Assembly (NCBI GenBank): GCA_947491825.1 | Contig: CANLLM010000004.1 | Coordinates: 1-56,935, forward strand | Length of the DNA: 56,935 bases | Direction of reading: 5' to 3' | Source of the DNA: Bacteroidota bacterium | Lineage (GTDB): Bacteria > Bacteroidota > Bacteroidia > UKL13-3 | Shown: one piece after another, positions 1 to 56,935 of the stretch | How positions within the stretch are numbered: the first letter of the stretch is position 1 | Layout: each line of letters starts with the position of its first letter | The notes under the pieces: generated by a model | The model's database searches: none | What the model was told of the DNA's origin: nothing | The model's input: only the letters and a program-made list of their open reading frames with translations | Translations under genes and position numbers: made by a program

Positions 1-2728
1 CAGCGTTAAAGTCTTGCACAATAGGTGCATTGCTGGTGGCTAACACATTACGCACTAATGGGGGTAAGGTGTCGTTTATTGCATTTCCATCAGGTCCAAA
101 ACGTGTCCATGCGGTAAATGTGTATGCCCCTGCTGAGTCGAAATTAAATGAAGGAATAACAGTAACGTTTAAGGTATTACCTGCAGCTAATGATCCACTA
201 GTAACCAATATTGGTCCGAATGAAATGGTATTGCCCGAAGGTTTAATTACTCTTCCAAAAATACGCAGCGTATCGGTAGTAAAAGATTGGTTTAATAATC
301 CTAAATTTTGTACTTGAACTGATACTGGTTGATTACCAAGGTTAACACATCCTGTTCCGGGTGCAAATAAATCAACTACACCTAAATCATCATTAATAGT
401 TAATCGAGGTTCAATCATAAACCTAAATTGGTTATTAGGGTTTACGGCAAAATCATTCCAAGCTAAACTTTGGAAACCTACACCTTGGCGGAAATAAAAT
501 GTTTGGTTACGAATAGGATTTTCGTTTTGAAATGCAAAACCAATATTGTTTGCTGTGGTTTGACGAACTCCTATGTAAAAAGAACCGCTAACTGGCACAG
601 AAGGTATTGATAAATTAAATATACCATTCACTGTATTTTGTGTAGCAGATACCCAAAATGGAACTCTCTTTGGTCCAAGTGTAGCACCCGAATCTTCATA
701 CATTACAACTTGGAAAGGAAATGGTCCGTTAAAGAAATTGTTTGTAAAATTAACATTTACTTGGTTTAAGAAATTTGGAACGGGGGTATAAAATTTAGCA
801 ACAATTTCGCCTTCAGGATTTGTTCCTACATTACCTGTTTGTGCTGTGAAAGGGCGGCTGTAGCTTAAAGCATTCAATGTATTTTCTCTAACCCAAAGCG
901 AAGTATCGTTGCTTCGTTTTTGATCTGGGTTTGGATAGGCCCTCAATGTATCGAAACCTAAAATAAATGGAGTGTAAGGCACCAAGTTAATAATGGTTTC
1001 TCCACCCATAGGTAAACTGACGTTTACAGCACCCAAGTAACCATTTTTTGAACTGGTTAAGTTTATAGGGTGATTTGTTACAGCGGAAGCTCCTAAGTTT
1101 CTAACCAATACCCTTACTGTATCGTCTGTACCAATGGGTATTTTTCCATACGTATACAATATAACCGTTTGTATATCGAAGGTATCAATCGGGGTTGAAG
1201 ATTCAAATGCACCTCTATATGGTGTTATTGTACTTCTTGTAGTGCCATAATAATCAGTTGTAATGGCAGCAATTGGTGTTCCTGCTAATTTTCCTCCAGA
1301 CGTGTTAGGGCCATTTAGATTGATACTTGGTTCGGTGGTGTTGTTAAAATCTACAATACCAAATACCGCATTTTGCTCTAGCGGAAACGCAGCTGCTTTA
1401 TAGGTGGCTATGGTGCTATAGAAAAAGCCAATCCATGCATTAACAAAGGCTCCACCGCCTGAGTAGGTATTGTAGTCAATTACATTAGTACCTGCTGTAG
1501 GCGTGCTATAAAATGCACCTACATGCTGGTTTGCAGAACCCGTGCGTGTATTTAAAACGATGTTGTTGCGGCAAGTGAAACTAGACGTTGCACTTGAGTT
1601 TGATTTCAGAAGACCTATTGTAGTAGGATTTCCATTTGCAGTTACATGTGTTCCGCCAATACGAAATGTATTATTTTCTACAATTACTGATGCTTGTGCT
1701 GTGCCTCCAAAAACCAAACAACGCACAACTTGACTAAGCGTATTTGGGAAAGTTGCAGAGCCAAGTGAAAGACTGTTATTTCTGACAATTAATGAACCAG
1801 ATGCAATTGCAGGAGAGAATATAATGCCTTGAATAAAGTTAGCTGATGCTGTATTTATGTCGTACACCCTATTTTTAGTGACCTGAACGGTAGCTGTAGG
1901 TTCTATAAGGGTGATATTTAAAAATTGGTAACCACCAGTTGTTGTAGCAATGCTGTGGGTGCAATTGTTTGAATCAATAAGTATGTTACCAACACCACTA
2001 GCCAATCTGATAGCTGTTGATTTTTGATTGATGAGTAGGTTATTAAATATATAGAAAAAATTGTTCGGAGCACCATTTGTTCCTGCAACTTCAATTCCTA
2101 AGTTACCGCCATTAATGGTACAGAAACCAACTTGATTCTCACTGTTATTTCCTGTTGATAGTCTGATTGCACTGGATGCTGTTGTACCAATCGCACCATT
2201 CTCTATATTACAGAAAGCAAAGGTATTTAGAGATGCACCATTAATAAGTGTTATGGTATGAGATGCAGCTACATTTGCACTTTGACTTATGGTGAGTAAT
2301 TTAGCACTGCCTGTTGAAAGTGGTCTTCCATCGAAAAAAATATTGTCGGCTCCAGTTAAAGTAATAAAGGAAATACCTGAAATGCCGGACGCATTAATCA
2401 CCTTTGGCACGGTAGCCGTATCTGCAGGTCTTATCATGATAAATGTATAGGCTGCTCCGGCCACATTTCCACTATCTAAAACATTGATTGCTGCGGTCTC
2501 GGTAGTATTGGCATGTACTTCTATCAAAACAACACCTCTGTGTGTTCCGTTGTTCACATTATCGAATGCTGCCTTGAGGGTGCTGTAACTAGCAGATGTG
2601 GATGTTCCAGAACTTGAACTCAATACAATTTGAGCCTGCACTGGCAATAGCCAAGATAGCAAACTAAAAAGCAGTATTATCGTGCGTATACCGCCTTTAA
2701 AAATGGGTCTAGTGTAATTGTGTTTCAT
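1..2728 (-). CDS. Large secreted/surface protein: signal peptide, right-handed beta-helix region, then CARDB/Ig-like beta-sandwich domains; 3' end lies outside the window (probable T9SS cargo)
   Basis: Manual translation from ATG at 2728 gives 909 open codons to the window edge (MKHNYTRPIFKGGIRTIILLFSLLSWLLPVQA|QIVLSS...VQDFNA). Asn/Thr/Gly-rich helix-turn repeats, then CARDB-like motifs VRVLVRNLG and VSVQVQNLG. Absent from the ORF track, presumably because its stop codon is outside the window. Confidence 0.85.
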   Translation of the reverse strand, partial: MKHNYTRPIFKGGIRTIILLFSLLSWLLPVQAQIVLSSSSGTSTSASYSTLKAAFDNVNNGTHRGVVLIEVHANTTETAAINVLDSGNVAGAAYTFIMIRPADTATVPKVINASGISGISFITLTGADNIFFDGRPLSTGSAKLLTISQSANVAASHTITLINGASLNTFAFCNIENGAIGTTASSAIRLSTGNNSENQVGFCTINGGNLGIEVAGTNGAPNNFFYIFNNLLINQKSTAIRLASGVGNILIDSNNCTHSIATTTGGYQFLNITLIEPTATVQVTKNRVYDINTASANFIQGIIFSPAIASGSLIVRNNSLSLGSATFPNTLSQVVRCLVFGGTAQASVIVENNTFRIGGTHVTANGNPTTIGLLKSNSSATSSFTCRNNIVLNTRTGSANQHVGAFYSTPTAGTNVIDYNTYSGGGAFVNAWIGFFYSTIATYKAAAFPLEQNAVFGIVDFNNTTEPSINLNGPNTSGGKLAGTPIAAITTDYYGTTRSTITPYRGAFESSTPIDTFDIQTVILYTYGKIPIGTDDTVRVLVRNLGASAVTNHPINLTSSKNGYLGAVNVSLPMGGETIINLVPYTPFILGFDTLRAYPNPDQKRSNDTSLWVRENTLNALSYSRPFTAQTGNVGTNPEGEIVAKFYTPVPNFLNQVNVNFTNNFFNGPFPFQVVMYEDSGATLGPKRVPFWVSATQNTVNGIFNLSIPSVPVSGSFYIGVRQTTANNIGFAFQNENPIRNQTFYFRQGVGFQSLAWNDFAVNPNNQFRFMIEPRLTINDDLGVVDLFAPGTGCVNLGNQPVSVQVQNLGLLNQSFTTDTLRIFGRVIKPSGNTISFGPILVTSGSLAAGNTLNVTVIPSFNFDSAGAYTFTAWTRFGPDGNAINDTLPPLVRNVLATSNAPIVQDFNA

Positions 2729-2995
2729 CTTAAATATTTGTTTGAATTATAGTTCAATATATAAAATATCTATTTACTGAGATTATTTTTTTTTATTTTT
2801 TTTTTCAATGATCGCCCAAAATAGCCGATAGCTCTTAGAAAACAGGGAATAATTAGTAAATCAATGGTTGAGTAGGATGTTTACGTCATTCAACAGCTAA
2901 AAAACCCTAAACGCCCTCCTTTTTTGTCATGCTATCCTATTTTTTAAATAAAGGCACGTAGCATGGAAAGCAGTTTTATTTGCTTTAATAAATGC

Positions 2996-3034
2996 AAAAA
3001 ACCTATACAAAACGAATAGTTGTATAGGTCTTTT
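2996..3034 (-). terminator. Intrinsic terminator of the epimerase-TPR operon (possibly bidirectional)
   Basis: Perfect 10-bp stem ACCTATACAA (3001-3010) / TTGTATAGGT (3020-3029), flanked by A and T tracts. Confidence 0.75.
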
Positions 3035-3055
3035 ATATAAATTATCTGTTAACGT

Positions 3056-3760
3056 TTAGCGTTGTTGTTGTGCGCCTTGAACCAACTGCTGCAGGTTTCT
3101 TCGGGCCATTACAAAATCAGGGAATATTTGAATGGCTTTTTGGTAAGCTTCACCTGCTTGTTGGTACTTTTGAGTTTGGATATATAAGTAGCCTTTCATG
3201 TTCCAGCAGGCAGCAATAATTGGCACCCTTTGGCTTTGGCCTTGGTCAATAAAAATATCTACACTGTCTTTGGTGTTTTTGTATTTTTCCATCATGTTAC
3301 TAATGGTTTTATTAGCAGCGTCAAACGCTCCAGTAACCAATTGTACAGAGGCAATTTTGTATACATATTCAGCTTTACCTGTTTTATCGTAAAGGCTATT
3401 GGCTAGAGCAAATAGCTCATCAGCTTTACCAATTTGTTCTAAACACAACATTTTATATTTAGCGTATTCTTCACTTTCTGGGTAACGTTTTAAAGCATCT
3501 TCAGTTGTGGTTAAACAAGCGTCAATATTTTGTACAACCAAGTACATACTAGGTAAAGAATCCCTTAAAGCGTTTGTGCTATCGTGGGTTAAAATTAGTT
3601 GTACGGCAGTAATCGCTGTAGGTATGTCTTTTAAATTGTAACTGGTTTTGTATAATTTCTCTAGTTTTTGAATAGAAGCATTGCCAGCCGAATCATTGGC
3701 ATTATTGCAAGCTGTTAAAGTTAAAGTTGCTGCAGCAACAGTGGTTAAAAATAATTTCAT
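3056..3760 (-). CDS. TPR-repeat lipoprotein
   Basis: Lipobox LTAC at residues 15-18; C-terminal TPR (WNMKGYLYIQTQKYQQAGEAYQKAIQIFPDF); start overlaps the upstream stop (ATGA). Confidence 0.8.
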   Translation of the reverse strand: MKLFLTTVAAATLTLTACNNANDSAGNASIQKLEKLYKTSYNLKDIPTAITAVQLILTHDSTNALRDSLPSMYLVVQNIDACLTTTEDALKRYPESEEYAKYKMLCLEQIGKADELFALANSLYDKTGKAEYVYKIASVQLVTGAFDAANKTISNMMEKYKNTKDSVDIFIDQGQSQRVPIIAACWNMKGYLYIQTQKYQQAGEAYQKAIQIFPDFVMARRNLQQLVQGAQQQR

Positions 3761-4770
3761 GATGTTTGTTTTTGTTGTAATAAATGATTGCAGGTTTGTG
3801 CTATAGTTTGTTTTATGGGTATGAATTCAAATCCAATTTTATCTTTAATTTTTTGGTTGCTGTAATAATATTTATTGAGCGATGCGCGCGAGGTTTCTTT
3901 CGTTAAGCTAGCCTTTTTTCCGTTAAATAATGCTGCTAAACTTGCACCCATCCATGCCAACTCCGCTAAAATTTTATTTACTTCAATACTTGGTTTCTTT
4001 TTGTTAAGTTGGGTTGATGTTTCATCTAAAAAGTATTTCATATTGGTGTTTTCACTTACCAAAATAAAACGCTCGGCAAAAATATTATTATCCATTAATT
4101 GAATGGTGGCATCGGCTACATCCAATACATCTACGTATCCATTTACGCCATGGGTGTAAAAAGGCATTCCGTTGTATGCCATATTAAACAATGCACATGA
4201 GCCTTTATGCCAATCACCACTACCTAAAATAACCCCAGGATTTACAATCACAACATTTAAACCTTCCACAGATGCACGCCAAACTTCCATCTCGGCTTTG
4301 TATTTACTAACGGCATAGTTGCTGTTTAGTTTTGATTCAACCCACTTAGATTTTTCTGTTACTTGTACACCACTTTTTTCGCGACCAAGTGCAGCAATGG
4401 AACTAATATGAGCAAACTTTTTAACGCCATGGATTAAACTTAAATTTACCATATTAGCTGTGCCCTGAACGTTAGCTTGCATCATTTTTTCCTTATCCTT
4501 TTGGCTAAAAGAAACCATAGCTGCACAGTGGTATACTTCATTAACACCTTGTAGCGCCATATTAAGAGCAGGAGTGTCTAACACATCAGCTTCAACCCAA
4601 GTTAGGTTTTTCTTGGCCTCATTATTTACAAATAGTAATGAGTATATGTATTGAAACTCGGCCATATTACTGTCCGAACGTTTTAACGCCCTTACCTGCA
4701 AACCCTTTTTCAAAAGCCTACATACTAGGTGTGCACCTAAAAATCCTGTTGCTCCGCTAACTGCTATCAA
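3757..4770 (-). CDS. NAD-dependent epimerase/dehydratase (extended SDR)
   Basis: GATGFLG Rossmann motif, HCAAMV, YAVSK catalytic YxxxK, NPGVILG. Confidence 0.9.
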   Translation of the reverse strand: MIAVSGATGFLGAHLVCRLLKKGLQVRALKRSDSNMAEFQYIYSLLFVNNEAKKNLTWVEADVLDTPALNMALQGVNEVYHCAAMVSFSQKDKEKMMQANVQGTANMVNLSLIHGVKKFAHISSIAALGREKSGVQVTEKSKWVESKLNSNYAVSKYKAEMEVWRASVEGLNVVIVNPGVILGSGDWHKGSCALFNMAYNGMPFYTHGVNGYVDVLDVADATIQLMDNNIFAERFILVSENTNMKYFLDETSTQLNKKKPSIEVNKILAELAWMGASLAALFNGKKASLTKETSRASLNKYYYSNQKIKDKIGFEFIPIKQTIAQTCNHLLQQKQTS

Positions 4771-4834
4771 AGTGTGGAAATGTTTATTACCTGCGGACGA
4801 AAATAAGGTATTTTGCGACCATTAAATATACATC

Positions 4835-6001
4835 ATGCAATTAAGCGACTTCCTTCGTCCGATTCCGCAATCGGTATTTACCAATATAACTGAAACTTCT
4901 CCTAAAAGTTTAGTTAATGTAATAGATATTTACACAAAAAAATTTCCTGATTTAGACGATGTACAAATTGCCATAATAGGTGTAAAGGAAGAACGATTAA
5001 GGACTTCTCACGCAGGATTAAGTTTAACTCCTGATGAGGTGAGGAAACAATTGTATAAGTTGGTTCAGCCTAAATATGAAATAAAAATTGCTGACTTGGG
5101 TAATATTGAACCAGGAAGTAGTGTAAGTGATACCATGTTTGCACTAAATGAGTGTTTAAAAGAGCTACACGAACGTAAAATTGTAACCATTATTTTAGGT
5201 GGCCCAAGCGATTTGGCTTATGCTCAGTTTACCTCATATCAAGGGATTAACCCTAATTTAAATATGCTGGTAGCTGATGCTACAATAGATTTGAAACAAA
5301 ATGAATCTAACCCTGAATATGCTAATTATTTGTATAAAACCATTACCCATCAACCTAACTTTTTATTCAATATCATTCACATAGGCAACCAAGCTTATTT
5401 TGTAGAGCAAGAAAGTTTAGATGCATTTGATAAAATGAATTTTGATGTGTTTAGGTTAGGCCAAGTGCGCGCCAAAATGCAAGAAACAGAACCTTTGGCA
5501 CGTAATGCTGATATGATGGTATTTAGCTTAAACAGTGTTAAGGCTGCTGATATTGCTTCCAGCATTGAAATGAATCCCAATGGGTTTTATGGCGAAGAGG
5601 CTTGCCAGATTGCACGATATGCAGGAATGGGTAACGATTTAACAAGCATTGGTTTTTATGATTTAAACGCATTTCAAGATACCAATGGATGTGGTAGTAA
5701 ATTGGTTTCGCAAATGTTGTGGTATTTTGTTGATGGTTTTTATAACCGCAAGTATGATTACCCAACTGGGGAAAGTAAGGATTACATGATTTACCGTACT
5801 ACTTTTAAAGCAGGTGATTACGAGATTGTATTTTACAAAAACATATACAACGAGCGTTGGTGGATGGAAGTGCCATACCCGAAGGAACGTTCTAACCAAA
5901 AAGGAATGTTTATGGTGCCTTGTAGTTACAGCGATTACCAATCAGCATTAAACGATGAAATACCAGACAGGTGGATGCGCGCATACCAGAAATTATTGTA
6001 A
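4835..6001 (+). CDS. Arginase/formimidoylglutamase-fold protein of Bacteroidota type, with degenerate metal ligands
   Basis: IADLGNI, ILGG, ureohydrolase layout and a C-terminal RWWMEVP...EIPDRW extension; canonical GGDH and DAHxD appear as GGPS and DATID. Confidence 0.75.
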   Translation: MQLSDFLRPIPQSVFTNITETSPKSLVNVIDIYTKKFPDLDDVQIAIIGVKEERLRTSHAGLSLTPDEVRKQLYKLVQPKYEIKIADLGNIEPGSSVSDTMFALNECLKELHERKIVTIILGGPSDLAYAQFTSYQGINPNLNMLVADATIDLKQNESNPEYANYLYKTITHQPNFLFNIIHIGNQAYFVEQESLDAFDKMNFDVFRLGQVRAKMQETEPLARNADMMVFSLNSVKAADIASSIEMNPNGFYGEEACQIARYAGMGNDLTSIGFYDLNAFQDTNGCGSKLVSQMLWYFVDGFYNRKYDYPTGESKDYMIYRTTFKAGDYEIVFYKNIYNERWWMEVPYPKERSNQKGMFMVPCSYSDYQSALNDEIPDRWMRAYQKLL

Positions 6002-6065
6002 TTGTAGCTGAAAAAGGAAATTAGCTACTGTTTGTAATACGCACCTTTTTATAGCTATACTTTTT

Positions 6066-6917
6066 ATGCATATTTGCCTCATGGAAGCCTATTTTGAATT
6101 TGCTATAATTTGTGACGAAGACACCAGAGAATTGCTTATTGCAGAATTAGCTGAATTAGAATACGAGGGGTTTATTGAAACTGATGAAGGTTTTTCAGCT
6201 TACATTCCTCAATCACTCCATCATCCTTTATTGTATAACGATTTGCTTTTAAAGTACGGAATCAATCCAAACGATGTCCCACACAGCATTATCGAACCCC
6301 AAAATTGGAATGCACAATGGGAAGCTTCTTACGAGCCAATTGTTGTTGCCGATAAGATTTTAGTACGTGCTCCGTTTCACGATTTAGAAATGGATTATGA
6401 ACATACCATAACCATACAACCAAAAAACACTTTTGGTACCGGACACCATGAAACCACTCAATTGGTTTTAGAGTTGATGCTGAAACAAGATTTTACCAAT
6501 AAACAAATATTTGATTACGGGTGTGGTACAGGAGTGCTTGGTTTAATGGCTTTAAAATTAGGTGCTGCCCATATTATAGGTAATGACATTGATGAATGGT
6601 GTTTAGATAATATTGCTGAAAATAAAGGCTTAAATAATTTGGATAATTTTGAATTCAGACTAGGGTCTTTATCAGTAATTAAAGTAACGGAAACTTTTGA
6701 TGGTGTGTTGGCGAATATCAATAAAAACATTTTGCTGAGTAGTTTTAGTACCATGGTTAAACACATGAAACCAGGTGCGTTTTTATTAATTAGTGGTTTT
6801 TACGAATCTGATTTAATCGATTTAAAAAATGCTACTGAGCCACTTGGTTTACAGTTTAAAAAACACTTGGTTAAAAATAATTGGTGCGCGGCTCAATTCA
6901 TTTATCAACCTAAATAA
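6066..6917 (+). CDS. prmA: Ribosomal protein L11 methyltransferase
   Basis: NWNAQWE, FGTGHHETT, DYGCGTGVL SAM motif, ANINKN, ISGF. Confidence 0.93.
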   Translation: MHICLMEAYFEFAIICDEDTRELLIAELAELEYEGFIETDEGFSAYIPQSLHHPLLYNDLLLKYGINPNDVPHSIIEPQNWNAQWEASYEPIVVADKILVRAPFHDLEMDYEHTITIQPKNTFGTGHHETTQLVLELMLKQDFTNKQIFDYGCGTGVLGLMALKLGAAHIIGNDIDEWCLDNIAENKGLNNLDNFEFRLGSLSVIKVTETFDGVLANINKNILLSSFSTMVKHMKPGAFLLISGFYESDLIDLKNATEPLGLQFKKHLVKNNWCAAQFIYQPK

Positions 6918-6947
6918 ATATTATAAATTAAATAAAGAACACAACGT

Positions 6948-8144
6948 ATGTACGGTAAATTACAACAACACTTACAACAAGAATTAGCTGATATTAAAGC
7001 AGCAGGATTATATAAAAGCGAGCGCATTATTGTATCGGAGCAGGGGGCAGAAATTACCTTAAATACTGGTCAAAGTGTGTTAAATTTTTGCGCCAATAAT
7101 TACTTGGGTTTATCATCTCATCCGCGTGTTAAAGAAGCTGCTAAAAAAGCTTTGGAAACCCATGGTTTTGGTGTTAGCAGTGTACGTTTTATTTGTGGTA
7201 CCCAAGATATTCATAAAGCATTAGAGAAAACCATTGCCGATTTTTATGGTACGGAAGATACCATTTTGTACGCAGCTGCTTTTGATGCAATGGGGGCGTT
7301 TTTGAACCTTTGTTTCAAGAGGCGGATGCCATTATTAGTGATGAGTTAAATCATGGCAAGTATTATTGATGGTGTGCGTTTGTGTAAGGCACAACGCTAC
7401 CGTTATAAAAACAATGATATGGCTGATTTGGAAACGCAATTAATTGCTGCCAACGAAAAAGGTGCTCGGTTTAAAATTATTGTAACCGATGGCGTGTTTA
7501 GCATGGATGGTTATGTGGCACAAATGGATAAAATTTGTGATTTAGCCGATAAATACGATGCGTTGGTCATGACGGATGAATGCCATAGTGCAGGATTTAT
7601 TGGTAAAACCGGAAGAGGCGTTCCTGAGTTGTGCAATGTAATGGGTCGTGTAGATATAATCACTGGAACCTTAGGCAAAGCTTTAGGCGGTGCAATGGGA
7701 GGATACACCACAGGTAAAAAAGAAATTATTGAATTGTTACGTCAACGCTCTCGCCCTTATTTATTTAGTAACTCATTGGCTCCGGCAATTGTTGGTGCAA
7801 GTATTGAAGTATTTAAATTGTTAAACGAAAGCACTGCATTACGTGATAAGTTAGAGATGAACGTTAATCAGTTTAAAGCTGGCATGCAAGCAGTTGGATT
7901 TGATTTACGCGGTGGCGCTAGTGCAATTGTTCCTGTCATGTTGTATGATGCAAAATTAGCGCAGGAAATGGCCAACCAATTACTAGATGAAGGCATTTAT
8001 GTAACAGGCTTCTTTTATCCTGTGGTACCTAAAAACTTAGCACGTATACGTGTGCAACTTTCTGCAGCACATGAGCCGCATCATATTGAAAAAGCCATTG
8101 CGGCATTTACCAAAGTGGGTAAAGAGTTAGGTGTTGTAAAATAA
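6948..8144 (+). pseudogene. kbl: Glycine C-acetyltransferase (2-amino-3-ketobutyrate CoA ligase), interrupted by a -1/+1 indel pair at ~7289 and ~7355; may be a sequencing artefact in an intact gene
   Basis: [41 protein letters not shown] (PLP lysine). ORFs 6948-7349 and 7353-8144 share a frame; the missing [22 protein letters not shown] is encoded in the shifted frame at 7289-7354. Confidence 0.85.
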
Positions 8145-8170
8145 TAACCAACAAAAATTAGTTTTTGCCG

Positions 8171-8194
8171 AAAACCCGCCAAGTGCGGATTTTT
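8171..8194 (+). terminator. Probable intrinsic terminator after kbl
   Basis: AAAAcCCGC-caagt-GCGGaTTTT hairpin with a T-tract. Confidence 0.6.
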
Positions 8195-8201
8195 CTGCGT
8201 A

Positions 8202-8262
8202 TTAACAATTTGGTAACAAATTATTGATGCTGCATTAACTTAAGGATAACTTTGGTTTAATC
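8202..8262 (+). promoter_or_regulatory. Six 11-bp-phased hexamer repeats (PhoB/OmpR-family-like binding array)
   Basis: TTAACA 8202, GTAACA 8213, TTGATG 8224 (degenerate), TTAACT 8235, ATAACT 8246, TTAATC 8257. Confidence 0.65.
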
Positions 8263-8263
8263 G

Positions 8264-8290
8264 TTTGAAGTGAAAGGTGGGGTACTTTTG
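8264..8290 (+). promoter_or_regulatory. Bacteroidota housekeeping-sigma promoter of the TBDR gene
   Basis: -7 element TACTTTTG at 8283-8290; upstream TTTG at 8264-8267; ATG at 8316. Confidence 0.6.
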
Positions 8291-8315
8291 TTCACGTTTT
8301 CACACACCTAAACAA

Positions 8316-11252
8316 ATGAGAATCACTTTACAAAAATTAATTACAACTGTTATAGCCTTAACCATCGGACTAGCAGCTTTTGCGCAAACCGGAAAAATTA
8401 ACGGAAAAGTAATCGATAAGAAAAATGGAGAAGAACTAATTGGTGTTTCGGTTAGTGTAGAGGGAACTTCCTTTGGTGCTTCAACCGACTTAGAAGGGAG
8501 ATTTAATATAGTTAACCTAAAGCCAGGCACATACAACCTAAATCTAAGTTATGTGGGATACATCAAAAAGCAATTGGTTGGTATAGTGGTTAAAGGAGGC
8601 GAATCATCAACCATCAATGTGGCATTAGAAGGGTCGTCAAAAGAATTGAGTGAAGTTGTAGTACAAGGTGAATTGAAAAAAGAAAGTGCCAGTGCATTAT
8701 TAATTCAACAAAAAAATTCAGTTACAGTCTCTGATGGTATTTCAGCTGATGTAATAAAAAAATCACCAGATAATACCACTAGTGATGCAATGAAACGTAT
8801 TAGTGGTACATCAATACAAGATAATAAATTTGCGATCATACGTGGTTTGAACGACCGTTATAATTCAGCATATATTAATGGTGCACCCCTTCCTAGTACT
8901 GAATCTGATCGTAAAGCATTTTCATTTGATATTATTCCTTCTAACATGGTCGATAATATGGTGATTACCAAATCAGGGTCTCCAGATTTGCCTGGTGATT
9001 TTACCGGAGGATTAATTACCATCAATACCAAAGACATTCCAGAAAAAAAATTCATTTCAGTGGGTTTTGGAACCAGTATTAATAGTATAACTACTGGGAA
9101 AAGTGGAATACAATCTACAACAACTGGCAAAACTGATTGGCTTGGTCTTGATGATGGAACGCGTAAAGTTCCCACAGATATCGCAGGACGTGGATTTTAC
9201 CATACTCAAACTATAGCTGAAAAAGCAGCGGCAAGTCAAAAATTTCAAGACAATTGGAGTACTAATCGCATATCATCACTTCCATTAAATTACTCCTTAC
9301 AAATTGCTGGTGGTAACATGTTTAAGTTTGGTAAGAAAAATGAGTTTGGATATATTTTATCTGGTTCATACAATAATAGTTACCGAAACACCTCCGTAGA
9401 TAGAAACAGATTCAATAAACCCATGATTGGGGATGAAAATCAGTTATTATCATCTTATACTGATGAAACAACAAAACATGAATTGCTTACAGGTGCTATG
9501 GCTAACTTTGGATTAAAGCTAAACGGAAATCATAAGTTTAGTTTTAAAAATGCTTACACCATCAATACAGAAAATGTTGCTCAAATAAGAACTGGGATTG
9601 ATAGTTATTTAGATGAACAAGTACCATTGGTTAAGAACACTTATCTATCTTATCAACAAAACCAATTATTTACTTCTCAATTAATAGGTGAACACTTTTT
9701 AACTAAATCGAAGCTTAAAGTAAAATGGGTGTTGAACTACAATAAAATTAAAAGAGATATTCCTGATTTTAGAAGGTTCTCTACACGTTCAACATTAATG
9801 GATCCTTCCACAGGTGAGTACACCCCTTATGGAGCTCAAGTATCAAATAGTATTGATATTACCCAAACGGGCAGGTTCTTTTCTACCTTAGATGAAAACA
9901 TCAAAAGTGCTGGCGCTGACTTTCAACTACCTATCGGTTTTTTTACAGGAAAAAAAATAAAAACAGTTGTTAAGGTTGGTGGATTCATTCAACAACGTAA
10001 AAGAGACTTTCAAGCACGTGCTTTTGGTTATCGTCTGCGTTTTGTTAGCGATCCCAATAGCGTGTACAATTACCAAAAATTTATACAGGGTAACCTTGAT
10101 ACCTTATTTAGTAAAAATAAGTTAAATGATACATTATATATTGACGAGGATTTTAGACCTCAAGATGTATATTCAGCTGAGTCGAACCTAAAGGCAGCTT
10201 ATGTAATGTTTGATCAACGTATGTTTAGTAGGTTTAGGGTGGTTTACGGTGCTCGTTTTGAATCATACCAGCAAATATTAAATACGTTTGAGTTAAATCA
10301 ATCACCACCAAAACCATTAACTATCGATACCACATTTAACGATATTCTTCCTTCGATTAACCTTACTTATGAGTTAACAGAAAAAGTTAATTTACGTTTA
10401 TCTGGTTTCAGAAGTTTGGCCAGACCTGAATTTAGAGAATTAGCTCCTTTTGCGTTTTATGATTTTAACCTGAATACCACCGTTAGTGGTAAGCCAAATT
10501 TGGCCCGCACAAGGATCAACAATTATGATTTTAGGTTTGAGTATTTCCCTGGCGAAGGGCAATTGATTTCTGGATCATTGTTTTATAAAGAATTTACCAA
10601 TGCCATAGAAAGCTTAAATGAATTACCAGGAAGTGATCCTCTGCTCTCTTATACAAGTGATGCAAATGCAACCAATTATGGCTTAGAGGTTGAAATCAGA
10701 AAAAACTTTGACTTTTTGGATAAGTTATTTGGCACCAAATTGTTGTTTAGAAACTTTATTTTCACCATGAATTATGCACGTATTTTTTCAGAGGTTAAAA
10801 TTGAAGGATCAGCTGCAGCTGCAGGTATAGGAACCCGTCCATTGCAGGGGCAATCACCAAGCATTATCAATTCAAGTATACAATACTATAATCCCAATAG
10901 TGGTTTGTCGGTTGCCATATTTGTTAACCGTGTAGGTAGACGTATTGCATTTGTAAGAGAAAAAAATGGCTTGATTCCTGATTTATGGGAGAATCCTAGA
11001 ACTGTGGTTGACCTTTCTATCGCACGTAAAATTTACAAAGGGTTAGAGGCTAAATTCACTATTGGTGATTTATTGGCTCAAGACTTAATATTTTACCAAG
11101 ACAACAACAAAAACGGTAAATTTGATGATGTAAGCATTAAACAACGTATAGACTCAAATATTCCAGCATCGGTAAAAGCAAATTTCGACAATACTGTTTA
11201 TCGCTTTACCAATGGTTACAATGTTAGCATTGGAGCAAGCTATAAATTCTAA
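8316..11252 (+). CDS. TonB-dependent receptor (N-terminal carboxypeptidase-regulatory-like domain, plug, beta-barrel)
   Basis: Signal peptide from ATG 8316 (the GTG at 8277 lies upstream of the -7 element); GKVIDKKNGEELIGVSV, plug motif SDAMKRISGTSIQDNKFAIIRGLNDRYN, LARPEFRELAPF, NYDFRFEYFP, C-terminal ASYKF. Confidence 0.92.
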   Translation: MRITLQKLITTVIALTIGLAAFAQTGKINGKVIDKKNGEELIGVSVSVEGTSFGASTDLEGRFNIVNLKPGTYNLNLSYVGYIKKQLVGIVVKGGESSTINVALEGSSKELSEVVVQGELKKESASALLIQQKNSVTVSDGISADVIKKSPDNTTSDAMKRISGTSIQDNKFAIIRGLNDRYNSAYINGAPLPSTESDRKAFSFDIIPSNMVDNMVITKSGSPDLPGDFTGGLITINTKDIPEKKFISVGFGTSINSITTGKSGIQSTTTGKTDWLGLDDGTRKVPTDIAGRGFYHTQTIAEKAAASQKFQDNWSTNRISSLPLNYSLQIAGGNMFKFGKKNEFGYILSGSYNNSYRNTSVDRNRFNKPMIGDENQLLSSYTDETTKHELLTGAMANFGLKLNGNHKFSFKNAYTINTENVAQIRTGIDSYLDEQVPLVKNTYLSYQQNQLFTSQLIGEHFLTKSKLKVKWVLNYNKIKRDIPDFRRFSTRSTLMDPSTGEYTPYGAQVSNSIDITQTGRFFSTLDENIKSAGADFQLPIGFFTGKKIKTVVKVGGFIQQRKRDFQARAFGYRLRFVSDPNSVYNYQKFIQGNLDTLFSKNKLNDTLYIDEDFRPQDVYSAESNLKAAYVMFDQRMFSRFRVVYGARFESYQQILNTFELNQSPPKPLTIDTTFNDILPSINLTYELTEKVNLRLSGFRSLARPEFRELAPFAFYDFNLNTTVSGKPNLARTRINNYDFRFEYFPGEGQLISGSLFYKEFTNAIESLNELPGSDPLLSYTSDANATNYGLEVEIRKNFDFLDKLFGTKLLFRNFIFTMNYARIFSEVKIEGSAAAAGIGTRPLQGQSPSIINSSIQYYNPNSGLSVAIFVNRVGRRIAFVREKNGLIPDLWENPRTVVDLSIARKIYKGLEAKFTIGDLLAQDLIFYQDNNKNGKFDDVSIKQRIDSNIPASVKANFDNTVYRFTNGYNVSIGASYKF

Positions 11253-11277
11253 ATAACAACCTAATTTTACAGAATAT

Positions 11278-11299
11278 AAAGCCCTTCAAAGGGCTTTTT
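11278..11299 (+). terminator. Intrinsic terminator after the TBDR
   Basis: AAAGCCCT-tcaa-AGGGCTTT followed by TT. Confidence 0.75.
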
Positions 11300-11396
11300 C
11301 TGTATAGTTAAGTTAGATATTTAATTAATCATACTTCTTTTATGCTAGTTATTGATTCCTACTTCACCGCGAATTGAAACCCATACTTACCAAACC

Positions 11397-11452
11397 TTAA
11401 CTTTTAATTAATATTAAAGTAAGCATTACTAAATATACTGCATTTAATTTTG
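11397..11452 (+). promoter_or_regulatory. Three 11-bp-phased hexamers plus -7 promoter element of the T9SS beta-helix gene
   Basis: TTAACT 11397, TTAATA 11408, GTAAGC 11419; TAATTTTG at 11445-11452; same 26-bp box-to-(-7) distance as the TBDR promoter. Confidence 0.6.
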
Positions 11453-11468
11453 TGCAAAACTTATATAT

Positions 11469-14400
11469 ATGAAAAAACTCAACTTATTATTGATTACCTT
11501 GGTTTTTGCTGTAAGTGCAGTATTTGCGCAAAAGGTAAGGACCATTTCTGGTAGTATTACCAATGATGTTACTTTCTTCAACGATACCATTTATACTTTA
11601 GATGGTTATGTTTTTGTTAAAAACAATGCAACACTTACCATTCAACCAGGTACCATTGTTAAAGGTAAAGCCGGTAATAAATCTACATTGATTATTACCC
11701 GTAATGGTAAAATTAATGCAAATGGTACGTCTAATCAACCCATAATTTTTACATCTGAAAAGCTGGCTGGCCAACGTGCAAAAGGTGATTGGGGCGGTTT
11801 GGTAATTTTAGGTAAAGCGATACTTAATCGTCCTACTGATTGCTCAACTTGTCCAGGTTCTGCAATTGCTGCTAACGAGGCAGGAATACAAAATGCAATA
11901 GAAGGTGATATTGACAATGCAAACGGTGATGGTTTATACGGAGGCACTGATAGTACTCACAATGCAGGTATTTTAAAATTTGTTCGTATAGAATTTGCTG
12001 GAACGGTAATTACACCAGGTAACGAAATCAATGGATTAACCATGGGTGCTTTAGGTTCAGTTACTACCATTGAAAATGTTCAGGTTTCATTTGCTGATGA
12101 TGACGGATTTGAGTGGTTTGGTGGAAGTGTAAATGCAAAATGGTTAGTTTCTAACCGCAACGTAGATGACGACTTAGACGTAGATTTTGGTTTCAAAGGT
12201 AAAGTACAATTTGCCATCGTATTGCGTGACTCTAATCTATATGATATTGGAAGTGGTCCAACTACAAATGGTTTTGAATCAGACAATGATGGATCAGGAT
12301 CTGAGGCTAAACCATTTACCGACCCAACATTTTCAAATGTTACTGTAGTAGGTCCATTAGCTAACGGAACTGCATTAAGTACAGCAAACTCATTCCAAAA
12401 CGGAGCCCGTATCCGCAGAAACTCATCAACCTCTATATTCAACTCTATTATCATGGGCTACCCTGATGGATTGTTTGTAGATGGTACCCGTACAGGACAA
12501 AAATTTGCCACTGATTCAATGATGTTCCGCAACAATATTTTAGCCGGTAACTTAAGAGCTGTAAACAACACTTCATCTAATGTTGCTACTGTTAGATCTA
12601 ATATTTTTAGTCAAGGTACTGATTCTTTGTTTTCTGCAAATGGCGTGTTAACAAACGCTTTTAACTATACCAATCCTAATTTTTTACCTGCTACTGGTTC
12701 TGTTGCTTTATCAGGTGCTGCATTTACAGCCCCTCGTATAGCTGATAGTTACTTTACACCAACTACATACCGTGGTGCTATGGGTACTGATGATTGGACA
12801 AAATGCTGGTGTAACTTTAACCCAAATGCAGCCAATTATGATATAGCTCCATTGAATAACTTCGTTCCTGTTGTCGATGCAAGTAATGATACAACCATTT
12901 GTATTGGTAAAACCGTAACAATTGGTAAAGATTTGGGACTAGTAGGTTACAGCTATTCATGGTCTCCAACTGCGGGTTTAAGCAATGCAACAATTGCTCG
13001 CCCTGTTGTAAATATTAATACAACAACCAAATATTTTGTAACAGTAACAGACAATGCAACTGGTTGCAAAAAAACAGATAGTATCACTGTAACGATTTCT
13101 CCATTGCCGACTGTTGATTTCAGTTCATCATTAGGTTCAAATGGTTCGGTTTCTTTCTTAAATGCTTCTACCAATGCTGCAACTTACAGCTGGACTTTTG
13201 GCGATGGGGGAACTTCAACTGTTGCTAACCCAACTAGACAATATTCTACAAATGGAACTTTTCAAGTAAAACTAATTGTAACAAGTGCAAACGGATGTGT
13301 AGCACAAACAATCAAACAAATTGTAGTAACAGGTATTAATTCTCCGGTTAAAGCATTATCAGGTGAGATTACAACAAATACCACTTTATTCCGTGATACG
13401 ATATATACCTTAAATGGTTACGTGTTTGTTAAAAACAATGCAACATTAACCATTCAATCAGGTACCATTATTAAAGGTGGTGCAGATAAAGCATCGTTAA
13501 TCATTACCCGTAATGGTAAAATTGAGGCAAATGGAACTAAAAATCAACCTATTGTTTTCACTTCGGCAAAAGCTGCTGGTCAACGTGCCAAAGGTGATTG
13601 GGGAGGTTTAATCATTTTAGGTAAAGCCAAAGTTAATCGTCCTACAGATTGCTCAACTTGTCCTGGTAGTGCAATTGCTGCTAATGAGGCAGGTATACAA
13701 AATGCAATAGAAGGTGATATAGATAACGCAAATGGCGATGGCTTATATGGTGGTAATGATGATACGCACAATGCTGGTACTTTAAAATACGTTCGTTTAG
13801 AGTTCGGAGGAACAGTAATCACCCCAGGTAACGAAATCAATGGTTTAACCATGGGTGCTTTAGGTTCAGCTACCACATTAGAAAATATTCAAGTATCCTT
13901 TGCTGATGATGACGGATTTGAGTGGTTTGGTGGTAATGTAAATGGTAGAAACTTAATTTCATTCCGTAACGTAGATGACGATTTAGATGTTGATTTTGGA
14001 TTTTCTGGTAAGGTACAAAACGCCATTGTTTTGCGTGACTCTAATCTATATGATATTGGAAGTGGTCCAACTACTAACGGTTTCGAATCTGACAATGATG
14101 GATCAGGAACAGAATCTAAACCATATACTGATCCAACATTCTCTAATGTTACAGTTGTTGGCCCATTAGCTAACGGAACTGCATTAAGCACATCAAACTC
14201 ATTCCAAAACGGAGCTCGTATCCGCAGAAACTCATCAACCTCTATATTCAACTCTATTATCATGGGCTACCCTGATGGATTGTTTGTTGATGGTACCCGT
14301 ACAGGACAAAAATTTGCCAATGACTCTATGATGTTCCGTAACAATATCTTGGCTGGTAACTTAAGAGCTGTTAACAATAGCTCTGCTAATGCTTCATCTG

Positions 14401-15473
14401 TAAGGGCTAGCATTGTTGCTAACGGTTGCGATACATTAACCTCAGCAAATGGTGTGTTGGGAAATCCATTCAACTATACCAATCCTAACTTTGCTCCAGC
14501 TCCAAGTTCAATTGCATTATCTGGAGCAAGCTTTACAGCAAATCGTTTAAATGATCCTTTCTTCAAGCAAACTTCACATAGAGGTGCTTTAAGTGCTAAT
14601 CCTGATAGCAACTGGACAGACTGCTGGTCAAATTTCGACCCGCAATTAGAGGGATATACATCTGCTCCATACAATAGACCAGGTGCTTTAGCCGGATTTA
14701 CAGCAACAAACGGAACTGGTAGAACAGTAAACTTTACAAATACTTCTTCAAATGCAGTAGCCTATTTCTGGAACTTTGGTGTTACCAATTCAACAACTGA
14801 TACCAGTGTTGCAGCTAACCCTTCATTTGTCTATCCATCAAACGGAAGTTATAATGCTACCCTTACAGCCTTAAGTCCATGTGGTAAAGCTACTTTTGGT
14901 GTAACTGTTGTAGTAAACGATGCTTCTTCTAACCCGGTTGCTGATTTCACATATGTGCAAAGCGCAACAACTGGTTCACGTGAGTTTACTTTCACTAATA
15001 CTACTGACGAAAAAGGATTTGTAACTACTTACCGCTGGGATTTTGGAGTAGCGTCTTCATCAGCTGACACTTCAACAGTTAAAAATCCGGTGTTCAATTT
15101 CCCTGCTAGTGGATCTTACACGGTTACTTTAATTGCAACAGGTACTGCTGGTGCTGATACCATTAGTAAAGTGTTAAATGTAACTCCAGTAGGTATTAAA
15201 GAAATTTCTTCTACAATTAGTAACGTAACATTGTATCCAAATCCAACTTCAAACATCACCAACGTTTCGTTTGATTTAACTGAGAATACAAATGTTGCCA
15301 TTAACTTATATGATATGAGCGGAAGACTTGTAAAAGCAATTCCAACTCAATACTTAACTAGTGGTAATAACAGCATAGCTATTGAAACATCAGAAGTAAA
15401 TGCAGGTGTATACTTTGCAAACATTACTACCGATAAATTTAGCAAGACATATCGTTTGGTGATTATTAAATAA
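11469..15473 (+). CDS. T9SS-secreted protein: two tandem beta-helix domains of the TBDR-associated family, an Ig/SprB-like repeat, three PKD domains and a T9SS type A CTD
   Basis: Signal VFA|Q; duplicated GDWGGLxILGKA...EFxG...NEINGLTMG...DDDGFEWFGG...DDDLDVDFG...GFESDN domains 1809-1812 nt apart; PKD motifs YSWTFGDG, YFWNFG, YRWDFG; CTD LYPNPTS...GVYFANI...LVIIK. Confidence 0.88.
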   Translation: MKKLNLLLITLVFAVSAVFAQKVRTISGSITNDVTFFNDTIYTLDGYVFVKNNATLTIQPGTIVKGKAGNKSTLIITRNGKINANGTSNQPIIFTSEKLAGQRAKGDWGGLVILGKAILNRPTDCSTCPGSAIAANEAGIQNAIEGDIDNANGDGLYGGTDSTHNAGILKFVRIEFAGTVITPGNEINGLTMGALGSVTTIENVQVSFADDDGFEWFGGSVNAKWLVSNRNVDDDLDVDFGFKGKVQFAIVLRDSNLYDIGSGPTTNGFESDNDGSGSEAKPFTDPTFSNVTVVGPLANGTALSTANSFQNGARIRRNSSTSIFNSIIMGYPDGLFVDGTRTGQKFATDSMMFRNNILAGNLRAVNNTSSNVATVRSNIFSQGTDSLFSANGVLTNAFNYTNPNFLPATGSVALSGAAFTAPRIADSYFTPTTYRGAMGTDDWTKCWCNFNPNAANYDIAPLNNFVPVVDASNDTTICIGKTVTIGKDLGLVGYSYSWSPTAGLSNATIARPVVNINTTTKYFVTVTDNATGCKKTDSITVTISPLPTVDFSSSLGSNGSVSFLNASTNAATYSWTFGDGGTSTVANPTRQYSTNGTFQVKLIVTSANGCVAQTIKQIVVTGINSPVKALSGEITTNTTLFRDTIYTLNGYVFVKNNATLTIQSGTIIKGGADKASLIITRNGKIEANGTKNQPIVFTSAKAAGQRAKGDWGGLIILGKAKVNRPTDCSTCPGSAIAANEAGIQNAIEGDIDNANGDGLYGGNDDTHNAGTLKYVRLEFGGTVITPGNEINGLTMGALGSATTLENIQVSFADDDGFEWFGGNVNGRNLISFRNVDDDLDVDFGFSGKVQNAIVLRDSNLYDIGSGPTTNGFESDNDGSGTESKPYTDPTFSNVTVVGPLANGTALSTSNSFQNGARIRRNSSTSIFNSIIMGYPDGLFVDGTRTGQKFANDSMMFRNNILAGNLRAVNNSSANASSVRASIVANGCDTLTSANGVLGNPFNYTNPNFAPAPSSIALSGASFTANRLNDPFFKQTSHRGALSANPDSNWTDCWSNFDPQLEGYTSAPYNRPGALAGFTATNGTGRTVNFTNTSSNAVAYFWNFGVTNSTTDTSVAANPSFVYPSNGSYNATLTALSPCGKATFGVTVVVNDASSNPVADFTYVQSATTGSREFTFTNTTDEKGFVTTYRWDFGVASSSADTSTVKNPVFNFPASGSYTVTLIATGTAGADTISKVLNVTPVGIKEISSTISNVTLYPNPTSNITNVSFDLTENTNVAINLYDMSGRLVKAIPTQYLTSGNNSIAIETSEVNAGVYFANITTDKFSKTYRLVIIK

Positions 15474-15492
15474 TAAGGTTTAGGTAAAACAT

Positions 15493-15524
15493 AAAAAAGC
15501 CTCGCAGCAATGCGGGGCTTTTTT
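15493..15524 (+). terminator. Intrinsic terminator after the T9SS gene
   Basis: AAAAAAGCCTCGCA-gcaa-TGCGGGGCTTTTTT. Confidence 0.8.
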
Positions 15525-15540
15525 ATGTTTGGAATTTCTG

Positions 15541-15676
15541 GGGCGTTCTCCCGAGGTTACGCTTCACTCCACTCGGGATTGCGCTGCGCTTCTCCCAGGT
15601 TACGCTGTGCTTCACTCGGGGTCGGGTGTTCCGCTATACTATGCTGCGCTTCGGTGTCGCTGCACCCCCTAACGCG
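15541..15676. repeat. GC-rich palindromic dispersed-repeat-like element with an internal tandem duplication
   Basis: TCTCCCGAGGTTACGCTTCACTCCACTCGGG (15547-15577) recurs as TCTCCCAGGTTACGCTGTGCTTCACTCGGG (15591-15620); GC content is far above the flanks. Confidence 0.6.
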
Positions 15677-15692
15677 TGTTTATCGTGAAATA

Positions 15693-16043
15693 CGAAACGT
15701 AGTTCAGCGGAGCTAAATTTTAAATCCGAAAAACGAAAAACGAAATGAGTTGCGCTGAACTTTGTCTTGAAAGTCGGAGACCAAGTTCAGCACACTTAAA
15801 AAGCGTCAGACCTTTGGGTATTATACCCTCCGTGAAGCTCTGCGTAACCTCTGTCAAACTTTGTGAAATTAGTTAGTTGAATTGTTAAGGTTTAATTAAC
15901 TTAAACTCTATAATTACTCTTTAAACGCAATAGCCACTTCGAGTGATTGCTGCAAAGGAGATGAGTTGGGGCAATGATATCGAGAATGGATTGTTAAATT
16001 ATAGTTCTAACCTTCTCTTTTAGCTCCGCTGAACTAGGTTTCG
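15693..16043. repeat. 25-bp inverted repeat pair (MITE-like ends or oppositely oriented REP copies)
   Basis: CGAAACGTAGTTCAGCGGAGCTAAA (15693-15717) versus TTTAGCTCCGCTGAACTAGGTTTCG (16018-16043), 24/25 complementary. Confidence 0.7.
15742..15817 (+). repeat. 76-bp direct repeat, copy 1
   Basis: 64/76 identical to 16423-16498 (last 44 nt 42/44); internal GCTGAAC...GTTCAGC stem. Confidence 0.85.
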
Positions 16044-16069
16044 ATACAATTCGAGTACTCGGGTCACAA

Positions 16070-16311
16070 CAGACGCTAAGGTCTGTGCCTGCTCGAACAG
16101 GCTGTAACTTTGCGAAGCAAACTCCTTTACTCTAATAAACTCGAGACTATGCATCTCTTTTCACTCTGCGAAAAACCTCCTTCCGAACCTTCGGAACCCT
16201 ATGTGGTAAAAAAGAAAACGCAGAGGTGGGTGAATAGTCTTGCGAAGATTCGAGCATAGTCGCATACAAAATTGAGAGCAGGCAGACCATTGGTACAGAC
16301 CGAAGCGTCTG
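16070..16311. repeat. Nested inverted-repeat (concentric foldback) element
   Basis: Pairs 16070-16085/16296-16311 (14/16), 16086-16094/16276-16284 (9/9), 16145-16152/16254-16261 (8/8), 16164-16170/16219-16225 (7/7), inner hairpin 16181-16196. Confidence 0.65.
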
Positions 16312-16422
16312 CTAGCAATGCCAAAGGCATTGGGGAGTGTTTAACTTATGGAACGTAATCAACGTTTGAACGAAAAACTATCGTCTTCCTTTGAAGGAAG
16401 ATAAGAGATGGATGTTTTGTTA

Positions 16423-16498
16423 GAAATGAGCTATGCTGAACTAAGTTTCAGAAATCGGAGACCAAGTTCATCACACTTATAAAGCGTCAGACCTTTGG
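16423..16498 (+). repeat. 76-bp direct repeat, copy 2
   Basis: 681 bp downstream of copy 1. Confidence 0.85.
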
Positions 16499-16771
16499 CG
16501 TTAGCAAAAAAATAGTATAAGCTAATTAAATTGTAACCAACCGTACTGACGCGAAATGCGTCTGACGGTTTTAAATTCAAACTCCATTTAAAAACCAACT
16601 TGGAAAAAAGCGTTTAATTGTTTTAGTTAGCTGAACCAAATTTTAATCATTAGCCCTATGAAAATAACATCACCTTACGCTTTAACTTCGTCTATACCAT
16701 CAAATTTGGTGTGATAAGCGAAGAAAAAATTTGTCTATAAACTAGAACGTTTTCTATTTCGTAACCAAACG

Positions 16772-16800
16772 AAAAAGCCCCACAATCATGTGAGGCTTAT
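16772..16800 (-). terminator. Intrinsic terminator of the M1 peptidase gene
   Basis: AAAAAGCCcCACA-atca-TGTGaGGCTT; U-tract on the minus strand. Confidence 0.7.
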
Positions 16801-16834
16801 TTGCTCTGAATATTTTGTTAATACAATACCTTAA

Positions 16835-19267
16835 CTATTTCAATCCTGGCACATATTTCATTAAAATATCTTTTTGTGCTTTGGTATAATTTGCAGCTGT
16901 GAAATAAGCTTGCATATCATTTAAGTTTGTAGTTTTAGTTGCCAAGAAATTAGTTAACTCAGCAGCCGGTCCGGCTAGGCGACTATTGGTATTTACCATG
17001 GCGTCAAACAAATGGGAAATAAGTGAAGGGTTGTAAACACCGCTTGTTTTGATGGATGCAAAAGCATTGTTACGTGTTCTAAATTCCCATTGGTTACTTG
17101 CATAATTAATTAGTGCTTTTATGTGCTCATTAGCATCAATATTATTGCTTACACACAGCTCATGGTATTTAATATTTACACTGTTGTTCATGCCATAAAC
17201 ATCTTTTATTATGGGTAAATATATTTTTACATTTACGGCATCTAGCTTGCAAATTTTTTCGATAGCAGCTTGCACCACATCGTAGCTGTTATCTGTTAAC
17301 GCTTTACTAATTGCACTTATACAAAAAGTATTGTTGCCGTTATAAGCCTTTATAAACGTTAATTTAGCTTGGGGCTCCTTATCGTTAAACACACTCAAAA
17401 GTTGGTAGTTGGTCACTTCATCATTGATCAGTTGTGTTATTACTTCACTTTTCATGGCATGGAATTTTTCATTGCGAAAAACTTCCATTAATAGTTCACG
17501 TTTTGTTTCCACATCAAATTCTTTTAAAGCTACCAATGCATCGAATCTATCTAACATGTTTGGAGCATTAATTACTTGTGCTTTTAACTCGTTGTAACTC
17601 TTTTTAAAGTTAGTGGTTTTCATCACCATGCTGTTTGGATCGAACAACACAAAAGCAATTTCTTTTTTGTTTGGATTGGGAACTTTTACTACTTCAAATT
17701 GCTCCTGAATTATATCTACAACTCGTTCGAAACTTCCATCTGTATAATGGACTTCAAAAGCAATTGGCATTTTAAACAAACCAACAACTTCATCTCGTTG
17801 GTGTGTTTGTTCCACTGCGATTTCGGTATGTCGGCTGCCATCTTTGGCCCATAAATCTTCATAATGTAAGGTGTATTGTGGCTCGCCACCTCGCAATACC
17901 CATTGGTCGAAAAACCAACTCATATCTATACCCAATTTATCTTGAATAGCTTGCTGTAAATCGCTTGTTTCTACATTGCCGTATGCATGTGTTTTTAAAT
18001 AATGATTTAATGCACGTTTCCACTGCTCTTCACCTAAAACATAGCTTAACATACTAATAACATTAGAACCTTTAGGATAAACCCTTGCGGTTCCTGCACC
18101 GGTAAAACGAATGGGGTATTTATCTTTTTTAGTCGCTTCAATAGCTGAGTTTTGCTCGCCCCTACGTTGCCAATTGTATGCATCATCACCAAATAATTTT
18201 TTGGTTAACATTTTGGGATAATAGGTAGCCCAGCTTTCTTGCAACCAAGTATCACGCACATCTCGGGCTGTAATATAATCCCCAAACCACTGGTGGGTAA
18301 GCTCGTGGCAGTTTACACCCACATAGTTTCTATCTAAGTATGCACGTTCATCTACATTAAAAAAATCTCCAAATATGGTTGCTGTGGTATTTTCCATAGC
18401 ACCATATAAAAAGTCTTGCACCATAATTTGCGAGTAACTTTCCCATGGATAATTTACACCCGTTTCTTGCTCTAAAAAGTCAACCATCATTTCGCTGTAG
18501 CGGTAAGTTGGTTCAGCTCTATCGGCATACTCGGGGTAGTAATATAAATTCATAGGAACACCGCGTGTACTTTTGGTTTTTTTGATGTCATATTTACCAA
18601 TACCAAGCATTAACAAATAGCCTGCATGCGGTTTGCTCATGCTATAATGCCAAGTGGTGGTATTGTTTTTATTTGGTGTTTTTTTAATTAATGCTCCGTT
18701 TGATAATACTTCGTATCCATTTTCAAAAGTCACTACCGTTTCCGTAATAAATTTATCATTCATGTCATCATACATGGGTATCCAATAGCGGTTATCTACA
18801 CCTTGTCCTTGGGTCCATATTTGTTTACGAATAGCAAATGGGTTTTTCACCGGATTTTCAGCAATATTCCAGCCAATAAAATAAATACCTTTTCGTGGTG
18901 TGGCTTCGTATTCAAAAGTAATGGTATTGGTTTGATCCCATTGTAATGGTTTGGTTGGTTTAACCCAAACACCTTTATCGGTTGTATTAAACTGTACGTT
19001 TTGTATTCCGATTAATGCCGATTTGATATTGATTCCAGGGGCATCAAAAAATACAGAATCAACCTGTTTTTGTAGCACAATAAAACTATGGGTAACTTTA
19101 CCTATAACTAGGCTTTTTTGTGTATCAAAACTCACTTCTACTTTCATCCTAGTGATGTCTAGGGCATGCTCACGGTAGGTTGTTTGGTCTTTAAAGTAGC
19201 TTCTGTAAGTATTTTGTGCCGAAGCCATTGTACTTAATGATAGGAAGGCAATAAGTAGTTTTTTCAT
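16835..19267 (-). CDS. M1 family zinc aminopeptidase with C-terminal HEAT/ARM-like repeats
   Basis: GAMEN exopeptidase motif, HELTHQW (HEXXH) with downstream WLQES glutamate, YPKG; signal ASA|Q. Confidence 0.92.
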   Translation of the reverse strand: MKKLLIAFLSLSTMASAQNTYRSYFKDQTTYREHALDITRMKVEVSFDTQKSLVIGKVTHSFIVLQKQVDSVFFDAPGINIKSALIGIQNVQFNTTDKGVWVKPTKPLQWDQTNTITFEYEATPRKGIYFIGWNIAENPVKNPFAIRKQIWTQGQGVDNRYWIPMYDDMNDKFITETVVTFENGYEVLSNGALIKKTPNKNNTTTWHYSMSKPHAGYLLMLGIGKYDIKKTKSTRGVPMNLYYYPEYADRAEPTYRYSEMMVDFLEQETGVNYPWESYSQIMVQDFLYGAMENTTATIFGDFFNVDERAYLDRNYVGVNCHELTHQWFGDYITARDVRDTWLQESWATYYPKMLTKKLFGDDAYNWQRRGEQNSAIEATKKDKYPIRFTGAGTARVYPKGSNVISMLSYVLGEEQWKRALNHYLKTHAYGNVETSDLQQAIQDKLGIDMSWFFDQWVLRGGEPQYTLHYEDLWAKDGSRHTEIAVEQTHQRDEVVGLFKMPIAFEVHYTDGSFERVVDIIQEQFEVVKVPNPNKKEIAFVLFDPNSMVMKTTNFKKSYNELKAQVINAPNMLDRFDALVALKEFDVETKRELLMEVFRNEKFHAMKSEVITQLINDEVTNYQLLSVFNDKEPQAKLTFIKAYNGNNTFCISAISKALTDNSYDVVQAAIEKICKLDAVNVKIYLPIIKDVYGMNNSVNIKYHELCVSNNIDANEHIKALINYASNQWEFRTRNNAFASIKTSGVYNPSLISHLFDAMVNTNSRLAGPAAELTNFLATKTTNLNDMQAYFTAANYTKAQKDILMKYVPGLK

Positions 19268-19332
19268 CCTGTTTTATTAATAATGCTTTAGTGCAATATA
19301 ATAATTATGATGAAACAAGAAAGTTGACTAAA

Positions 19333-20628
19333 TTATTCAGAAGTTTTTTCTTCGTCAATAAATGGAATGATTTCCTTTAAGCCTGTGGCTACTTTCATTT
19401 CACCTGTTAAGAAATATTGCAACATTGGTCCAGCCATTACACTTGTTACTACAGCCATGATAACCAAGGCAACAAATAGCGGTGCAGTAATTACTCCTGC
19501 TTGTAATGCCAATAAACCTAATACAATTTCCATAGCTCCACGCGCATTCATGCCAAAACCAACGGCTAAACTTTCGCGTAAAGTTAATCCACCCCATAGT
19601 GCGCCTAAACCTACTCCAAGTAATTTGGTAAATACCGCCAAGAACGTAATTATGACTACCAAACTTAAATCGAAGTTGGCAATAAAATCCACTTTAAATC
19701 CTATGAAAACGAAAAACAATGGGGCAAAAATGTTGGTAATAAATTGATGGATAATGTCTCTTGCCTTTTCAGTAAAGTGGACAGAATCGCCAATGGTAAT
19801 GCCAACAATAAATGCTCCAAATATGGCATGAATTCCAATTTTTTCTGTAAAGGCGGCTCCTAAAAATGCAAGACTTAATGATAAAGCCAATACCCCGCCA
19901 GGCCACGATAAATTTTTGTTTGCCCAGGGCAGTGATTTATTAATAAAAATACGTCCTACTGTTAACATCAAAATTGCATAACCTACTGTTAAACCCAAGG
20001 TATATAAAAAACTGATGGAAGCCCCCCCGGTGTTCATCATACTTAATATAACAGAAAATAGTACCCAGCCCACTATATCATCAAACATTGCTGCGGCTAT
20101 GATGATCATGCCTATTTTAGTTTTAAATAGGTTTAAATCCATTAGGGTACGAGCAATAACAGGTAATGCCGTAATGGCCATAGCGGTAGCAATAAATAAG
20201 CTGAACACGGTTTTATCGTTTTGAACGATGTTGTTTTGGTTTAAATAATCAAACAAAAAAGTACCAGCAAAGTATCCTAGGGTAAGGGTAGTTATTAATC
20301 CTATAAAACTAGTTTTAAGGGCTGTTTTCCCTTGTTGCCTAATTACAGAGAACTCCACTTCCATGCCTGCTGCAAAAAGTAATAAAACGACAGAAATGGT
20401 GGAAATACCATTCATAACCAAACCTACATTCCCCGTTGTGGTAAATATGTTTTGCGTAAGTGATGGATAAAACTTACCTAACAATGTAGGGCCTAAAAGT
20501 ATACCTGCCAACAACTCGCCTACAACAAGAGGCATTCTAAGTTTGCGAAAAAATTCACCAAAAATTCTCCCCAGCAAAAGCATCATGCTTATTGCCATTA
20601 ACAAATTTATTATTTCAGTTTGGGTCAT
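19333..20628 (-). CDS. Cation:proton antiporter (CPA2/Na+_H+ exchanger family)
   Basis: About 12-13 TM segments; PLVVGELLAGILLGP, LLLFAAGME, TALPVIARTL, AAMFDD, GMNARGAME. Confidence 0.9.
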   Translation of the reverse strand: MTQTEIINLLMAISMMLLLGRIFGEFFRKLRMPLVVGELLAGILLGPTLLGKFYPSLTQNIFTTTGNVGLVMNGISTISVVLLLFAAGMEVEFSVIRQQGKTALKTSFIGLITTLTLGYFAGTFLFDYLNQNNIVQNDKTVFSLFIATAMAITALPVIARTLMDLNLFKTKIGMIIIAAAMFDDIVGWVLFSVILSMMNTGGASISFLYTLGLTVGYAILMLTVGRIFINKSLPWANKNLSWPGGVLALSLSLAFLGAAFTEKIGIHAIFGAFIVGITIGDSVHFTEKARDIIHQFITNIFAPLFFVFIGFKVDFIANFDLSLVVIITFLAVFTKLLGVGLGALWGGLTLRESLAVGFGMNARGAMEIVLGLLALQAGVITAPLFVALVIMAVVTSVMAGPMLQYFLTGEMKVATGLKEIIPFIDEEKTSE

Positions 20629-20636
20629 TAGAGGAA

Positions 20637-21518
20637 TTAATTTTCTAATTCAAATTTACTGCTGTGTACAATCAATAAATCGCATGGTAAATCAGCTAGT
20701 GCAAATTCTATATCATGAGGAAATACGCGATCAATAATATTCAATTTTGTATCTGGTGAGTTAAGTACCAATAAATCGGCATGGTGTTCTCGCGCAAATT
20801 TGGTTATCACATAACCCGGCTTTCCTTCAAGGCGTTCGGTGGTCACTTGTAAAGTGCCACAATCTGTACATGCCAATATTTCATTTAGTCGGGTTACCTC
20901 TTCACTTACAACTTGTTCTTTGCGCGTCTCACTCTCATTGCTGTTTATTGATTCGCTTCTTATCAATGCCATTTTACCTGCATCTTCTTCTTGTATCACA
21001 TACACATGTTCGGCATGGGTTGCTTTGGCAACATATATTGCTGTTTCTATGGTGGTTTCAGTTTTGGGGTGATCACTGCCTTCCACTACTATGTGTTTAA
21101 TAGGTTTTGATATAATATCAGGTTCACGTAACATCAATACGCTGCACTTGGCCTTACGGCACAAGTTTCGGGCTATTCCTCCTAAAATATATTTTAAAAC
21201 ATTTTCTTTAACTAGCGCTCCAGCTACAATTAAGTCGGCATTTTCACTTTCGCTTATGGCAATAATTTGATCAACCGGATCGCCTTGTTCCCAAATCAAT
21301 TTATTGTTTGGTCCGTCTAACTCAAACCTGTGTAATAAGTGTTTCAGGTATTGCTCTTGTTGTAAGCTTTTTTCTCCAATGTGGATGAATATTAAATCGC
21401 CACCAAATAGTTGTTGTAATCTGTACGATTCGGCTAAAACCGCTTCAATCCTTGGAGTAAAACCAATTGCTACTGCAATTTTTTTAAACGGAAATGGGGA
21501 TTTTTTTTCCTGTATCAT
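20637..21518 (-). CDS. Tandem universal stress protein (two USP domains)
   Basis: KKIAVAIGF, GDPVDQII...ADLIVAG...GGIARNLCRKAKCSVLML; second domain GKPGYVI...ADLLVL...PCDLLIV. Confidence 0.85.
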   Translation of the reverse strand: MIQEKKSPFPFKKIAVAIGFTPRIEAVLAESYRLQQLFGGDLIFIHIGEKSLQQEQYLKHLLHRFELDGPNNKLIWEQGDPVDQIIAISESENADLIVAGALVKENVLKYILGGIARNLCRKAKCSVLMLREPDIISKPIKHIVVEGSDHPKTETTIETAIYVAKATHAEHVYVIQEEDAGKMALIRSESINSNESETRKEQVVSEEVTRLNEILACTDCGTLQVTTERLEGKPGYVITKFAREHHADLLVLNSPDTKLNIIDRVFPHDIEFALADLPCDLLIVHSSKFELEN

Positions 21519-21754
21519 GTTAGCGAATATAGTTAAAGTGTATCATAACGTTGTTAAATATAGACTATTACTAAATGCATAATAACGCCAATTGGAAAAA
21601 GCAGTTTTAATAAGATTTAATTTATTCAATTAACCTGCACTAGAATAGTAAGTTATCTTTTGTGCGTTATTTGTTGGTAGTTTTCACACACTTTTTTTTC
21701 AACCCCAATCAATTAGTATTTTAATGCCTTAATGTGTAAACTTGCGCCTCAATC

Positions 21755-23806
21755 ATGGTAAAAAAAGACATACTTTTAGAAGCCTACATGCACATGTGCG
21801 AAGCACGTGCTATGGCCGATATTTATGACGTTAACCGACCTATTTGCAAATACGTACACTCTACTTCATGCGGGCATGAAGCCATTCAGCTTGCTGTAGG
21901 CATGCAATTAAAACCATATGACTATTGTTCTCCTTATTATAGAGACGAATCTATGTTGCTTGGCATGGGGTTAAGTCCTTACGAGTTAATGTTACAATTG
22001 CTAGGTAAGGCCGAAGATCCTTTTTCGGGTGGAAGAACTTATTACGCACATCCAAGTTTAAATCGCGATGACTTTCCTAAAATACCACATCAAAGTAGTG
22101 CTACTGGTATGCAAGCTATTCCGGCTACAGGTATGGCGCATGGTATTGCCTATAAAGAAAGTCAGCGATTAAATAAAAAAGGTGAATACCCAGTTGTAGT
22201 ATGCAGTTTTGGCGATGGCTCCGTTACGGAGGGTGAAGTTGCTGAGGCATTTCAAATGGCTGTGCTCAAACAGTTGCCTATTATTTATTTGGTACAGGAT
22301 AACGATTGGGGAATTAGTGCGAGTGGTGAGGAAATGCGTGCCATGGATGCTTACGAGTATGCAGCAGGTTTTAAAGGCCTGAAGCGTATGCGTTTAAATG
22401 GCAGCGATTTTGTAGAAAGTTATAAAGGTTTTGCCGAAGCAATAGATTATGTGCGCAACAACCGTAAGCCAATTTTGGTTCATGCAAAAGTGCCATTGTT
22501 GGGTCACCATACCAGTGGTGTGCGTAAAGAGTGGTATAGAACAGATGATGATTTAGCCATACATGGTAAAGATGATCCTCAACCTAAATTGAAGCAGTTA
22601 TTGCTCGAAATTGGGGTGCCGGAAGTAGAGTTAACCGAGATAGAAAAAGATGCTACCTATAAAGTAGAACAACACTTTAAACAAGCAATAGAAAGCGAAG
22701 ATCCAGATCCTGCTACTGTTGAAGACCATATTTTTGCACCAAGTGGAGCTACCGAAGAAGTGGGCAATCGTACACCCGAAGGTAAGGAGCCAAGCGTAAT
22801 GGTGGATGCTGCTTTACATGCGGTAGATGAGTTAATGACCAAACATCCCGAGTGTATGTTTTACGGACAAGATGTGGGCGCTAGACTAGGTGGAGTATTC
22901 AGAGAAGCTGCAACTTTAGCAGGCAAATATGGTAACGATCGTGTGTTTAATACACCCATTCAAGAAGCCTATATTATTGGTTCAACAGTTGGTATGAGTG
23001 CTGTTGGTGTGAAACCAATTGTAGAAATTCAGTTTGCCGATTATGTGTGGACAGGTGTAAATCAGTTGGTTTGTGAAATCACCAAGTCATCTTACCTAAC
23101 CATGGGTAAGTATCCTGTAAGTGCTATTATACGTATTCCAATTGGGGCTTATGGTGGGGGTGGTCCTTATCATAGTGGAAGTATCGAGTCAACTTTGCTT
23201 ACCCTTAAAGGAATAAAAATTGCATACCCGAGTAATGCTGCCGATATGAAAGGTTTGATGAAAGCCGCTTATTATGATGGCAACCCTGTAATTATGTTAG
23301 AGCATAAAGGGTTGTATTGGAGTAAAAATCCGGGTACAGAGTTGGCGCGTTGTGTGGAGCCTGATGAAGATTACATTTTACCATTAGGAAAAGCAAATAC
23401 GGTTTTACAAGCGAGTGATGAAGCCATGGAGAATGGTGAAAGTTGCTGCATCATAACCTGGGGTATGGGCGTATATTGGAGTTTGGCTGCAGCTAAACGT
23501 TTTGAGGGCAGGGTAGAAGTAGTTGATTTGCGCACGCTTCAGCCTTTGGATGAAGAATACATACAAGCCGCAGTTAAACGCCATGGTAAATGTTTAATTG
23601 TTACTGAGGAGGCATTGTTAAATTCGTTTGCTGAAAGTTTGGCCGGAAGGATTTCGCAAGATTGTTTTAAATATTTAGATGCACCTGTGTTTACCATTGG
23701 TGCTAAAAATATTCCGGCAGTGCCTTTAAATATGGGATTAGAAGCAGAGATGCTACCTAATGCTGATAAAGTAGCTCTTAAACTTGAGGCGTTGTTAAAC
23801 TATTAA
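21755..23806 (+). CDS. 2-oxoacid (probably branched-chain) dehydrogenase E1, fused alpha+beta subunits
   Basis: TPP motif GDGSVTEG...QDNDW, LLGHHTSG, beta part FYGQDV...GGVFR...FNTPIQE...VEIQFADY, EVVDLRTL. Confidence 0.9.
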   Translation: MVKKDILLEAYMHMCEARAMADIYDVNRPICKYVHSTSCGHEAIQLAVGMQLKPYDYCSPYYRDESMLLGMGLSPYELMLQLLGKAEDPFSGGRTYYAHPSLNRDDFPKIPHQSSATGMQAIPATGMAHGIAYKESQRLNKKGEYPVVVCSFGDGSVTEGEVAEAFQMAVLKQLPIIYLVQDNDWGISASGEEMRAMDAYEYAAGFKGLKRMRLNGSDFVESYKGFAEAIDYVRNNRKPILVHAKVPLLGHHTSGVRKEWYRTDDDLAIHGKDDPQPKLKQLLLEIGVPEVELTEIEKDATYKVEQHFKQAIESEDPDPATVEDHIFAPSGATEEVGNRTPEGKEPSVMVDAALHAVDELMTKHPECMFYGQDVGARLGGVFREAATLAGKYGNDRVFNTPIQEAYIIGSTVGMSAVGVKPIVEIQFADYVWTGVNQLVCEITKSSYLTMGKYPVSAIIRIPIGAYGGGGPYHSGSIESTLLTLKGIKIAYPSNAADMKGLMKAAYYDGNPVIMLEHKGLYWSKNPGTELARCVEPDEDYILPLGKANTVLQASDEAMENGESCCIITWGMGVYWSLAAAKRFEGRVEVVDLRTLQPLDEEYIQAAVKRHGKCLIVTEEALLNSFAESLAGRISQDCFKYLDAPVFTIGAKNIPAVPLNMGLEAEMLPNADKVALKLEALLNY

Positions 23807-23825
23807 TCGAAATGGAGATATAAAT

Positions 23826-23862
23826 AAAATCCCCGAATGATTTTTTCAGTCGGGGATTTTTT
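23826..23862. terminator. Bidirectional terminator between the convergent E1 and hutH genes
   Basis: AAAATCCCCGA (23826-23836) / TCGGGGATTTT (23850-23860). Confidence 0.8.
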
Positions 23863-23881
23863 ATGATCATGATTTGATAAG

Positions 23882-25369
23882 TTATAGTTGTTTGATGAAA
23901 TGAACAGAAGCTTCAATATCCATATACAAAGCCCTATCAACGGTATTGTATGTTACTACTTTTCTGTATTCAGCTACAAGTTGTTCAACCGCATTTGATG
24001 ATTTAGCGGGTCTGCGGAATTCCAGTGCTTGTGCTGCATTTAATAATTCAATAGCCAACACACGTTGTGTATTCTCAACCACTTTATAACACTTCGTGGC
24101 AGCATTTGCACCCATGCTCACATGGTCTTCTTGACCGTTGCTACTTACAATGCTATCAACACTTGCAGGGGTACACAATTGTTTACTTTGGCTTACAATA
24201 CTTGCCGCGGTGTATTGCGGAATCATCATTCCTGAGTTTAACCCTGGGTTAGGAGTTAAAAATGCAGGTAAATTACGTAAGCCCGATATTAATTGATAAG
24301 TTCTTCGCTCGCTGATACTGCCCAGTTCGGCAATTGCTATGGCTAAAAAATCCAGTACCAAAGCCAATGGTTGTCCGTGAAAATTACCGCCTGATAAAAT
24401 TAAATCATCATCAACAAAAATATTTGGGTTATCTGTTACCGAATTCATCTCGGTTTCAATAACAGATGCTACGTATTGAAAGGTGTCGAAACTGGCACCA
24501 TGTACTTGCGGTATACAACGGAATGCATATGGATCTTGCACCTGTACTTTTGGTTGTGAAATGATTTCGCTACCTGATAATAAGTTTCTGATTTGTTTTG
24601 CCGTTTCTATTTGCCCCTTATGTGCACGTACATCATGAAGTTGGGTAGAAAAAGGTTCTAACTTTGCATCAAATGCATCAATAGAAATAGCGGCTACTTG
24701 ATTGGCATTGGTGTAAAGTTGTTGTGCACTTATAATATTATGCACTGCATAAGCCAACATAAATTGTGTGCCATTAATTAACGCCAAACCTTCTTTAGAT
24801 TGTAGTTCTATTGGTTTTATTTGGTGATGGTTTAACACATCAATACTGGCAATCGCCTTCCAGTTTCCATCTGTGTTTTTCCAAACTTCTCCCTTGCCCA
24901 ATAAGGGTAAACATAAATGGGCTAGGGGTGCTAAATCGCCACTAGCCCCTAACGAACCTTGCTGGTATACAACAGGTAAAATATCATTATTAAAAAATTC
25001 AATTAAGCGCTCCACGGTTAACAATTGTACCCCGCTGTGGCCATAACTTAACGACTGAATTTTTAATAGCAACATTAACTTTACCACTTCCTTAGGAACA
25101 AAATCACCTGTTCCACAAGCATGTGAAAGCAATAAATTCTCTTGTAGTTGGGTTAATTCACCATGCGAAATTTGCGTATTGCACAATGATCCAAACCCTG
25201 TATTGATACCATAAAATACCGCATCCTTGTTGCTCATTTTCTCATCTAAATAAGCCCTGCATTTCTGTATGCGGTTGGCTGCTTCGGGTGATAAAACGAG
25301 TTGTTTATTGTCTTTTAAAATACTTTGTATATCAGCTAAAGTAAGTTGTGTGGTAATGTAATAATGCAT
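23882..25369 (-). CDS. hutH: Histidine ammonia-lyase
   Basis: YGINTGFG, GASGDLAPL (MIO-forming ASG), KEGLALING, QDPYAFRC, GGNFHGQP, NGQEDHVSMG. Confidence 0.95.
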   Translation of the reverse strand: MHYYITTQLTLADIQSILKDNKQLVLSPEAANRIQKCRAYLDEKMSNKDAVFYGINTGFGSLCNTQISHGELTQLQENLLLSHACGTGDFVPKEVVKLMLLLKIQSLSYGHSGVQLLTVERLIEFFNNDILPVVYQQGSLGASGDLAPLAHLCLPLLGKGEVWKNTDGNWKAIASIDVLNHHQIKPIELQSKEGLALINGTQFMLAYAVHNIISAQQLYTNANQVAAISIDAFDAKLEPFSTQLHDVRAHKGQIETAKQIRNLLSGSEIISQPKVQVQDPYAFRCIPQVHGASFDTFQYVASVIETEMNSVTDNPNIFVDDDLILSGGNFHGQPLALVLDFLAIAIAELGSISERRTYQLISGLRNLPAFLTPNPGLNSGMMIPQYTAASIVSQSKQLCTPASVDSIVSSNGQEDHVSMGANAATKCYKVVENTQRVLAIELLNAAQALEFRRPAKSSNAVEQLVAEYRKVVTYNTVDRALYMDIEASVHFIKQL

Positions 25370-25383
25370 GTTGCTTGGGGTAA

Positions 25384-26631
25384 TTATGCTAAAGCTAAAA
25401 TTGTTTTTTCTATGATGTCACAAGCCTCGTTAATTTGCTTTTCGTTAATGGTTAATGGTGGCGCAAATCGAATAATATTTCCATGAGTTTGTTTGGCCAA
25501 TAAACCATTTTCTTTCATGGCTAAGCAAACATTATATGCGGTTTTACCGTAACCTAATGGTTTTATTACAATCGCGTTTAATAAGCCTTTGCCCCTTACC
25601 AATTCAACCAAATTGGTTTTGGTTTGAAGTTGTTTCATTCGGCTGCGGAAAATTTCGCCCATATTAAATGCGTTCTCCGCTAAATTTTCGTCAACCAAAA
25701 CTTTTAAAGCCTCCATAGCAACGGCACAAGCCAGTGGATTTCCACCATATGTACTTCCATGTTCTCCAGGTTTTATGGTAAGCATTACCTCGTTATTAGC
25801 CAATACAGCCGATACGGGTAATACACCACCCGAAAGGGCTTTACCTAATACCAATACATCCGGCTTCACACCTGCATAATCGCAAGCCAACATCTTACCT
25901 GTGCGGCACAACCCAGTTTGTACTTCATCTGCAATCATCAATACGTTGTACTTATCACACAAAGCCCTTATACCTGATATGTATCCATCATCAGGAACTA
26001 CAACACCTGCTTCACCTTGTATAGGCTCAAACATAAAAGCTGCAATATTTGGATTCGAATGAAACGCAGTTTCTAAAGCTGTTAAATCGTTGTAAGGTAT
26101 CAAACTAAATCCCGGCATAAACGGACCAAAGTTTAAAAAACTACTCGGGTCGTTGCTTGATGAAATGGCGGCCATGGTGCGGCCCCAGAAGTTGCCTTCT
26201 GCAAATAAAATATGTGCTTGGTTCTCTGCAATTCCTTTTACGGCATAACCCCAGCGTCTGGCCAGTTTTATAGCCGTTTCACCGCCTTCAACACCTGTAT
26301 TCATTGGTAATACTTTGTCGTAACCAAAGTAATGGGTCATGTATTTTTCGTACTCGCCCAATAAGTTGTTATGAAAAGCGCGGCTGGTTAATGTTAATTT
26401 TTGTGCTTGTTCTGTTAACGCTTTGGTTATTCGCGGGTGACAATGACCTTGGTTTACTGCACTGTATGCCGAAAGAAAATCGAAATATTGTTTACCATTT
26501 ACATCATACATGTATATTCCTTCACCTCTTTCAATCACTACAGGAAGTGGGTGGTAATTATGCGCTCCGTATTGATCTTCTAAATCAATATAATACTGTT
26601 CGTTATTAATCTTCTCATTAACCGTATTCAT
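25384..26631 (-). CDS. rocD: Ornithine--oxo-acid aminotransferase
   Basis: [61 protein letters not shown]. Confidence 0.95.
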
Positions 26632-26708
26632 GCTTCAAAAATAGGCCAATTAAGCCGCATTTAAAAACCTTGTATTGGACATACTTAATTGGTCATTTTT
26701 ATAAAATA

Positions 26709-26744
26709 AAAAGACTTGATAAACCGAGGCTTATCAAGTCTTTT
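26709..26744 (-). terminator. Intrinsic terminator after the OmpA/MotB gene
   Basis: Perfect 14-bp arms AAAAGACTTGATAA / TTATCAAGTCTTTT. Confidence 0.8.
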
Positions 26745-26768
26745 ATGTTGAAGTGAATCTAAGGTAAA

Positions 26769-27725
26769 TTACCTTCTGTTCTTTTCAATTAACTTATACA
26801 ATTCATCCAATTTTGGAGAAAGAATAATTTCTGTTCTGCGGTTTTTAGCTCTTCCTTCAACTGTTTCGTTGCTTGCTTTAGGATAAAACTCTGCTCTACC
26901 TGCGGCTTCTAATCGCTTAGGATTTACGCCATGTTCGTTGCTTAATAACCTAACAATGCTTAAAGCCCTATCAGCACTTAATGCCCAATTATCTTCGTAT
27001 TTAGCCGTTTTAATTGGAATGTTATCCGTGTGTCCTTCAATTAATACGTCAATATCAGTATTTTTATTCAGTACATCGGCCAACGTTTTAATCGCATCTA
27101 AACCCTTTTCTTCAATAGCTGCACTACCGGATTTAAACAATAATTTATCACTTAACGATACATACACCTTACCGTTCTTCATTTCTACACTAATCTCATC
27201 AGATTTAAAGGCTAACAAGGCGCGTTTAACGGTGTTGTTCAACGCATTTAACAATGAATCTTGTTTATTAATAATCGCTTGTAATTCTGCTAAACGTTTT
27301 TCTCTGGCTTCTAATTCTTCGGCCTTAATTTTAAGCGCGTTGTTAAAACGTTCAGCATCGTTTAAGCTTTTCTTCATAAGCTCATTATACTTTGCATTTA
27401 GTTCAGCATACTGCGCTTTAAGATCGTTGTTTTTTGATGTACAATCGTTGTATTTAGATGTTAATGCTTTGTATAATGAATCTAGGTAACGATACTCCAC
27501 ACCACGTTGGGTTGTATCTTTATTAAAAGCTACTGTTAAATCGTTAAGTGAATCGCGCTGGTTTAACGATTTTTTTAAGCGTTTTGATGTAAAGAAATTA
27601 TATGATTTTTCTTTAAACGTCTTTGGTTCTTCGTAAATAGATTTAGGGTCTTCTATTTGGCCGAAAACGTTTTTACTAAACAAGATAGCCGATATAGCTA
27701 AGGCTGTTATGATTATTTTCTTCAT
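26769..27725 (-). CDS. OmpA/MotB C-terminal (peptidoglycan-binding) protein with a coiled-coil stalk
   Basis: GKVYVSLSDKLLFKSGS, IEGHTDN, NWALSADRA, NRRTEIIL; heptad-rich middle region. Confidence 0.88.
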   Translation of the reverse strand: MKKIIITALAISAILFSKNVFGQIEDPKSIYEEPKTFKEKSYNFFTSKRLKKSLNQRDSLNDLTVAFNKDTTQRGVEYRYLDSLYKALTSKYNDCTSKNNDLKAQYAELNAKYNELMKKSLNDAERFNNALKIKAEELEAREKRLAELQAIINKQDSLLNALNNTVKRALLAFKSDEISVEMKNGKVYVSLSDKLLFKSGSAAIEEKGLDAIKTLADVLNKNTDIDVLIEGHTDNIPIKTAKYEDNWALSADRALSIVRLLSNEHGVNPKRLEAAGRAEFYPKASNETVEGRAKNRRTEIILSPKLDELYKLIEKNRR

Positions 27726-27830
27726 GCTTGCACTTTAAGTTTAAAATACAAAATTCAACTAAATATTGGGATTAGCATATGTGAGTTATTCGCAAATAAA
27801 CGCTGTTGTATAGCATAGTGAACAAAAACA

Positions 27831-27857
27831 AAAAGCCCCGCAAATAGCGGGACTTTT
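27831..27857 (-). terminator. Intrinsic terminator after secDF
   Basis: AAAAGcCCCGC-aaata-GCGGGaCTTTT. Confidence 0.7.
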
Positions 27858-27883
27858 AAATAACATTATTGTGCGGCTAGCAA

Positions 27884-30829
27884 TTATTCAGCCCTATTTT
27901 TTTTATCGAAATCAATTACAATTGGTGTAGCAATTGCAATAGAAGAGTAAGTACCAAACACGATACCAACCAATAAAGCAAAGGTAAAGCCTTTAATAAC
28001 TTCACCACCAAATATAAACAGTACCACCGCAACCATAAACACGGTTAGTGAGGTAATGATTGTACGGCTTAATGTGATATTAAGCGCCTTATTAATTACA
28101 ATACCTTGTTTTTCGGTTTTGTTTTCAGCCAAGTTTTCGCGAATACGATCGAACACAACCACAGTATCATTAATAGAGAAACCAATAATGGTTAATATAG
28201 CTGCAATAAAGTTTTGATCTACCTCCATAGGGAAAGGCATGATGCCATCAAAAATAGAGTATAAACCTAACATCATTAATACGTCATGTGTTAAGGCTAT
28301 AATCGCTCCCAAAGCATATTGCCATTTGCGGAAGCGAATCAACACATATAATCCAATTCCTAACAAGGCTATTATTGCTGCCCAAAAAGAGGCTACCTTA
28401 ATATCGTTTGCTATGGTTGGTCCAACTTTGGCAGAACTTAATATTTTACTTGTACCGCCAATTGCTGTTAAACCTTCATTTAATTTTGATTCTACAATTT
28501 CACTTGTGTTTGCTCCTGTTTCGTTTATTAAATAAGTGGTAGTAATTTTATATTTGGTATCGCTACCATAAGTTTTAACTTCTGGTGCGCTTCCAAAAGG
28601 AGCAGTTAACTTTTCACGAATTTCGTTTTGTCCAACTGATTTATCGAACTCCACTACATAAGTCCAGCCACCTTTAAAATCTACACCAAGGGTAAATCCT
28701 TTGGTAAATATAGAAACCAAACCGGCTAAAATTAATACACTAGAAAAGATGTAGAACTTAGAGCGGTTAGCAACAAATTTGTAATTTAAATTTTGGAATA
28801 AACCTTTTGAGAATCCGGTAACATAATTGATCACTTTACCTTTTTCTAATTGCCACTCTGTTATTACACGAGATAACAATACCGCGGTAAACATGGAAGA
28901 TAAAATACCAATAATTAAAGTAATGGCAAATCCTTGAACTGGTCCTGTACCAAAACTATACAATACAAAACCTGCCAAGAGGGTTGTTAAGTTTGCATCA
29001 ATAATTGAAGAGGCTGCATGAGCATACCCATCTGAAACTGCATTTTTTAAACTACGTGAGTTATGAGCCAATTCTTCTTTTATACGTTCGTTAATTAACA
29101 CGTTTGCATCTACTGCCATACCAATAGTTAACACGATACCAGCTATACCTGGTAATGTTAGTGCCGCACCTAAGCTGGCCAACACTCCCATGATAAAAAA
29201 TACGTTAGCCAATACCGCAATATCAGCAATGTAACCGCTGTTGCCATAGTAAACTACCATGAATATTAATATTACAATAGTAGCTATTACCATACTCCAT
29301 AAGCCTTGGTTAATACTTTCGGCACCTAAAGTTGGTCCTACTACTGCTTCTTCAACGATACGTGTTGGTGCGGGTAATTTACCTGCTTTTAAAATATTAG
29401 CTAAATCACCTGCTTCTTCGCTGGTAAAGTTACCGTTAATTGAAGAACGACCATTTGGAATTTCGTTTTGTACATTTGGTGATGAGTAAACTAAATCGTC
29501 TAACACAATGGCAATAGAACGACCAATGTTTGATTTCGTTAAGTTTTTCCATATGCGAGCACCATCAGCATTCATGCTCATGCTTACTTCTATTTCTCCA
29601 TTCTGGCCAATATCTCTGCGTGCATCTATTACTTTATCACCTTCTAATTGTGCGCCACCATTCATTGCAGTTTTCACTGCGTGCAACATCACTACATCAC
29701 CATTGTCACCAATGGCTTTGCTTTCCCATAAAAATTTAATGTTATTAGGTAATGAATTACGCACTTCTGCACGTTCTAATAATGCGTTTACCTTTGCCGT
29801 ATCCCTAATAGACGACATTCCACAAATAGAACCGCGTTCAGCTAACATTCCTTTTTCATCAGCGTTAGGACGTAACACAGCAAACAATGGGTTTTCTTTG
29901 GTAAAGTTTTCTATTTTCTTTTGGGTTGAATCAGCACCTGCGCTTACAGTCGTGTCTGTTGATTTTTTAGTGCCTGATAAGCCAGCTAATGCGCTGCTTT
30001 TTTGTGTTGTATCGGTACTGTTACTATCAACCCCAGTTAATGCTGCGCCTGATCCATTTGCTTTTGCTAGAATGGTATTTGCATCAGATAAGTATTTAAA
30101 CGCTTCAGGATTAGTAAACGTTTCGTAGAACTCTAATTTGGCAGATCCTTGTAATAATTTACGAACACGAGCAGGATTATCAACACCTGGTAACTCAACT
30201 AAAATACGGCCACTACCTTCTAATTTTTGAATATTAGGTTGTGTTACACCGAATTTGTCAATACGAGCTCGTAAAATTTGGAATGAACGATCGATTGCTT
30301 GATTGGCTTCCTCTCTGATGTATGTAATAACTTCAGTATTTGTTGAGGAAGGTTTTACTTTTTCTTTGTTGGTTTGATTTGCAAATACAGCAGCCAATTT
30401 CCCTTCAGGAGCCAATTCAGTGTATGTTTCACCAAATAAGGTAACGTAATCTTTCTGACTTGTCTTGATTTTTTCGTTAGTTACTTCAATGGCTTTGTTA
30501 AATGTAGCATCAGAATTATTGTTTGACAATGATCTAATCAAATCACCAATGGAAACTTCTAATGTTACGTTCATACCGCCTTGTAAGTCTAAACCTAAGT
30601 TTAACTCACGCTCTTTGCACTCTAAGTAGGTAAATTTTTTAAAGCCTAAGTTTACCAATGGCTCGCGAGCAATAGAATCTAAATATGCTCTTTCTTTAAC
30701 AACATCGCCATTGGCAAACTCTTTTGCCGTTTGTTCTGCACGGTAAGTAAACCAGGTAAATGATAACTGGAATAAACATACCACTGTAAGTGCGATTGCG
30801 AATAACTTAATTGCGCCTTTACTTTTCAT
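27884..30829 (-). CDS. secDF: Protein translocase subunit SecDF (fused)
   Basis: LGLDLQGG, RIDKFGV, RILVELPG, VGPTLG, GMAVDANVLI, LGVDFKGG, GFSINDTVVVFDRIRE. Confidence 0.97.
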   Translation of the reverse strand: MKSKGAIKLFAIALTVVCLFQLSFTWFTYRAEQTAKEFANGDVVKERAYLDSIAREPLVNLGFKKFTYLECKERELNLGLDLQGGMNVTLEVSIGDLIRSLSNNNSDATFNKAIEVTNEKIKTSQKDYVTLFGETYTELAPEGKLAAVFANQTNKEKVKPSSTNTEVITYIREEANQAIDRSFQILRARIDKFGVTQPNIQKLEGSGRILVELPGVDNPARVRKLLQGSAKLEFYETFTNPEAFKYLSDANTILAKANGSGAALTGVDSNSTDTTQKSSALAGLSGTKKSTDTTVSAGADSTQKKIENFTKENPLFAVLRPNADEKGMLAERGSICGMSSIRDTAKVNALLERAEVRNSLPNNIKFLWESKAIGDNGDVVMLHAVKTAMNGGAQLEGDKVIDARRDIGQNGEIEVSMSMNADGARIWKNLTKSNIGRSIAIVLDDLVYSSPNVQNEIPNGRSSINGNFTSEEAGDLANILKAGKLPAPTRIVEEAVVGPTLGAESINQGLWSMVIATIVILIFMVVYYGNSGYIADIAVLANVFFIMGVLASLGAALTLPGIAGIVLTIGMAVDANVLINERIKEELAHNSRSLKNAVSDGYAHAASSIIDANLTTLLAGFVLYSFGTGPVQGFAITLIIGILSSMFTAVLLSRVITEWQLEKGKVINYVTGFSKGLFQNLNYKFVANRSKFYIFSSVLILAGLVSIFTKGFTLGVDFKGGWTYVVEFDKSVGQNEIREKLTAPFGSAPEVKTYGSDTKYKITTTYLINETGANTSEIVESKLNEGLTAIGGTSKILSSAKVGPTIANDIKVASFWAAIIALLGIGLYVLIRFRKWQYALGAIIALTHDVLMMLGLYSIFDGIMPFPMEVDQNFIAAILTIIGFSINDTVVVFDRIRENLAENKTEKQGIVINKALNITLSRTIITSLTVFMVAVVLFIFGGEVIKGFTFALLVGIVFGTYSSIAIATPIVIDFDKKNRAE

Positions 30830-30952
30830 CTTTCTATGTTATAATTTAATTTGCTCGTATTTGAAATATTGCGAAGTGGGCAAATATAACCGCTCAGTCA
30901 TATTTTTACAACCTTTATTAAAAAACAATTTAAGTGTTGATTAACAATTGGT

Positions 30953-31606
30953 TTAAGGATTTTTGGTACTTGCTGGGTTATTTAATGGATGATTTAATTT
31001 CCACCTGAAATGGTCTTCAACAACTTTTAAACTGTTGTTAAAATGCGCATTGTTGTTAATGATGATATCTGCTTGCACTTTATATGGCTCAAGGTATTTC
31101 CTAAAAGCGGGCATAACATGGTTATTCCATTGGTATTGAACAAAATCAGCTGGAATATTCCGTTCCAATGTATCTCGCTTTAACCTTCGCTGCAATTGTA
31201 AATCCTCATTAGCTTCTATAAAAAGTTTCAGGTTAAAGTGAGATGATATGTCCTCTCTGTAAAATATAAATAGCCCCTCTATAATCACAATTGGGGCTGA
31301 TTCAAATTCAAGCCAATCGCCTATTTGTTCCTCGTGTTGAAAACGGTATTCTCTTCTTCTAACTCCTTCACCTAAAGATAATTTAATGATATCATTTTTA
31401 AAAGCATCCAAATCAATGCAATCTGGAAGATCATAGTTTATATGACCGTTTTCATCTTTAGCTTGCTCTCCAGCAGGCCTGTAATAGTTGTCTTGCGAGA
31501 GTATACATACTTCATTCGGGCCAAATAAATTGCCAATCTCACGCAAAAAACTTGTTTTACCACTAGCGCTACCTCCTGTAATACCCACTAAATAAGGTTT
31601 ATTCAT
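30953..31606 (-). CDS. udk: Uridine kinase
   Basis: GITGGSASGKT P-loop, QDNYY, IIIEGLF, RRLKRD..ER, ADIII. Confidence 0.85.
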   Translation of the reverse strand: MNKPYLVGITGGSASGKTSFLREIGNLFGPNEVCILSQDNYYRPAGEQAKDENGHINYDLPDCIDLDAFKNDIIKLSLGEGVRRREYRFQHEEQIGDWLEFESAPIVIIEGLFIFYREDISSHFNLKLFIEANEDLQLQRRLKRDTLERNIPADFVQYQWNNHVMPAFRKYLEPYKVQADIIINNNAHFNNSLKVVEDHFRWKLNHPLNNPASTKNP

Positions 31607-31712
31607 GTTTTAAGTCTATTAACCTTTAAATACAGCCTGCAATTAGCCACTTTGATTGAGATATAACAAGCCTAATATTAATTATGTGGTGTTATCCGAT
31701 AAAAAAAGTACT

Positions 31713-31760
31713 GAAACTATTTACTCATTGGAAACTATTTTAATGTAAATAGTTTCCAAT
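31713..31760. promoter_or_regulatory. Candidate TetR operator upstream of the efflux operon
   Basis: Perfect 14-bp inverted repeat ATTGGAAACTATTT (31727-31740) N6 AAATAGTTTCCAAT (31747-31760) plus an extra half-site GAAACTATTT at 31713; -7 element TACCTTCG at 31775-31782. Confidence 0.7.
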
Positions 31761-31800
31761 ATTAATAATTATATTACCTTCGCATGCGAAATTTTTTAGG

Positions 31801-32421
31801 ATGAGTGAAATTAAAGATAAAATATTAACTGAAGCAGAGCAGCTATTTATGCGTTATGGGTTTAAAAGTATAACCATGGATGACGTTGCCCGAGAGCTAG
31901 GTGTATCTAAGAAAACGCTGTATCAGTTTTTTACCGATAAAAATGATTTGGTTAACCAGTGTGTATCACATCATTTGGATAACATGAACATACTTTGTTG
32001 CAGTGTGGTTGACAGCAAAGATTTGGATGCCATAAGTGTATTACTCCAAATCTCTGAAAAAATTAATGTAGTTATAAGGCATATTAATCCAAGTAGCATG
32101 TTCGATTTGAAAAAGTATTTTAAAGGTGCTTGGGATAAACTAGAGGCAGATAGAAGAAGTTTTATTAAAAAATTAATTCAAGACAACATTGTTTTTGGAG
32201 TTAAAAACGGACTTTACAGAAAAGATTTGGATGTAGACCTTGTGAGTAGGATTTATATTTATTTAGTTAGTTTTTTAATCAATCCCGATAATTATGATAA
32301 AGAGGAAATGGACATCAAAGTGATGCATTTAGAAATTGTAAAGTACCATTTACGCAGTATTTGTACTGCTAAAGGCACAGCGTTACTAGAAGAGAAATTA
32401 TTAGCCATAAGAAATAAATAA
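31801..32421 (+). CDS. TetR/AcrR family transcriptional regulator
   Basis: LFMRYGFKSITMDDVARELGVSKKTLYQFF helix-turn-helix. Confidence 0.93.
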   Translation: MSEIKDKILTEAEQLFMRYGFKSITMDDVARELGVSKKTLYQFFTDKNDLVNQCVSHHLDNMNILCCSVVDSKDLDAISVLLQISEKINVVIRHINPSSMFDLKKYFKGAWDKLEADRRSFIKKLIQDNIVFGVKNGLYRKDLDVDLVSRIYIYLVSFLINPDNYDKEEMDIKVMHLEIVKYHLRSICTAKGTALLEEKLLAIRNK

Positions 32422-32425
32422 TACA

Positions 32426-33766
32426 ATGAATAAGTTTAAGTCGATAAAATACGCTAGTTTATTTGTACTGTGTTTTGGGGTAGTGTTTAATGCCGTTGCA
32501 CAACAACAAGCCGAAGCCAAAAAGTTTTCATTACAAGACGCAGTAGCGCACGCGAAAAAGTACAATAGTGCCCTAAAAAATAGTGCACTTGATGTCATTG
32601 CCGCTGAGAAAAAAGTAAAAGAAGTATTGGCTTTAGGCTTACCTAATGTAAATGCAACTGGAAGTTTCAATAACTATTTAACAGTACCTTCTAGTGTTAT
32701 AGATTTTGGTGGAGCCAAACAAGTAATACGTTTTGGTGTTCCTTTCTCTGCAACAGGAAGCATTGCTGCCAGTCAGCTGTTGTTTGACGGAGGATTTTTG
32801 ATGGGATTAAAAGCTTCGAAAGAGTATGTTCAGTTGGCTAAAATAAATTTAAAACGTACCGAAATAGAAACAGAAATTTCGGTAAGTAAAACATACTATG
32901 GAATTTTACTGGCACAAACATCGCTAAAGCTGATCAATGCCAACCTTGATGCTTTGGGTAAAACCAAATTCGATTTAGAGAAATTAGTTCAAAACGGTTT
33001 TTTAGATAGAACTGAATTTGATAAGATAAGCTTGCAATATTCTTCATTGGAATTGCAGAGGGATAAGCTTATTGATCAACAAAAAACACTTTTGATGGTT
33101 CTTAAAATCCAGTTAGGTTTAAATTTCGATGATCAAATTGAATTAACGGATGAGTTAATGAAAATGTACGAGGCATCTAAAGTAACCATACAAGCAAACA
33201 AGGTTGATTATAATAACCGTTTGGAGTACCAGTTAATTAATCAAGCTATTTCTTTAAACACCCTGGATAAGAATAGATATCAGTTTGGTTATGCGCCAAG
33301 TTTAGTTGGTATTTTTTCTACCCAGCGTAATAGTTTCGGGCAAACATTTGGTGATTTGGGCAAGAATTGGTACGAAGGAACTCTTTGGGGTTTAAACCTA
33401 AGTATTCCAATATTTGATGGGTTTAAAAAATCTGCGCAAATACAACAAGCAACTATCAACATAAAAAAAGCCGAGAATGATAAAATCGTGCTGAGTAATT
33501 TAATAGAGCAGGAAGTTTTTATTGCCCGAACAACTTATGATCGTTCTGCTAAGCAATTGGAAGTGCAGAAAAAGAACTTAGACCTTGCACAAGACATTTA
33601 TAATAGAACTGAATTAAAGTTTAAAAATGGTTTAACATCAAGTTTAGAATTAACTATCACTCAAAGAGATTTGGAAACTGCTCGTGCATCTTACCTGAAT
33701 ACCATGTACGATTATTTTGTCGCACAACTTGATTTACGTAAAGCCTTAGGTGATTTAAATAAATAA
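32426..33766 (+). CDS. TolC-family outer membrane efflux protein
   Basis: Signal peptide, FSLQDAVAHAKKYN, LSIPIFDG, helical hairpins; in an operon with MFP and RND genes. Confidence 0.9.
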   Translation: MNKFKSIKYASLFVLCFGVVFNAVAQQQAEAKKFSLQDAVAHAKKYNSALKNSALDVIAAEKKVKEVLALGLPNVNATGSFNNYLTVPSSVIDFGGAKQVIRFGVPFSATGSIAASQLLFDGGFLMGLKASKEYVQLAKINLKRTEIETEISVSKTYYGILLAQTSLKLINANLDALGKTKFDLEKLVQNGFLDRTEFDKISLQYSSLELQRDKLIDQQKTLLMVLKIQLGLNFDDQIELTDELMKMYEASKVTIQANKVDYNNRLEYQLINQAISLNTLDKNRYQFGYAPSLVGIFSTQRNSFGQTFGDLGKNWYEGTLWGLNLSIPIFDGFKKSAQIQQATINIKKAENDKIVLSNLIEQEVFIARTTYDRSAKQLEVQKKNLDLAQDIYNRTELKFKNGLTSSLELTITQRDLETARASYLNTMYDYFVAQLDLRKALGDLNK

Positions 33767-33777
33767 AAACAATAGAT

Positions 33778-34917
33778 ATGAATAAGATAAAATTAATTTT
33801 TTGGGCAACAAGTGTTGTTGTTCTATTAGCAGCGTGTGGAGCAGGAAACAACCTTGAATCCAAGAAGGCAGAACTTGAAAAGTTAAAAGCAAAACAAACT
33901 GAAATAGCTGCTCAAATTACCAGCCTGCAAGAAGAAATTGTAGCTATCGGAGACAGCTCAAAAAACGAAAATAGCCGGGCTAAAATTGTTGCTATCACTA
34001 CCCTAGCTAAGCAGGCATTTCTTCATGCTGTTGATGTACAAGGACGTGTTGATGGTGATGAAAATATTACATACAGTGCTAAAGTACCTAGTGCAGTAAA
34101 ACGAGTAAATGTTAAGGTTGGAGACAGGGTTTCGGCAGGCCAAATTTTAGCTGAACTAGATGCCGATGTGGTAAAATCGCAAATTGAAACACTTAAAAAA
34201 GGTCTGGAATTAGCCAATACCGTATACGAGAAACGTAAATCGTTATGGGAACAAAAAGTGGGAAGTGAAATAGAATTTTTGCAAGCAAAAAACCAAAAGG
34301 AAAATTTAGAAAAACAAATTGCCTCTGTTAAAGAGAATCTTGGTATGTATTTTATAAAATCTGAATACAATGGTACTGTTGATTTGGTAAGTATTAAAGT
34401 TGGTCAAGGTATTGCCCCTGGTTTTCCTGCAATAAGTGTGGTTAATCCTGCGGCTTTAAAAATTAAAGCAGATTTATCAGAGTCGTATTCAAATATTGTA
34501 AAACAAGGTAATCCTGTTTTAGTAAATTTTCCAGATATCAATAAATCAGTAAAGTCTTCGGTTTCTTATTCGTCAAAATCTATTAATGCATTAACACGTA
34601 CGTTTAATCTAGAGGTAGCCTTGCCAAATGATAATGAGCTCCACCCTAACATGGTAGCCGAAATTAAAATTATTGATTATGAGAACAAAAATGCAACGGT
34701 TATTCCAATCAATACTATTCAAGAAATAGATGGTGAAAAATTGGTCTACATTATCGCAAAAAATGCTAATAATGAAATGATTGCTAAAAAGAGACCTGTA
34801 ACTGTTGGGAGAACATACGGAACGAGTGCTGAAATCTTAAGTGGTTTAAATGAAGGAGACCAATTAATTACCACAGGTTTCCAAGATTTAACCGATGGTC
34901 AGGTAATTAAATTATAG
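33778..34917 (+). CDS. RND efflux periplasmic adaptor (MFP) lipoprotein
   Basis: Lipobox LAAC, VKVGDRVSAGQILAEL lipoyl half, TRTF, GLNEGDQLI. Confidence 0.92.
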   Translation: MNKIKLIFWATSVVVLLAACGAGNNLESKKAELEKLKAKQTEIAAQITSLQEEIVAIGDSSKNENSRAKIVAITTLAKQAFLHAVDVQGRVDGDENITYSAKVPSAVKRVNVKVGDRVSAGQILAELDADVVKSQIETLKKGLELANTVYEKRKSLWEQKVGSEIEFLQAKNQKENLEKQIASVKENLGMYFIKSEYNGTVDLVSIKVGQGIAPGFPAISVVNPAALKIKADLSESYSNIVKQGNPVLVNFPDINKSVKSSVSYSSKSINALTRTFNLEVALPNDNELHPNMVAEIKIIDYENKNATVIPINTIQEIDGEKLVYIIAKNANNEMIAKKRPVTVGRTYGTSAEILSGLNEGDQLITTGFQDLTDGQVIKL

Positions 34918-34961
34918 TATCACATAGCTTGTAAATTTAAATAGAATAAAAAGTCAGTCAT

Positions 34962-37900
34962 ATGCACGATACAAATAAAGAATTTAAGCCTTCCAGTTGG
35001 AGTATAGATAATAAAACTAGTATATATATAGTTACCATTATCATTACGCTTGCCGGATTGCTTTCATATATTAAACTGCCCAAAGAACAATTTCCGGAGG
35101 TTAAGTTTCCAAGTATTCTAATCACCACTATTTATCCTGGTACATCACCCACGGATATGGAGCAGTTGGTTACCAAACAAATTGAAAAACAAATTAAAAC
35201 AATTGTTGGTGTTAAAAAAGTGAAGAGTAATTCAGTTCAAGATTTTTCGGTTATAAACGTAGAGTTTAATACCGATCAAAATGTTGATTTGGCTTTGCAG
35301 CGTGTTAAAGATGCTGTTGATAAAGCAAAAAACGATTTACCTAAAAACTTACCTGAAGATCCGCAAGTAAGGGATATTGATGTTTCTCAAATGCCCATTA
35401 TGCAAGTTCACGTAAGTGGCGATTATCCTTTGGATAAGTTAAAAAGATATGCTGAAGACTTACAAAATGAAATTGAAGGCCTAAAAGAAATTACTGAGGC
35501 CAGACTAGTAGGTGCTTTAGAGCGTGAGATTCAAGTGAATGTTGACATGTATAAAGCCCAGGTTGCCAATATTACATTTATGGATATTGAAAATGCAATC
35601 AAATATGAAAACATGACCATTAGTGGTGGCTTGATTGACATGGATGGTTTAAAAAGAGCCATTAGTGTTAAAGGTGAATACAGAGACCCCAACAAAATTG
35701 GTGATATTGTTATTCGCGGATCCACAGGCGCAATAGTATACTTAAAAGATATTGCTGAAATAAAAGATGCTTACGAAGAAAAATCGAGTTATGCGCGCTT
35801 GGAGGGCAAAAACGTTATTAGTTTAAATGTAATTAAACGCAGTGGCGAAAATTTAATTTCTGCTTCAGACAAAATTCGAGAAATATCAGATAGGTTGAGT
35901 AAGGAGAAATTCCCATCAGACCTGAAAGTTACCATTACGGGTGATCAATCTCAAAAAACACGCGTAACCTTACATGACTTGATTAATACCATTATCATTG
36001 GTTTTATTTTGGTTACTATTATTCTCATGTTTTTCATGGGTACAACCAATGCCATTTTTGTGGCTATGTCTGTACCATTATCTTGTGCGGTTGCCTTCAT
36101 GGTTTTTCCTGCTATAGGTTTCAAGTTAAACTTTATTGTTTTGTTCTCGTTTTTATTGGCTTTGGGTATTGTTGTTGATGATGCCATTGTGGTAGTTGAA
36201 AATACCCATCGTATTTTTGCAAACGGTAAAATGCCAATAAAAAAGGCTGCTAAACTTGCCGCAGGTGAGGTGTTTTTGCCTGTTTTCTCAGGCACCATGA
36301 CGACACTTGCTCCTTTCATACCACTAGCGTTTTGGCAAGGTGTTATCGGTAAATTTATGTTTTATTTGCCCATTACTTTAATAGTTACTTTGTTGGCTTC
36401 TTTAGTTGTGGCTTATATCATCAATCCTGTTTTTGCAGTTGATTTTATGAAGACACATGAAGAAGAACAAAAGAATAGAGAAAACAAAAAGGGATACAAA
36501 GTAACTGCAATCATTTTTGGTGTGGTGGCTTTATTATCATACCTATCAGGTAATATTGGGTTAGGTAATTTTGCTATTATTATGTTCGGTTTATATTCAT
36601 TAAATCGATTTGTGTTTTGGAAATGGATTCAAAAGTTTCAAGAAAGCGTTTGGCCTCGTTTCCAAGATTTTTACAAAGGATTTATGGAATGGGCATTACA
36701 AAAAAATAGACCTATTTGGTTATTGGTAGGTACTTTTGGGTTGTTTATTTTTACTTTCCTACTGGTTGCTTTGGTAAAACCTAAAGTGGTATTTTTTCCT
36801 AAAGCAGATCCCAACTTTATTTATACTTACATTACACTTCCTACAGGAACATCTGCTGCTTACACCGATTCAATTACACAAATTGTAGAGGAAAGAGTTA
36901 CCAAAGTAGTAGGTACAGATAACCCAATTGTAGAGTCAATTATATCAAATGTAGCTGTCGGTGCAAATGATCCTTCACAGTTTGAATATAATTTTAGTCC
37001 AACACCGCATTTAGGAAAAGTAACTGTTGCATTTGTTGAGTTTGGAGAGCGCGATGGGGAATCAACAGTTAGGTACCTCGACCTGATTCGCCAATCAACT
37101 AAAGGTATTCCGGGAGCAGAAGTTATTGTAGAGCAAGAAAGTAGCGGTCCTCCAACAGGGAAACCAATTTCAATTGAAATTAAAGGGGATGACATCAATC
37201 AATTAACAATGGTAAGTGCCGACTTGAAACGTTACCTAGATTCGTTGGCCTACCCTGGTGTTGAAGAGTTAAAATCTGATGTACAAAGTAATAAGCCAGA
37301 GTTGGTAGTTGTTATCGATAGAGAGCGTGCTAATCGCGAAGGTATAAGCACTGCGCAAATAGGTGGTGAGTTACGGACAGCCATTTTTGGTAAGGAAGTA
37401 AGCAAGCTGAAAGATGCCAATGATGAGTATCCAATTCAAATTCGCTACAAAGAGAATCAAAGAAATAGTATTGATGCGATTATGAATTTGAAGATTACTT
37501 ACCGTGATATGAATATGGGTGGGCAAATACGTCAAATACCCCTTTCATCAGTAGCATCTGTAAAATACGGAAATACCTTTGGTGGCATCAAACGCTTAGA
37601 TGATCAACCAATGGTTACCTTATCATCTAATGTATTAAACAATTACAATGCGAATGATATTGTTGGAAAAATGGCCAAATCTATCAAGAGATACAATTTC
37701 CCAACTGGAGTAAGTGCAAAAATGGGCGGTGAGCAACAAGAGCAAGCCGAAACCGGAGCATTTTTGGGAACTGCTTTGTTAACATCATTTGGATTGATCT
37801 TTTTAATATTGGTAACACAGTTTAATTCAATATCAAAACCTATTATAATTTTAAGTGAGATTTTACTCAGTTTAATAGGCGTATTCCTTGGCTTCACCAT

Positions 37901-38333
37901 TTTCAACATGAATATCTCAGTGATGATGACAGGAGTTGGCATTATAGCCTTGGCAGGTATTGTAGTTCGGAATGGTATACTACTGGTTGAGTTCACTGAA
38001 ATTCTAATAAAAGATGGTGTACCATTAAGGGAAGCTATTATTGATGCAGGTCGTACACGTATGACTCCCGTTTTATTAACAGCAACAGCAACCATGCTTG
38101 GTTTGGTTCCACTTGCAGTGGGGTTAAATATCGATTTTGCGTCTTTATTATCAACTGGGAATCCAAAGATTTTCTTTGGCGGTGATAGCGTAGCATTTTG
38201 GGGCCCTTTATCATGGACTATGATTTTTGGTTTATCATTTGCCACCTTCCTGACACTAATTTTAGTGCCGGTAATGTTGTATCTATCGGAAGGATTAAAG
38301 TTAAAGCTAAAAGCTAAACGTGAAATGAAGTAA
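34962..38333 (+). CDS. RND efflux permease (AcrB/AcrD/AcrF family)
   Basis: LPKEQFPEV, GIVVDDAIVVVEN, GIVVRNGILLVE, RMTPVLLT. Confidence 0.95.
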   Translation: MHDTNKEFKPSSWSIDNKTSIYIVTIIITLAGLLSYIKLPKEQFPEVKFPSILITTIYPGTSPTDMEQLVTKQIEKQIKTIVGVKKVKSNSVQDFSVINVEFNTDQNVDLALQRVKDAVDKAKNDLPKNLPEDPQVRDIDVSQMPIMQVHVSGDYPLDKLKRYAEDLQNEIEGLKEITEARLVGALEREIQVNVDMYKAQVANITFMDIENAIKYENMTISGGLIDMDGLKRAISVKGEYRDPNKIGDIVIRGSTGAIVYLKDIAEIKDAYEEKSSYARLEGKNVISLNVIKRSGENLISASDKIREISDRLSKEKFPSDLKVTITGDQSQKTRVTLHDLINTIIIGFILVTIILMFFMGTTNAIFVAMSVPLSCAVAFMVFPAIGFKLNFIVLFSFLLALGIVVDDAIVVVENTHRIFANGKMPIKKAAKLAAGEVFLPVFSGTMTTLAPFIPLAFWQGVIGKFMFYLPITLIVTLLASLVVAYIINPVFAVDFMKTHEEEQKNRENKKGYKVTAIIFGVVALLSYLSGNIGLGNFAIIMFGLYSLNRFVFWKWIQKFQESVWPRFQDFYKGFMEWALQKNRPIWLLVGTFGLFIFTFLLVALVKPKVVFFPKADPNFIYTYITLPTGTSAAYTDSITQIVEERVTKVVGTDNPIVESIISNVAVGANDPSQFEYNFSPTPHLGKVTVAFVEFGERDGESTVRYLDLIRQSTKGIPGAEVIVEQESSGPPTGKPISIEIKGDDINQLTMVSADLKRYLDSLAYPGVEELKSDVQSNKPELVVVIDRERANREGISTAQIGGELRTAIFGKEVSKLKDANDEYPIQIRYKENQRNSIDAIMNLKITYRDMNMGGQIRQIPLSSVASVKYGNTFGGIKRLDDQPMVTLSSNVLNNYNANDIVGKMAKSIKRYNFPTGVSAKMGGEQQEQAETGAFLGTALLTSFGLIFLILVTQFNSISKPIIILSEILLSLIGVFLGFTIFNMNISVMMTGVGIIALAGIVVRNGILLVEFTEILIKDGVPLREAIIDAGRTRMTPVLLTATATMLGLVPLAVGLNIDFASLLSTGNPKIFFGGDSVAFWGPLSWTMIFGLSFATFLTLILVPVMLYLSEGLKLKLKAKREMK

Positions 38334-38535
38334 TGTTATGAAATTCAATGATGGTTTGCCGTTATAAAATTGTTTTTTTAACTCAAAAATCATAAAAAAA
38401 CACAAACCAATGATTGAATGATTGGGCAATAATTTTATCTTTATTATGCGTTTTGATTGGGGAAAGTGTAAATTAAATTGATTTAAAACATTGCATCTTT
38501 GATTAGAGGTGTAATTTGTTTTATAGCCTAGGGTA

Positions 38536-38565
38536 AGCCCCGGAGAAATCTGGGGTTTCACTTTT
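38536..38565 (+). terminator. Probable terminator about 200 nt downstream of the RND gene
   Basis: AAGCCCCGGA-gaaa-TCTGGGGTTT followed by a T-tract. Confidence 0.6.
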
Positions 38566-38626
38566 TATAAGGGTTCCGTTTATTTTCTTACATTTCTAAA
38601 ATGAACTACGTACTTTACAACACCAA

Positions 38627-38968
38627 ATGAAAACGGTAATATTTCATAACCCCAAATGTGGCAAAAGTAGAGCGGCTTTGATTTTGTTAAAAGAACAAAA
38701 TCAAGATGTTGAAATAGTTGAATATCTTAAAGATGTTATAACAGAAAAAGACATCAAAAAGCTACTAACGATACTTAACCTAAAACCCATACAAATCATA
38801 AGGGTGAAGGAAGAAGTCTTTAAGGAGTTTAAAAACAAAGAATTAACAGATGCACAATACATTGAGTTAATGCTTAAGTTTCCAATTCTTATAGAACGAC
38901 CAATTGTGATTAAAGGTAATAAGGCAGTTATCGGTAGGCCGCCTCAACTCATTCTCGACATTTTATAA
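38627..38968 (+). CDS. arsC: ArsC/Spx-family arsenate reductase (glutaredoxin type)
   Basis: HNPKCGKSR, IVEYL, PILIERPIV, IGRPP. Confidence 0.8.
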   Translation: MKTVIFHNPKCGKSRAALILLKEQNQDVEIVEYLKDVITEKDIKKLLTILNLKPIQIIRVKEEVFKEFKNKELTDAQYIELMLKFPILIERPIVIKGNKAVIGRPPQLILDIL

Positions 38969-39059
38969 TGAAATTTAACTTTTTATGTAATCGTTAATCA
39001 ATTACATAAATCTAAAATTTATATTTGATTAAATTGTTCAAACAGAATTTATAATTGAT

Positions 39060-40649
39060 ATGAAAAAAATAACCCTAATATTAGCACTTGCGGCTCAAAT
39101 CATGATGGTTTTTGGCCAAAAAGTTGCCCCAGCAAATTGGTTTAACCTCGATCCAAAAATCAATAAAATTAATGGTGTAAGTACGGAAAGAACCTACATC
39201 GAATTACTTACAGGTAAAAGCAGCCAAAAAGTTATTGTAGCTGTTATTGATGGAGGTACGGATGTTGTTCATGAGGATTTAAAACAAGTGATTTGGGTAA
39301 ATATGCGTGAAGTACCCAATAATAAAATTGATGATGATAACAACGGTTATGTTGATGATGTAAATGGTTGGAACTTTATAGGTGGCCAAGAACAAAGTGT
39401 AGCTGAAGATAATTTAGAAGTAACTCGCTTATATAAACAACTCAAGGCGCGCTACGAAAAAGTAGATAGTAATAGTTTAGATGGTATTGAAAAAGAGAAC
39501 TATGCTTATTACAAAAAGGTGAAGTCCGTTTATACAAAAGGTTATAGCGAGTATGCTATGTATAGTAACATATATAGTTCCTTAGAAAAGGGGGTTACTT
39601 CTTTAACAAGTAACTTAGGAAAAGACTCCATGAGTATGGCCGAATTTAAATCTTACAAACCTGCTGATATGAATGAGGCCATGGCTCAAAACAGCATCAG
39701 CAAAACGTTTACGGCAAGCAAGAAAAACTATGTTGTAATCAGCAAGTTTGGAAAAGGATTGCAAGGTGCAAAAGAACAAATTAGCAAGTTTGTTGACTTT
39801 CATTATAACCTTGACTTTGATTCACGCCAAATTGTTGGTGATAACTACGAAGTAGTTTCAGAACGTTATTATGGTAATAACAGGGTAAGTTCTCCTAATG
39901 GTGAACATGGAACGCACGTGGCAGGCATTATAGCTGCCGATAGAAATAATGGCGCTGGCATAAATGGTATTGCTGATCGTGCTGAAATAATGGTTTTGCG
40001 TGTAGTACCTGATGGTGATGAACGGGATAAAGATGTTGCAAATGCTATTCGTTATGCAGTTGATAATGGTGCCAAGGTTGTTAATATGAGCTTCGGAAAA
40101 GCATTTTCTCCTTATAAAGATGTGGTTGATGAAGCAATACTTTATGCACAATCAAAAGATGTATTGCTGGTGCATGCAGCAGGTAACGATCATAAAAACT
40201 TAGAAGTAGAAAATAATTACCCTAATGATAAAATTACTGATTATAATGCTTCTAATTGGATTGAAGTAGGTGCATCAAGCTGGAAAAACAAAAAACTAAT
40301 TCCTGCAGAGTTTAGTAATTATGGTAAAAAAAGTGTTGATGTATTTGCTCCTGGTGTTGACATTAATTCTTGTGTGCCTGAAAATAAATATGCAAGCTAT
40401 AACGGAACCAGCATGGCAAGTCCTGTAACCGCTGGGGTTGCTGCTGTAATTCGCAGTTATTTTCCAGAGTTAACCGCAGCAGAGGTTAAAGAAATCATCA
40501 TGCTATCTGCCGTAAAAGTTAAGGGCAAAGTAATAGTACCAGGTACCAAGAAAAAAGTTAAAATGACTGAACTTTGTATTTCTGGTGGTATAGTAAATTT
40601 ATACGAAGCGGTTAAACTTGCCGAAGTAAAAATGCAAAATAGAAAGTAA
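39060..40649 (+). CDS. S8 (subtilisin-like) serine peptidase
   Basis: Catalytic triad VAVIDGG, HGTHVAG, GTSMASP; AAGND; signal VFG|Q. Confidence 0.95.
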   Translation: MKKITLILALAAQIMMVFGQKVAPANWFNLDPKINKINGVSTERTYIELLTGKSSQKVIVAVIDGGTDVVHEDLKQVIWVNMREVPNNKIDDDNNGYVDDVNGWNFIGGQEQSVAEDNLEVTRLYKQLKARYEKVDSNSLDGIEKENYAYYKKVKSVYTKGYSEYAMYSNIYSSLEKGVTSLTSNLGKDSMSMAEFKSYKPADMNEAMAQNSISKTFTASKKNYVVISKFGKGLQGAKEQISKFVDFHYNLDFDSRQIVGDNYEVVSERYYGNNRVSSPNGEHGTHVAGIIAADRNNGAGINGIADRAEIMVLRVVPDGDERDKDVANAIRYAVDNGAKVVNMSFGKAFSPYKDVVDEAILYAQSKDVLLVHAAGNDHKNLEVENNYPNDKITDYNASNWIEVGASSWKNKKLIPAEFSNYGKKSVDVFAPGVDINSCVPENKYASYNGTSMASPVTAGVAAVIRSYFPELTAAEVKEIIMLSAVKVKGKVIVPGTKKKVKMTELCISGGIVNLYEAVKLAEVKMQNRK

Positions 40650-40668
40650 TATCTATTATATAAATTGT

Positions 40669-40700
40669 AAGGCCGTGAGCATATGCTCACGGCCTTTTTT
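40669..40700. terminator. Terminator between the convergent S8 and DUF2238 genes
   Basis: AAGGCCGTGAGC-atat-GCTCACGGCCTT followed by TTTT. Confidence 0.85.
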
Positions 40701-40720
40701 GTGTAACTGATCTTGGTAAT

Positions 40721-41359
40721 CTATTTACGCAGTAATTTCTTCATATATGCAGCGATTACCATCACCAATACCGCACCGATTAATGCCAATGCCATATCTT
40801 TTTGCGAATCCCAAACATCACCTTGTGTACCTAAATATGCTGTACCTTGTGCCTTAAAAAATACATCGGCAACCAGCCACTCAATAATCTCGTAGGCGCC
40901 ACTTAAACTCATGGTAATTTCAACAGGTAAAACCCAACAGACCCAATTTGGCCAATAAAACCAGTTTTTAAAATAATCTCGTAGCGGGTAACCCAATAAA
41001 AAACCATAACTAAAATGCACAATTCTATCGTAGTGGTTTCTTTCTAAATTAAATACATCTTTTATCCAATATCCTATTGGGTTTTCTGAATAGGTATACA
41101 TTGCACCATAAATGTGGAGCATGATGTAAACAAAAATTAGGGTATAACTTAAATCACTAAATTTAAATTTTTTGTAGGTTAATGTGATGGTCACTAATCC
41201 AATTAAGGTGAAAATATTTTCAATCATCCAATTGGCCAAATCGGCTGTGAAAAATAGTGTGTAGGCCCAAAATATAAAAAATACAACCAAATATAATTTA
41301 AGTAAATTATTCTCTCGTAGTCCAATTTTTTGGGTTGATGAAGTGGTGGTTAATCTCAT
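40721..41359 (-). CDS. DUF2238 (YjdF-like) inner membrane protein
   Basis: NWMIEN, HIYGAMYTY, RNHYDRIVHF, AYEIIEW, GTQGDVWDSQKDM; ATG at 41359 avoids overlap with the upstream gene. Confidence 0.85.
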   Translation of the reverse strand: MRLTTTSSTQKIGLRENNLLKLYLVVFFIFWAYTLFFTADLANWMIENIFTLIGLVTITLTYKKFKFSDLSYTLIFVYIMLHIYGAMYTYSENPIGYWIKDVFNLERNHYDRIVHFSYGFLLGYPLRDYFKNWFYWPNWVCWVLPVEITMSLSGAYEIIEWLVADVFFKAQGTAYLGTQGDVWDSQKDMALALIGAVLVMVIAAYMKKLLRK

Positions 41360-41364
41360 GATTT

Positions 41365-41787
41365 CTATTTTTTTAATTGAATAAACCATTCGTATACTCC
41401 GTTCATTACTTCTTCATTACCGTCATTCATGAGAATAATGTTAATTTTAATTAAAGCACGCTTATGTAGGTTGAAACCATGTAAAAATTCATCTTGGGTT
41501 TCTTGGCTTACGATTGCTTTAGCCCTTATTTTTCCATATGCAGGTTTTTTAAATTTCACTTCCGATTTCCGGAGCATGGGAATTACATTGGGAGCAATTT
41601 CCGGAAAAGTATTTAATAGCCACTGTCCTGATGTAAACTCTGCAAGAGAAAATTGTGCAGCTGCAGCCACTGTTCCCAAATGGTTGGTATAAGTAATGTC
41701 ATCAGTAAGTTCAAATAGAAATTCACCTTGGCCATCTGTAAGCCCAAGTAATTTAGCAAATGGAATGTCTTTAAGATTCATTTTCAT
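41365..41787 (-). CDS. Hotdog-fold/thioesterase-like protein (PaaI/DUF4442/YiiD-like)
   Basis: IPFAKLLG, NHLGTVAAAAQFSLAE, EVKFKKPA; translationally coupled to tonB (ATGA). Confidence 0.75.
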   Translation of the reverse strand: MKMNLKDIPFAKLLGLTDGQGEFLFELTDDITYTNHLGTVAAAAQFSLAEFTSGQWLLNTFPEIAPNVIPMLRKSEVKFKKPAYGKIRAKAIVSQETQDEFLHGFNLHKRALIKINIILMNDGNEEVMNGVYEWFIQLKK

Positions 41788-42629
41788 TTGAGTTTAAAAG
41801 ATACAGGAAGGGTGTACCTGACCCTAACTGTTTTGCCATTTTGTTTTCCCGGTTTCCAATTTGGTATGTTGTTTATTACTCGTAGTGTCTCTTCGTCCAT
41901 TCCCCACCCCATTTTTTTTAAAATAGATGCATTGGAAATACTGCCATCTTTTTCAACATTAAATTGTACGGTAACTCTCCCTTCTATTTTATTTTCTTTC
42001 GCTATCACCGGGTAGATGATGTTTTGGTTAAGGTATTCATAAAGATCGCCATTAAATTCTGGCATTTGCTCAACAAAAGTTAAGACATCATCATCTGATT
42101 GACTTTTGGGTTTACTCAATAATTCTGAATCGACACCATTTGGATCTCCTTTTTCTTCCATGATGTCTTGATGATATAAAACTTCATTACTTGCAGTCAA
42201 TTCATCAGGAATAATTACATATGTAATTTGTTTGTTGTATGACTTAAAACCAATAGCAATCTTTTGTTTAGCAGCCACAGCCACGTCTTTAACTTTTGCT
42301 GGAATCCATTGGGGCATTTTGGCAATTACTCGCTTGGCTTCATTGCATAATTCAGGATGTTTACCTGTGGCGCATGTAACATCGGTGATATTTCCATTTT
42401 TCGATACTACAAATTCAACTTCAATAATACCTTCTTGTTTTTGATTCAGTGCTTCTTGTGGGTATTTGGTTTGCGTAGTAATAAAATTTTCGAGGGCCTT
42501 TTCGCTACCTGTATACTGTGGTTTGATGTCAACTTTTTGGTAAATAGAGTCTGGTTTTGTTTGGGCTGTAGTTTGCGGTGTTTGTAACAATGTAACAAGT
42601 AATAACATTGCTGCTAATAGTTTTTTCAT
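41784..42629 (-). CDS. tonB: Energy transducer TonB-like protein with two TonB C-terminal domains
   Basis: Two copies of YP..A.....EG.(I/V).V.F.V.K.G.I...W.PAK/WKPGK; signal peptide from ATG 42629. Confidence 0.8.
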   Translation of the reverse strand: MKKLLAAMLLLVTLLQTPQTTAQTKPDSIYQKVDIKPQYTGSEKALENFITTQTKYPQEALNQKQEGIIEVEFVVSKNGNITDVTCATGKHPELCNEAKRVIAKMPQWIPAKVKDVAVAAKQKIAIGFKSYNKQITYVIIPDELTASNEVLYHQDIMEEKGDPNGVDSELLSKPKSQSDDDVLTFVEQMPEFNGDLYEYLNQNIIYPVIAKENKIEGRVTVQFNVEKDGSISNASILKKMGWGMDEETLRVINNIPNWKPGKQNGKTVRVRYTLPVSFKLK

Positions 42630-42655
42630 ACCACAATATAGGTTATCTAGGTTAT

Positions 42656-42694
42656 AAAAAAAACGCCCCGAGGTTATTCTCGAGGCGCTTTTTT
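42656..42694 (-). terminator. Terminator after aconitase
   Basis: A-tract-ACGCCCCGAG-gttatt-CTCGAGGCGC-T-tract. Confidence 0.7.
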
Positions 42695-42711
42695 CTATAA
42701 AGTTAATATTA

Positions 42712-44976
42712 TTATTGACCAATACTGGCACGTATAATGTTTAATGCGCCACCTGCTTTAAACCATTCAATTTGTTGTTCGTTGTAGGTATGATTAACCG
42801 TGATGTTTTCTTTGCTGCCATCATGATGTGTTAATACCAAAGTTATTGGTGTATTAGGAGCAAATGCTGTTAATCCTAATATATCTACCAAATCATCTTC
42901 TTGTATTTTGTTGTAGTCTTCTTTATCTGCAAAAGTTAACGCCAACATACCTTGCTTTTTCAGGTTGGTTTCGTGAATACGGGCAAACGATTTTACCAAT
43001 ACTGCGCGTACGCCTAAATGACGAGGTTCCATTGCTGCGTGCTCGCGGCTCGATCCTTCGCCATAATTTTCATCACCCACAACAATACTGCCAATACCCT
43101 GTGCTTTGTATGCGCGTTGTACTTTAGGGACGTTTTGGTATTCGCCTGATAATTGATTTTTTACCGAGTCGGTTTTTTCGTTATAAAAATTAACCGCACC
43201 TATAAGCATGTTGTTAGAAATATTATCTAAGTGACCACGGTACTTTAACCAAGGGCCTGCCATAGAAATATGGTCGGTTGTACATTTACCTTTAGCTTTA
43301 ATCAACAGTTTTAAACCTGTTAAGTTAGTGCCTTCCCATGCAGCAAACGGATCTAATAATTGTAAACGATCTGAAGTTGTAGAAACTGCAACTGTAATAT
43401 GTGAACCATCCTCAGCTGGAGCTTGGTATCCTGCATCTTCAACTGCAAAACCATTAGCTGGTAACTCGTCACCTGTTGGAGGTTCTAATTTTACAGACTC
43501 TCCTTTATCGTTAATTAACGTATCGGTTATTGGGTTGAAGCCTAAATCACCAGCAATTGCAATTGCTGCTACCATTTCTGGTGAAGTTACAAATGCAAAG
43601 GTGTTCGGGTTGCCATCAGCACGTTTGGCAAAGTTGCGGTTAAACGAGTGCACAATGGTGTTCTTCTCCGATTTTTCCGCACCTTCACGTTCCCACATAC
43701 CAATACATGGTCCGCAAGCATTGGTAAATACTTTCGCATTTAAATCGGTAAAGGTTTTTAATAAACCATCTCTATCTGCAGTATAACGTACTTGCTCAGA
43801 TCCTGGATTGATACCAAATTGAGCTTTAGTGGTTAAACCTTTTGCCACAGCTTGTTTAGCTATTGATGCAGCACGAGATAAATCTTCGTAGGATGAGTTG
43901 GTACAAGAACCAATTAAACCCCATTCAACAGTTAAAGGCCAGCCATTTTTAACGGCTTCTTCTTTCATTTTACTAATAGGGGTAGCCAAATCCGGAGTAA
44001 ATGGTCCGTTTAAGTGCGGCTCAAGAGCATCTAAATTAATTTCAATTATTTGATCGAAATAAGTTTCTGGACTTTCATAAACTTCTGTATCGGCAGTTAA
44101 GTGGTGTTTGATTGCATTTGCAGCATCAGCAACATCAGCACGGCCAGTAGCGCGTAAATAACGCTCCATGCTTTCATCATAACCAAAAGTTGAAGTTGTT
44201 GCTCCAATCTCTGCACCCATGTTACAAATGGTACCTTTACCCGTGCAACTTAAATTTATTGCACCATCGCCAAAATATTCAACTATTGCACCAGTACCAC
44301 CTTTTACAGTTAAAATACCAGCTACTTTTAAAATAATATCTTTAGCAGAAGCCCATCCGCTTAACTTACCAGTTAATTTTACACCAATAAGTTTAGGGAA
44401 TTTTAACTCCCAAGGTAAACCGGCCATTACATCACAAGCATCAGCACCACCAACACCAATGGCAATCATACCCAAACCACCAGCGTTAACTGTATGAGAG
44501 TCGGTTCCAATCATCATACCACCCGGAAATGCATAATTCTCTAAAACTACCTGGTGAATAATGCCTGCTCCTGGTTTCCAAAATCCGATACCGTATTTGT
44601 TTGATACCGAAGCCAAGAAATCATATACTTCTTTACTTTCATTATTGGCAAAAGCTAAATCATCAGCAGCACCCGATTTTGCGGTAATTAAGTGATCGCA
44701 ATGAACTGTTGAAGGTACAGCTACTTTTGGGCGACCGGCTTGCATAAATTGTAACAATGCCATTTGTGCAGTTGCATCTTGCATAGCAACGCGGTCAGGG
44801 TTAAAATCTACATAGTCTTTTCCACGGTTATATGCTGCAGCTGCATTACCAGCTGTTAAGTGGCTGTATAATATTTTTTCGGTTAATGTAAGTGGGCGAT
44901 TTACCACTTTACGTGCAGCAGCAATGCGCTCATCCATACTAGCGTATACTGCTTTAATCATTTCTAAATCGAACAT
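42712..44976 (-). CDS. acn: Aconitate hydratase (mitochondrial-type, as in Bacteroidota)
   Basis: [54 protein letters not shown]; start MFDLEM at 44976. Confidence 0.95.
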
Positions 44977-45215
44977 ATTATTTAAAATTATTTTTGATTT
45001 CAAATCTAAATTGGCCCGCAATTTACAAATATTGTAGGCCTATTGCCACTTTTTGTTAAAATATAATTTGCCGATAAAGTAGTTGTTTTCATGGGCTTGT
45101 TTTGAGGTTGATGTGATTTATAACCATTCTAATTAAAACCGCTGTTTATCTCTTCTTTTTATTAATATGTTTTCATTAATCAGTTAATTATTTAGATTAT
45201 TGTAAGGTGTAAATT

Positions 45216-46298
45216 ATGGAACTAGTATATAAAGCACGTTTTTTTGATGGTTACTCGGGCAAGCCGAAACAAGTTGATGTGCTGTGGCTCGACAATGCTT
45301 GGGTTATTCAATTTGTAAACCAAGTTGGTGAGCGGGTTAGCATGACTTGGGAAAAACAGCATGTGATTGAGCACGAATTTAAAAGTGGACTGTTGAGTTT
45401 ACGTTTAGGTGATGTATTTCCTGCCCAGCAATTGGATATCACCGACCAAGATTTTATTAAAAGATACAGGCAAGCATATCCGCGCACATTTGCGCAACGT
45501 TTAAACATGTCGGCTGCAGGTGTTTTTGTCACATCATTACTGCTGTTGTTGTTTGTTTTATGGACTTCTTATGTATGGTTATTGCCTGCCATTGCGGGAT
45601 ATGGTGCAAACGTTTTCCCAAAAGAATATGAAATTGAATTCGGACAAAAAATGTATCAATCTGTTTTGGATGAAGAGCAAATTGATTCTTCTAAAACCAT
45701 AGCCATCAATCATTTTTTTAACGAACTTATTATAGATAAAAGTTATCCTGTAAAAATTACGGTTGTAAAATCAAACATTATCAATGCATTTGCTTTACCG
45801 GGTGGCGGTATTGTGGTGTATGATGCTATATTAAATAACATGAAATCGCCCGAACAATTGGCTGCTTTATTGGCTCATGAATATTCGCATGTAGAACTTA
45901 AACATGCTACACGAAATCTGTTTAGAACCTTATCGGGGTATTTATTTTTGTCTGTTATTTTTGGTGATATGAGTGGGGTAGGAGGCGTATTAATTGAAAA
46001 TGCCCACCAACTAAGAAACCTTGGTTATAGCCGAGAATTGGAAACTGAAGCAGATAATCATGGCTTAGAAGTCTTGCAGCAGAATAACATCAATTATATG
46101 GGAATGGTTGATTTGTTTGAATTGCTAAAAAAAGAAAGTAATGGAGTTCATGTAAATGAACTCATCAGCACACACCCTGATTTAGATATTCGCATACGAA
46201 ATGTGCATGATTTTGCTAAGCTACATCCTTGTAATTCATTGCCCAATGATTCTTTAAGTATTTATTTTAATCAAATTAAAAACAATTGGAATGAGTAA
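45216..46298 (+). CDS. M48 family zinc metallopeptidase with an N-terminal domain and TM anchor
   Basis: NAFALPGG, LAHEYSHV (HEXXH), SRELETEAD, STHPD. Confidence 0.9.
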   Translation: MELVYKARFFDGYSGKPKQVDVLWLDNAWVIQFVNQVGERVSMTWEKQHVIEHEFKSGLLSLRLGDVFPAQQLDITDQDFIKRYRQAYPRTFAQRLNMSAAGVFVTSLLLLLFVLWTSYVWLLPAIAGYGANVFPKEYEIEFGQKMYQSVLDEEQIDSSKTIAINHFFNELIIDKSYPVKITVVKSNIINAFALPGGGIVVYDAILNNMKSPEQLAALLAHEYSHVELKHATRNLFRTLSGYLFLSVIFGDMSGVGGVLIENAHQLRNLGYSRELETEADNHGLEVLQQNNINYMGMVDLFELLKKESNGVHVNELISTHPDLDIRIRNVHDFAKLHPCNSLPNDSLSIYFNQIKNNWNE

Positions 46299-46602
46299 CC
46301 CTAATTTACCCATACTTGTTAAAAATGCAGCTCAAAAGTTAGGAGCCTATTTTGAGCATGATTTAATTGCTCAATCAACTACCTACGAGCAATTACAAGA
46401 GCGGTTGACTGAATTGATTGTTTATCTTTTGCTGCACAAAATGGAACTTTTATTACAAGTGCTTTATAGGGTTGATGTATTTGAGCGAGATGCCAAGGCA
46501 GCCTTTGCCCAAAACGACCCTAAACTAATTGCTCCCGAGTTGGCTAAGTTAATTATAGATAGGGAGTTGAAAAAGGCCGAAACCAGAATTAAATACAGGT
46601 AA
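46291..46602 (+). CDS. Small helical hypothetical protein
   Basis: 103-aa ORF overlapping the M48 stop by 8 nt; LLQVLYRVDVFE...IIDRELKKAETR pattern and native codon usage. Confidence 0.7.
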   Translation: MSNPNLPILVKNAAQKLGAYFEHDLIAQSTTYEQLQERLTELIVYLLLHKMELLLQVLYRVDVFERDAKAAFAQNDPKLIAPELAKLIIDRELKKAETRIKYR

Positions 46603-46679
46603 GGTTAAAATGACACAAAACATTTGGCGTAATACCTACAATTAGATAAGTTCGCCCCTTTAATTTTTATAAACTATAA

Positions 46680-47426
46680 ATGATCATCATCGTATTTTTA
46701 ATTGCACATTGGTACATCTCTTTGTTTTGCCAAACGTTCTATTTACACCGTTATTCTGCGCACAAAATGTTTACTATGAACCCTTTCTGGGAAAAATTCT
46801 GGTACGTTTTTTCTTGGTTAACACAAGGTACTTCATATTTAAATGCACGTGCGTACGCCATTTTACATCGCATGCACCATGCATACAGCGATACAGAAAA
46901 GGATCCACATACTCCTCAGTTTTTCAAAGAGGTATTTACCATGATGATGCACACACGTGACGTTTATAACGGAGTATTGCGTGGTACCATTGAAATTGAA
47001 GAGAAATTCGACAAGAATTTCCCCGTATATCCTGTAGTTGATAGAATTGCTGATAGCTGGTTTTCTCGTTTAGGCTTTGCAGCTTTATACACGCTATTTT
47101 ACATTCAATTTGCTACATCACCATGGATGTTTTTATTGTTACCCGTTCATTTTTTAATTGCGCCTATACAAGGTGCTATTGTTAATTGGGCCGGACATAA
47201 ATACGGGTATCGTAATTTTGATGACGAAAAAGACCATTCTAAGAATACATTAATTATTGACTTTTTAATGTTGGGTGAGTTGTTCCAAAATAATCATCAT
47301 CATGCTGGTGCACGTCCTAACTTTGCCGCCAAATGGTGGGAGTTTGATCCTGTTTATCCATTTATTAAATTGTTTGATGCGATTGGAATGATTAAGTTGA
47401 TAACTATCAAATCAACTGGTAAATAA
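46680..47426 (+). CDS. Acyl-lipid/acyl-CoA (delta-9 type) fatty acid desaturase
   Basis: His boxes HRYSAH, HRMHH, QNNHHH; VNWAGHKYG. Confidence 0.92.
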   Translation: MIIIVFLIAHWYISLFCQTFYLHRYSAHKMFTMNPFWEKFWYVFSWLTQGTSYLNARAYAILHRMHHAYSDTEKDPHTPQFFKEVFTMMMHTRDVYNGVLRGTIEIEEKFDKNFPVYPVVDRIADSWFSRLGFAALYTLFYIQFATSPWMFLLLPVHFLIAPIQGAIVNWAGHKYGYRNFDDEKDHSKNTLIIDFLMLGELFQNNHHHAGARPNFAAKWWEFDPVYPFIKLFDAIGMIKLITIKSTGK

Positions 47427-47446
47427 TTTACAAATTAATTGTTTTC

Positions 47447-47481
47447 AAAATGCCCTCGAATTTGTCGGGGGCATTTTTTTT
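47447..47481. terminator. Bidirectional terminator between the desaturase and TBDR genes
   Basis: AAAATGCCCTCGA-atttg-TCGGGGGCATTTT. Confidence 0.8.
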
Positions 47482-47494
47482 TAAATAAATCATG

Positions 47495-49744
47495 TCAATA
47501 CAATATATACCTAATGCCTAAAATAACTCTTCGCCCTTGCATTGCCGCATAGTTATAGGTAGGGTCGAAAGTGTATGCATTGGGGTTGTTTTGATTTACG
47601 TTTTTATCAAACGGATCGAAGGCACGCATAATAGGATTTTGAGGCATGAAGTTTAATACGTTTTTTATACCCAGATAAATCTGCCAGTTAGTATTAATTT
47701 TTTTGGTTAGCTGCACATTTTGTATGCTAAACCATGGTGAATATTCTGGCCTAAAATCATTTGGTAAAACGGGTAAACGCATTGGACTGTATACCTGACC
47801 CGTATAATCAATAGTTAAATTAATTTTTCGCAGGGTGTAACTTAATTGAAATGTGCTACTAAATTTTGGAGCGTGTATTTGCACCGATTTTTGATTGAAG
47901 TTGTTGCTGTCTTTGTCTACTTTAAAAACATCCATCCAAGTTACGCCAATGTTTAACTTCAAGGAAAATCCAAAAGTGAAATCTGTGTTTAAACTTACAC
48001 CTTGGCTAATTGCATAACCATCTAAATTGTCATAAATGATTTTGTTTGGGTCGGTGTCATAATCGGCAATAATACGGTTGTTAAAGTAAGTGTAAAATAC
48101 GGTTGCATCCATTGTTACAAATCCTTTTCCCTTTCTTATAAACCGCGTGTAGTTTAGGTTTCCATTCCAACTTTGTTCTGGTTTTAACGATGATTGTATA
48201 ATTACTTCACGCGCCCCTGTTAAAGCCGCATGATCTTCGGTAAATATATTCACAACCCTAAATCCGTTTCCCAAACTTAACCGTATGGTGTTAAATTTAT
48301 TGGATTGAATTTTATAATTAATTCTAGGTGAAAATATAGATCCATGTTGTTTATAATAATCGTATCGTGCACCTACCAATAAAGTTTGAGTTGATGTGAG
48401 TGCTATTTCATCTTGCGCAAATATGCCAGGTAAATAAATTACAGAAGGTTTGTTAGTTAGACTTAAATCTGCAGTGGCAGACGTATTATCATCATAATTG
48501 GTGTAGCGTATACCTGCACCCATAAGTACATCATGTCTTAAACCTACTTTTTTATTGTAAACAAGTTGGGCAAAGCCTACTTGTTGAGAAGCCATGTATG
48601 CGGTAGTTCCATAATACGAGTTTTGATTGTGGTAATTGTAACTATACATTAGCTTTAGTTTATGCTTAGTAGGTAATTCGTAATTGCCTATTAGTTCAGC
48701 TCTTTTTGTAAATATACTTTCTCCGTAAACACTATCACCACCTCTAAATTTTTTATCCCAATTAGTTTGACCGCCCCAACGATCTTCATAAAACAACCTA
48801 GCAGCTATATTTGCTTCTCTGTTGTTTGTGCGGTTAAAACTGTATTTGTTAAAAATTGAAATGCGATTTTGAAGTGTTACATCTGTAAAACCATCTTTGT
48901 TTTTATCTACGCGGTTGTTATAATTAAAATAGTTTGCACTCATTATGGTGGCTATTTTTTTATTGCTCCATTTCACTGATGCATCCGTATTATATTCTCC
49001 ATAACTTGTAGCAAACTGATCAAATGAAAATAAAGGAGCCTTTTTCGGATTTTTTGTAATTACATTTATAATTCCAGCAACGGCCTCGCTCCCATATAAA
49101 GTACTTGCGGGTCCTTTAACAATTTCAATCCGATCAACCATACTATTAGGTATACCCATCATGCCATAAACTGTGCTCAACGAACTTACAATGGGCATCC
49201 CATCTATTAATATTAAAGTGTAGGGTCCTTCCATTCCATTTATATGAATATCGCCTGTGTTGCATACGTTACAATTCATTGTCGGTTGCACTCCGTTTAC
49301 CATCGATAGGGCATCAAACAAATTATTAGAAACGTTCTTTTGAAAAAACTTAGGTGTATAGATTTCAACTGAAACAGGGCTATTAAGTTTACTTACCTCT
49401 TTAAGCGTGCCAGTAACTGTAACCTCGTTTAATGAAGTTTGTGAAACATCTAACGATAGGTTTAGGTTAATGGTTTCGTTGCCTTTAGCCACCACTCTTT
49501 TATATTTGGTTTCGTACCCTAAGGCAGAAATTACTAAAGTGTATACTCCTAATTGAGGTAGTTTTAAAGTGTAAAACCCATCATTGTTGGCTACTGTCCC
49601 TTGGGATGTCCCTTTTATGCCAACTGTCGCAAAACCAATAGCTTCACTATCATGTGTTATTACTCCTTTAACAATTGTATGCTGCGCATGGCTTTGCAAC
49701 ACGAATAAAACGTAAGTAATTAGCCAAAAGAATCTTGCTTTCAT
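47495..49744 (-). CDS. TonB-dependent receptor (FepA/CirA-like), probably for metal uptake
   Basis: N-terminal carboxypeptidase-regulatory-like domain, LNEVTVTGT, plug CNVCNTGDIHINGMEGPYT, RIEIVKGPASTLYGSEAVAGIINVIT. Confidence 0.92.
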   Translation of the reverse strand: MKARFFWLITYVLFVLQSHAQHTIVKGVITHDSEAIGFATVGIKGTSQGTVANNDGFYTLKLPQLGVYTLVISALGYETKYKRVVAKGNETINLNLSLDVSQTSLNEVTVTGTLKEVSKLNSPVSVEIYTPKFFQKNVSNNLFDALSMVNGVQPTMNCNVCNTGDIHINGMEGPYTLILIDGMPIVSSLSTVYGMMGIPNSMVDRIEIVKGPASTLYGSEAVAGIINVITKNPKKAPLFSFDQFATSYGEYNTDASVKWSNKKIATIMSANYFNYNNRVDKNKDGFTDVTLQNRISIFNKYSFNRTNNREANIAARLFYEDRWGGQTNWDKKFRGGDSVYGESIFTKRAELIGNYELPTKHKLKLMYSYNYHNQNSYYGTTAYMASQQVGFAQLVYNKKVGLRHDVLMGAGIRYTNYDDNTSATADLSLTNKPSVIYLPGIFAQDEIALTSTQTLLVGARYDYYKQHGSIFSPRINYKIQSNKFNTIRLSLGNGFRVVNIFTEDHAALTGAREVIIQSSLKPEQSWNGNLNYTRFIRKGKGFVTMDATVFYTYFNNRIIADYDTDPNKIIYDNLDGYAISQGVSLNTDFTFGFSLKLNIGVTWMDVFKVDKDSNNFNQKSVQIHAPKFSSTFQLSYTLRKINLTIDYTGQVYSPMRLPVLPNDFRPEYSPWFSIQNVQLTKKINTNWQIYLGIKNVLNFMPQNPIMRAFDPFDKNVNQNNPNAYTFDPTYNYAAMQGRRVILGIRYILY

Positions 49745-49755
49745 TATTATGGTAG

Positions 49756-49785
49756 CAAAAATATGAATTTAGGCTTATCTAAAAA
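49756..49785 (-). promoter_or_regulatory. TBDR promoter with an adjacent DtxR/MntR-like palindromic operator
   Basis: -7 element TATTTTTG (minus strand, 49756-49763); TTTAG-N6-CTAAA at 49768-49783. Confidence 0.65.
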
Positions 49786-49805
49786 ATATATTATATTAAT
49801 TTAAC

Positions 49806-50423
49806 TTATTCGGTCATGTAGGTTAAAATAAAGCCATCCAATAATTCATCATGTATATCGTAAAAAATGGGTGTATTTATGTGTAAGCAGCCTCTTAATT
49901 GAGGTTGTTGGGTAAAAATGGTCATGTGTTTTTTAAAGTCCAATTCTTTTTGACCGTAAAATTTGTACAAGGTTTCTTTTGCACTCCAAATCAGGGTTTG
50001 ATCGTGTATAAGATTAGAGGTTTGTTGTAACATTTCTTCTTCGGCACTATTTATAAATTTATGTGCCACTCTTCCAACTCGCTCATCAACTTTCTCTAAA
50101 TCGATTGCCACATTTTTAACTTTACTAAACATAACTGCTGCGTAATTGCTGCTGTGGGTAACAGATAAGTGGTATTTTTCGTCATTAACCAACATACTTG
50201 GTTTATTATAAATATCTTTATGGATTGTAACCAAGGCCTCTAATCCAAAATGTGTTGTAATTGCAGCGCGGCTTGCTAACCAGTGCAAACTATGCTTAGG
50301 GGTTGTGGTTTGCTCGTCTTTTAAATTAAACAAAAATTTATTTAACGTTTCCGCATCTTCTGTAATTTTCCAAACCAATAAAAAGGTATTTTCGCCCGGA
50401 GTAAAAGTTTTAACTATTGCCAT
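49806..50423 (-). CDS. 4'-phosphopantetheinyl transferase superfamily protein
   Basis: YNKPSML, LSVTHS, VAIDLE, IWSAKETLYK; likely start MAIVKTF at 50423. Confidence 0.9.
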   Translation of the reverse strand: MAIVKTFTPGENTFLLVWKITEDAETLNKFLFNLKDEQTTTPKHSLHWLASRAAITTHFGLEALVTIHKDIYNKPSMLVNDEKYHLSVTHSSNYAAVMFSKVKNVAIDLEKVDERVGRVAHKFINSAEEEMLQQTSNLIHDQTLIWSAKETLYKFYGQKELDFKKHMTIFTQQPQLRGCLHINTPIFYDIHDELLDGFILTYMTE

Positions 50424-51339
50424 GAGTGTAATTAACATCACGAAAGTAGCACATTTTAGCGGACATAATGGTCCAATTTATTCGTTAAGTCACGCCATTC
50501 TACCAAACGAATTTTACAGTGGAGGAAACGATGGATATGTTGTGCTTTGGAATATAGAATCCAAAGGCGATGGTAAGCTATTGGTTCAGGTAAACCGCCC
50601 TGTTTATTCACTTTGTATAGATAGAGCAAACAGCTTGCTTTTTTGCGGGGCAGCCAGTGGCAATTTACATGTAGTTGATTTGGTGGCTGGTAAAGAAATT
50701 AGAAATATAGAGGCGCATACCTTGGGTATTTTTGACATAAGAATATACAACAACGAATTGATTACATGTGGAGGGGATGGTGCCGTTAAAATTTGGAGTT
50801 TGTCTGATTTAAAGTTACTATACCACCATCAAGAGAGTACCAAAAGTGCTCGTTGTATAGACCTCAATAGCAATCAAAATATAATGGCTGTTGGGTTTAG
50901 CGATTTTAAAATACGCCTCTATCAATTAAGTGATTTTACTTTGCTAAATACGCTAGATGCGCATACCAACTCAGTATTTACAGTAGCTTTTACTAAAGAT
51001 GGTAAGGAGTTATTAAGTGGTGGACGGGATGTGATGTTGCGCAGTTGGTTGGTAAATCAAAACTACAAATTAGATGTTGATGTGGCTGCGCACAACTTGC
51101 ATATTAATCACATTGCATTTAATCCTAGTGGGAAATTGTTTGCTACGGTAAGTATGGATAAAACCATAAAAATTTGGTCCAGAGAGAAATTTCAATTACT
51201 AAAAGTTATTGATAAATTTAAATATGATGGCCATTTGAGCAGTGTAAACAAATGCCTTTGGTTTGATAACGAAACCCTTTTAACCGGAAGTGATGATAGA
51301 ACCATTATGATGTGGATGGTAGAAACAGAAAAATTGTAA
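50422..51339 (+). CDS. WD40 repeat protein
   Basis: GH..(I/V)Y.L, SGGNDG.V.LW, AHT..IF, GGDG.VKIW, SMDKTIKIW, GSDDRTIMMW; likely start MSVINI at 50422. Confidence 0.9.
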   Translation: MSVINITKVAHFSGHNGPIYSLSHAILPNEFYSGGNDGYVVLWNIESKGDGKLLVQVNRPVYSLCIDRANSLLFCGAASGNLHVVDLVAGKEIRNIEAHTLGIFDIRIYNNELITCGGDGAVKIWSLSDLKLLYHHQESTKSARCIDLNSNQNIMAVGFSDFKIRLYQLSDFTLLNTLDAHTNSVFTVAFTKDGKELLSGGRDVMLRSWLVNQNYKLDVDVAAHNLHINHIAFNPSGKLFATVSMDKTIKIWSREKFQLLKVIDKFKYDGHLSSVNKCLWFDNETLLTGSDDRTIMMWMVETEKL

Positions 51340-51352
51340 ATTGCACTAAAAC

Positions 51353-52450
51353 ATGAACACCATATATCAGATAATAAAACACTTAGAACAGTTTGCTCCA
51401 CCCGTATATCAAGAAAGTTATGATAACTGTGGTTTACTGACAGGAGATGCTACTTGGGAATTAACTAGCGTATTGGTAACATTAGATTGCACCGAGGCTG
51501 TGGTTGATGAAGCCATTGCAAAAGGATGTAATTTAATTGTGGCGCATCATCCCATAATTTTTGGTGGACTAAAAAAAATAAATGGTAAAAACTATGTGGA
51601 GCGAACCATTATCAAAGCCATTAAGAATGACATTGCTATTTATGCTATTCACACCAATTTAGATAACGTGCAACAGGGTGTTAACCATAAAATTTCTGAA
51701 AAATTAGGGTTGATAAATACACAAATTTTAGCCCCAAAATCGGGCATGTTAAAAATGTTATGTGTGTATGTGCCTCAAACGCATATAAAGGTCGTTCAAG
51801 AAGCTTTATTTAATGCAGGAGCGGGTGATATTGGCAACTATAGCGAGTGTAGTTTCTATGCCACCGGAATGGGTACTTTTAAGGGCAATGAGCAAAGCCA
51901 TGCATTTGTGGGAAAAATAGGTGAGCGTCATCAAGAACCCGAGTATAAACTAGAAGTAGTGGTTGATGATTCTAAGATAAATGAAGTGATATCGGCCTTA
52001 AAAAGTGCCCATCCATATGAAGTAGTAGCCTTTAATATTTATGCCATATTAAATCCGAACGATACCATTGGAAGTGGTATGATAGGCGAGTTGCCTGAAG
52101 AATTAAATGCAGTAGACTTTTTAAAACACCTAAAAAGTGCCATGAACCTGAACGTGGTAAGGTATACACCGTACAGTAAATTAATTAAAAAAGTTGCTGT
52201 ATGTGGCGGTTCAGGAAGTTTTTTACTTAAAAATGCCATTGGAGCTCAAGCAGATGCATTTGTTACGGCAGATTTTAAATACCACGAATTTTTTGATGCC
52301 GAAAACCGCTTAATGATCGCGGATATTGGTCATTATGAGAGTGAAATTTTCACAATTAACTTATTAGCTGATGAAATTGTAAAAAAAATCCCTACTTTCG
52401 CGGTCATTTTATCAGAGATTAACACGAATCCAATAAACTATTATATTTAA
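51353..52450 (+). CDS. Nif3-like dinuclear metal-centre hexameric protein (YqfO/GTP cyclohydrolase I type 2 family)
   Basis: YDNCGL, AHHPIIF, HTNLD, AHPYE PII-like insert, VAVCGGSG, GHYESE. Confidence 0.92.
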   Translation: MNTIYQIIKHLEQFAPPVYQESYDNCGLLTGDATWELTSVLVTLDCTEAVVDEAIAKGCNLIVAHHPIIFGGLKKINGKNYVERTIIKAIKNDIAIYAIHTNLDNVQQGVNHKISEKLGLINTQILAPKSGMLKMLCVYVPQTHIKVVQEALFNAGAGDIGNYSECSFYATGMGTFKGNEQSHAFVGKIGERHQEPEYKLEVVVDDSKINEVISALKSAHPYEVVAFNIYAILNPNDTIGSGMIGELPEELNAVDFLKHLKSAMNLNVVRYTPYSKLIKKVAVCGGSGSFLLKNAIGAQADAFVTADFKYHEFFDAENRLMIADIGHYESEIFTINLLADEIVKKIPTFAVILSEINTNPINYYI

Positions 52451-52453
52451 ATT

Positions 52454-53206
52454 ATGGCTGCTAACACAGAGTTAACCGTAGAACAGAAACTTCAAGCACT
52501 TTACAAACTTCAAGTTATCGACTCGAAAATAGACAAATTAAAATCGGTACGTGGCGAATTGCCAATGGAAGTTGCAGATTTGGAAGATGAATTGGCGGGC
52601 TTAGAGACACGCAGCGAGAATCTTGAAGCAGAAGTAAAACAAATGGAGGCATCTATTTCGGCCAATAAAACCCAAATAATGGATGCTAAAGCCAATATTA
52701 AAAAATACGAAAAACAGTTAGAGAACGTAAAAAATAACCGTGAATTCGATGCTTTAAACAAAGAAATTGAAATCGCTGGATTAGAAGTTCAGGCTGCAGA
52801 GAAACGTATTAAAAATTTACAGTTTGATATTGAGCAAAAGAATTCTTCAAAAGAAGGTTTATTTGCTGAGTTGGAAGGCCGTAAAATTGATCTTAAAAAT
52901 AAGAAAGGTGAATTAGATAATATTGTTGAAGAGACTGAAAAAGAGGAAAGAGAATATCTTGTGCTGCGTGAAAAAGCAACCATCGGTATTGAAGATCGTC
53001 TTTTGAATGGCTACAATGGTATTCGTGGAAACGTTAAAAATGGTATCGGTATTGCTATCATTGAACGTAATTCTTGTGGCGGTTGTTTCTCTAAAATACC
53101 ACCTCAACGCCAAGCGGATATTCGCCAACGTAAGAAGATTTTGGTTTGCGAACATTGCGGACGCGTTTTGGTTGACCCGCAATTAGCGGAAGAAATTACT
53201 TTGTAA
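52454..53206 (+). CDS. Coiled-coil protein with C4 zinc ribbon (DUF164/CT398-like)
   Basis: Long coiled coil, CGGCF...CEHCGRVL; usual partner of Nif3. Confidence 0.9.
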   Translation: MAANTELTVEQKLQALYKLQVIDSKIDKLKSVRGELPMEVADLEDELAGLETRSENLEAEVKQMEASISANKTQIMDAKANIKKYEKQLENVKNNREFDALNKEIEIAGLEVQAAEKRIKNLQFDIEQKNSSKEGLFAELEGRKIDLKNKKGELDNIVEETEKEEREYLVLREKATIGIEDRLLNGYNGIRGNVKNGIGIAIIERNSCGGCFSKIPPQRQADIRQRKKILVCEHCGRVLVDPQLAEEITL

Positions 53207-53229
53207 ATAACCATTATAGTTTTTAAACT

Positions 53230-54732
53230 ATGATATGTATTAAAGGAGCACGTATGGTTATTACCTTGGTGCTCTTTTTTTTGTGCCTTATTGTTAAGGC
53301 AAATATTCAACATCACTTTTATTTTTCTCCAGTTTGCCTAGAGGCCCAAAAGCATATTGCTTCGCTACGTTTAAATAAAGCCCAGCAACTCTTATCAGCC
53401 GAAAAGAAGCTTCATCCAGATAATGTTGCCATACTATTTCTTGAAAATTACATCGATTACTACAGGTTAATTACTTCGCAGGATTACAGTAACCTTAAAA
53501 AGATGGAGCAATTAAAAGACGAACGCTTAAAGGCAATTCGGAAGATATCTCCTAAATCACCCTATTTTTTATATGCCCAGAGTGAAATTAATTTGCAATG
53601 GGGTTTTATCCAGAGTTTTAATCAAGGGTATTTGGGTGCAATGCTTGATTTCAGAAATGCCTACCAATTGGCTAAAGAAAATTATGAAAAGTACCCTGAA
53701 TTTAAACCTAGCCTTAAAACAGTAGGCTTGTTCAGGGCTTTATTGGGTACGATACCCAATAACTATAAATGGATTTTAGGAATGGCTGGGTTAAGTGGCG
53801 ATTTTGATGGGGGTATGCAATTGATACAGCGTTATTTTGATACAGATAATTACCAAGAATTTATCTTGGATAAACAAAGCAGTGAGTTTTATTATACCTT
53901 ATTTATGCTCAATTTTGGAGATAAGCAGAAGGCCTGGGCATTTTGTAATGAACACACAACCGACCATAATACCAATTTAATGAGCGTTTATTTACGTGCG
54001 TTTACCGCAAGTAAAGTAGGTAAAAATGATGAAGCAATTCTTGTTTTGCAACAACGTCCTAAATCTGCTGATTATGAACCTTTTTTTGCTTTAGACTATA
54101 TGTTAGGGCTATGTAAGTTAAATAGGCTAGATGATGATGCAGAGCAAAGTTTGAAGCGTTTTGTTTCGTTTTACAAGGGTAAAGTGCTAATGAAAGATGC
54201 TTACCGCAGAATCAGCTGGTGTTACTTATTAAAAAATGATTTAGATAAGTTTAAAATTTATCGTGAATTAAGTAAACGATATGGCAATAGCAACAACGAA
54301 GAAGATAAAAAGGTGCTGCATGAAACTGAGAAAGGCATAATGCATGATTTGATTATTTTAAAATCTCGTTTATTGTTTGATGGTGGATATTACCAAAGGG
54401 CTGAGGAAACTATTAAAAAGAAGGATGTTAATCAACTTAAAACTAATTATCAAAAACTAGAATATTATTACCGTTATGGCCGCATTTTACATGAGCAAAA
54501 CAAATACAATAAGGCTATTGATTATTATACTTACGTTGTTAAAAATGCCCCAGTAAATACACCTTACTATTTTGCTCCTTATGCTTGTTTGCAAATGGGT
54601 TATATCTACCAAAAAATGGGTTTTGGTCAATTGGCAAAATCCCATTTTAGCAAAGTTGAATCGTATACCAAAGCCGAATACCACGAGAGCATAAAAATTA
54701 AATCTAGTAATGAGTTGCATAAACTTAAATAA
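53230..54732 (+). CDS. TPR-repeat protein (exported)
   Basis: Signal-like N-terminus, all-helical, C-terminal TPRs (YYRYGRILHEQNKYNKAIDYY; YACLQMGYIYQKMG). Confidence 0.75.
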   Translation: MICIKGARMVITLVLFFLCLIVKANIQHHFYFSPVCLEAQKHIASLRLNKAQQLLSAEKKLHPDNVAILFLENYIDYYRLITSQDYSNLKKMEQLKDERLKAIRKISPKSPYFLYAQSEINLQWGFIQSFNQGYLGAMLDFRNAYQLAKENYEKYPEFKPSLKTVGLFRALLGTIPNNYKWILGMAGLSGDFDGGMQLIQRYFDTDNYQEFILDKQSSEFYYTLFMLNFGDKQKAWAFCNEHTTDHNTNLMSVYLRAFTASKVGKNDEAILVLQQRPKSADYEPFFALDYMLGLCKLNRLDDDAEQSLKRFVSFYKGKVLMKDAYRRISWCYLLKNDLDKFKIYRELSKRYGNSNNEEDKKVLHETEKGIMHDLIILKSRLLFDGGYYQRAEETIKKKDVNQLKTNYQKLEYYYRYGRILHEQNKYNKAIDYYTYVVKNAPVNTPYYFAPYACLQMGYIYQKMGFGQLAKSHFSKVESYTKAEYHESIKIKSSNELHKLK

Positions 54733-54775
54733 CAGAGGTATGCACCCTTAACCAACTTAAATGTATATTAGTAAC

Positions 54776-55945
54776 ATGAAAAATTTACTTTTTGTTGTTG
54801 TGTATTTGATTACCTATAACGCTTTTGCACAATACGCCAATGTGAAGCAAATCGTACAACAAGTTAGCCAAGACTCATTAGTAACCTATGTTAAACAATT
54901 AACAGGTTTGCTTCCCATTGGTGCTGATACCATAAAAACCAGATATAAAGGAACAGCTGGTAACAGCATGACCGAGCAATACATCATGCAAAAACTAAAC
55001 AGTTGGGGTGTTGCTTTTGACGAAATTGTATTTAGCAGTACGGGTAAAAATATTATAGCAAAAATACCAGGAAGAAGAACAGATAGAATTATGATGATGG
55101 GAGCCCATTTTGATGCTGTTGGTACTTCTAATCCTGATATTACGGTTTACTATCCTGGGGCCGATGATAACGCAAGCGGAACATCAGCATTGCTTGAAGC
55201 AGTTAGGGTTTGTGCAAAATACCAATTCCCAATTACATTACATTTTGCCTTTTGGGATGAAGAAGAACAAAATTTAGTAGGGAGTAAATATACAGCTCCC
55301 GATTATATGAACAAATTAGTGGGTTACATAAATCATGATATGATTGGATGGAGTTTAAATAATGACAGTTTAGTTGAAATACATACTGCTTCTTCAGGCC
55401 ATTCAATTGAATTGGCTCAACGTGTAGTAAACATCATTTCATTGTACAACATTCCCTTAATAGCCAAATTAATGAATCCGGGTAATCCAAACACGGATCA
55501 TGGTACATTTTGGCAAAATAACTTGACCGCTGTGGGCATCAACGAAATTTATGATGGACCATTAATGAATCCACATTGGCATCGCCCAACTGATTCTTTA
55601 ACTACCATGAATATTCCATATTTTGTATCGGTTAGCAAATTGGGATTAACTACATTATTACACGAGGCCATGGATAGTTTAAACATGGTTGGTTTAAGTC
55701 ATCAATCCCTGAACGGAAATTTTGCTGTTTATCCAAATCCGGTTGAAGATGTGTTATACATCAATAATGAAGATGCGACTTTCATTAATGTTAAAATATA
55801 TAACATATATGGCAACTTGGTGGCCTCATTAGCCGCAGATGGAAACAGTTCAATATCGGTAAAAGAACTCGCCACAGGCATCTATATTGTGGAGGTTTTA
55901 AGCCGAGAAAAAGGAATAAGCCGCAAACGGTTTATGAAAAAGTAA
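54776..55945 (+). CDS. M28 family metallopeptidase with a T9SS C-terminal domain
   Basis: GAHFDA, GADDNASG, WDEEEQ, HDMIG, TDH, HWH..D; CTD VYPNPVEDVL...GIYIV...RFMKK; signal AFA|Q from ATG 54776. Confidence 0.9.
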   Translation: MKNLLFVVVYLITYNAFAQYANVKQIVQQVSQDSLVTYVKQLTGLLPIGADTIKTRYKGTAGNSMTEQYIMQKLNSWGVAFDEIVFSSTGKNIIAKIPGRRTDRIMMMGAHFDAVGTSNPDITVYYPGADDNASGTSALLEAVRVCAKYQFPITLHFAFWDEEEQNLVGSKYTAPDYMNKLVGYINHDMIGWSLNNDSLVEIHTASSGHSIELAQRVVNIISLYNIPLIAKLMNPGNPNTDHGTFWQNNLTAVGINEIYDGPLMNPHWHRPTDSLTTMNIPYFVSVSKLGLTTLLHEAMDSLNMVGLSHQSLNGNFAVYPNPVEDVLYINNEDATFINVKIYNIYGNLVASLAADGNSSISVKELATGIYIVEVLSREKGISRKRFMKK

Positions 55946-55947
55946 AC

Positions 55948-56604
55948 TCAATTGTTATTAGAAAAAACATACTGAATAATATTGGCGCCCATTTGTAACG
56001 CTTTTTGTCTAACTAATTCAGGGTCGTTATGCACATCTGCATCTTCCCAGCCATTGCCTAAATCGCACTCGTAACTGTAAAAGCACACCAAGCGGCCCTT
56101 ATAAATCAACCCAAAACCTTGAGCGGGTTTGCCATCGTGCTCGTGCACTTTGGGTAAGCCGTTATTGAAATTAAACTTCTGATGGTAAATGGGATGGCTA
56201 AATGGCAACTCAATAAAGTCTAATTCAGGGAAAACCTTTTTCATTTCGCGTCTAAAAAATTTATCCATGCCAAAGTTATCATCAGCATGTAAAAAACCTC
56301 CTGCAAGTAAGTAGTTACGTAAGTTGTTGGCTTCCGCATTACCTAACACAATATTTCCATGCCCTGTTAAGTGTACAATAGGATAATTTAATAAATCAGG
56401 ACTACCTGCCTCTACCACATCTTCCTCGGGAATAAAGTTGGTTCCTATATTTTGGTTACAAAACCTGATTAAATTTGGCAATGAAGTTTTATTGGCATAC
56501 CAATCTCCACCACCATTGTATTTTAATTTAGCCATTTTTATGGTGGGCGGAGCAAATGCAAAAGAGAGTGCAACGAAAAATAATAGGGTTAGTTTTTTTA
56601 ACAT
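55948..56604 (-). CDS. DUF4159 domain protein
   Basis: LKYNGGGDWY, HLTGHG, GGFLHADDN, DLGNGWED, MGANII. Confidence 0.85.
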   Translation of the reverse strand: MLKKLTLLFFVALSFAFAPPTIKMAKLKYNGGGDWYANKTSLPNLIRFCNQNIGTNFIPEEDVVEAGSPDLLNYPIVHLTGHGNIVLGNAEANNLRNYLLAGGFLHADDNFGMDKFFRREMKKVFPELDFIELPFSHPIYHQKFNFNNGLPKVHEHDGKPAQGFGLIYKGRLVCFYSYECDLGNGWEDADVHNDPELVRQKALQMGANIIQYVFSNNN

Positions 56605-56617
56605 GGTTCAAATATAA

Positions 56618-56935
56618 TTACTTTGTTAGGATTGCCTTGACGGTGAAACAAGCATACAATGCAGCGGTTTCGGTGCGTAGTATAGTTTTGCCAAGCGATA
56701 CCGGAATAAAATGATGTTGTTGTGCAAGATTTACTTCAGCTTCTGTAAAATCTCCTTCTGGTCCTATTAAAATGGTAATGTGGTTACTTGTTAGTTGGTT
56801 TATTTTTCGGTTGATGAGCGCAGTATCATCAGCCTCGCACCAAGCCATAAATTTATCGCCTGGTAAATCTTGTTTAATTACATCAGTAAATTTTTGTAGA
56901 GCATTTATTTTAGGTAAATACCATTGTTTACTTTG
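56618..56935 (-). CDS. rsmE: 16S rRNA m3U1498 methyltransferase, 5' part outside the window
   Basis: Open frame to the window edge (QSKQWYLPKI...); IGPEGDF and SLG..ILRTETA SPOUT motifs. Confidence 0.92.
   Translation of the reverse strand, partial: QSKQWYLPKINALQKFTDVIKQDLPGDKFMAWCEADDTALINRKINQLTSNHITILIGPEGDFTEAEVNLAQQHHFIPVSLGKTILRTETAALYACFTVKAILTK

Follow-up and report, generated by a model that had tools for sequence, protein, structure and literature searches.

In the window, by which we mean the whole 56,935-nucleotide stretch that was analysed, a gene for a TonB-dependent receptor follows a kbl-like gene that ends at 8144, and the DNA between them carries a terminator-like hairpin, an array of six short units and a -7 promoter box. 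The receptor starts at an ATG at 8316 and is followed by a gene for a secreted partner protein with an array and a -7 box of its own. The features of the two promoters are as follows.

8175-8194, forward strand: terminator-like hairpin CCGC-caagt-GCGG plus T-run, which ends the upstream kbl-like gene (read from the sequence).
8202-8207, forward strand: unit 1, TTAACA (11-mer 8200-8210); TTAAC in 19 of 22 aligned promoters.
8213-8218, forward strand: unit 2, GTAACA; (G/T)TAACA is kept in the alignment.
8224-8229, forward strand: unit 3, TTGATG, a weak unit; the A at its fourth position is invariant in the alignment.
8235-8240, forward strand: unit 4, TTAACT; the T, A and A columns are invariant.
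8246-8251, forward strand: unit 5, ATAACT, the best-scoring unit (9.2 bits).
8257-8262, forward strand: unit 6, TTAATC, promoter-proximal and in the place of the -33 element; TTAAC in most orthologs.
8283-8290, forward strand: -7 box TACTTTTG, of the Bacteroidota TAnnTTTG type; TA(C/G)(T/C)TTTG in orthologs.
8316-11252, forward strand: TonB-dependent receptor, 978 aa, with CarboxypepD_reg-like and Plug domains (Pfam).
11395-11427, forward strand: three-unit array, TTAACT at 11397, TTAATA at 11408 and GTAAGC at 11419 (PWM scan).
11445-11452, forward strand: partner-gene -7 box TAATTTTG, 26 bp downstream of the start of the last unit.
11469-15473, forward strand: secreted partner protein, 1334 aa, with PKD domains and a type IX secretion sorting tail (Pfam, NCBIfam).

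The receptor scores 220 bits against NCBIfam TIGR01782, under the cut-off of 310. The kbl-like gene upstream (2-amino-3-ketobutyrate CoA ligase type; window 6948-8144) reads as two open reading frames: some 20 residues ahead of an in-frame stop at 7347-7349 seem to be read in the wrong frame, and an additional G near 7355 brings the reading back into register. This pair of compensating frameshifts reflects either an assembly error or a decaying gene. The terminator-like hairpin is kept as CCCGCCAAGTGCGGGTTTTT in the promoters of the same genus, and the array starts directly after its T-run.

The six hexamers follow one another at a step of exactly 11 bp, and in 11-bp steps from 8202 the array reads TTAACAATTTG, GTAACAAATTA, TTGATGCTGCA, TTAACTTAAGG, ATAACTTTGGT and TTAATCGTTTG. 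An earlier note on this DNA had described hexamers at these six positions, five of them of the form (T/G/A)TAA(C/T)N, and this is confirmed, as five of the six read NTAAYN. Its choice of the hexamer as the unit stands for the hexamers themselves but is too narrow for the conserved core, which comprises TTAAC plus a weaker ATT tail (11-mer nnTTAACATTn). The array had also been said to end beside the -33 region, and indeed unit 6 sits in the place of the -33 element, starting 26 bp before the -7 box. This box conforms to the TAnnTTTG motif defined by Bayley et al. (2000), as cited in PMC3547664. If transcription begins, as expected, a few bases past 8290, the array covers approximately -94 to -33. 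A properly spaced -33 TTTG is absent from the receptor promoter; the TTTG at 8264-8267 lies just 15 nt from the -7 box and, in the promoter alignment, is not kept outside the genus.

General-purpose searches make little of this region. Consensus scans of 8000-8450 for sigma-70 promoters and intrinsic terminators, which do not cover Bacteroidota-type promoters, made no call; the receptor promoter is of the Bacteroidota type. The repeat finder gave two weak inverted repeats, neither of them conserved, and listed no direct-repeat family, the units being too short for it. An Rfam search returned a chance sub-threshold match alone, with no family matching the array region.

The decisive evidence on the nature of the array comes from conservation, which the earlier note had proposed as a check. 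Orthologs of the receptor are present in 50 of 61 relatives, and promoters of other genomes were read via alignments and pattern counts. The relatives that bear names are metagenome-assembled genomes from fresh water, a Ferruginibacter genome gives a match of 39%, and the source organism probably belongs to the Chitinophagales. Alignment A3 holds 22 orthologous promoters (57-96% protein identity), all from one family but from several of its genera; no indel interrupts the 66-bp array in any of the 22, and all six units keep their register. An invariant A recurs every 11 bp in every sequence (positions 51, 62, 73, 84, 95 and 106 in the aligned stretch's own numbering), and the columns of the TAAC core average 1.72 bits, compared with 0.81 for the remaining columns; the spacers vary. 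These promoters have kept the -7 box as well. Because the units are conserved and in register in the relatives, the array is a selected cis element built of direct repeats. Its weak member, unit 3, is TTGAT or TTGAC in most same-genus sequences and TTAAC or CTAAC in G002, G024 and G017; G002, of the same genus, has TTAAC here, and a TTAAC/CTAAC consensus is also found in some other genera. This conserved weak middle site may tune cooperativity.

Boxes of this type also accompany more remote receptors. Homologs in a Bacteroidales and an Ignavibacteriaceae genome have TTAAC-type boxes 11 bp apart upstream. On L131 (Ignavibacteriaceae; 1320-1390), at least four phased units, GTTAAC, GTAAC, TTAAC and TTAAC, stand at exact 11-bp steps before a receptor homolog of 35% identity, so that the motif reaches past the class Bacteroidia.

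A unit PWM was built from the orthologous receptor promoters, and the whole genome was scanned with it for tandem units. The unit profile, nnTTAACATTn, holds 1.1-1.9 bits at each TAAC core position and 0.1-0.6 elsewhere, and a periodic profile is likewise seen in a diverse promoter set. At period 11, 13 of the 18 tandem matches are intergenic; at periods 8-14, the intergenic count is 0-4. Genome-wide, the best three-unit match is the one upstream of a response-regulator/kinase operon on contig C28, which is discussed below, and the scan placed further arrays as follows.

Upstream of an OlsF-like aminolipid synthase (PWM scan).
Upstream of a 2423-aa protein with choice-of-anchor-I, phytase-like and 5'-nucleotidase domains (PWM scan).
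Upstream of a choice-of-anchor-I lipoprotein (PWM scan).
Upstream of an LpxH-like, PlcP-like phosphoesterase (PWM scan).
Upstream of the receptor's downstream partner gene, at 11395-11427 (PWM scan).

A second search of the same genome, for exact TAnnTTTG boxes that have two units positioned as in the receptor promoter, returned the receptor itself plus three further promoters.

PitA (TAnnTTTG box with two units).
A metallophosphoesterase with a Tat-like signal (TAnnTTTG box with two units).
A large type IX secreted protein with a PhoX domain (PF05787, 129.6 bits; TAnnTTTG box with two units).

The largest array in the genome is carried by the receptor and its partner. In many orthologous loci, PWM matches lie just downstream of the receptor gene, like the partner-gene array, and the four phased units upstream of olsF are conserved within the genus. 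The offset of 26 bp to a TAnnTTTG box is shared by the receptor, the partner, PitA, the PhoX-domain gene, the phosphoesterase with the Tat-like signal and, in two relatives (G041 and G056), pstC. The promoters of olsF and of the regulator itself break this register: their units lie nearer to, or over, -7-like octamers, and the sign of regulation there is therefore ambiguous. To judge from the predicted functions, the gene set looks like a phosphate-starvation regulon, with phosphatases, a phosphate carrier and phospholipid-replacing enzymes. Pho control of olsF is known from Serratia and Vibrio (PMC12971839), and flavobacteria are among the bacteria that remodel their lipids in the PlcP manner when phosphorus is deficient (PMC4796936).

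Some PWM matches have no obvious link to phosphate, namely those at a WecA-like transferase, at an HTH protein and in the region upstream of metF. The good phased array at 9604-9647 of contig C57 (ACTTAACCCTT GAATAACCTTA AGTTAAGCAAA) is found 200 bp ahead of a metF-like gene, within a stretch of 480 bp that is free of genes, and this stretch might hold an uncalled small gene or a leader. A 627-aa protein on contig C65 was considered as a PhoX and set aside as uncertain, having no Pfam match and only a weak match to PhoX in the PDB (E ~3e-4).

The earlier note had looked to a genome-wide scan for hits at phosphate genes. That expectation holds for the PhoX-domain protein, the phosphoesterases, PitA and OlsF, but not for the pst genes: the classical core of the Pho regulon is missing from this genome. 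Domain and gene searches of its contigs found neither a PhoU domain nor pstC, and no pstS was found in it, the only PBP_like_2 protein over the cut-off being one that adjoins exbBD-tonB. Since pstC is absent in 33 of the 36 sampled genomes of the family, its loss is a family trait and not an assembly gap. G004, the only genome of the genus that has pstC, matched none of receptor, regulator and OlsF under the thresholds applied; it represents either a divergent lineage or a genome with a mis-binned contig.

Because pstC is lacking here, the check at pstS that the earlier note had suggested was moved to more distant relatives. Elsewhere in the class, in families other than this one, homologs of the regulator and of the receptor both have pst genes nearby; in G046, for example, the order is phoB-phoR-pstS-pstC-pstA, divergent from the receptor homolog. 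Phased TTAAC-like units precede the pst genes of G058, G041 and G056 (four in each), and in G052 three such units flank the regulator on the side that faces pst; in G046, no phased array was seen in the intergenic region before pstS. The last unit in G041 and G056 starts 26 bp before TATATTTG or TAAATTTG, an offset equal to that of the receptor promoter. A spacing control over 13 pst loci counted TTAAC-N6-TTAAY 16 times, the N5 form once and the N7 form not at all. As a cross-check against circularity, a profile was made from 15 pst-associated units alone, and it ranks 8200-8265 first among the six-unit arrays in the genome.

The operon that carries the best three-unit match includes the candidate regulator.

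Contig C28, 21051-21725, reverse strand: PhoB-like response regulator, with a PhoR-like kinase gene adjacent.

The genome encodes four OmpR-type regulators, and PhoB models are the best matches for the C28 protein only; the other three are CusR-like, RprY-like or without an assigned family. The C28 protein reaches 229.5 bits against a cut-off of 296.2 for TIGR02154 and 219.8 against 270 for NF053854, below both, and both models score higher for it than for the other three. The kinase best matches PnpS and PhoR, under the NCBIfam cut-off (234 vs 334), and has no PAS domain. The motif CTTAACATTAACTTAACTTTTnCGTAAT before the operon is conserved in 21 genomes, which fits the autoregulation usual for phoBR. 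Orthologs of the regulator are found in 23 of the 24 other family genomes searched; in G046, G044 and G052, the orthologs (best matches, 56-63% identity) lie in or beside pst clusters, and remote receptor homologs lie beside regulator orthologs in relatives. At approximately 21739-21749 of C28, downstream of the units in the regulator promoter, there is a strongly conserved CGAATGTTACA, which on the opposite strand reads GTAACATTCG and so makes a good inverted unit; this site could be autoregulatory. The third 'unit' of the same promoter, GTAATATTG, also reads as a -7-like octamer.

From the conserved array, with its geometry and its repeated occurrence at phosphate genes, we infer, with a probability of about 0.84, that the array is a three-box Pho operator, bound most likely by the PhoB-like C28 regulator, and that it activates the receptor under phosphate limitation. 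The reading offered by the earlier note, a PhoB/OmpR-type direct-repeat operator that would activate under phosphate starvation, is supported by the conservation in 22 orthologs, by the motif at the regulator operon and the phosphate genes, and by the pst promoters of relatives. It is also possible that a real OmpR-family operator answers here to another regulator and another signal, such as envelope or metal stress, by way of the RprY-like, the CusR-like or the unassigned paralog. The OmpR/PhoB family as a whole uses direct repeats at 10-11 bp, and ArcA, PmrA and PhoP(Mg) sites also contain TAAC/TTAA-like cores; in addition, the C28 regulator scores under the curated PhoB cut-offs, and the genome holds three further regulators of the type. 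We nevertheless regard this assignment as unlikely, given that the motif stands upstream of pst operons, PhoX, phosphoesterases, OlsF and PitA, and of a regulator whose orthologs sit in phoBR-pst clusters, whereas the remaining three regulators have other best family matches.

We propose that the six units of the Pho operator would form three tandem Pho boxes, each made of two 11-bp direct-repeat units and each accommodating a single dimer, arranged head to tail, of a phosphorylated response regulator of the OmpR/PhoB family. By analogy with PhoB, one dimer would bind per pair of units (PMC4415409), and the array would thus hold three dimers. The C28 PhoB-like protein, with its neighbouring PhoR-like kinase, is the most likely regulator. 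The array would act like a class II activator site: when phosphate is limiting, the regulator would occupy it and bring in RNA polymerase. As the promoter has no proper -33 element and unit 6 lies in that place, activation by recruitment of RNA polymerase is the most likely mode. The receptor would then be switched on, and the secreted partner would be co-induced from its own three-unit array. This activation model agrees with the strong induction of Flavobacterium johnsoniae transporters on phosphate depletion (PMC8115612).

A PhoB-type site might instead repress the receptor or merely tune it, with basal expression coming from a constitutive promoter. Regulators of the PhoB/PhoP family can repress, units overlap -7-like sequences at olsF and at the regulator promoter, and the short TTTG at 8264-8267 is at hand. 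At the receptor, however, the units lie wholly upstream of approximately -27 and end at the -33 place, which is an activation geometry, and this TTTG is poorly spaced for a -33 element (only 15 nt from the -7 box) and not conserved beyond the genus. The homologous Flavobacterium transporters, moreover, are induced approximately 250-fold on phosphate depletion (PMC8115612, Table 1). We therefore consider repression or mere tuning quite improbable, and we retain activation under phosphate limitation as the preferred reading.

Statistics on the single sequence contribute little to this argument. At period 11, the 2.52-Mb genome holds a single array with five of six TAAY units, and the other periods from 6 to 23 yield none. 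Any comparable degenerate 4-mer at period 10 or 11, however, yields about 20 arrays per genome (about 0.45 per 57-kb window), and the lag-11 autocorrelation of the array region is only 0.34; the lone sequence therefore does not prove that the array is other than chance. Once the motif has been picked post hoc, these statistics are weak, with no significance after correction. Although such counts, the low autocorrelation and an 83% inverted repeat reported by the repeat finder (8201-8212 / 8217-8228) would suit an accident of AT-rich intergenic DNA, DNA curvature or a palindromic operator, we give these explanations next to no credence, because the TAAC cores are conserved amid variable spacers with zero indels in 22 genomes, the inverted repeat is lost in the orthologs, the same period and the same 26-bp offset recur at unrelated promoters, and protein identities of 57-72% exclude a recent-copy origin of the promoters.

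The proposed Pho operator can be set beside known systems. Pho boxes are tandem 11-nt direct repeats, and phoBR is autoregulated (PMC4415409). The E. coli Pho box (pstS, ugpB, phoA) likewise consists of tandem 11-nt units, two per regulator dimer, with several boxes in a row, and it takes the place of the -35 element before phosphate-acquisition genes, much as the array here stands at the -33 place. The two differ in core, CTGTCAT in E. coli and TTAAC(A)TT here, where the CTGTCAT consensus is not matched. They differ as well in promoter, which here is a Bacteroidota -33/-7 promoter with a fixed 26-bp offset to TAnnTTTG, and in target, which here is an outer-membrane TonB-dependent receptor in a genome in which no pstSCAB or phoU was found. 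The Bacillus subtilis PhoP box has the consensus TT(A/T/C)ACA, and units 1 and 2 of the array, TTAACA and GTAACA, resemble the Bacillus PhoP repeats. Both these boxes and those of cyanobacterial SphR/PhoB (PyTTAAPyPy) present a TTAA/TTAACA-type core per 11 bp and need at least three repeats; they come from another phylum, with another sigma factor and promoter type, and the resemblance is one of core sequence. Synechocystis PhoB needs tandem repeats with a TTAA core, and TTAA cores have been verified by EMSA (PMC11126600). On this comparison, the element would work like a Pho box though its core differs from the enterobacterial sequence, and it resembles the TTAA core of cyanobacteria.

Within the Bacteroidota, TonB-dependent transporters of F. 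johnsoniae are strongly induced by phosphate depletion, and one of them is encoded beside phoBR: the cluster comprises phoBR with the transporter Fjoh_0545 and the lipoprotein FII, and the other transporter is Fjoh_1368 (PMC8115612). These transporters have CarboxypepD_reg-like and Plug domains, as does the receptor here, a likeness by domain make-up. The PhoR of F. johnsoniae shows only HisKA and HATPase domains (PMC8115612), and so does the kinase here, which is without PAS. Fjoh_0545 adjoins phoBR, whereas the receptor here is not next to the regulator. The text of that paper defines no cis element, and the terms 'Pho box' and 'promoter' do not occur in it (PMC8115612). In Bacteroides fragilis, PhoB (BF1576) binds a pstC promoter fragment in EMSA and is needed for pstC induction, a single 512-bp fragment having been tested and no motif derived (PMC3547664). 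Our literature searches, whose scope stopped short of subscription journals and regulon databases, found no published sequence definition of a Bacteroidota Pho box. On these searches, what is new here is the sequence of the proposed Bacteroidota Pho box; the 11-bp direct-repeat kind of switch is already known.

In soils, lakes, oceans and the gut, Bacteroidota play a major part in recycling organic phosphorus. A rule of TTAAC units at 11-bp steps, the final unit starting 26 bp ahead of TAnnTTTG, would permit prediction of Pho regulons from genomes, including metagenome-assembled genomes of uncultured lineages. In the present genome, the rule points to a coherent set consisting of the receptor and its partner, PhoX-type and other secreted phosphatases, PitA and enzymes for phosphorus-free lipids. 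We also advance a wider hypothesis, to which we give somewhat less than even odds: that the TTAAC repeat, ending in a unit that starts 26 bp ahead of the -7 box, may serve as the Pho box of the whole phylum, that in this family, which has neither pstSCAB nor phoU, a PAS-less PhoR may sense phosphate without Pst-PhoU, and that the receptor and its partner may form the main Pho-controlled high-affinity route for phosphorus. PhoR is commonly taken to receive its phosphate signal from the Pst-PhoU system. A family that has retained PhoBR without this feed is thus a natural place to ask how phosphate is sensed.

What the first reader, a model, noticed from the sequence alone, without database searches (positions are those of the whole stretch)
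8316..15473. Candidate novel uptake system: TBDR plus a T9SS-exported double beta-helix capture protein under one regulator
This is not a SusC/SusD pair. The TBDR is followed by a protein built from a conserved acidic beta-helix domain (GDWGGL, EINGLT, DDDGFEWFGG, DDDLDVDFG, GFESDN). I recall this domain mainly as a single-domain lipoprotein beside this TBDR type, which needs checking. Here it has no lipobox, is duplicated, is spaced by Ig/PKD stalk domains and ends in a T9SS CTD, so it would be surface-attached or released. The genes are separated by a terminator but share the same promoter architecture. Together this suggests a co-regulated scavenging module, possibly for phosphate esters, polyphosphate or nucleic acid, with an extended bivalent substrate-capture protein.
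Basis: partly seen in the sequence, partly recalled or inferred. Interest (0 to 1): 0.8.

Follow-up and report, generated by a model that had tools for sequence, protein, structure and literature searches.

The report
Phosphate-starvation receptor with T9SS beta-helix partner
This is a real two-gene outer-membrane uptake unit that appears to be switched on by phosphate starvation, but it belongs to a widespread pair already described in Flavobacterium, Bacteroides and Caulobacter whose cargo is still unknown; here the helper protein is doubled and exported by type IX secretion instead of carrying a lipid anchor.

Summary
Gene 8316-11252 encodes a non-SusC TonB-dependent receptor. Gene 11469-15473 encodes a 1334-aa protein with an SPI signal, two 79%-identical beta-helix modules, Ig/PKD spacers and a T9SS tail. 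A hairpin terminator separates the genes.

The module is not new. In 61 of 80 related loci an orthologous receptor sits directly upstream of the beta-helix gene. These loci often lie next to phoBR, pstSCAB-phoU, OprP-like porins or OlsF-like genes. This matches the published low-phosphate-induced pairs Fjoh_0545/0546 (Pus4), BT4055/4056 and ElpS/CC0171, whose substrate is unknown.

T9SS-tail forms (33 of 86) and lipoprotein forms (about 47 of 86) are common alternatives, and tandem copies arose repeatedly.

Both genes carry 11-bp-phased TTAAC(A) arrays. In the whole 2.5-Mb MAG only four sites reach 20 bits: these two, the phoBR promoter and an OlsF-like lipid-remodelling gene. That supports control by PhoB.

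Verdict: a T9SS-anchored, doubled variant of a known, functionally unsolved phosphate-starvation uptake pair.

The parts
8200..8255 (+). Pho-box-like array upstream of the receptor gene. Five 11-bp-phased units have cores at 8202 TTAAC, 8213 GTAAC, 8224 TTGAT, 8235 TTAAC and 8246 ATAAC. The last unit overlaps a Bacteroidota-type -7 box, TAACTTTG, at 8247-8254.
   Evidence: Sequence read. It is the best-scoring site in the whole MAG (23.1 bits). Arrays sit at the same place in relatives L004-L008.
8316..11252 (+). TonB-dependent receptor of 978 aa, not of the SusC type. It has a signal peptide MRITLQKLITTVIALTIGLAAFA/Q, a CarboxypepD_reg domain (about 8397-8663), a Plug domain (about 8712-8996) and a TIGR01782-like barrel.
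   Evidence: Orthologues of 30-96% identity sit directly upstream of the beta-helix gene in 61 loci.
11278..11303 (+). Intrinsic-terminator-like hairpin AAAGCCCTTCAAAGGGCTTT followed by a T run, lying between the two genes.
   Evidence: A hairpin plus T run is present at the same position, with a different sequence, in L004, L005, L007 and L008.
11386..11452 (+). Second, weaker Pho-box-like array. Phased cores lie at 11386 CTTAC, 11397 TTAAC, 11408 TTAAT, 11419 GTAAG and 11430 TAAAT. A -7 box, TAATTTTG, follows at 11445-11452.
   Evidence: Sequence read. It is the fourth-best site in the MAG (20.3 bits). Arrays upstream of the D gene are stronger in L005-L008.
11469..15473 (+). Gene for the 1334-aa T9SS cargo protein that carries two ElpS-type beta-helix modules.
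11469..11528 (+). Sec/SPI signal peptide (MKKLNLLLITLVFAVSAVFA, followed by Q). It has no cysteine and therefore no lipobox.
   Evidence: read directly. An 'AQ' cleavage context is seen in all T9SS-tail forms.
11529..12848 (+). Beta-helix module 1 (aa 21-460).
   Evidence: HMM match. AlphaFold2 model with pLDDT 92.6. Precomputed family tag PF28492 on homologues.
12876..13334 (+). Spacer between the modules: an Ig-like repeat plus a PKD domain (aa about 470-622).
   Evidence: PKD_4 best stretch at 563-614. PDB PKD-type matches over 541-634.
13347..14666 (+). Beta-helix module 2 (aa 627-1066), 79% identical to module 1.
14721..15161 (+). Two PKD domains (aa about 1085-1231).
   Evidence: ColH PKD alignment over 1094-1230. 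PKD_4 matched in three stretches.
15231..15464 (+). T9SS type A C-terminal sorting domain (aa 1255-1332).
   Evidence: PF18962 and TIGR04183 matches.
15487..15530 (+). Terminator hairpin after the beta-helix gene (AAACATAAAAAAGCCTCGCA / TGCGGGGCTTTTTTATGTTT).
   Evidence: Inverted repeat I6; sequence.

Best explanation
The region is a PhoB-controlled outer-membrane acquisition module of the ElpS / BT4056 / Fjoh_0546 type. It pairs a dedicated non-SusC TonB-dependent transporter with a surface beta-helix partner protein.

Proposed mechanism:
1. Under phosphate limitation, phosphorylated PhoB binds head-to-tail to the 11-bp-phased (T/G)TAACA arrays just upstream of the TAnnTTTG -7 box of each gene. 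It activates two separate transcripts, divided by the terminator at 11278-11303. (Inferred from motifs.)
2. The partner protein crosses the inner membrane through Sec and is cut by signal peptidase I. It is then exported through the T9SS (SprA is present in the genome). Its C-terminal domain is removed, and the protein is either attached to the cell surface or shed. (Inferred from domain content.)
3. The two beta-helix modules are held on Ig/PKD stalks. Each carries a ladder of invariant Asp/Glu residues plus an Arg-Arg pair on successive helix rungs. They capture a phosphorus-containing, probably anionic and metal-bridged, ligand and pass it to the receptor. The receptor imports it using TonB energy. 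(Inferred; the ligand is unknown.)

What is shown here in silico: the gene pair, the domain anatomy, the conserved pairing across phyla, the genomic linkage to pho/pst genes, and the Pho-box pattern.
For: Conserved pairing:
- A full-length orthologue of the receptor lies immediately upstream on the same strand in 61 loci from Bacteroidota and Ignavibacteriota.
- Both partners also have homologues side by side in Gamma- and Alphaproteobacteria.
- One of these, in Indioceanicola, has the order beta-helix gene, receptor, T2SS genes. That is the layout published for elpS-cc0171-gsp in Caulobacter (PMC2996285).

Pho linkage:
- 24 of 80 loci carry an OmpR-type regulator and kinase, mostly directly beside the receptor.
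- Two Bacteroidales examples tested (loci L023 and L045) pass the NCBIfam equivalog cut-offs for PhoB and PhoR, and the neighbouring PstS in L023 passes TIGR00975.
- pstSCAB-phoU and OprP-like porins adjoin the pair in 6-8 loci.
- OlsF-like genes recur nearby.

Pho boxes:
- An untrained phased-TTAAC score has a median of 15 upstream of receptor genes against 11.5 for 482 control promoters (p=3e-27). It is 14 upstream of beta-helix genes (p=4e-9).
- In the whole MAG only four sites reach 20 bits, against 0-1 in shuffles. They lie upstream of the receptor, the beta-helix gene, the phoB/phoR-like operon and an OlsF-like gene.
- The same motif precedes the porin/pstS operons in L023, L034 and L051.

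Literature:
- Fjoh_0545/0546 lie in the phoBR operon. They are induced 8-10 log2-fold by phosphate depletion, and Fjoh_0546 is abundant in the exoproteome (PMC8115612).
- BT4055/4056 is predicted to be a receptor-lid pair conserved in 621 genera.
- ElpS is induced by phosphate starvation.

Export route:
- SprA and at least 88 CTD-bearing proteins are present in this MAG.
Against:
Family identity rests on matching gene context, homologues in Parabacteroides, Bacteroides, Phocaeicola and Proteobacteria, and the papers' descriptions.
- The array upstream of the beta-helix gene scores only 20.3 bits, close to the level where shuffled genomes give 0-1 hits.
- The weight matrix was built from arrays seeded on TTAAC, and 1 of the 37 arrays came from the window itself.
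- In Caulobacter the receptor cc0171 was reported to be constitutive and regulated independently of elpS.
- No phosphatase or nuclease is consistently linked to the pair, so nothing points to a particular substrate.
- Whether the domain binds or cleaves its ligand is unknown.
- Price et al. found few high-confidence AlphaFold contacts for BT4055-BT4056.
Confidence: 0.78

Rival explanations
1. The beta-helix modules are extracellular enzymes rather than passive binders. They could be a Ca2+-dependent lyase or esterase acting on an anionic phosphorus-bearing polymer such as teichoic acid, phosphorylated polysaccharide, polyphosphate or nucleic acid. The receptor would then import the released fragment.
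For: - Invariant charged residues sit on successive rungs of the helix (D191/D192, D213/D214/D217/D219, E250/D252/N253, R296/R297). This resembles the Ca2+ ladder plus Arg base of pectate lyases (from general knowledge).
- The only fold neighbours are beta-helix lyases, hydrolases and tailspikes.
- ElpS secretion correlated with alkaline phosphatase activity in Caulobacter supernatants.
- Fjoh_0546 is abundant in the exoproteome.
Against: - There is no sequence match to any Pfam, NCBIfam or PDB enzyme family.
- Foldseek matches are weak (best E 2e-3, TM at most 0.4).
- The strict one-to-one pairing with a receptor and the AlphaFold-Multimer docking reported for BT4055/4056 fit a receptor partner.
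Confidence: 0.25
2. The protein is released from the cell and works as a diffusible shuttle, analogous to a haemophore. It would capture the phosphorus compound in the medium and dock transiently on the receptor, rather than acting as a fixed lid.
For: - T9SS type A cargo can be released.
- The beta-helix gene has its own promoter and terminator. T9SS-tail forms generally have long receptor-to-partner gaps (median about 170 nt against about 48 nt for lipoprotein forms, p=0.001).
- In F. johnsoniae, Fjoh_0546 transcript counts are about 14 times those of Fjoh_0545 in the highest-expression columns of the supplementary table, and the protein is abundant in the exoproteome.
- ElpS is shed into the medium.
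- Repeated multiplication of the module would raise capture avidity.
Against: - Many T9SS cargos are anchored to the cell surface through lipopolysaccharide.
- The lipoprotein forms in other lineages are membrane-tethered.
- No localisation data exist for any T9SS-tail form.
Confidence: 0.2
3. The module is not a phosphorus importer. It could take up a metal (for example Ca or Fe) or a glycan, or it could remodel the envelope, and it is merely co-regulated with the phosphate stress response.
For: - The ligand is unknown.
- The acidic ladder could bind cations.
Against: - The pair is linked to phoBR, pst, OprP-like and OlsF-like genes across several orders.
- Lidbury et al. report that the low-phosphate-inducible loci are tightly repressed under N and Fe limitation.
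- Pho boxes lie upstream of both genes.
Confidence: 0.07
4. The phased TTAAC arrays are not PhoB sites. They could be chance AT-rich periodicity or the sites of another regulator, in which case the two genes would not be co-regulated.
For: - The genome is AT-rich (about 36% GC).
- The matrix was seeded on TTAAC.
- The site upstream of the beta-helix gene is near background.
Against: - The untrained score separates receptor promoters from 482 controls at p=3e-27.
- The four top sites in the MAG are all upstream of phosphate-response genes, including phoBR itself.
- The same arrays precede pstS operons in other genomes.
- Near-perfect arrays occur in Ignavibacteriota (L067, L078).
- Direct repeats with 11-bp periodicity are the known binding mode of the PhoB/PhoP family (PMC2275107, PMC4415409).
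Confidence: 0.05

Closest known systems
Flavobacterium johnsoniae Pus4 / phoBR operon: Fjoh_0545 (TBDT) and Fjoh_0546 ('FII' hypothetical lipoprotein), Lidbury et al. 2020, PMC8115612
   Same: - A non-SusC TonB-dependent transporter is followed on the same strand by a pectin-lyase-fold surface protein with no Pfam family.
- The pair belongs to the phosphate-starvation regulon.
- The gene order PhoR-PhoB-TBDT-partner is reproduced in the Chryseobacterium loci of the survey.
- The partner protein is abundant outside the cell.
   Different: - Fjoh_0546 is a lipoprotein described as a single protein. The window's protein has no lipobox, has two modules on Ig/PKD stalks, and carries a T9SS tail.
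- phoBR lies on another contig (C28), and each gene has its own Pho-box promoter.
Bacteroides thetaiotaomicron BT4055/BT4056, a putative TBDT 'lid' pair (Price, Deutschbauer, Arkin 2023, bioRxiv 10.1101/2023.03.17.533168)
   Same: - A conserved TBDT plus adjacent surface protein of the pectin-lyase superfamily.
- The pairing is conserved in hundreds of genera of Bacteroidota and Proteobacteria. This matches my survey.
- Bacteroidales homologues (Parabacteroides, Phocaeicola, Bacteroides) are 32-38% identical to the window module.
   Different: - BT4056 is a lipoprotein. The Bacteroidales forms I sampled have an N-terminal Ig-like (Big_2-tagged) domain and end at the end of the module.
- No phenotype was found for BT4055/4056, and they had few high-confidence AlphaFold contacts.
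Caulobacter crescentus ElpS (CC0170) with TonB-dependent receptor CC0171 (Le Blastier et al. 2010, PMC2996285)
   Same: - A surface protein induced by phosphate starvation and encoded beside a TBDR.
- It is shed from the cell.
- Proteobacterial homologues of the window module (30-36% identity over about 95% of the domain) lie beside a homologous TBDR. In Indioceanicola this is followed by T2SS genes, as at the elpS locus.
   Different: - ElpS is a lipoprotein whose release depends on the T2SS. In the proteobacterial loci the gene order is partner then receptor.
- cc0171 was reported to be constitutive.
- Here export is by the T9SS and both genes carry Pho boxes.
SusC/SusD and PusC/PusD complexes of Bacteroidota
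   Same: The same logic applies: a TonB-dependent transporter with a cognate surface-exposed partner that captures the substrate. PusCD complexes are also induced by phosphate starvation (PMC8115612; bioRxiv 10.64898/2026.09.03.749221).
   Different: - The receptor fails the SusC model (62 bits against 368, N-terminus only).
- The partner is a beta-helix rather than the SusD family; no SusD-family match was found for it.
- No ECF sigma / anti-sigma pair is adjacent.

Membership tests
ElpS / BT4056 / Fjoh_0546-type TBDT plus beta-helix partner module | The partner protein has a right-handed beta-helix (pectin-lyase-like) fold and no older Pfam family. | tested here: met
   AlphaFold2 model with pLDDT 92.6 and pTM 0.94. 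All Foldseek PDB neighbours are beta-helix proteins, but the matches are weak (best E 2e-3). No match in Pfam (2025 copy) or NCBIfam.
ElpS / BT4056 / Fjoh_0546-type TBDT plus beta-helix partner module | The partner is encoded next to, and on the same strand as, a dedicated non-SusC TonB-dependent receptor, and this pairing is conserved across families. | tested here: met
   61 loci have receptor and partner adjacent. The same holds in Parabacteroides, Pseudoalteromonas and Indioceanicola.
ElpS / BT4056 / Fjoh_0546-type TBDT plus beta-helix partner module | Sequence homology to the named founders (Fjoh_0546, BT4056, ElpS). | tested here: inconclusive
Indirect support:
- homologues in Bacteroides, Parabacteroides and Phocaeicola (E 1e-28 to 1e-77);
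- homologues in Alpha- and Gammaproteobacteria (E 1e-38 to 1e-55), including one in an elpS-like locus followed by T2SS genes;
- the PhoR-PhoB-TBDT-partner order in Chryseobacterium matches Fjoh_0543-0546.
ElpS / BT4056 / Fjoh_0546-type TBDT plus beta-helix partner module | Control by phosphate starvation (PhoB). | tested here: met
   Met in silico only. Pho-box-like arrays lie upstream of both genes. The only other sites of at least 20 bits in the MAG lie upstream of phoBR and an OlsF-like gene. The motif is enriched at p=3e-27 and precedes pstS operons elsewhere. Expression itself could not be tested.
ElpS / BT4056 / Fjoh_0546-type TBDT plus beta-helix partner module | The partner is an outer-membrane lipoprotein with an N-terminal lipobox cysteine. 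| tested here: not met
   The window protein has an SPI-type signal with no cysteine, and a T9SS CTD. In the survey, 33 of 86 proteins have the CTD and about 47 are lipoproteins, with no real overlap between the two. The anchor is therefore variable within the family, not a defining feature.
SusC/SusD pair | The receptor matches the SusC/RagA model TIGR04056 over its full length, and a SusD-family lipoprotein is encoded next to it. | tested here: not met
   TIGR04056 scores 62 bits against a cut-off of 368 and covers residues 40-173 only. The neighbouring protein has no SusD match.
T9SS type A cargo | A C-terminal Por_Secre_tail domain, an N-terminal Sec signal, and T9SS machinery in the genome. 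| tested here: met
   PF18962 at 55 bits and TIGR04183 at 49 bits. The signal peptide was read. SprA is present at 2518 bits, and 88 CTD matches above cut-off occur in the MAG.
Polysaccharide lyases / glycoside hydrolases with a beta-helix fold (PL1, PL6, PL9, GH28) | A match to the sequence family and its catalytic motifs. | tested here: not met
   No Pfam or PDB sequence match. Structural similarity is generic (TM at most 0.4).

The most novel reading that the evidence does not exclude
The T9SS-exported, multivalent beta-helix proteins are shed capture proteins or Ca2+-dependent enzymes for a so-far-unrecognised class of phosphorus substrate. Candidates are an anionic, metal-bridged polymer or a mineral-associated phosphate. 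The TonB-dependent receptor would import that substrate whole. This would define a new phosphorus-acquisition route used by thousands of Bacteroidota, Ignavibacteriota and Proteobacteria. The repeated multiplication of the module would be an adaptation for avidity towards polymeric or particulate ligands.
Probability: 0.15. Interest if true: 0.7.

Novelty: new variant of a known kind. Interest (0 to 1): 0.35.

Why it matters
The receptor/beta-helix pair is among the proteins most strongly induced in phosphate-starved Flavobacterium, and its beta-helix partner is among the most abundant in the exoproteome. The pair occurs in hundreds of genera. A September 2026 preprint from the same field still says its function is hard to predict.

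This window does not solve that. It adds three usable points:
- Surface display of the partner switches freely between a lipid anchor and the T9SS. The function therefore needs an extracellular location, not a particular tether.
- The module has been multiplied in tandem many times independently. This hints at avidity for a polymeric or particulate ligand.
- A clear Pho-box model for these phyla, (T/G)TAACA at 11-bp phasing, picks out a small coherent regulon in a streamlined freshwater MAG: receptor, partner, phoBR and an aminolipid synthase.

For ranking purposes it is a variant of a known, functionally unsolved system, not a new kind of system.

Tried and rejected
- One search used an out-of-frame receptor query (my off-by-one error). 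Its hits are meaningless and were replaced.
- PF28492, the family tag precomputed on homologues, is absent from the local Pfam copy and from the paper library. I could not read its description.
- Sequence searches of the PDB with the protein and with a profile found only PKD and CTD relatives.
- A permissive Pfam scan of the module gave one insignificant hit.
- A strict count of perfect phased TTAAC units found nothing in the MAG, because real arrays have degenerate units. I replaced it with a graded score with controls and a weight matrix.
I detected CTDs with a local iterated HMM instead.
- Rfam found nothing in the window.
- The supplements of PMC8115612 hold no sequence text for Fjoh_0546.
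- I considered a shared 'TTATTGAT' word in both promoters. I rejected it as an architectural element because its distance to the -7 box differs (about 26 nt against about 96 nt).


Full report
**What is there**

The window is contig C4 of a 2.5-Mb, 148-contig, 88%-complete MAG of about 36% GC.

Gene 8316-11252 (+) encodes a 978-aa TonB-dependent receptor.
- It has a signal peptide, a CarboxypepD_reg domain and a Plug domain.
- It matches the TIGR01782 model over residues 124-945 (220.7 bits, below that model's 310-bit cut-off).
- It matches the SusC model only at its N-terminus (62 bits against a cut-off of 368).

A gap of 216 nt follows. It holds a terminator-like hairpin at 11278-11297.

Gene 11469-15473 (+) then encodes a 1334-aa protein. 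Its parts are:
- an SPI signal with no cysteine;
- module 1 (aa 21-460);
- an Ig-like repeat plus PKD spacer;
- module 2 (aa 627-1066);
- two PKD domains;
- a type A T9SS sorting domain (aa 1255-1332).

A strong hairpin terminator follows the gene.

**The module**

It has no match in the local Pfam or NCBIfam and no sequence relative in the PDB. Homologues in the big protein collection carry a precomputed tag, PF28492, which I could not look up.

An AlphaFold2 model built on 30 homologues is confident (pLDDT 92.6, pTM 0.94) and almost all beta. Foldseek against the PDB returns only right-handed beta-helix proteins: tailspikes, PL6/PL9 lyases and the PfbA adhesin. All are weak matches (best E 2e-3, TM at most 0.4).

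Invariant residues form a charged ladder spaced about one helix rung apart: D191/D192, D213/D214/D217/D219, E250/D252/N253 and R296/R297. The reading of these as one binding or catalytic groove is my inference.

**How common it is**

The family is very large. A search of 50%-identity representatives gave 7085 clusters at E of 0.001 or better. A word-index search gave 6673 proteins.

I fetched 80 loci from one-genome-per-species contigs and called ORFs.
- A full-length orthologue of the window's receptor (30-96% identity) lies immediately upstream on the same strand in 61 loci. Most of the remainder are contigs cut too short to tell.
- Of the 86 partner proteins, 33 have an SPI signal plus a T9SS tail. 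About 47 are lipoproteins that end exactly at the end of the module. The two anchors do not co-occur.
- Multi-copy proteins (two to four modules) occur in about ten loci.

A tree of the modules puts the copies of each protein together in L005, L006, L007, L011, L017, L041, L052 and L079. Only the window and its 94%-identical relative L004 pair copy-with-copy. This means repeated duplication and/or gene conversion.

The family also reaches the Proteobacteria.
- The Pseudoalteromonas and Indioceanicola proteins examined are lipoproteins with two modules (E 1e-73 to 1e-87 per module).
- They lie beside a receptor homologous to the window's (25-26% identity over about 820-870 aa).
- In Indioceanicola, T2SS genes follow the pair. 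This is the arrangement published for elpS-cc0171-gsp in Caulobacter.

So neither the T9SS tail nor the duplication is unusual for the family.

**Link to phosphate**

Outside the pair, the neighbourhood varies. The recurrent neighbours are phosphate genes.
- 24 loci have an OmpR-type regulator and kinase, mostly right beside the receptor.
- Two Bacteroidales examples tested (loci L023 and L045) pass the curated NCBIfam cut-offs for PhoB (317-322 against 270 bits) and PhoR (619-659 against 500 bits). The adjacent binding protein in L023 passes the PstS model.
- pstSCAB-phoU follows or precedes the pair in L015, L023, L030, L051 and L067.
- An OprP-like porin follows the pair in L051. Porin-like 331-aa genes without a family match follow it in L023, L034 and L067.
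- OlsF-like aminolipid synthase genes recur nearby.

**The promoters**

Reading the upstream regions of the window and its nearest relatives showed arrays of TTAAC(A/T) units at exactly 11-bp spacing upstream of both genes. Each array ends at a TAnnTTTG box.

An untrained score (matches to TTAAC in four phased units) gave these medians:

| Region | n | Median score | p versus controls |
|---|---|---|---|
| Upstream of receptor genes | 58 | 15 | 3e-27 |
| Upstream of partner genes (gap at least 60 nt) | 34 | 14 | 4e-9 |
| Control promoters from the same loci | 482 | 11.5 | - |

The unit consensus from 37 arrays is (T/G)TAACA(T)(T). Near-perfect arrays occur in Melioribacter and Ignavibacterium.

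Scanning the whole MAG with this matrix gives only four sites of at least 20 bits, against 0-1 in shuffled genomes:
- upstream of the receptor (23.1 bits);
- upstream of an OlsF-like gene on C2 (22.9 bits; NF052615 match at E 1e-123);
- directly upstream of the phoB/phoR-like operon on C28 (22.1 bits; best NCBIfam hits PhoB and PhoR);
- upstream of the beta-helix gene (20.3 bits).

The same arrays precede the porin/pstS operons in L023, L034 and L051. Two-unit boxes precede those of L015, L030 and L067.

Several facts together make these PhoB sites the best reading:
- the regulator's own operon carries the motif, which suggests autoregulation;
- pst operons carry it in other genomes;
- a phospholipid-sparing lipid synthase gene carries it;
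- direct repeats of 11-nt periodicity are the known binding mode of PhoB/PhoP-family regulators (PMC2275107, PMC4415409).

From my own knowledge, the core also resembles the Bacillus subtilis PhoP and cyanobacterial SphR boxes.

T9SS-tail forms tend to have long gaps between receptor and partner genes (median about 170 nt against about 48 nt for lipoprotein forms, p=0.001). The terminator between the genes is conserved in position among the close relatives. In this clade, therefore, the partner gene is its own Pho-controlled transcription unit.

**What is already known**

- Lidbury et al. (PMC8115612) described Fjoh_0545 (TBDT) and Fjoh_0546 ('FII' lipoprotein, pectin-lyase fold) in the phoBR operon of F. 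johnsoniae. Both are induced 8-10 log2-fold by phosphate depletion, and Fjoh_0546 is abundant in the exoproteome. The authors related FI, FII and FIII to a low-phosphate lipoprotein of Caulobacter.
- In their supplementary table, Fjoh_0546 counts are about 14 times those of Fjoh_0545 in the highest-expression columns.
- Price et al. (bioRxiv 10.1101/2023.03.17.533168) listed BT4055/BT4056 as a putative receptor-lid pair. BT4056 is 40% identical to Fjoh_0546 and distantly related to ElpS. The proximity is conserved in 621 genera.
- Le Blastier et al. (PMC2996285) showed that ElpS is a surface lipoprotein induced by phosphate starvation. It is shed in a T2SS-dependent way, is associated with phosphatase activity, and is encoded beside the receptor CC0171.
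- A September 2026 preprint still calls the function of Pus3 and Pus4 hard to predict.

I could not align the window module with these three founders directly. The match of fold, gene order, regulators and taxonomic spread makes identity very likely, and I mark that step as inferred.

**Mechanism and rivals**

Most likely, PhoB activates both genes when phosphate runs low. The partner protein is exported by Sec and then by the T9SS; SprA and at least 88 CTD-bearing proteins are present in this MAG. Its two modules, held on Ig/PKD stalks, capture a phosphorus-containing ligand and hand it to the receptor for TonB-driven import.

Onward uptake of phosphate could use the PitA-like carrier on C89 or the PstS-like binding protein on C1. 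A tblastn search found no pstSCAB-phoU in this incomplete MAG.

Three questions stay open:
- whether the module binds or cleaves its ligand;
- whether the protein stays on the cell or is shed;
- what the ligand is.

Nothing in the conserved neighbourhoods (no phosphatase, nuclease or phytase) narrows the substrate.

**Verdict**

It is wrong in treating the system, the T9SS tail and the duplication as novel. This is a T9SS-anchored, doubled variant of a known but functionally unsolved phosphate-starvation uptake pair.

Noticed in passing
window 6948-8144: The gene upstream of the receptor looks like kbl (2-amino-3-ketobutyrate CoA ligase, a name I assigned by reading the translation; no family search was run) and is split into 133-aa and 263-aa ORFs in the same frame. 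The conserved stretch '[11 protein letters not shown]' reads in another frame between about 7300 and 7355. This implies two compensating frameshifts, which could be an assembly error or a real lesion. L004 has an intact 398-aa gene.
   Followed up: partly
window 15530-16770: A 1.2-kb stretch contains no ORF of at least 80 aa. It holds a 76-nt element in two copies (15742-15817 and 16423-16498, 84% identical), each with an internal hairpin. Other segments are repeated at 70-89% identity on contigs C41, C22, C10, C92 and C9. The corresponding spacer in the close relative L004 is only about 425 nt. It looks like a mosaic of dispersed non-coding repeats. Rfam finds nothing.
   Followed up: partly
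G000 C2:61406-63236 (locus L084): An OlsF-like bifunctional aminolipid synthase (589 aa; NF052615 at E 1e-123, below the model's cut-off) has a four-unit Pho-box array ending 16 nt before its ATG. This predicts phosphate-controlled replacement of phospholipids in this MAG.
   Followed up: partly
G000 C28:18595-21798 (locus L085): The phoB/phoR-like operon carries its own Pho-box array (21753-21798, minus strand). On the same strand it is followed by a 437-aa protein that has a T9SS tail and no other recognisable domain. This may be a further phosphate-regulated secreted protein.
   Followed up: no
G000, whole MAG: There are 88 Por_Secre_tail matches above cut-off in only 2.5 Mb, so the T9SS is the dominant export route to the surface. 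A tblastn search at 1e-10 detected no pstSCAB-phoU. Only a PstS-like binding protein (C1:65356-66138) and a PitA/PHO4 carrier (C89:1554-2846) were found. The MAG is 88% complete, so absence is not proven.
   Followed up: partly
L019, L032, L036 (Chryseobacterium-type loci), about 11540-12700: A second, shorter paralogue of the beta-helix lipoprotein (336-387 aa, covering about three quarters of the module) directly follows the first one.
   Followed up: no
L007 (CAYMRD010000022.1): The record is titled 'uncultured Bifidobacteriaceae bacterium'. However, it carries this receptor, a two-module T9SS-tail protein 67% identical to the window's, and TAnnTTTG promoters. The taxonomic label of that MAG looks wrong.
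   Followed up: no
L004 9935-15451: The closest relative (94% identical module) has the same two modules, but they are separated by about 670 aa instead of about 167 aa (1839 aa in total). The stalk length between modules therefore changes quickly.
   Followed up: no

Follow-up and report, generated by a model that had tools for sequence, protein, structure and literature searches.

Pho boxes are textbook regulatory elements in Proteobacteria, Firmicutes, Actinobacteria, and cyanobacteria. The winged-helix regulators of the OmpR family, among which autoregulation is usual, have direct repeats spaced by one helical turn as their hallmark. The core site of Bacillus subtilis PhoP, associated with the work of Liu & Hulett and of Eder et al., reportedly consists of TT(A/T/C)ACA hexamers that recur every 11 bp upstream of Pho promoters. 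The cyanobacterial SphR Pho box, associated with Suzuki et al. in 2004 and Su et al. in 2007, is said to comprise three tandem 8-bp repeats, PyTTAAPyPy(T/A), also with an 11-bp period.

In E. coli, the Pho box is composed of two 11-bp direct repeats located 10 bp upstream of the -10 element, and PhoB contacts region 4 of sigma-70 (PMC9306846). In a study on Riemerella anatipestifer, DAP-seq of PhoP yielded a motif with TTTAACA as its most conserved bases, gel shifts were seen with the regulator's own phoPR promoter and with the promoter of a TonB-dependent receptor, and PhoPR rises on phosphate starvation (PMC9603813). The phoBR cluster of F. johnsoniae encodes PhoR (Fjoh_0543), PhoB (Fjoh_0544), a receptor with Plug and CarbopepD_reg_2 domains (Fjoh_0545), and the lipoprotein "FII" (Fjoh_0546), a beta-helix protein with a pectin-lyase fold that has a Pho-regulated relative among the lipoproteins of C. 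crescentus. Fjoh_0545 and Fjoh_0546 rise by a log2 of 8-10 on phosphate depletion and are repressed under nitrogen and iron limitation (PMC8115612). Apart from the one DAP-seq motif of R. anatipestifer, a description of a Pho box in Bacteroidota was not found in the searchable literature.

The DNA analyzed here is a stretch of 56,935 nucleotides from a Bacteroidota bacterium (assembly GCA_947491825.1, contig CANLLM010000004.1, positions 1 to 56,935), referred to as the window. Two promoters in it, promoter 1 of a gene for a TonB-dependent receptor and promoter 2 of the gene for an exoprotein downstream of it, carry arrays of phased hexamer boxes. We propose, with a probability of about 0.77, that the boxes at 11397-11424 and 8202-8262 are Pho boxes of an OmpR/PhoB-family regulator, which would activate both promoters under phosphate scarcity. 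The element is most likely of a Pho-box kind that is already familiar and has been sparsely described for Bacteroidota.

Like the B. subtilis PhoP site, the arrays consist of direct repeats of a near-identical hexamer, TTAACA, one helical turn apart; they lie on the coding strand just 5' of the core promoter, where the upstream element would otherwise be, and would serve an OmpR-family regulator. Unlike that site, which has four boxes, they comprise three boxes, or six at the receptor gene, and they are locked to a TAnnTTTG -7 element, not to a -10 hexamer; in addition, the host is Gram-negative. With the SphR Pho box they share three repeats per unit, a TTAA core, and the 11-bp period, and box 1 of promoter 2 in its context, CTTAACTT, fits the SphR consensus exactly. 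The phylum and the type of promoter are different, the proximal box is far more degenerate here, and the element described here is known from sequence. As in the E. coli Pho box, 11-bp direct repeats replace the upstream element, and a phosphorylated, probably autoregulated activator of the OmpR family is proposed. However, the repeat of E. coli is CTGTCAT instead of TTAACA, and it occurs twice instead of three to six times. Unlike E. coli, where phosphate is sensed via PstSCAB-PhoU, and unlike B. subtilis, the host belongs to a genus in which pstC is missing from 14 of 15 genomes, and PhoU was not found in its own genome, G000.

The R. anatipestifer PhoP system belongs to the same phylum, has a conserved TTTAACA core, and likewise includes the regulator's own promoter and a receptor promoter among its targets; the accessible part of the article describes a single motif and, unlike the present locus, neither an 11-bp phased array nor a register to the -7 element (PMC9603813). 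R. anatipestifer PhoP and the candidate regulator described below are likened by motif and targets, not as established orthologues. The gene order resembles that of the F. johnsoniae cluster: a receptor with Plug and CarbopepD_reg_2 domains is followed by a surface or secreted protein of the beta-helix type. In many Bacteroidota, this pair and phoB-phoR are linked. Unlike the F. johnsoniae lipoprotein, the second protein is large, has PKD domains, and is predicted to be secreted by the type IX secretion system (T9SS); the phoBR-like genes, too, are placed differently, elsewhere in the genome.

Architecture of the Two Promoters

Promoter 2 contains three hexamers on the forward strand. Box 1 is TTAACT (11397-11402), and box 2 is TTAATA (11408-11413); the promoter-proximal box 3 (GTAAGC, 11419-11424) is the most degenerate and overlaps the place of a -33 TTTG. 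The boxes are followed by a spacer of 20 nt (11425-11444), fixed in length and not in sequence, and by the -7 element TAATTTTG (11445-11452), an octamer of the TAnnTTTG type located 24 nt 5' of the ATG. In promoter 1, six hexamers follow one another on the forward strand with an exact 11-bp period from 8202 to 8262, namely TTAACA (8202), GTAACA (8213), TTGATG (8224), TTAACT (8235), ATAACT (8246), and TTAATC (8257). The -7 element of this promoter, TACTTTTG (8283-8290, forward strand), lies 33 nt 5' of the ATG and is kept in relatives.

The initial annotation had reported 11-bp steps between the three boxes of promoter 2 and the same 26-bp distance to the -7 octamer in both promoters. On re-reading, the starts at 11397, 11408, and 11419 were found to be exact, and the register was identical (11445 - 11419 = 26 for promoter 2 and 8283 - 8257 = 26 for promoter 1). 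Taken as originally stated, with three boxes per promoter, the motif is weak, since the core common to all six boxes is nTAAnn only. Promoter 2 holds three in-register boxes only, in comparison with six in promoter 1. Because the two promoters have no sequence in common outside the boxes, they did not arise by duplication of one another. The weakness of box 3 of promoter 2 (GTAAGC) and the odd number of three boxes for a regulator that binds as a dimer are two observations that count against Pho boxes.

The -7 signal of Bacteroidota sigma-A, TAnnTTTG shortly 5' of the ATG, was found at both promoters. A -33 TTTG at the canonical 19-nt spacing was not: AGCA stands in its place in promoter 2 and ATCG in promoter 1. 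The missing TTTG fits an activator-dependent promoter. Given this absence and the fixed place of the arrays beside the core promoter, the position is that of Pho boxes. The period, direct repeats at about 11 bp, also agrees with Pho boxes at both promoters and is kept in relatives. Transcription would start near 8295 at promoter 1 and near 11457-11459 at promoter 2, the latter with a leader of about 11 nt. A scan of positions 8100-11600 with the sigma-70 consensus gave 18 matches in comparison with 14 expected and is uninformative for this phylum; its one useful outcome was the receptor gene's terminator, placed there at 11278-11297.

Conservation in Relatives

Promoter 2 was aligned in ten promoters, that of the window's genome (G000) and those of nine relatives with the same downstream gene. 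All nine relatives, which belong to several genera, have kept the plan: three boxes, then 20 nt of spacer with no variation in length, then the -7 octamer. Counting G000, the spacer measured 20 nt in 10/10 promoters, and an octamer of the TAnnTTTG type with at most one mismatch was present at +26 in 10/10; an anchored re-alignment covered eight of the ten. Mean column identity was 0.74 for the boxes, 0.52 for the 20-nt spacer, and 0.45 for the upstream flank, in a calculation that took in two misregistered rows (G011 and G015).

Among the ten promoters, box 1 reads TTAACn, ATAACA, TTTACA, or TTTGCA. The variants of box 2 in the relatives are TTAATr, TTAACn, GTAACA, ATAACA, and ACAACA. Box 3 is GTAAGy in the closest relatives and TTAAAG, TTTAAA, TTATTC, GTAACA, or TTAACA elsewhere. 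Thus, the three boxes and the octamer are TTAACC, TTAATA, GTAAGT, and TAAATTTG in G005; TTAACG, TTAATG, GTAAGT, and TAAGTTTG in G012; TTAACA, TTAACA, TTAAAG, and TTTGTTTG in G024; TTAACC, TTAACT, TTTAAA, and TACTTTTG in G023; ATAACA, GTAACA, TTATTC, and TAAATTTG in G017; and TTTGCA, ATAACA, TTAACA, and TAGGTTTG in G009. G002, G011, and G015 follow the same plan, the last two as read in the ten-promoter alignment.

The six-box array of promoter 1 was recovered in 17 orthologous promoters, with TAAC cores that are invariant or almost invariant and with variable 5-nt spacers. It is present in other genera as well; in G017, the boxes are TTTACA, TTAACA, CTAACA, CTAACC, GTAACC, and CTAATC.

Genome-wide Promoter Background

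Genes were called crudely over the whole genome, and 301 intergenic TAnnTTTG sites located 15-170 nt from a start codon were collected. TAA at -25, -36, and -47 was found at 2 of these 301 promoters, exactly promoters 1 and 2; other registers and periods gave 0-1 promoter per register. A search of both strands of the intergenic DNA (about 2 x 392 kb) gave 48 occurrences of the pattern TAA-N8-TAA-N8-TAA, and only two of these 48 arrays, again promoters 1 and 2, have a TAnnTTTG at +26. The initial annotation had called for an estimate by shuffling. In 150,000 dinucleotide-preserving shuffles per upstream region, the geometry arose at a frequency of 1.5e-4 for promoter 2 and 3.3e-5 for promoter 1; these values, like the genome counts, are optimistic because the motif had been picked after it was seen. 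With a weight matrix partly trained on the sites themselves, 1.7e-5 of the intergenic registers scored 13.8 bits or more for three boxes.

The averaged profile of the 301 promoters contained a weak TTTG at -23 to -20 (19-nt spacer; the -33 element) and no 11-bp periodic signal. A general promoter feature, either UP-like or phasing by curvature, was ruled out because this profile had no such signal.

The idea that two promoters with a common motif, period, and register reflect a real regulatory element agrees well with the other 299 TAnnTTTG promoters, which are without the geometry. The accompanying view that chance in AT-rich DNA is unlikely has held as well, as the boxes and the +26 offset are kept in nine relatives while the 20-nt spacer diverges. 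We regard conservation in relatives, at promoter 1 and the regulator promoter described below as well, and not the p-values, as the decisive evidence against chance.

Genes Downstream of the Arrays

The TonB-dependent receptor gene (8316-11252, forward strand) encodes 978 amino acids with CarbopepD_reg_2 and Plug domains and is of the TonB-Xanth-Caul type according to Pfam and NCBIfam. Orthologues of the receptor are present in 33 of 41 related genomes. Its gene ends in an intrinsic terminator on the same strand (11278-11302; AAAGCCCTT-CAAA-GGGCTTT followed by a T run), which is found at the same place in relatives. Because the terminator parts the receptor gene from the exoprotein gene, the latter needs a promoter of its own. 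The exoprotein gene (11469-15473, forward strand) encodes 1334 amino acids with three PKD domains and a Por_Secre_tail (Pfam, NCBIfam), from which its secretion by the T9SS is predicted. The N-terminal half has a beta-helix-like domain to which Pfam and NCBIfam assigned no family, and a PDB sequence search with the N-terminal 560 amino acids gave nothing significant.

A Candidate Regulator

A genome scan for three-box matches upstream of genes was performed with a weight matrix that had been built from the aligned boxes of the same loci it then ranked; it gave 9 matches of at least 14 bits, in comparison with 1.15 in shuffles, and 5 of at least 16 bits, in comparison with 0.4. The best match (18.3 bits), TTAACA-N5-TTAACT-N5-GTAATA, lies directly upstream of the gene at C28:21051-21725. 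This gene encodes an OmpR/PhoB-type response regulator with Response_reg and Trans_reg_C domains and is followed by a gene for a kinase with HisKA and HATPase domains. The array before the regulator gene is invariant in 21 genomes of the family, the flanks of which cannot be aligned. Since it matches promoters 1 and 2, three unrelated promoters have one plan. In the regulator promoters of G019 and G021, an octamer of the TAnnTTTG type stands exactly at +26 after the last box. The regulator's own promoter in the window's genus has a poor -7 match at +26, GAATGTTA, which counts against the reading as Pho boxes.

The best NCBIfam models for the regulator were PhoB (TIGR02154, 229 bits) and Bacteroides PhoB (NF053854, 220 bits), and those for the kinase were PnpS and PhoR, all below the curated cut-offs. 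The N-terminal part of the regulator looks PhoP/YycF-like. Among the four full-length OmpR-type regulators of the genome, it is the best match to PhoB. The regulator is present in 33/33 receptor-bearing genomes, and 4/4 genomes without the regulator are also without the receptor. It adjoins the receptor in G034 and G027; the promoter of G027 reads TTAACA-N5-TTAACC-N5-TTCATC, followed by 20 nt and TTGTTTTG. Taken together, the evidence points to a PhoB/PhoP-type response regulator as the probable binder of the boxes.

Predicted Phosphorus-related Targets and the pst Genes

In the window's genome, arrays were also found upstream of a gene for an OlsF-like synthase of a phosphorus-free aminolipid (NF052615, 414 bits), a gene for a secreted metallophosphoesterase with a Tat signal, and a gene for a T9SS exoprotein of 2423 amino acids with choice-of-anchor-I, phytase-like, and 5'-nucleotidase domains. 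The regulon predicted from sequence thus holds genes for phosphorus acquisition or phosphorus sparing, and it includes the receptor and its ElpS/FII-like exoprotein. Some high-scoring matches, on C15, C51, and C57, look unrelated to phosphorus. The match at C15:27729 belongs to a palindromic operator in front of an HTH gene, that at C51:3120 is only 8 nt from the ATG, and that at C57:9617 is 208 nt from a metF-like gene; these three and a fourth at C31:2912, which has no gene in the same direction, are probable false positives. The T9SS protein at C65:5516-7399 was dropped as a PhoX-like candidate, since Pfam and NCBIfam matched its secretion tail only.

A PstS-like gene of G000 (C1:65212-66210) was discarded as a test case for Pho control; it belongs to an exbB-exbD-tonB cluster and, like its orthologues, has no array. 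Boxes before pst genes were seen only in relatives that belong to other families of the class. G029 has TTAATA-N5-TTTACA-N5-TTAACA before pstS, with TAGCTTTG at +15, and four boxes before pstC, followed by 20 nt and TATATTTG. The array before pstS of G032 has its octamer at +37. Near pstS of G004 and G031, nothing reached 12 bits.

Arrays across the Phylum

A profile search of named genomes identified 80 loci in Chitinophagaceae, Saprospiraceae, Sphingobacteriaceae, Flavobacteriaceae, Crocinitomicaceae, and others. A homologue of the exoprotein's N-terminal domain comes after the receptor gene in 71 of them, as judged by tblastn synteny. In 16 of the 80, the receptor has the regulator orthologue as a neighbor within 4 kb, often divergently adjacent. 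One such locus, in a Flavobacterium MAG, has the regulator and kinase genes divergent from the receptor and the exoprotein homologue, i.e. the F. johnsoniae order. By this synteny, the window's receptor-exoprotein pair is very probably the counterpart of Fjoh_0545/0546.

The following counts of arrays and offsets include overlapping windows and related, non-independent promoters. In 44 of 75 loci, a three-box array of at least 11 bits was found in the 200 nt before the receptor, in comparison with about 0.6% per upstream region by chance, and such an array was found between receptor and exoprotein in 34 of the 55 loci with a spacer of at least 45 nt. A further 15 loci have a gap of under 45 nt between the two genes, which presumably belong to one operon. 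Of 63 exact TAnnTTTG octamers located 3' of arrays of at least 13 bits, 52 stood at an offset of 15, 26, 37, or 48; these four offsets are a single 11-bp phase, and the off-phase positions served as an internal control. In Pedobacter and Chitinophaga loci, in-phase boxes run on to -15 and -4, over the core promoter. Sharing one motif, one period, and one register is thus the rule for this element in general.

Proposed Mechanism and Alternative Explanations

We propose the following mechanism. The Pho boxes, tandem direct repeats with the consensus TTAACA and an 11-bp period, would be bound by the phosphorylated regulator encoded at C28:21051-21725, next to its PhoR-like kinase. The array would present itself on one face of the helix, and its last box, 26 bp before TAnnTTTG, would cover the usual position of the -33 TTTG. 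When phosphate is scarce, the bound regulator would replace the -33 contact and recruit RNA polymerase, with a transcription start expected about 5 nt past the octamer. With a terminator between the genes and a separate array at the exoprotein gene, the pair would be co-induced for phosphorus scavenging. The different numbers of boxes, six before the receptor gene and three before the exoprotein gene, may give the two promoters different thresholds or strengths.

Chance periodicity of TAA in AT-rich DNA, or a curved-DNA or UP-like feature without a specific protein, would make the arrays meaningless as binding sites. The common core of nTAAnn, an intergenic A+T content of about 70% with TAA at about 5% of positions, and the definition of the motif by a reader who had already seen it all lend themselves to this explanation. 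We give it hardly any credence in view of the restriction of the geometry to 2 of 301 promoters, the averaged profile without an 11-bp signal, the shuffling frequency of 1.5e-4, and the arrays before orthologous genes in 44 of 75 loci of the phylum, where about 0.6% would be expected. Because the boxes are conserved base by base across genera next to divergent spacers, chance can be considered refuted. It is quite improbable, too, that the array is an operator for repression, with a protein over the -33 region that would block RNA polymerase until a signal arrives. Such a role could explain the overlap of the last box with the -33 position and the reach of the boxes to -15 and -4 in Pedobacter and Chitinophaga. 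Both promoters, however, are devoid of the N19-spaced -33 TTTG, as activator-dependent promoters are, and strict helical phase together with a fixed 20-nt gap is what would be expected of a contact with the polymerase. Moreover, PhoB, PhoP, and SphR sites of such a layout are activating.

The boxes might also be real sites of an OmpR-family or similar regulator that answers a different signal (redox, as for ArcA, envelope stress, or another nutrient), or sites of another OmpR-type binder, of which the genome has three others. On the opposite strand, a box reads TGTTAA, the ArcA half-site. The motif of Riemerella PhoP was itself likened to that of ArcA, and the targets reported for it are mostly non-phosphorus genes (PMC9603813). 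Furthermore, the candidate regulator scores below the curated PhoB cut-offs, and the genus is without Pst and, in G000, without a detected PhoU. We nevertheless consider a non-phosphate signal or a different binder unlikely, since arrays precede canonical pstS and pstC genes in relatives, the targets in the window's own genome include phosphatases, a nucleotidase/phytase-like protein, and the synthase of a phosphorus-free lipid, and the best match in the genome precedes its most PhoB-like regulator. In addition, the syntenic pair of F. johnsoniae is induced specifically by phosphate depletion and repressed under nitrogen and iron limitation (PMC8115612).

A Possible Pho-box Grammar in Bacteroidota

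With Pho boxes as the preferred reading of the arrays, we see an even chance that the following features jointly make up a phylum-wide "Pho-box grammar" of Bacteroidota, which was not found in the searchable literature. The unit would be three TTAACA-type boxes, doubled at strong promoters. The array would be phase-locked at 11 bp to the phylum-specific -7 element, and its proximal box would take the role of the -33 element, implying a contact between the regulator and the unusual sigma-A of Bacteroidota. In the freshwater genus studied here, the regulon would run without Pst and be centered on the receptor and the secreted beta-helix protein, each with its own array. Finally, the kinase would sense phosphate independently of the Pst-PhoU relay, as suggested by the lack of pstC in the genus (14 of 15 genomes) and the failure to find PhoU in G000.

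Used as a rule, three TTAACA boxes, 20 nt, and TAnnTTTG would allow the phosphate-starvation regulon to be read from the sequence of uncultured Bacteroidota of freshwater, soil, and gut. The array would mark the receptor and the secreted beta-helix protein as core phosphorus-scavenging genes, predicted to be co-regulated from two promoters. The substrate imported by the receptor and sensing by PhoR without Pst-PhoU would become testable in cultured relatives.

The window's genome amounts to 2.5 Mb in 148 contigs, is 88% complete, has a G+C content of 36%, and encodes T9SS sorting domains and receptors of the CarbopepD_reg type. In the profile search, its nearest named relatives were freshwater MAGs designated "Bacteroidetes bacterium."

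Retention of the regulatory pair in genomes lacking pstC

PhoU was not found in the genome that contains the window (G000), and pstC was not found in 14 of the 15 genomes of the genus, genomes of 98–99% completeness among these 14. Despite the missing pstC (and, in G000, PhoU), the PhoB/PhoR-like pair and its boxes, the TTAACA-type hexamers with an 11-bp period regarded as putative Pho boxes, were retained in the genus. The proposed phosphate sensing by the kinase cannot run via a Pst-PhoU relay. Genome G004, filed in the same genus, showed the opposite pattern: pstSCA was present, and both this regulator and the TonB-dependent receptor were absent. In G028 (contig C59, 11861-20846) and G032 (contig C2, 171112-188521), which belong to other families, a single island holds an orthologue of the receptor together with pstS-pstC-pstA and the regulator gene, the latter in one or two copies.

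Promoter architecture

The upstream region of the regulator gene itself lies at 21726-21800 of contig C28 in G000. At +26, where the -7 octamer (TAnnTTTG) is expected, the regulator promoter of the genus carries only GAATGTTA, and CGAATGTTACA is strongly conserved within this promoter. The same position upstream of the regulator reads TATTTTTG in the related genome G019 and TAATATTG in G021.

In Pedobacter, Chitinophaga, and relatives, six to seven consecutive in-phase boxes run on to -15 and even to -4 (loci L099, L103, L104, L110, L111, L113, L123, L129, L136, L146, and L158), and GTAATA fuses with the -7 octamer. The lineage of the window, in contrast, has a 20-nt gap before the octamer. 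The box matrix also scored at 27700-27830 of contig C15 in G000, but this hit was judged a probable false positive and looks like the operator of another, phage-repressor-like protein. A palindromic word, TTAACATTTGTTT/AAACAAATGTTAA, is repeated there upstream of a gene for a 149-aa HTH protein.

Receptor variants and flanking genes

The receptor proteins of four same-genus genomes (G006, G016, G010, and G003; loci L009-L012) were only 59–60% identical to that of the window, whereas identities of 96% and 88% were obtained for G005 and G002. In an alignment with window positions 8145-11252, judged by eye, the region upstream of the receptor in these four loci appeared highly conserved, comprising terminator, six boxes, -7 box, and leader. 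A conserved promoter in front of a divergent receptor gives the impression of a cassette swap, or of a receptor that exists as two "alleles". Neither the start of the gene for the T9SS-secreted exoprotein nor an array was seen within 270 nt downstream in L009-L012. In the window, no ORF of at least 110 aa was found in the 1.36 kb that separates two convergent genes (15474-16834).

On the 5' side of the receptor, a class I/II aminotransferase (KBL/AONS-like; 6948-8144) is broken into two ORFs. A different frame is needed to obtain the correct reading of about 60 nt (7291-7352), implying two compensating frameshifts together with an in-frame stop at 7347. Either the assembly is wrong at this point or the gene is a pseudogene.
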